Part shown: one piece after another, positions 1-25,807 of the stretch
Numbering within the stretch: position 1 is the first letter of the stretch
Layout of the letters: each line of letters begins with the position of its first letter
Origin: Paramoeba atlantica
Taxonomy: Eukaryota; Protista; Discosea
Assembly (NCBI GenBank): GCA_977017575.1
Contig: CDRNVI010000132.1
Coordinates: 1 to 25,807 of the forward strand
Direction of reading: 5' to 3'
Length of the DNA stretch: 25,807 nt
Program-made: the position numbers and the translations under genes
Notes under the pieces: model-generated
Databases searched by the model: none
Told to the model about the DNA's origin: nothing
What the model saw: the letters and a program-made list of their open reading frames with translations, nothing else

Positions 1-1041
1 GGTTTGTTTTTAATTATTCAGATTTTAACAGGTGTTATTTTAGCTATGTATTATACACCTAATGCTGATTTAGCTTTTGCTAGTGTTAGACATATAGTTA
101 ATGATGTACATTTTGGTGATATGCTAAGAATGTACCATGCTAGTGGATCATCAGTTTTTTTTTTTGTAATATATTTACATGTATTTAGAGGTTTATATTA
201 TGGTTCATATACTTATCCTAGACAATTTGTATGAGTATCTGGTGTTATAATATTATTAATTATGATTATAACAGCTTTTGTAGGTTATGTTTTACCTTGG
301 GGTCAAATGAGTTTTTGAGCAGCAACTGTTATTACTAATTTAGTGTCAGTTATACCTTTTGTAGGTAATGATATATTATTATGATTATGAGGTGGATTTT
401 CTGTTGATGAAGCTACATTACATCGTTTTTTTAGTTTACATTATTTATTACCTTTTGTTATAGCAGCTTTAGCTGGAGTTCATATTATATTATTACATGA
501 AGTTGGTTCTAATAATATATTAGGTATTAATCATAAGGTAGATCAAATACCATTTCATCCTTATTTTGTTTTTAAAGATTTATTTAGTTCATTATTATTA
601 TTATTTGGTTTTAATATGTATGCTATAAAACATACTCCAAGTATAATAGACGCAGATAATTATTTAGAAGCAAATCCTTTAGTAACACCCGTACATATCG
701 TACCAGAATGATATTTTAAAGCTTTTTATGCAATTTTAAGATCTGTACCAGATAAAGCAGGTGGTTTTATCTTATTAGTTTTATCTATTATTGTTTTAAT
801 AATATTTCCATTTTATGTGAAAGCACCTATAGTTAGTGGTTATTTTAGACCTATTTATAATTTAGGTTTTTGATTATTTATTATGGATTTTATTACATTA
901 ACCTGAATAGGAGGTAAACCTATAGAAGAACCTTATTATTTTATAGGTCAAATGGCTACAAGTTTTTATTTTATATATTTTATTATATTGTTACCTGTTA
1001 TTGTTAAATTAGAAAAATCATTATATAAAAATATTACTTAA
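1..1041 (+). CDS. cob: Cytochrome b, 5'-truncated by the window edge (genetic code 4)
   Basis: Continuous frame when TGA=Trp. Heme His motifs ([28 protein letters not shown]), LPWGQMSFW and VPEWYF are present; TAA at 1039-1041. Confidence 0.99.
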
Positions 1042-1045
1042 ACAT

Positions 1046-1549
1046 ATGAATAAAATTTTTAATTTTATAATTTTTTATATTTCTATATTATTTTTAGTTA
1101 ATATGTTTTCAAATCATTTATTTTTTTTTAATTCTGTTGGTAATTTATTAATTATAATTATATTATTAATTATATCTTTATTTACTTTTTATATTTCTTC
1201 GTTAAAAAGTAATTTCTTAATTATAAAAAAAAATGAAATATATAAACAATATTATTTAAAATTATTAAAACTATATTATATTTTTTATTTATATAAAAAT
1301 ATAATATTTCAAAATATTTTAATATCTACATTTCAAAATTATTATTTTAAATTTATAATTTTATTTTATAATATTAATTTAAATATATTATTAAATTCTA
1401 TATCAAATTTATATAGTTATTTATATAATAATTTTTTAAATACTTTTTATATTAATAATTATTTTATATTTAGTATTAAATTTAAATTATTAAATCAAAT
1501 AAACTATAAAAATTTTATTTTTAAAAAATATTTTACTATAAAAAAATAA
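1046..1549 (+). CDS. orf167, probable ATP synthase subunit b (atp4/ymf39-like), highly divergent
   Basis: 167-aa ORF packed tightly between cob and nad3. It has a hydrophobic N-terminus (LFFFNSVGNLLIIIILLII) followed by a charged helical stretch (KKNEIYKQYY), the layout of protist Ymf39/Atp4. No diagnostic motif. Confidence 0.45.
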   Translation: MNKIFNFIIFYISILFLVNMFSNHLFFFNSVGNLLIIIILLIISLFTFYISSLKSNFLIIKKNEIYKQYYLKLLKLYYIFYLYKNIIFQNILISTFQNYYFKFIILFYNINLNILLNSISNLYSYLYNNFLNTFYINNYFIFSIKFKLLNQINYKNFIFKKYFTIKK

Positions 1550-1552
1550 TAT

Positions 1553-1909
1553 ATGAATTTTGAATATAGTATAATTATTATCTCTATATCATTAAGTATG
1601 ATTATTTCTTTAGTATTATTTTCTATTATTTTACTTCTTATTTATTCAAAATTTGAGATAGAAAAAGTTTCAGCATATGAATGTGGTTTTCACCCTTTTG
1701 AAGATACTAGACATAATTTTAATGTAAGATTTTATTTAGTATCTATTTTATTTTTAATTTTTGATTTAGAAATAATATTTTTATTTCCATGATTGACTTT
1801 AGTTAATTTTTTAGGAACAAGTGGTTTTTTAGTAGTATTGATTTTTATTACTATATTAACTATAGGTTTCATATATGAATGATTAAAAGGTGCTTTAACC
1901 TGAGAGTAA
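1553..1909 (+). CDS. nad3: NADH dehydrogenase subunit 3 (118 aa)
   Basis: [28 protein letters not shown] and C-terminal YEWLKGALTWE-TAA with TGA=Trp. Confidence 0.98.
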
Positions 1910-1927
1910 AAAATTATTTTATATATT

Positions 1928-2680
1928 ATGAATAAATTTTTTCAACCATTAGATCAATTTGATATATTTTCTTTATATATAAATTTTTATTTTAGTGATT
2001 TTTATATAACAAACTTATTTATATATTTATTTATTATTTTTTTTATAATAAATATTATAACAAGTAATGTATTATTATCTAAATTAAATTTAGTTTATAA
2101 ATCGTTATGACAATACATATATGAGAATTTTATATATTTATTTCCGTTAAATGTTTTAGTTACACAAGTAGGTAAAAGAGGTGAACCATATTTTGTTTAT
2201 ATAGCTAGCTTATTTTATTTTATATTAATAGCAAATTTTATTGGTTTAGTACCAAGTTCTTTTACTATTACAAGTCATATAATTTTAACATTTTTATTAG
2301 GATCAATTACTGTTATAGGATTAACTATAATAGGTTTTTTAAAACAAAAATTACATTTTATACAGTTATTTATACCAAAAGGTGTTCCTAATATTTTATT
2401 ACCTATGTTAATAGGTATCGAAGTTATTTCTTATATTGCAAGAGGTTTTAGTTTATCTATACGGTTATTTGCAAATTTAATGTCGGGACATTCATTAATA
2501 CATATTTTATTATTTTTTATTGTAAAAATATTAAAATTTAATTATATTATAGGTATTTTAGGAATATTATTAATAACTGTAATTTTTTTATTAGAGTTTG
2601 GTATTTCATTTTTACAAGCTTATGTATTTATTGTTTTAGTTTCTATTTATTTAAAAGATTCTTACGAAGCTGGACATTAA
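1928..2680 (+). CDS. atp6: ATP synthase subunit a (250 aa)
   Basis: N-terminal QPLDQF, SLSIRLFANLMSGH with the essential Arg, FLQAYVF. Both ORF-track fragments are in one frame, joined through TGA. Confidence 0.98.
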
Positions 2681-2698
2681 AAAACATTTATTTTAACA

Positions 2699-3019
2699 AT
2701 GTTTAATATCTTAATTCCTTTTGAAACATTTATACCTATTTTAAGTTTTAGTTTATTTATTATAGGTATAGCGGGTATTTTTATTACACGTAGAAATATA
2801 ATAATAATAATAATGTCTATAGAGTTAATTTTAGCATCTGTAAATTTATTATTTATTTTTTTATCAATATATTTAGATGATATATATGGTCAGATATTTG
2901 CTTTATATATATTAACTATAGCAGCTTCTGAATCAGCTATTGGTTTAGGATTAATAGTTATTTATTATAGATTAAGAGGTATTATATCTATAGATTATAT
3001 TAGTACTATAAAAGGTTAA
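2699..3019 (+). CDS. nad4L: NADH dehydrogenase subunit 4L
   Basis: RRNIIIIIMSIELIL and LTIAASESAIGLGL motifs. Confidence 0.97.
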   Translation: MFNILIPFETFIPILSFSLFIIGIAGIFITRRNIIIIIMSIELILASVNLLFIFLSIYLDDIYGQIFALYILTIAASESAIGLGLIVIYYRLRGIISIDYISTIKG

Positions 3020-3038
3020 ATTTTTTTATATACTTTTT

Positions 3039-5057
3039 ATGTATTTATTAGTATTATATTTACCATTAATAAGTTTTTTAATTATAAGTTTTTTTGGGCG
3101 TTTATTAGGAAATAAAGGTAGTTTTATAATTGCGAATTTTAATATGTTATTAACAGTGTTGTTATCATATTATATTTTTTATGAAACTGTATTAAAAGGT
3201 TCTGTATGTTTTTTAAAATTATTTTCATGATTTAATATAGGTTTATTTAATGTAACATGAGGATTTATTTTCGATCCTGTAACAGGTGTTATGTTAATTG
3301 TAGTAAATACAATATCTTTATTAGTTCATTTTTATTCAATAGGTTATATGTATAATGATCCTTTTTCTTCTCGATTTGTATCTTATTTATCATTATTTAC
3401 ATGATTTATGTTAATGTTAGTTACAGCTGATAATATATTACAATTATTTTTAGGTTGAGAAGGTGTTGGTTTAGTATCTTATTTATTAATTAATTTTTGA
3501 TTTACAATAGCAGATGCAAACAAAGCTGCAATTAAAGCTATTATTATGAATAGAATAGGTGACATTGGAGTTGGTTTAGGTATATGTTTAATATATTTAG
3601 AATATAAAACATTAAATTTTAGTATAATATTCGCAATAAGTGATATGTGTCAATTTGATTATATTTATTTTATAAATAATTATTTTAATACAATAACTTT
3701 GATAACTATTTTTATATTAATTGGAGCTATGGGAAAATCTGCACAATTAGGTTTACATACTTGATTACCGGATGCTATGGCTGGTCCAACACCAGTTTCT
3801 GCTCTTATACATGCAGCAACAATGGTTACAGCTGGAGTATTTATTTTAATAAGATTATCACCAATGGTTGAATATTCAGCTATTGGTTTATGAATTATAA
3901 CTTTAGTTGGTGTTTTAACTAGTTTTTTTGCAGCAACTATAGGTTTATTTCAAAATGATATAAAAAAGGTTATAGCATATTCAACTTGTAGTCAATTAGG
4001 TTATATGGTGTTTATATGTGGGTTATCAAATTATTCACTAAGTTTATTTCATTTAACTAATCATGCTTTTTTTAAAGCATTATTATTTTTAAGTGCGGGG
4101 GCTATTATACATGCTTTATCTGATGAACAAGATATAAGAAAATATGGAGGGTTAATTAAATTATTACCTTATAGTTATATTATGATGTTAATAGGTTCTT
4201 TAGCATTAATGGGTATACCTTTTTTAACAGGGTTTTATTCTAAAGATGTTATAATTGAAATTACTTATATATCATATATAATAGATAGTTCTTTTATTTA
4301 TTGATTAAGTGTTATAGCAGCTTTGTTTACATCATTATATAGTATTAGGTTATTAGTATATGTTTTTATAACATCACCTAATGGTTATAGAAAAATGTTT
4401 GAATTAATACATGAATCTAATATTTTTATGTCTTTACCTTTATTTATATTAGCTTTAAATAGTATATTTTTTGGTTATATTAATAAAGATTTATTTATAG
4501 GATTAGGTAATGATACTTGATTAAATTGATTAAATATAATTTCAACTAGAAATATTTTAATTTTAGAATCAGAATTTTTACCTTGATATATAAAAAATAT
4601 TCCTTTTTTTTTTAGTATGTCTGGTATAATAATTATTTTTTTAATAAATTATTATTATACTTATTTATATAAAGTTTTAAGAAGTAATAATTATTTATAT
4701 TTTAAAAGATATAATAATATTGCAAGTTTTTTTTCTTATAAATGGTATGTGGATACTATTTATAATAAAATAATTTTAGGAGGTTTTATTAAATTATCCT
4801 ATATAGTATTTAAAAATATTGATAGAGGTATTATAGAATTAATAGGGCCTTTAGGTTTAGTTAGATTATGAAATTCTTTAAGTATTAATTATAAATATTT
4901 TTTCCCAACAGGTTATATTTTTAATTATTTGTTCTTATTTATTATTTCATCTGTTAGTTTAATTATATTCTATATATTACCTATAAATAATTTAAATAGT
5001 GAATTATTATTTATATTAATTGCTATAATTTTAATAAATAAATATAAAAATAAGTAA
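3039..5057 (+). CDS. nad5: NADH dehydrogenase subunit 5 (672 aa)
   Basis: All five ORF-track fragments share one frame. [43 protein letters not shown] and [10 protein letters not shown] are present; TAA at 5055-5057. Confidence 0.99.
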
Positions 5058-5074
5058 AATTTTTTTTAAAACAT

Positions 5075-5662
5075 ATGGATCAAAATTTATTTTATATATT
5101 TTTTTTTATAATAAGTATTGTATCGGCTATTTTAGTAATAATTTCTAAAAATCCTTTACATTCTATTATTTATTTAATATTAGTTTTTTGTAATATAGTT
5201 TTTATATTATTATTGTTGGAGTTGGAATTTATGTCTATGGTGTTTTTAATAGTTTATATAGGTGCAATAGCAGTATTATTTTTATTTATTATTTATATGT
5301 TAAATATAAAAGTTATAGAATTGAATGAATTAAATATAAAATATTTGATAGGTATTATATTATTAACTTTATTAATAATATTTTTAATTTATTTATATTA
5401 TATACCGATTAATGTAATTTTTAATATAGATTCCTCAAACAATAATAATTATATAAATTATTATAATATTTTATATAATATATCAAATTTAAATTTGATA
5501 TCTTTAATATTATACGATAAGCATTATATATTATTTATAATACTTAGTCTTATATTATTATTAGCTATGATTGGTGTTATTATATTAACATGTAAAAGAA
5601 CATATTATCTAAAAGAACAGGTAATTTTTGAACAAAATAAAAGGTTTATAAAGAATCCATAA
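5075..5662 (+). CDS. nad6: NADH dehydrogenase subunit 6
   Basis: [29 protein letters not shown] and [11 protein letters not shown] motifs. Confidence 0.96.
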
Positions 5663-5663
5663 A

Positions 5664-7693
5664 ATGAATAATTATAAAATAAATAATATTGCAGTTAAAG
5701 ATAATAATATGAAAACTATATTACAATTATGTAATATGATTAATATAGATATACCAAAATTTTGTTATCATGAACAATTATCTATAGCAGGTAATTGTAG
5801 AATGTGTTTAGTTGAAGTAAAAGGAGCTATAAAACCTATAGCTTCTTGTGCATCCCCTTTAAATAATAATATGCATATATTAACTAATACTAAATTAGTT
5901 AAAAAGGCTAGAGAAGGTGTTTTAGAATTTTTATTATTAAATCATCCATTAGATTGTCCTATTTGTGATCAAGGAGGTGAATGTGATTTACAAGATCAAT
6001 CATTAATTTTTGGTAATGATAGAGGTAGATTTTATGAAAATAAAAGATCTGTTAATGATAAAGATTGTGGACCTTTAATAAAAACTATTATGACAAGATG
6101 TATTCATTGTACTAGATGTATACGTTTTATAGATGAGTTTATTGGTTATAAATATTTTGGTTTGATAGGTCGAGGACAAAATATAGAAATAAGTAATTTT
6201 TTATCAAAAAATATTAATTCGGAATTATCTGGTAATTTAATTGATTTATGCCCTGTAGGTGCTTTAACTTCTAAACCTTATTCATTCATTTCTAGACCTT
6301 GAGAACTTATTTCTTGAAATACTATAGATATTAATGATTTATTACATATAAATATTAGAATAGATATTAGAGATAGTGAAATATTAAGAGTTTTACCTTT
6401 ATTTAATGATTATATACATGAGATCTGAATCTCAGATCTAACTCGTTTTTCTTATGATAATCAAAAGAATAATCGAATAATTAATCCTTTAAAAAAGGAA
6501 GGTGCAAATAAATTTATTATATATAGTTGAGAAAAAGTATTAAATTTAATATTAAAAAAATGTTTAAATAGTAATTTACATTTTTTAATAGGTGATAATA
6601 TAGATAGTGAAACTGCTTTAGTAATAAAAAAGGAAAAAATTATTTTAATAATCATGAATTTACTATTAATTATAAAAAATTAACTAGGAATTCAAATAAT
6701 CGTAAAAATTATATTTTAGATTATAATATATATAAAGAATTAAATGAATTTAAAAATATTATATTAATTAATATAAATATTAGATTAGAATATCCTTTAT
6801 TAAATATAAAGTTAAAACGATTTAAAGATTTAAAATTATTAAATATTTATAATATAGGGACCTCTTATAATCAAAATTATAAAAATATAAATTATTCATC
6901 TAATTTATTAGAAGTAAAAAAATTTATAGAGGGAAAATCTTTATTAAATAATATTGTATTAAAAGCATCTAAAAATTTAATTTTATTAAATGATAATACT
7001 TTATTTAATTTTTTAATTACAACATTGAAAAATTTAAATTTAGAATCAAGTATTAATATAGGGTTTTTAAATAATTTAAATATAAATATTATAGCTAATG
7101 AATTAAATTTATTTAATTCATTAGTAAAATTTAATGATTATAGTTTTAAAAAAATGATTTATAAAGAAAATAATATTTTATATAATTTAAATAATTATAA
7201 TTATAATTATTTAAATTATAATTGTGATTATAATATTTTTCAAGGTTGTTATTTACCTATATTAAAAGAAATTAATAATTATGATTTATTATTACCATCA
7301 ATAACTCATTATGAAAAAAAAAGTTTATTTATAAATATATTTGGTTATTGTCAATCGACAAAATTTATTTTATTTCCGCCGAAGAATGCAAGAAATGATT
7401 GAAAAATATTATATATATTATTTAAAACAATTATTAGTGATGAAAAGATTATGAAATTATCTTTTAGTAATATTAGATTATTATTAAGTTCTTATAATAT
7501 AAATATAAATACTATATTAAATATATATAATAATAATGAAATATCAAATTATAAAAATATTATGGTTTTGAAAAATAAAAATTTATATAAAAATATGACT
7601 AATATATATTCTAATAATAAATTTTTACAATCATCAAAAATTTTAAACAGTTGTTTAATTAATTCTAAAAAAATATATAATAATTTTCATTAA
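5664..7693 (+). CDS. nad11: NADH dehydrogenase 75-kDa subunit (NuoG homolog), full length, with one -1 frameshift at ~6608-6680
   Basis: Fe-S motifs [32 protein letters not shown] and CIHCTRC...CPVGAL. The first frame stops at 6681-6683, while homology ([25 protein letters not shown]) continues in the -1 frame to TAA at 7691-7693. Confidence 0.95.
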
Positions 7694-7706
7694 AAGATTT
7701 TAAAAT

Positions 7707-8699
7707 ATGAATTTTTTGTTAACTTTAATTATAACAATATTAAAATATTTAATTTTAATAGTACCTGTATTAGTAACTGTAGCTATTTTTACAGTTTTTG
7801 AAAGAAAAGTTATGGGTTATATACAACGAAGACAAGGTCCTATAAAAGTAGGTTTTTTAGGTATTTTGCAACCTTTTGCCGATGGTTTAAAATTAATGAT
7901 AAAAGAACCTGTTATACCGGTAAATTCAAATTATTTAATGTATATAGCAGCTCCAATATTAACATTATTATTAAGTTTAATAAATTGAATATTAATACCT
8001 TTTGATGAAAATGTAGTAATATCTAATATTAATATAGGAGTTTTGTTTATTTTGGGTATTTCTTCTTTAAGTGTATATGGTGTTATTATAGCTGGTTGAG
8101 CTAGTAATTCAAAATATGCATTTTTAGGTGCTCTTAGATCTGCTGCACAAATGATATCTTATGAAGTATCTATAGGTATAATATTAATAACTCTTCTAAT
8201 AGGTGTAGGTTCTTTAAATTTAAGTAATATAGTATTAGCTCAAGAGGATATTTGATTTATTATACCATTTTTTCCTTTATTTTTATTATTTTTTATATCT
8301 TCTGTTGCAGAAACTAATAGACACCCTTTTGATTTACCTGAGGCAGAAGCAGAATTAGTTTCTGGTTATAATGTAGAATATTCATCAGTAGGATTTGCTT
8401 TTTTTTTTATCGGTGAATATGCTAATATTATATTAATGAGTGCATTAAATGTAATTTTATTTTTAGGAGGTTGATTACCACCTTTTAATTTTAATTTTTT
8501 TTTACCGCCTATAGTATGATTTACAATAAAAATTGTTTTAATGATATTTTTATTTATAGTAATAAGAGCCATGTTACCTAGATATAGATATGATCAATTA
8601 ATGATATTAGGTTGAAAAGTATTTTTACCGTTATCATTAGGTTTATTAGTTTTCTATGCAGGTATAATGATTGGTTTTGATTTTTTACTAATTTTTTAG
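7707..8699 (+). CDS. nad1: NADH dehydrogenase subunit 1 (330 aa)
   Basis: [48 protein letters not shown] and PRYRYDQLM; TAG at 8697-8699. Confidence 0.99.
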
Positions 8700-8724
8700 A
8701 ATAATAAAATATAAAAAATTTTGA

Positions 8725-10199
8725 ATGTTATTAAAAATTTTACTTTTTTTACCATTATTTTTTGCGTTTATTTTAAGTTTAATACCTAAGAAAAAAATTA
8801 TATTATTAAAACAATTATCTTTATTATTTAGTATAATAATTTTTTTTTATTGTATTAAATTATTAGGTAATTTTAATATATATTATTCGTATATTCAATT
8901 TCAATCAAGTATTAGTTATTATCCTGGTATGGATTTTAGTATAGGTATAGATGGTATTTCTATTTTTTTTATATTATTAATGAGTTTACTTTTACCTATT
9001 TCGTTATTAGTAAATTGAGAAAGTGTGAAATATCGTAATAAAGATTTTACTATTACTTTATTTATATTAGAATTTTTAGTTTTTTGTATTTTTTGTTGTT
9101 TAGATATATTTTTTTTTTTATATATTTTTTGAAGGTGTTTTAATACCTATGTTTTTTATTATAGGTATATGAGGTTCAAGACAACGAAAAATTCATGCTG
9201 TTTATCAATTTTTTTTATATACTTTTTTTGGATCAATATTTATGTTAGTATCTTTTTTAATAATTTACTTACATGTAGGTTCTACAAATTGAAATATAAT
9301 TAAATATATTGAATTTTCTGATCAACGACAATTAATATTATGATTAGGTTTTTTTATAGCATTTGCTATAAAAGTACCAATGATACCTTTTCATATATGA
9401 TTACCAGAAGCTCATGTCGAAGCACCTACAACAGGTTCTATCTTATTAGCTGGTATTTTATTAAAATTAGGTACTTATGGTTTTTTAAGATTTTTATTAC
9501 CTTTATTTCCTTATGGAATGAAATTTTTTTCACCTTTAGTTATAGTTATTTGTATAATTAGTGTTATATACGGTTCGTTAGTAACAATTAGACAAATAGA
9601 TTTGAAAAAAATAATAGCATATTCATCTGTTGTACATATGAATTTTGCAATAATAGGTTTATTTGCTAATAATTTAGAAGGTTTACAAGGTAGTTTATTC
9701 TTAATGATTAGTCATGGTATAATATCAAGTTCTTTATTTTTTTGCATAGGTGTTTTATATGATCGTTATCATAGTCGTATATTATATTATTATGGAGGTT
9801 TAGTACAAGTTATGCCTATATTTGCTGTAATATTTATGATTTTTTCTTTAAGTAATATGGGCTTCCCTGGAACAAGTGGGTTTTATTGGTGAAATTTTAA
9901 TATTAATAGGAGTTTTTTTATGAAATATAAAAATTTCATTATTATTATTTACTAGTGTTGTTTTTGCAGCTGTTTATTCAATATGGTTATATAATAGATT
10001 AATTTTCGGTGAAATAAAAAATTATAATATAATGATTTATAATAATTTTTATTATAAAAAATGATTTATAAAATTTTCAGATATTACTAAAAGAGAATTC
10101 TTTTTAATATTACCATTTATTTTTTTAAATTTTTTATTAGGTTTTTATCCTGATTTAATTTTTAATGTAACTTATCTATCAATTTTATCACTTATTTAA
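8725..10199 (+). CDS. nad4: NADH dehydrogenase subunit 4, with two +1 frameshifts (~9109-9119 and ~9881-9884)
   Basis: FEGVLIPM, KVPMIPFHIWLPEAHVEAP, IIAYSSVVHM and MGFPGTSGF-IGE. The frame changes at an 11-T run and at GGGTTTTATT. Confidence 0.97.
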
Positions 10200-10210
10200 A
10201 TTTAATTATT

Positions 10211-11704
10211 ATGAATTTTACAATTATTTTTAAAAATCAGGAATATCATTCTATATATAATGATATTAAATATTTATTACCAGAAATATTTTTAATTTCT
10301 GGTGTTTTATTAATTTTAGTATTTATTATTTTTTATTCAAATATTAATGTATATAAATATATAAAATTAGTTTATTGTACTATTAATTTATTGGTATTTA
10401 TATTAATATTATTTATATTATTAAATATTAATAATATAGATAATAATTTTATTAATTCATCTTATTTATTATATAGTGACGGTATAATTTTTTTTTATAA
10501 AAATTTATTGTCAATAATTATGATTATATTATTAGTTACTTCTTATAATTATATGAGATTAAATAAATTATTAATATTTGAATTTTATATATTAATGTTA
10601 TTATCTTTTATTGGTATGATAACTTTATTATTATCATATGATTTTATTACAGCATATCTTTCTATCGAATTACAAAGTTTATGTTTTTATATTTTAGCGG
10701 CAATAAATAGAAATAAGAATAGTTCTATAGAAGCTGGTTTAAAATATTTTATATTAGGATCATTTTCATCAAGTTTATTAATAGTAGGTATAGCAATTAT
10801 ATATGGTGTAACTGGATTTACTAATTTTTATGATTTATCAAAATTATTTGAATTAGGTTTATATAATATAAATTGGGATTCTTATATATTTATAGGTTTA
10901 TTATTTATTAATATAGGATTATTTTTCAAATTAGCTATACCTCCGTTTCATATATGATTACCAGATATTTATGAAGGTTCTTTGAAAATAGTATTAGCTA
11001 TTTTTGCATTATTGCCTAAATTGGCTATATTAATATTTTTTTGAAAAATATATTCTATAATTTTAATAAAAGATTTAATCGACTGACAAATATTTTTTTT
11101 AATATTTATACTATTATCTTGATTTATAGGTATATTAGGGGCTTTACAATCTAAAAAATTTTCAAGATTAATAGCTTACAGTTCTATTAATCATATGGGT
11201 TTTATATTATTAATTTTAATATTAAATGATGTATTGACTTTAACTTTATATATAATAATTTATATTTTAGCTTTAATAAATATTTTAATAATATGATTAA
11301 ATATATTTAAATTTAATAATTATAAAGGGATTAATACTATATATCAATTTTTATATATTATAAAATCTAATAATTTATTATTTATAATTTTATTAATAGC
11401 TATATTTTCATTAGCAGGAATACCACCATTAGCTGGATTTTTCAGTAAATTTTTTATTTTCATTAGTGCATTAAAACAAAATTATTATTTATTAGTAGTA
11501 ATTGGACTTTTATTTAGTGTAGTTAGTTGTTTTTATTATTTAAGGTTAATAAAAATTATTATGTTTAATAATAGTTTTTATTGATTTTTTTTAACTCCTT
11601 TAAAAAGAAGTTATGCTTACATAATTGTTATATTATTTGTAGTAAATTCGATTTTTATATTATTATTGCCTTTTTTATTAGAATATTTAAATTATATAAT
11701 ATAA
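10211..11704 (+). CDS. nad2: NADH dehydrogenase subunit 2 (497 aa)
   Basis: YLSIELQSL, SIEAGLKYFILG, FKLAIPPFHIWLPDIYEG and SLAGIPPLAGFFSK; TAA at 11702-11704. Confidence 0.98.
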
Positions 11705-11716
11705 TAATAATAATTT

Positions 11717-12321
11717 ATGAAGTATTTATATTTAAATCAGTTAATTTCAAGTAATTATAATATATCTTTACATAAAAAAAATAAATGAGGTAGACAACAA
11801 ATTAATAATATAATTGGTTGATGTAAATTACATAATTATGTAATTATAGATATTGTTTCTATATTTTTTAATATAAAAAATATAATTAATATAATTAATT
11901 ATATTTCAACTAAATTAGGTATACTTTATTATGTTTATTATCAGATAGTAATATAATTAATACTTCATTAAAAAGAGTAAAAATAAAAAATTTTTATATG
12001 GTATATTTAGATAAAATTTATGGTTTTATATCTAATTTTTATATGTTTATTAAAAAAGGTCGAAAACATTATAAAAATATAGTTAATTATAGATCAAAAA
12101 GGTTACCTGATATAGTATTTATGTCAAAAGATAGTTGAAAAGATTATAATAATTTTTTTAAAATATTTTTAGAATATAAAATATTATCTATAAAAAACAC
12201 ATCATTTTTAGAAAAGGATATTCATATTTGTTATAATATTATGGTTAATAATTCTTTAATTATATATAATTTATGAAAATATATATATAAGCAAAATAGA
12301 ATTTTATTTAAAAAATGTTAA
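11717..12321 (+). CDS. rps2: Probable ribosomal protein S2, with one -1 frameshift at ~11914-11953
   Basis: N-terminal segment (KW..., VIIDIVSIFFNIKNIINIINYISTKLGILYYV) and downstream KRLPDIVF fit the S2 profile. It follows nad2 as in other protist mtDNAs. Very divergent. Confidence 0.7.
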
Positions 12322-13021
12322 AAGTAAATTATAAAAAATTAAATTTAATAAGAGTTTATAAAAGAGATCTTTGAGGTAGAATAATATTAAATAGAAAATT
12401 ATTATTAATTAGAAATTATATTATTAAATTATTAAAAATAAAAAAATTTAAATATAATAAAAGAATAAATTTTTATAGGATTAATAATTTTGAGAAACCT
12501 GTATATTTTAGAAGAAGAACTAGATATGGTAAATATTTTATTTTACGAAGACAATTTAGAATTTTTTATGGTTTTTTAAGTATTAAAAATATAAAAAAAA
12601 TCATAAAAAAAAGTTTTAAAAAAAAATATGCTTTAAGTTATTTTATTTATATGATGGAATCTAGATTAGATGTATTAGTTTATAGATTACATTTAGTTAA
12701 AAGTGTTAGATCAGCTAGACAATGAATATTTAATGGTAATATTATTGTTAATAATAATATTATAATTAATCCACAATATAATTTAAAAAAAGGTGATATA
12801 TTAACTTTAAATAAAAAAAAATATTATATTTTAAAAAAAAATTATATTATAATATAAAAACAAAAAATTGATCTCGAAGTATTATACCTAATTATATTGA
12901 ATATGATTATAATAATTTTGTTTTTAAATTTATAAGTCTTAATATATATGATGTACCTTTTTTTGCTCCGGTTACTTCTTATACTTTTTTAAATATAATG
13001 AATTTTTATACAAGATATTAT
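12315..13021 (+). CDS. rps4: Ribosomal protein S4, with one -1 frameshift in the A-run at 12833-12841
   Basis: S4 core RQFRIFYG, MESRLDVLVYRL, SVRSARQWIFNGNIIVN and LKKGDIL. C-terminal IPNYIEYDY...NFYTRY lies in the shifted frame. Overlaps rps2 by 7 nt. Confidence 0.93.
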
Positions 13022-13142
13022 TTTTAATTTATTAAAATAATAATATCTTTAAACTTGATCTTTTTTTGTTTTGTGTGTTTATTTATCGTTATTACACATA
13101 AATTTATTATAATAATAATTATGTATTTTAAGATAAATAATT

Positions 13143-14641
13143 ATGGACGCTAATAATCAGCAAAATAATATTTATTTTGGAATTGTAATTAAAGTTAAGG
13201 ATGGTATTGCAACAATTAAAGGATTAGAAAACGCTAAAGCAGGAGAAGTTTTAGAATTTTCTAGTGGTGCTAAAGGATTAGCATTAAACTTAGCTGAAAA
13301 TGAAATTAGTTCTGTTATTTTTGGTAATGAACAATTAATTAAACAAGGGGTTCGAGTCAAAAATACAGGTAAATTAATGACTATTAATATTTCTTCTAAA
13401 TTATTAGGTAGAGTTATTAATGCTATAGGTGAGCCTATAGATAATGATACAGCTATTGCTGCAACAGAAGTTAAAAATGTTGAGCAAAAAGCAGTAGGTA
13501 TTATCGCTAGACAATCTGTTCATGAACCTATGTTAACAGGTATGAAATCTATAGATTCTTTAATTCCTATAGGTCGTGGTCAACGTGAATTAATTATTGG
13601 TGATAGACAAACAGGTAAAACTTCTATAGCTGTCGATACTATTATTAATCAATTAAATTATAATAATAATGTTGATTTTAAAAATGTTAATTTATATTGT
13701 GTTTATGTAGCTATTGGTCAAAAAAAATCAACAGCTGCTAGAATATTTAGTACTTTACAATCATTTCAATCAGCGCAATATACAGTTATTGTAAGTGCAT
13801 TTGCTTCTGAATCTGCATCATTACAATATTTAGCACCTTATGTAGGTACTTCTATAAGTGAGTATTTTAGAGATAATAAAAAACATTGTGTCATTATATA
13901 TGATGATTTAACTAAACATGCTGCCGCTTATAGACAAATGTCTTTATTATTAAGAAGACCACCAGGTAGAGAAGCTTATCCAGGAGATGTTTTTTATTTA
14001 CATTCTAGATTATTAGAAAGATCTTCTAAATTATCTACTAAATTAGGTTCAGGTTCAATAACCGGTTTACCTGTTATTGAAACTTAGAAGGAGATGTTTC
14101 GGCTTATATTCCAACTAATGTTATATCTATTACAGATGGTCAAATATTTTTAGATACTGAACAATTTTATTCAGGTATAAGACCAGCAGTAAGTGTTGGT
14201 TTATCGGTTAGTAGAGTTGGTGGAGCTGCACAACCTAAATTAATGAAATCATTAGCAGGTTCTTTAAAGGTTGGTTTAGCCCAATTTAGAGAAGTTGAAA
14301 GTTTTGCTAGTTTAGGTTGTGATATAGATCCTGTTACTCAACAATTATTAGATCGTGGTTATAGATTAACTGAATTATTTGTACAAAGTAGATTTAATAA
14401 TTATTCATTAGATTTATCTTTATTATCAGTTTTTGCAGGTTCTAAAGGTTTTTTTGATAAATTAGCTATAAATAAAATAAATGGTGTATTTGAAGAAATG
14501 GTTTTAGAAAGTAAAAAATTATTTTGATTACCTTTTTTTCAATTTTTAAATGATGTAATTCATCCTGATAAAGTTGGTCTAAATTATAACTTTTTAGAAA
14601 GTTTTTTAGGCTCTTATAATAAATGATGTATTAATATTTAA
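13143..14641 (+). CDS. atp1: F1 ATP synthase alpha subunit, with one -1 frameshift at ~14083-14087
   Basis: Walker A GDRQTGKT and [23 protein letters not shown]. After [26 protein letters not shown] continues in the -1 frame; TAA at 14639-14641. Confidence 0.98.
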
Positions 14642-14646
14642 AAAAA

Positions 14647-15666
14647 ATGATTAATTTTGTAAATAATATAATTTTTTCAAATTTAGAGGCAGATTATGCT
14701 TTACCTGGACAATTAGGTTTTCAATACCCAGCTAATACTATAGCTCGAGGAATTATTGATTTGCATAATCATATTATGTTTTTTTTAGTTTTTATTGTTG
14801 TATTTACTTTTGCTATGATTTATTTCACTTTAAGTACATTTACAATAAATAATAATAGTAATTTAGAGATTTTTAATAAAGTAAAAAATTTTTATAATGT
14901 AAGAATTTCGCATAATACATTATTAGAAACTCTTTGAATTATAATACCAAGTTTAATATTAATATCTATAGCAATACCGTCTTTTGCTTTATTATATGCT
15001 ATGGAAATATCTGGTGTAAGTCTGTTAACAATGAAAGTTACAGGACATCAGTGATATTGATCTTATTCTTTTGTATTTAGTTTAGATAATCCTCAAATTG
15101 TATATGATATTGCGAGTAATACAAATATAGAGTTAGGAGGTTCTTTTTCAAATAATATAGCTGAATTTAGTTTCGATAGTTATATGGTACCTACTAATGA
15201 ATTATCAGATAAAGGTTTACGTTTATTAGAAACTACAAATCCAGTAGTATTGCCTGTAGATACTTTTATAAAAGTATATGTAACAGCTAGTGATGTATTA
15301 CATTGTTGAGCTGTCCCTTCATTAGGTATAAAAATAGATGCTTGTCCTGGTAGGTTAAATCAGGTAAATTTATTTATAGATAGAATTGGTCATTTTTATG
15401 GTCAATGTAGTGAATTATGTGGTGTAAATCATGGTTTTATGCCTATTGAAATATATAGTATAACTAAATTAGATTATATTACATATTTATGTTTAGCTTG
15501 TGAAGATTTTAGAAATAATTCGTTTAATCAACTAATAAATTATTATCATTATTTTTATGAAGATGGAAGTAATGCTATTGTTTTTACTAGAGGTTTCTAT
15601 GATTGATGACAAGATCAACTTAATTTATCAATAAAAGAATTTTTAAATAAAGAAAATAGTATATAA
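14647..15666 (+). CDS. cox2: Cytochrome c oxidase subunit 2 (339 aa, with insertions and C-terminal extension)
   Basis: [31 protein letters not shown] and CuA motif [13 protein letters not shown]. Confidence 0.99.
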
Positions 15667-15669
15667 AAT

Positions 15670-16537
15670 ATGATTAATAAATTTAAACATTTTCATTTTT
15701 GACATATTGTAACAATTAGTCCATGACCTTTATTATTATCTATGTTTGCATTATCAATGCCAGTAGGTTTAGTAACTTTTTTTCAAGGATTTTATTATGG
15801 TGTACCTGTATTTTTTATAGGTTTAATTATGGTAATATTTATTATATGTTTATGATTTAGAGATATAGTAATTGAAGCAAGTTATGAAGGTCATCATACT
15901 AAACAAGTTCAATCAAGCTTAATTATAAGCTTTTTACTTTTTATTTTTTCAGAAGTAATGCTTTTTGTAGCTTTTTTCTGAGCTTTTTTTCATTCAAGTA
16001 TTTTTCCTACAGTAGAATTAAATTGTAGTTGACCTCCCGTAGGAATGAGTGAAATAATTATGGATCCTTTTGGTATTCCTTTATTAAATACTTTATTATT
16101 ATTAACATCAGGTGCTACTTTAACTTTAGCACATTTATATTTAAAACAAGGATATATGGATAAATGTTTATTAACTATGGTTGTTACAATTGTATTTGCT
16201 GTATTATTTTTATCTTTTCAGTTTTATGAATATAGTGTTTCTGCTTTTGATATTTCAGATGGTGTTTATGGTTCAACTTTTTTTTGTTGTACGTTTACAT
16301 GGTTTTCACGTTATTGTTGGTACTATAGCTTTAAGTATGACTACTTATCGTATATATTTATCACATTTTTCACGTAATCACCATTTAGGTTTTGAATTTG
16401 CAGCTTGATATTGACATTTTGTTGATGTAGTATGATTATTTTTATATATGATTATATATTGTTGAGGTAGTGATATGGTAGCTCCTCTTATATTAGAATT
16501 AAAAGATGGAAAAGAGAATATTTTTTATTTAGTATAA
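15670..16537 (+). CDS. cox3: Cytochrome c oxidase subunit 3, with one frameshift at ~16278-16295
   Basis: SPWP, PLLNTLLLLTSG, DGVYGSTFF, then LHGFHVIVG and AAWYWHFVDVVWLFLY in a shifted frame. Confidence 0.97.
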
Positions 16538-16544
16538 ATTTACA

Positions 16545-18206
<1,662 letters not shown>

Positions 18207-18222
18207 TAATTTTACTAATATA

Positions 18223-18296
18223 ATCCCTCTGGTCTAATTGGTTAAGACATATCACTCATAATGGTACTGATATAGGTTCAAGTCCTATGGGGGATA
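18223..18296 (+). tRNA. tRNA with CAU anticodon (Ile2/lysidine type more likely than Met)
   Basis: Cloverleaf with acceptor ATCCCTC/GGGGGAT, anticodon arm TATCA-CTCATAA-TGGTA and T arm ATAGG-TTCAAGT-CCTAT. Confidence 0.85.
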
Positions 18297-18297
18297 A

Positions 18298-18369
18298 ATA
18301 GTTGTAGTGTAGTGGTTAACATATTAGTCTTCAAAACTAATGACATAGGTTCAAATCCTATCAACTGTG
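18298..18369 (+). tRNA. trnW: tRNA-Trp(UCA)
   Basis: Anticodon arm TTAGT-CTTCAAA-ACTAA; acceptor ATAGTTG/CAACTGT with U-G at 2:71. Confidence 0.95.
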
Positions 18370-18401
18370 TTAATTATAGATGATATAATTAAATATAATA
18401 A

Positions 18402-18473
18402 AATAGGGTGACTGAAAGGTAAAGTATTGTTTTTTGGCAGCAAATCGTGTAGGTTCGAGTCCTACTCCTAAGT
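18402..18473 (+). tRNA. trnQ: tRNA-Gln(UUG)
   Basis: Anticodon arm TTGTT-TTTTGGC-AGCAA; acceptor AATAGGG/TCCTAAG mismatched at bp 1 and 2. Confidence 0.88.
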
Positions 18474-18486
18474 ATTAAAATTTTTT

Positions 18487-18559
18487 TTAAGGATAGTATA
18501 AATGGTTATTATAATTGATTGCAAATCTATAGATATCGGTTCGAGTCCGTTTCCTAACT
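18487..18559 (+). tRNA. trnC: tRNA-Cys(GCA)
   Basis: Anticodon loop TTGCAAA; acceptor TTAAGGA/TCCTAAC mismatched at bp 1 and 3. Confidence 0.88.
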
Positions 18560-18586
18560 TTTTTAAATTTAATATAAATATAATAA

Positions 18587-18659
18587 ATACCTATAGTTTA
18601 ATTGGTTAAAACATGCATTTGATAAGTGCAAATTGATAGTTCGAGTCTATCTGGGGTTA
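18587..18659 (+). tRNA. trnI: tRNA-Ile(GAU)
   Basis: TGCAT-TTGATAA-GTGCA; acceptor ATACCTA/TGGGGTT mismatched at bp 2 and 3. Confidence 0.93.
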
Positions 18660-18668
18660 TAAATAAAA

Positions 18669-18741
18669 AAATAGTTAGCTCAATTGGTAGAGCATCGGCC
18701 TTTTAAGCTGAGGGTTATAGGTTCGAGCCCTATACTATCTA
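18669..18741 (+). tRNA. trnK: tRNA-Lys(UUU)
   Basis: TCGGC-CTTTTAA-GCTGA; acceptor AAATAGT/ACTATCT mismatched at bp 2. Confidence 0.95.
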
Positions 18742-18747
18742 TAAAAA

Positions 18748-18820
18748 TATGGAATGGTGTAATAGGTTAGCACATCGAGTTGTGATTTCGATAGTATGAG
18801 TTCAAGTCTCATTTCTTACC
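18748..18820 (+). tRNA. trnH: tRNA-His(GUG)
   Basis: TCGAG-TTGTGAT-TTCGA, discriminator C73; acceptor TATGGAA/TTCTTAC mismatched at bp 1-3. Confidence 0.92.
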
Positions 18821-18886
18821 TAAATTAAGAATAATAAAATTAATAAAATATATATTTTATTAAAATTTTTTTATTAATTTGTAAAG

Positions 18887-18960
18887 ATAGATGTGATGGA
18901 ATTGGTAGACATATTAGTTTTAGGCACTAAATTTTAGGGGTTCGAGTCCCCTCATCTGTA
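18887..18960 (+). tRNA. trnL: tRNA-Leu(UAG), short variable loop
   Basis: TTAGT-TTTAGGC-ACTAA; acceptor ATAGATG/CATCTGT with U-G at 2:71. Confidence 0.92.
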
Positions 18961-18994
18961 TTGTATGTATAAAAAAAGAAAAAATATTTTTTAT

Positions 18995-19065
18995 AAGGAT
19001 GTAGTTTAAAGGTAAAATATCTATTTTGGGTGTAGACGTTATAGGTTCAAATCCTATCGTCCTGA
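18995..19065 (+). tRNA. trnP: tRNA-Pro(UGG)
   Basis: TCTAT-TTTGGGT-GTAGA; acceptor AAGGATG/CGTCCTG mismatched at bp 1 (A opposite G72). Confidence 0.94.
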
Positions 19066-19078
19066 TAATTATAATAAC

Positions 19079-19152
19079 AAGGAGGTAGCTTAATAGGCTA
19101 AAGCTTTAACCTGTCGAGTTAAAAGATGAGGGTTCGAATCCCTTCCTCCGCA
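19079..19152 (+). tRNA. trnD: tRNA-Asp(GUC)
   Basis: TTAAC-CTGTCGA-GTTAA; acceptor AAGGAGG/CCTCCGC mismatched at bp 1 and 2. Confidence 0.94.
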
Positions 19153-19452
19153 TAAAATATAATAAAATATGTTTATTTTATTACTATATAATCAAGATGT
19201 TTTGTATATAAAATATAAAATATTATCTATTATATCTATTATATCAATTTATGATAAATGTACATTTACCATATGAAATAACAGTCATAAAACATACATA
19301 TTTTACTTAAAATTTTTTTAAAAAGAGAAAAAATTATAAAATAAATAATTATAGTAATTTAAAAGATTTTATTTTTTTAATAAAATAAAAAATTAGTAAA
19401 TTAATATGATTATTTATTTTAGATATATCTTACTTTAATAATATATGATTTA

Positions 19453-19524
19453 TTTTTCTTCGTCTAATGGTTAGGACATTGCTCTTTCACAGCAGAAATA
19501 AGGGTTCAAATCCCTTAGAAATGA
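19453..19524 (+). tRNA. trnE: tRNA-Glu(UUC)
   Basis: TTGCT-CTTTCAC-AGCAG; acceptor TTTTTCT/AGAAATG with U-G at bp 1 and U-U at bp 2. Confidence 0.92.
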
Positions 19525-19625
19525 AATTATTTTATCCGTATTAATTTAATTTAATAAAATTTTTTTGTAAATTTTTGAAATCTATTATACACTGATTTAA
19601 GTATATTATTTGTCACATATAATAA

Positions 19626-19644
19626 GGGGGGTTTGGGGGGTTTG
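19626..19644. other. Isolated G-rich motif G6-T3-G6-T3-G in the non-coding gap of the tRNA cluster
   Basis: Directly visible GGGGGGTTTGGGGGGTTTG in otherwise extremely AT-rich spacer. Confidence 0.9.
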
Positions 19645-19698
19645 TATAAGAGATAATATTTTATTTTCATATACAAAAATTTTTATTAATTATTTTTT

Positions 19699-19781
19699 AA
19701 TGGTGTGATGGAATTGGTAAACATGATAGACTTAAAATCTATTGCCTTTTAGGCTTGAGGGTTCGAGTCCCTCCTCCAATA
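19699..19781 (+). tRNA. trnL: tRNA-Leu(UAA), long variable arm
   Basis: ATAGA-CTTAAAA-TCTAT, variable arm GCCT-TTT-AGGC; acceptor AATGGTG/CTCCAAT mismatched at bp 2 and bp 6. Confidence 0.93.
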
Positions 19782-19799
19782 ACGATGAGTTAATTATTT

Positions 19800-19872
19800 T
19801 TTAAGATGGAGTAATAGGTTAACTCAGTGGTCTCATGAGCCACAGATGTAGGTTCGAGTCCTACTCTTCTTA
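19800..19872 (+). tRNA. trnM: tRNA-Met(CAU)
   Basis: GTGGT-CTCATGA-GCCAC; acceptor TTTAAGA/TCTTCTT mismatched at bp 1-3. Confidence 0.88.
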
Positions 19873-19971
19873 TATAATTACGTAAATATTATTATGGATT
19901 ACATTTGAATATGTAATCAATTTTGAATTTTTATTAATTAGTAAAATATATGTATAAAAATATTTTCGAAA

Positions 19972-20211
19972 ATGGCAGGACAAGAAATTATGTTAATTTT
20001 TGCAAAAAAAGTAGGTGCTGGTTTAGCTACTATAGGTTTAGCAGGTGCTGGAGTAGGTATAGGAATAGTTTTTGGAGCTTTTTTAATTGCTTATTCACGT
20101 AATACTACAATTAAAAACGATTTATTTGGTTATACTTTATTAGGTTTCGCATTAACAGAAGCAATTGCTCTGTTTGCCCTAATGATGGCTTTCTTAATCT
20201 TATATACTTAA
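19972..20211 (+). CDS. atp9: ATP synthase subunit c (start may be the ATG at 19990)
   Basis: [21 protein letters not shown] glycine repeat and [12 protein letters not shown] with the proton-binding Glu. Confidence 0.99.
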
Positions 20212-20238
20212 TCAACCTATTTTTGTTGTTTTGTATTT

Positions 20239-20312
20239 AATTGGTTAGTTTAATTGGTTAAAATTATGATCTTCTAAATCATTAGATATAGGTTCGAGTC
20301 CTATACCAATTA
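20239..20312 (+). tRNA. trnR: tRNA-Arg(UCU)
   Basis: ATGAT-CTTCTAA-ATCAT; fully paired acceptor AATTGGT/ACCAATT. Confidence 0.95.
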
Positions 20313-20320
20313 TAATTTTT

Positions 20321-20401
20321 TATAGTGTGGCTGAGCGGTAAAGCGGTAGACTGTAAATCTATTGTATTTATACATCGTAGGTTCGAATCCTACCACTTCC
20401 A
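20321..20401 (+). tRNA. trnY: tRNA-Tyr(GUA), long variable arm
   Basis: GTAGA-CTGTAAA-TCTAT; acceptor TATAGTG/CACTTCC mismatched at bp 1-3. Confidence 0.95.
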
Positions 20402-20469
20402 TTTGATTAAAATATATAATAATGTTGAATAATTTTTAAACAAATCATTTTAAAATTTTTTTATAAATT

Positions 20470-21458
20470 TAAAATAGTATTAAACGGATATCTTGCCAAT
20501 AATAAGTTTATAGACGTTTTAAAACGTAATGTGAAAGTAAAATAATAATAATTTTTCAATATTCACGTATCTAAAGGGAAAACCCAATTAAATTAAATAA
20601 TTAAAGAATATCTAATGAATTGAATCATCTTAGTAATTAGTTAAAAAAAATAAAAATGATATTATTAGTAGTGGCGAGCGAAAATAAAATAGCTAAATTA
20701 AACAATAATATAAATAAAAAATATAATAATTTGGAATAATTAACAAAATAAGTAATAGTCTTGTTATTTTTTATTATTATTATTGGTTTTGAGTAAAATA
20801 AAAACTAAATTTGTTTGAAGATTAGAGTACCATCTCTAAAGGCTAAAGAATTATTATTGAGCGATAGTGAAAAAGTACTGTGAAGGAAAGATGAAAAGAA
20901 ATTTTTTAAAAATGTTGAAATAGATTTTGAAATTTAATACTAAATAGCACTTTAAGCATAAATAATTATATGTTAAAAGGTACCTTTTGCATAATGGGTC
21001 AGTGAGTTAATTATTGTAGCAAAATAAAAAATTATTAAATTTTTTAATTGTAATTAATATATTTATAGTTATAATAATTAGACCCGAAACCAAGTGATCT
21101 AGTCATGGGCAGATTGAAGTTAATTAAATATTAATGGAGGATCGAACCCGTTTATGTTGCAATATATTGGGATGACCTATGATTAGGGGTGAAAGGCTAA
21201 TCAAACTTGGAGATAGCTGGTTTTCTACGAAATCTATTTAAGTAGAGATGAAATTTAAATTTATATAAGGTAGAGCTACCATATTGGGTTGTCGAATCCA
21301 TATGAACTTCAAATAAATATAAAGTAAAAATTTTAATTTCGATATATGGCGAAAAGGTTGTATATCAAGAGGGAAAGAGCCCAGATTATAAATTAAGGTT
21401 TCTAAATTAATATTAAGTTAAAAAGTATATTATAATATTAACAATGAATAGGAGGTAG

Positions 21459-21492
<34 letters not shown>

Positions 21493-22772
21493 CAGCTCAC
21501 TATTGATAGATATTTATATACAAAAATATAACGAAAATAAATATTATACCGAAATTATAAAATATTATTTAAAATAATAATATTGGTAGTAGAACGTTTT
21601 ATAAAAGAAAAAAAAAATTGTTAAATTATAAAATTAAAATTGAATATACTGGCATAAGTAGCAAAAATAATGTTATAAACATTATCATCTAAAAATCTAA
21701 GGTTTCTAATGTCAAGATAAACTGCATTAGGTTAATCGGTCCCTAAAATGAATATGATAGTAATAATTGAAGGGTAGTTAAAGAGTTATAAGGATAACAT
21801 AATATTTTTAACGTTATTAGTAGATGACAGTTTATTTTTTAAATATTTTAGGATCAAATTTTAATAAATATAGTAAAACATTGTGTGATATATTCGAATA
21901 TATTGATTGAAATATTTAAAAAATAAATTCAAGAAAGAATACTAATATATAAAACCGTACTAAATCCTACACAGGAGGATTAGTAGAGAATACTAAGATG
22001 AATAATTGAATAATATCGAAGGAACTCGGCAAATTAACTCTGTAACTTCGGGAGAAAGAGTATTTTTATATATACATTATATGTATATAAAAATGTAACA
22101 GAATAGAGGATGGCGACTGTTTAACAAAAACACAGGACTTTGCAAAATTAATTAATGATGTATAAGGTCTGACACCTGCCCGGTGCTATAAAGGTAATTG
22201 TTATTGTTAATATATTATTTAATGTATTAGCTTTATATAGAATGAATAGTAAACGGCAGCTGTAAATATAACGGTTCGAAGGTAGCGAAATTCCTTGTCG
22301 AGTAAGTTTCGACCTTGCATGAATGGTGTAACGACTATCCTACTGTCTCCGGTATTATATTAGCGAAATTGAATTCTCTGTGCAGATGCAGCGTATTAAT
22401 AGCTAGACGGAAAGACCCTATGCACCTTTACTGCAGTTATATTTTGTTATTAAAAATTAAATTTATAGGATACAAACTAATCGTTTTAAAATTTTAATAT
22501 TAGTTAATTGTTTAGATAATCTTGGAATAGTTTGAATTTAATTTTTAAAACTTAATAATTTTTTATTGACAGAATATATTTGGTAGTTTCTCTGGGGCGG
22601 AGACCTCATAAAATGTAACTGAGGTGTACAAAGGTAATTAAAATTTTATTAGAAAATTTTGGCGTGTAATGGCTAAAAATTACTTAACTGTGAGATTTAC
22701 AAATCAAACAGAGATCTTTTTTATTAAAAAGGTCGGTCATAGTGATCCAATATAATTGAATGGAAAATAATC
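20470..22772 (+). rRNA. rnl: Mitochondrial large-subunit rRNA, 3'-truncated within domain V (both ends approximate)
   Basis: Colinear 23S landmarks: AGTAGTGGCGAGCGAA, GTACCTTTTGCATAATGGG, GACCCGAAACCAAGTGATCTA, AAGGAACTCGGCAAA, AAGGTAGCGAAATTCCTTGTCG, GACGGAAAGACCC, CTGGGGCGG and GGTCATAGTGATCC...GAATGGAA. Similarity then ends. Confidence 0.96.
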
Positions 22773-22850
22773 CTTTACAAGCTTCTCAGGTTTCTTGGAA
22801 TGATTTGGTATACACAAAATAAGTATTAAAGTGATAAGGTAGCTCTTCAT
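22773..22850 (-). pseudogene. 5' fragment of a bacterial gene with a signal-peptide-like N-terminus, cut at the junction
   Basis: Minus strand reads MKSYLITLILILCIPNHSKKPEKLVK from an ATG preceded by TAAAAATAAC (A-rich Bacteroidota-type start context), then runs into antisense rnl. Confidence 0.5.
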
Positions 22851-22879
22851 GTTATTTTTAATTGATACTTACTGCCTCA

Positions 22880-22908
22880 GCTATTACTTATGGCAAGTGA
22901 TAACAACT
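22880..22908 (-). repeat. Truncated attC-like half-site downstream of the GNAT gene
   Basis: Minus strand GTTGTTATCAC-TTGCC-ATAAGTAATAGC; 10/12 match to the ATGAGTAGTAGC arm of the 23462-23593 element. No partner arm found. Confidence 0.4.
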
Positions 22909-22923
22909 GACTTTATTTTCGGT

Positions 22924-23418
22924 TTATTTATATCGATATACTTCGTGATTGCCAAAATCGAGCAAACCAATGGTTGAATCAAATTTAGCCCCGAGGCGTA
23001 ATGCCAACTTCTTGGAGGGTCTGTTTGCTGGGTCAATATAACTGACCAATAAATCTAATTTCAGTTTTTCCAAGGCGAATTCCTTAACGGCCAGACCAGC
23101 TTCAACCCCATACCCTTTTCCTTGAAATTTAGGCAATAACCAATATCCCATTTCAGGTTCGGGCCATGGGTGGGATTTCCATAATCCAATAGTTCCTATC
23201 AGATTTCCAGAATCCTTTTCGGCAATTGCGAGGTACGAAAATCCGTTAAGCTCATAGTGACCAATATACGTAGCCATCAATCTCCATGATTCTTCAGGTG
23301 TTTTCACTCCTCCAACATATTTAGCATTCTCTTCTACAGCGTAAAAATCGGCGAAAATGGAATAATCTTTGTTTTTCCATTGTCTAAAAATCAGCCTATC
23401 AGTTTCTATACCTATCAT
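22924..23418 (-). CDS. GNAT family N-acetyltransferase (RimJ/RimL-like)
   Basis: IETDRLIFRQW, PEMGYWLLPKFQGKGYGVEA (acetyl-CoA motif A) and IDPANRPSKKLALRLG. Confidence 0.95.
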   Translation of the reverse strand: MIGIETDRLIFRQWKNKDYSIFADFYAVEENAKYVGGVKTPEESWRLMATYIGHYELNGFSYLAIAEKDSGNLIGTIGLWKSHPWPEPEMGYWLLPKFQGKGYGVEAGLAVKEFALEKLKLDLLVSYIDPANRPSKKLALRLGAKFDSTIGLLDFGNHEVYRYK

Positions 23419-23461
23419 ATTTGCTTAATAGTTATTCATTGAGTATACGCCCTCATCTTGT

Positions 23462-23593
23462 TACTAACGGTCTCGTGTATGAGTAGTAGCGGATTTCTAC
23501 TCACAAACCTTTCGGTTTTGCACTGACCTTTGTTCTATGTTTATGCTTTCATTTTATCATTTAAACCAATATTACCTATACACAATATTGTAC
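23462..23593. repeat. ~130-bp imperfect palindrome resembling an integron attC site
   Basis: Outer boxes TACTAAC (23462-23468) and ATTGTAC (23587-23593). Inner arms GTGTATGAGTAGTAGCGG (23475-23492) and CCAATATTACCTATACAC (23566-23583). Internal hairpin AAACC-TTTC-GGTTT. Confidence 0.6.
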
Positions 23594-23642
23594 CCTGGCA
23601 TACTTTAAATCGGATGTACTACCTGATAATTTTTGATGATAA

Positions 23643-24119
23643 TTATTTGCTTTTTAGCTTTTCAGCCACCTTGTCATAATATTCTTGTGTTAGTACCTCG
23701 GTCCAATTAGTGGGCTGTTCACCACTATAGAAAGCCAAATATGTTACATCTTTATCCTTGGTAGAGGAATGCCAATGCTCGATATCTTTCGCACATTTAA
23801 TTACGTCACCTTCTTTCAGAATTACAGGCTCTTTACCTCTCTCCTGATAATAGGCTTCGCCATCTACAATTATTAAAATCTGCACAGAACTATGTTTATG
23901 CCAATCCAAGGTGGAGTTGGCTCTAAAGGTTGCTTTTGTAATATTATAACCCAAGTCGGCATCATCGTGAATTATGGCATTTAACCAAGCCTCCCCAATG
24001 TAATGCGTATTTGGTGCCTTTGTGCCCTCAGTATGATAGGAGGAAACGTTATAATCAGAACTTTGGGCAAATAAGTATAGAGGGGCTAAAATAAATAGGG
24101 TGAAAATTAAATTTCTCAT
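23643..24119 (-). CDS. Cupin domain protein with N-terminal signal peptide
   Basis: Cupin motifs WHKHSSVQILIIVDGEAYYQE and GDVIKCAKDIEHWHS; signal-like MRNLIFTLFILAPLYLFAQ. Confidence 0.9.
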   Translation of the reverse strand: MRNLIFTLFILAPLYLFAQSSDYNVSSYHTEGTKAPNTHYIGEAWLNAIIHDDADLGYNITKATFRANSTLDWHKHSSVQILIIVDGEAYYQERGKEPVILKEGDVIKCAKDIEHWHSSTKDKDVTYLAFYSGEQPTNWTEVLTQEYYDKVAEKLKSK

Positions 24120-24326
24120 TTTATACTTTTTAAATTAATTATTTCCAGTGGTCGTTCGGAGTTCATTGCTTGAGTACAACACATTTATGTCAACAATTTA
24201 CCCTTTTTATGCGGTTTGCCTTCTTGGTTGTTGAGAGAAATATTACCATTTTAATTTAAACTGTATATTTACCCCGTCAACACATTCTGACGGCTTAGAG
24301 TGGTCGATTACCTAAAACACATATCT

Positions 24327-24614
24327 ATGGCTAATCAGAATGAACAAAACCGTTGCCCGTATTGTAATGCGGCCTTTGCTACGGCAGGTACACGCTACGT
24401 ACCACAAATTTCCCAGCTTACCCCAGCACAAACACAACTTTTGGATTTTGCTAATGCCCTGGATGCCCCAGATTTGGTTAAAGCCCTAAAACTCATCCAT
24501 GATCTGGCGCTCTACCACTCAGACGGACTTATAGATGACCCGGAAAAAGTGGCACTCTATTGGGTAAAAGGGCTGTGGGAGCATATTGAGGGGATTGAAG
24601 GAGGGAAAAATTGA
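24327..24614 (+). CDS. Hypothetical protein (~95 aa; likely ATG start at 24327 rather than the GTG at 24300)
   Basis: Open frame with a CPYC motif and a helical C-terminal half (ALKLIHDLALYHSD...ALYWVKGLWE). No recognised family. Confidence 0.65.
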   Translation: MANQNEQNRCPYCNAAFATAGTRYVPQISQLTPAQTQLLDFANALDAPDLVKALKLIHDLALYHSDGLIDDPEKVALYWVKGLWEHIEGIEGGKN

Positions 24615-24687
24615 AAATGGAAAATGGAAAATTGAAAGTGGAAAATGGAAAATGGAAAGTTGAAAATGGAAAGTTGAAAATGGAAAA
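24611..24687. repeat. Tandem array of 11 heptamers T(G/T)GAAA(A/G), followed by TTGAAC repeats at ~24694-24708
   Basis: Parsed directly: TTGAAAA TGGAAAA TGGAAAA TTGAAAG TGGAAAA TGGAAAA TGGAAAG TTGAAAA TGGAAAG TTGAAAA TGGAAAA. Confidence 0.95.
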
Positions 24688-24740
24688 CTGAGTTTGAACT
24701 TGAACTTGTTTTTTAATTAGGTGATGGGTCTTTGTCTGGG

Positions 24741-25568
24741 CTAATCTTCTTGGGGAACAAGCGCCACAATCCGTAAAGGTGCGCCACTACCGCCCTTAAT
24801 TTTCATGGGCAGGGCTATAATTTCAAATCCGGTTGTGGGCAGTTGGTCCAAGTTGGTCAGGTTTTCAAAAGCGGGAATGTCCTGTCCCAGTAAAATTACA
24901 TGACTTTGAAAGTATTGCGACTGGCCATAGTCTATGCTAGGGGTGTCTATACCAATGGAGGCAATTTTGCGGTTATCTACCAACCACTGTGCCGCTTCGG
25001 GCGAAAGTCCGGGAAAGTGCAGCAGCTTTATGGCGCCCTCTCCCCGCTGGTCCGTTCCCAAATATTGCATTTTGTCCGGATAATATTTGGAAAAATTGGT
25101 TTGCAGGAGTACAATGCTTCCCTCCGGGATGGGGTTGCCCTGTTGCTTTTCCCATGCTTGCAAATCGGCGATGGTAATCAAATAATCCGGATTGTCCATT
25201 GCCTTGGCGGAGACGTCCACTTTAATGGCGTTGCCTATCAACTTTTCGAGCGGAATCTCATCTACCGTTTGTTTGTTGGCCGCAAAATGAATGGGCGCAT
25301 CAATATGGGTGCCACCATGCTCGGCCGTGGTAAAATTATTGGCGGCGTAAAAGTAGCCCTTGTCCGTTTGCCCATGAAACACGGTATCCAACTCAAATTC
25401 TTGGGCGGTGACCCAATACACGGTCTCGCGGGAATAGGTGTGGGAGAGGTCCACTATCTTTTTTTGTTGGGTTTGGCCCAACTTTTCCGCTTTGCCATCT
25501 GTGCTAAGGTTGGGCTGGCAGGCCATAAGGGTGAACACTGTGCATAGGTATGGTACGGTTTTTTTCAT
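24741..25568 (-). CDS. Cyclase family metal-dependent hydrolase (kynurenine formamidase-like), predicted lipoprotein
   Basis: Signature AEHGGTHIDAPIHF, GIDTPSID, ENLTNLDQLP and KIKGGSGAPLR. Likely start MKKTVPYLCTVFTLMAC (lipobox LMAC) at 25568. Confidence 0.95.
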   Translation of the reverse strand: MKKTVPYLCTVFTLMACQPNLSTDGKAEKLGQTQQKKIVDLSHTYSRETVYWVTAQEFELDTVFHGQTDKGYFYAANNFTTAEHGGTHIDAPIHFAANKQTVDEIPLEKLIGNAIKVDVSAKAMDNPDYLITIADLQAWEKQQGNPIPEGSIVLLQTNFSKYYPDKMQYLGTDQRGEGAIKLLHFPGLSPEAAQWLVDNRKIASIGIDTPSIDYGQSQYFQSHVILLGQDIPAFENLTNLDQLPTTGFEIIALPMKIKGGSGAPLRIVALVPQED

Positions 25569-25682
25569 GACCTCTTGGTTTTGGATAACGGATACTGAAG
25601 TTCGGAATTTTTCCTTCAATAACAAGAAATGCCGTGCATTGCGATGGGCATACACGGCATTCCATATACGGTATCTTGTTTG

Positions 25683-25807
25683 CTATTTGGAGGTTTGGTC
25701 TATAAATGCGTCCACATCCTTTTTAAATTTTGCCATGGAAGGGATATGCGTATACATCATGTGCCCAGCTTCATAATATTTCATGATGATGTTCTTTTTC
25801 AGCTCAG
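25683..25807 (-). CDS. C-terminal fragment of a peptidase S10 family serine carboxypeptidase (missed by the ORF track)
   Basis: Minus strand ELKKNIIMKYYEAGHMMYTHIPSMAKFKKDVDAFIDQTSK-TAG; the AGHM catalytic-His motif of S10 peptidases. Confidence 0.85.
   Translation of the reverse strand, partial: ELKKNIIMKYYEAGHMMYTHIPSMAKFKKDVDAFIDQTSK

Follow-up and report, generated by a model that had tools for sequence, protein, structure and literature searches.

The window analysed here, a stretch of 25,807 nucleotides, carries 15 tRNA genes between positions 18223 and 20401, all on the + strand. ARAGORN and Rfam RF00005 were concordant on this set, and all 15 genes scored above the Rfam gathering score, thus confirming the tRNAs that the initial annotation had folded by hand. 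Positions 1-22769 derive from a 39.4-kb circular mitochondrial genome, matched by a circular contig of 39,429 bp, and a bacterial-like tail begins at position 22770, making the window chimeric. The complete mitochondrial circle contains 19 tRNA genes, 15 of which lie in the window, where they do not overlap and are separated by spacers of 1-366 nt; cox1 and cox2 are separate genes. The nearest named relative of this mitochondrial genome is Paramoeba pemaquidensis (atp1 77% identical), and the host is a discosean (flabellinean) amoeba related to Paramoeba; exact matches to its atp1 were confined to Logan and ENA metagenome assemblies, with none in NCBI or UniRef. Several tRNA species are missing from the full circle, indicating that tRNA import must exist. 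Short nuclear-tRNA-like fragments from contigs of public runs align at 18676-18716 and 19755-19776, and are uninformative on edited ends.

To assign acceptor-stem positions we used the canonical register, in which the 7 nt preceding U8-N9 and the D stem pair with the 7 nt following the T stem; in this register, a T occupies position 8 in 15 of the 15 window tRNAs. For tRNA-Cys and tRNA-His, ARAGORN proposed shifted stems with a bulged 7/8 junction, which we rejected, as the canonical register restores both U8 and the 2-nt spacer. Apparent acceptor stems of 8 bp, pairing position -1 with 73, were taken as chance A:T pairs. The Rfam local alignments clip the heavily mismatched genes, extending over model positions 4-67 for tRNA-Tyr and tRNA-Met, 5-66 for tRNA-His and 3-68 for tRNA-Gln.

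Acceptor-stem mismatches and gene integrity

A fully paired acceptor stem, with no predicted edit, was observed in the tRNA(CAU) gene at 18223..18296, in tRNA-Trp(UCA) (18298..18369; a UGA reader under code 4, with a U2:G71 wobble), in tRNA-Leu(UAG) (18887..18960; likewise with a U2:G71 wobble) and in tRNA-Arg(UCU) (20239..20312). The C4:G69 and C5:G68 pairs of the first of these suggest that it is the AUA-reading tRNA-Ile(CAU) and not tRNA-Met. A single mismatch within bp 1-3 occurs in tRNA-Lys(UUU) (18669..18741; bp 2, predicted edit A2>G), tRNA-Pro(UGG) (18995..19065; bp 1, predicted edit A1>C, giving C1:G72), tRNA-Glu(UUC) (19453..19524; U:U at bp 2 next to a U1:G72 wobble, predicted edit U2>A) and tRNA-Leu(UAA), which has a long variable arm (19699..19781; A:A at bp 2, predicted edit A2>U) and also carries a U:U at bp 6. 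Two mismatches were found in tRNA-Gln(UUG) (18402..18473; bp 1 and 2, predicted edits A1>C and A2>U), tRNA-Cys(GCA) (18487..18559; bp 1 and 3, U1>G and A3>U), tRNA-Ile(GAU) (18587..18659; bp 2 and 3, U2>A and A3>C) and tRNA-Asp(GUC) (19079..19152; bp 1 and 2, A1>G and A2>C). All of bp 1, 2 and 3 are mismatched in tRNA-His(GUG) (18748..18820; predicted edits U1>G, A2>U and U3>A), tRNA-Met(CAU) (19800..19872; U1>A, U2>A and U3>G) and tRNA-Tyr(GUA), another gene with a long variable arm (20321..20401; U1>G, A2>G and U3>A, predicting a 5′ strand GGAAGUG). In tRNA-His, the discriminator is C73 and the preceding genomic letter is A, hence G-1 is not encoded.

Mismatches at bp 1-3 therefore affect 11 of the 15 window tRNAs and 21 of 45 pairs, versus 1 of 60 pairs at bp 4-7 (Fisher p = 9.5e-9). 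The initial annotation had listed the same mismatches gene by gene, had described bp 4-7 as paired apart from bp 6 of tRNA-Leu(UAA), and had proposed restored 5′ ends for tRNA-Tyr (GGAAGTG), tRNA-Pro (C1:G72), tRNA-Cys and tRNA-His (both G1:C72); the list agrees exactly with the canonical register, and the restored ends are correct. Its figure of 11 out of 15 mitochondrial tRNA genes holds for the window but not for the organelle: across the full genome, 14 of 19 tRNAs, with 14 different anticodons, are mismatched at bp 1-3, amounting to 24/57 pairs there versus 1/76 at bp 4-7. Of the 21 predicted edits in the window, 18 are transversions and 3 are transitions, which rules out deaminase-type editing. 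The reading of this pattern as Acanthamoeba-type 5′ editing, put forward in the initial annotation, is supported by these transversions together with the restriction to bp 1-3, the non-overlapping genes and the intact state of the other stems.

We considered whether the mismatches could be consensus errors, a possibility raised in the initial annotation, or marks of dead genes whose products have been replaced by imported cytosolic tRNAs. The chimeric nature of the window and the 8 frame-breaking indels by which it differs from other assemblies speak for the former, and the import implied by the missing tRNA species speaks for the latter. Nevertheless, none of the indels falls in the tRNA region, and positions 18200-20420 are 100% identical across three independent ENA metagenome assemblies (L001/L004, L002 and L003), including the circular 39,429-bp contig, which excludes consensus errors as the source of the mismatches. 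Furthermore, six public runs, drawn from three studies, contain at least 95% of the 31-mers of the tRNA stretch. Against dead genes, the anticodons, U8 and the D, anticodon and T stems have all been preserved, with a stem mismatch rate of at most 2%, an argument also put forward for Acrasis (PMC4202320). The identity of the assemblies thus already largely refutes this explanation, which is also at odds with the recurrence of the pattern in four diverged relatives, and we regard it as scarcely credible.

Related genomes and strand asymmetry

The four diverged related mitochondrial genomes, one of them Paramoeba-type, display the same pattern of mismatches at bp 1-3 and, pooled with the present genome, provide 78 tRNAs. 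Mismatches in the pooled set amount to 96 of 234 pairs at bp 1-3 versus 6 of 312 at bp 4-7, with 0/78 at each of bp 4 and bp 7, and to only 5/390 in anticodon stems and 3/385 in T stems; the low rates outside bp 1-3 indicate that the tRNA genes are otherwise under normal structural constraint. In a contig whose atp1 matches the protein published for P. pemaquidensis at every residue, 15 of the 19 tRNA genes examined were mismatched at bp 1-3. In another related contig, L013, no tRNA genes were present inside the flank examined.

The sharpness of this boundary bears on the idea that the mismatched tRNAs function unedited, in the form in which they are transcribed, with processing enzymes, synthetases and the ribosome accepting frayed ends. 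Some animal mitochondrial tRNAs do work with mismatched stems. Such tolerance leaves unexplained both the abrupt end of the mismatches after bp 3 and the confinement of decay to the 5′ strand, the 3′ strand having kept its G and C. Moreover, the three consecutive mismatches in tRNA-His, tRNA-Met and tRNA-Tyr would leave an acceptor stem of 4 bp, and all tested organisms with such a pattern edit their tRNAs (PMC4284800). We therefore judge unedited use to be highly unlikely.

Base composition differs markedly between the two strands at the top of the stem. The GC content at 5′ positions 1-3 is 14% in this genome and 15% in the pooled set, versus 42% and 45%, respectively, at 3′ positions 70-72; deeper in the stem it is balanced (53% at positions 4-7 and 52% at positions 66-69), and in spacers it is 11%. 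The mismatched 5′ letters are A or T in 24 of 24 cases in this genome and in 89 of 96 pooled cases. When chance pairing was estimated by shuffling 5′ strands among tRNAs, pairing at bp 1 and bp 2 in this genome did not exceed the chance level (9 and 10 observed mismatches versus 12.0 and 10.9 expected), bp 3 was intermediate, and bp 4-7 were fully constrained. In the pooled set, bp 1-3 are paired more often than chance, indicating that neutrality of the 5′ letters is incomplete. Taken together, the sequences suggest that 5′ positions 1-3 have decayed to a spacer-like composition, and the asymmetry points, indirectly but strongly, to replacement of the 5′ end templated by the 3′ strand.

Stem segments have diverged considerably among the five genomes, with 48-63% differences between orthologs in all four segments, too diverged to contrast 5′ and 3′ substitution rates; because that contrast was uninformative, we relied on the asymmetry in composition and on individual ortholog sets. 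The 3′ strands are conserved in the clearest of these sets, namely tRNA-His, tRNA-Tyr and tRNA-Ile. For tRNA-His, the 3′ strand UAC and C73 are common to this genome and two relatives (L010 and L014), whereas the 5′ strand is UAU here, GAA in L010 and GUA in L014, the last being fully paired with G-1 encoded. The 3′ strand of tRNA-Tyr is identical to that of its Paramoeba-type ortholog, whereas the 5′ strand differs.

These observations also address which strand is corrected. Mismatches by themselves do not identify it, and 3′ acceptor editing, in which the 3′ half of the stem would be rewritten with the 5′ strand as template, is known from some animal mitochondria (PMC4284800). However, positions 70-72 are the GC-rich ones (42-45%) and are common to relatives in the tRNA-His, tRNA-Tyr and tRNA-Ile sets, whereas the 5′ positions look neutral, their 14-15% GC lying close to the 11% of spacers. 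Rewriting the 3′ strand would yield stem tops composed entirely of A and U, with the loss of C72 and G72. In addition, the metazoan type goes with overlapping genes or truncated 3′ ends, and no overlaps were found in the window; spacers are at least 1 nt, so the usual cause of 3′ editing is absent. Correction of the 3′ strand is accordingly an extremely improbable account.

Predicted 5′ repair of mitochondrial tRNAs

The best explanation, to which we assign a probability of roughly 85%, is that 5′ tRNA editing of the Acanthamoeba/Dictyostelium type, predicted here from the genes, operates in the mitochondria of this Paramoeba-related amoeba. By analogy with those systems, the 5′ ends of the transcribed tRNAs would be unable to pair with the opposite, 3′ half of the acceptor stem. 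Either in the course of 5′ processing or afterwards, a nuclease would remove one to three mismatched nucleotides from the 5′ terminus, and a nucleus-encoded Thg1-like protein targeted to the mitochondrion would rebuild the terminus by 3′-to-5′ synthesis templated by positions 72, 71 and 70, thereby restoring Watson-Crick pairs. On tRNA-His, identical chemistry could continue by one nucleotide, adding G-1 across from C73. Since the 5′ letters would be rewritten in every RNA, their gene copies would be nearly free of selection and could drift to an AT-rich, neutral composition. We infer the editing event, the enzymes and their order of action from the known systems; to our knowledge, no nuclease that removes mismatched 5′ letters has been identified in any organism. 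The U:U at bp 6 of tRNA-Leu(UAA) counts against this explanation, as it lies beyond the known 3-nt limit and would stay unrepaired.

A stronger form of 5′ repair, which we consider unlikely, is that the process is near-constitutive, the first two nucleotides being stripped and resynthesised in most or all mitochondrial tRNAs regardless of pairing. On tRNA-His, one 3′-5′ run might then rebuild A3, U2 and G1 and add G-1, merging the jobs that TLP3 and TLP2 perform in Dictyostelium. This idea arises because bp 1 and bp 2 pair at chance and because tRNA-His lacks four 5′ letters that are still encoded in L014.

If 5′ editing of the Acanthamoeba/Dictyostelium type does operate here, it represents a known process in a new lineage, with Paramoeba-related flabellinean amoebae joining the organisms predicted from their genes to repair mitochondrial tRNAs in the 3′-to-5′ direction. 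The current picture of the editing mechanism is unchanged by our results. The lineage includes a P. pemaquidensis-type genome whose published description is silent on editing. The five related genomes, with their different decayed 5′ ends, constitute a natural comparative series that shows how far genes drift when shielded by a repair system and which tRNAs resist. Furthermore, tRNA-His, combining three predicted edits with a non-encoded G-1 opposite C73, would be a substrate well suited to the question of whether a single Thg1-like enzyme is capable of both tasks, and the mismatch-removing nuclease might reasonably be sought in a lineage whose predicted editing is heavy.

Comparison with known editing systems

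In Acanthamoeba, Dictyostelium, Polysphondylium, Physarum and chytrids, tRNA sequencing has established that the same gene-level signature reflects editing (PMC4284800). A close parallel is 5′ editing in the mitochondria of Acanthamoeba castellanii (Lonergan & Gray 1993; Price & Gray 1999; reviewed in PMC4284800), another discosean amoebozoan whose mitochondrion uses code 4 (UGA = Trp) and has a reduced tRNA set. In both, only bp 1-3 carry the mismatches, the required changes can be of any kind, transversions included, and the share of affected tRNAs is about three quarters to four fifths (12/15 there versus 14/19 here). The initial annotation had called the system extensive; this is relative, as the system is no more so than in Acanthamoeba. 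Editing in Acanthamoeba was shown by tRNA sequencing and in vitro activity, whereas here it is predicted from genes; moreover, Acanthamoeba belongs to Centramoebida and our organism is a Paramoeba-related flabellinean, the set of affected tRNAs differs, and cox1 and cox2 are fused there (according to a review citing its genome paper) but separate here.

In Dictyostelium, DdiTLP3 acts as the editing polymerase, and the addition of G-1 opposite C73 of mitochondrial tRNA-His is carried out by DdiTLP2 (PMC5041481; PMC6471195). The enzymology we propose, templated 3′-to-5′ addition on 5′-truncated mitochondrial tRNAs, resembles that system, as does a mitochondrial tRNA-His with C73 and no encoded G-1. 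In contrast, the mitochondrial tRNA-His of Dictyostelium has an acceptor stem free of mismatches and is left unedited, whereas here positions 1-3, and possibly G-1, would need rebuilding. Chytrid and monoblepharid fungi such as Spizellomyces punctatus (Laforest 2004, cited in PMC4284800) share the signature and the 3-nt limit. As fungi, they form a distant lineage. Their mitochondrial tRNA sets comprise only 7-9 genes.

The P. pemaquidensis mitochondrial genome (KX611830; PMC5601477) has a similar layout, with genes on a single strand and clustered tRNA genes, but differs in size and content (48.5 kb and 20 tRNA genes versus 39.4 kb and 19 here); the terms 'tRNA editing', 'acceptor' and 'Thg1' are absent from the paper describing it and from its supplements. 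Finally, 5′ editing has been predicted in Heterolobosea, for 8 of 11 tRNAs in Acrasis kona and 8 of 20 in Naegleria (PMC4202320). As in our case, the prediction was drawn from gene sequences, with mismatches in the first 1-3 bp of tRNAs that are otherwise well conserved. Heterolobosea belong to another supergroup, and in the present case the asymmetry in strand composition and the comparison with four related genomes add support to the prediction.

Mitochondrial gene content and accuracy of the sequence

Read with genetic code 4, positions 1-22769 of the window carry all their genes on the plus strand, in the order cob, orf167, nad3, atp6, nad4L, nad5, nad6, nad11, nad1, nad4, nad2, two ribosomal-protein-like ORFs, atp1, cox2, cox3 and cox1, followed downstream of cox1 by a tRNA cluster (18223-19872), atp9 (19972-20211), trnR and trnY (20239-20401) and the large-subunit rRNA gene (20475-22790). 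This mitochondrial part, at 21% GC, is 99.94% identical to contigs of four independent ENA metagenome assemblies, including a circular contig of 39,429 bp. Identity with all four copies ends at 22769, inside the rRNA gene, which is broken off at Rfam model position 2472 of 2925; the window is thus a chimeric contig. The remaining 3 kb (22770-25807; 41% GC), with bacterial-looking minus-strand ORFs at 22924-23418, 23643-24119 and 24741-25655, lies outside the mitochondrial genome. Among named organisms, Paramoeba pemaquidensis is closest (77% atp1 identity). Exact atp1 matches were found only in Logan and ENA assemblies and none in NCBI or UniRef, and this amoebozoan mitochondrial genome apparently has no annotated deposition. 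Near-complete copies also occur in six public sequencing runs (X1-X6) from three studies under three organism labels; with the four assemblies, this suggests that the source amoeba repeatedly accompanies, or contaminates, other samples.

Compared with the other assemblies of the same genome, the window contains eight small indels (6625, 8688, 9109, 9878, 11923, 12812, 14083 and 16292) and two substitutions (10455 and 21293). All eight indels, some of them in homopolymer runs, disrupt frames that are intact elsewhere, namely nad11 (676 aa), the nad1/nad4 boundary, nad4 (490 aa), two ORFs, atp1 (499 aa) and cox3 (289 aa), and their likeliest explanation is consensus error in this assembly rather than frameshifting or insertional editing. 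No difference of either kind falls within 18200-20420, where three independent assemblies agree letter for letter and at least 95% of 31-mers are present in six public runs from three studies. Consensus error is therefore ruled out for the tRNA genes, and their acceptor mismatches are genuine DNA sequence.

Acceptor-stem mismatches in the window and its relatives

ARAGORN identified 15 tRNA genes in the window, and the Rfam tRNA model, at its gathering score, recovered the same set. We fixed the acceptor register by invariant landmarks, U8-N9 ahead of the D stem and seven nucleotides past the T stem; all 15 genes have T8. In this register, the mismatch list of the initial annotation was reproduced exactly: Gln (bp 1, 2), Cys (1, 3), Ile (2, 3), Lys (2), His (1-3), Pro (1), Asp (1, 2), Glu (2), Leu-UAA (2, with a further mismatch at bp 6), Met at 19800-19872 (1-3) and Tyr (1-3). 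Mismatches affect 21/45 pairs at bp 1-3 versus 1/60 at bp 4-7 (Fisher p = 9.5e-9). Rfam local alignments, as an independent indication, clip the ends of the worst-affected tRNAs (Tyr and Met, 4-67; His, 5-66; Gln, 3-68). The annotated count of 11 in 15 genes holds for the window but not for the organelle, as the full circle carries four more genes past the two rRNA genes (Asn-GUU, Ser-UGA, Ser-GCU and Phe-GAA; ENA contigs L003, 14549-14725, and L008, 715-891 and 2607-2803), three of them with a mismatch at bp 1 or 2, for a total of 14/19. No tRNA gene for Ala, Gly, Val, Thr or CGN-reading Arg was found in the 39,429-bp circle, and these tRNAs are presumably imported.

The CAU-anticodon tRNA at 18223-18296 has C4:G69 and C5:G68, features that serve as recognition elements of bacterial lysidine-modified tRNA-Ile2; it is probably an AUA reader and not a second tRNA-Met. 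In two relatives (L010 and L012), its orthologs have the same CCUC/GGGG stem core and mismatched 5′ ends.

Under the same register rule, mitochondrial contigs of four relatives, retrieved through their atp1 proteins, carried bp 1-3 mismatches in 9/9 tRNA genes (L010; 82% atp1 identity to the window's organism), 11/15 (L011; 78%), 15/19 (L012; 77%) and 12/16 (L014; 76%, one dubious call dropped). L012 (ENA ERZ24894578, ctg2963c, 48,196 bp circular) encodes the exact P. pemaquidensis atp1; it comes from the same metagenome sample as ctg2721l, a copy of the window's mitochondrial genome. Across the pooled 78 genes, mismatches numbered 43, 29 and 24 at bp 1, 2 and 3 and 0, 4, 2 and 0 at bp 4 to 7, with 5/390 in anticodon stems and 3/385 in T stems.

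The two strands of the stem top differ in composition. GC is 15% at 5′ positions 1-3 (14% in the window's genome) and 45% at 3′ positions 70-72 (42%), is balanced between positions 4-7 (53%) and 66-69 (52%), and amounts to 11% in the tRNA-cluster spacers. The mismatched 5′ letter is A or T in 24/24 cases in the window's genome and in 89/96 pooled. When 5′ strands were shuffled among tRNAs of the window's genome, observed mismatches were close to chance at bp 1 (9 versus 12.0 expected) and bp 2 (10 versus 10.9), intermediate at bp 3 (5 versus 11.2), and bp 4-7 were fully constrained. In tRNA-Tyr, the 3′ strand is identical between the window's genome and the Paramoeba-type genome while the 5′ letters differ. 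Substitutions are too saturated across these genomes for a direct strand-versus-strand rate comparison to be informative.

5′ editing as the preferred reading

This pattern implies that selection for pairing acts weakly or not at all on 5′ positions 1-3 and does act on their 3′ partners. Replacement of the 5′ letters in the RNA, with the 3′ strand as template, would be expected to yield it. Base deamination cannot account for the changes, since 18 of the 21 required are transversions. Rewriting of the 3′ strand would leave the same mismatches in the DNA, but the tRNA genes do not overlap, so the usual cause of 3′-end editing is absent. Mismatches might also simply be tolerated. Taken jointly, tolerance, 3′-strand rewriting, and artefact or pseudogenes appear unlikely. 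Judged from the genes, the signature is that of Acanthamoeba-type 5′ tRNA editing, and we consider it about 85% probable that such editing, with templated Thg1-like 3′-5′ repair, operates in these mitochondria. G:U pairs occur at bp 1-2 of tRNA-Glu, tRNA-Trp and tRNA-Leu-UAG, and whether 5′ editing rewrites such pairs differs among species (PMC4284800). The U:U at bp 6 of tRNA-Leu(UAA) lies beyond the known reach of editing.

In tRNA-His, the 3′ strand UAC-C73 is common to the window's genome, L010 and L014, which carry 5′ strands UAU, GAA and GUA, respectively. The L014 gene (16027-16100) is bacterial in style, in that G-1 is encoded, facing C73, and the GUA/UAC stem top pairs completely; the window gene (18748-18820) has A-1, U1, A2 and U3 against the same 3′ strand. 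As sequences, the two form a clean before-and-after pair for 5′-end decay. That 5′ resynthesis is near-constitutive, rebuilding tRNA-His over four positions in one run, seems doubtful.

Relation to known editing systems

5′ tRNA editing, its signature and its enzymology are already well established, and Amoebozoa are its home ground. Sequencing of tRNAs has shown it in Acanthamoeba (12/15 tRNAs), Dictyostelium, Polysphondylium, Physarum and several chytrids (PMC4284800), and gene sequences predict it for Acrasis and Naegleria (PMC4202320). Templated 3′-5′ repair in Dictyostelium is the work of the mitochondrial Thg1-like protein DdiTLP3, and G-1 is placed opposite C73 of mitochondrial tRNA-His by DdiTLP2; the literature names no nuclease for removal of the mismatched 5′ letters (PMC5041481, PMC6471195, PMC4284800). 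The terms tRNA editing, acceptor and Thg1 are all absent from the P. pemaquidensis genome paper and its supplements. New here are the lineage and the comparative series of mitochondrial genomes; the predicted affected share in the window's genome, 74%, is not above the 80% of Acanthamoeba.
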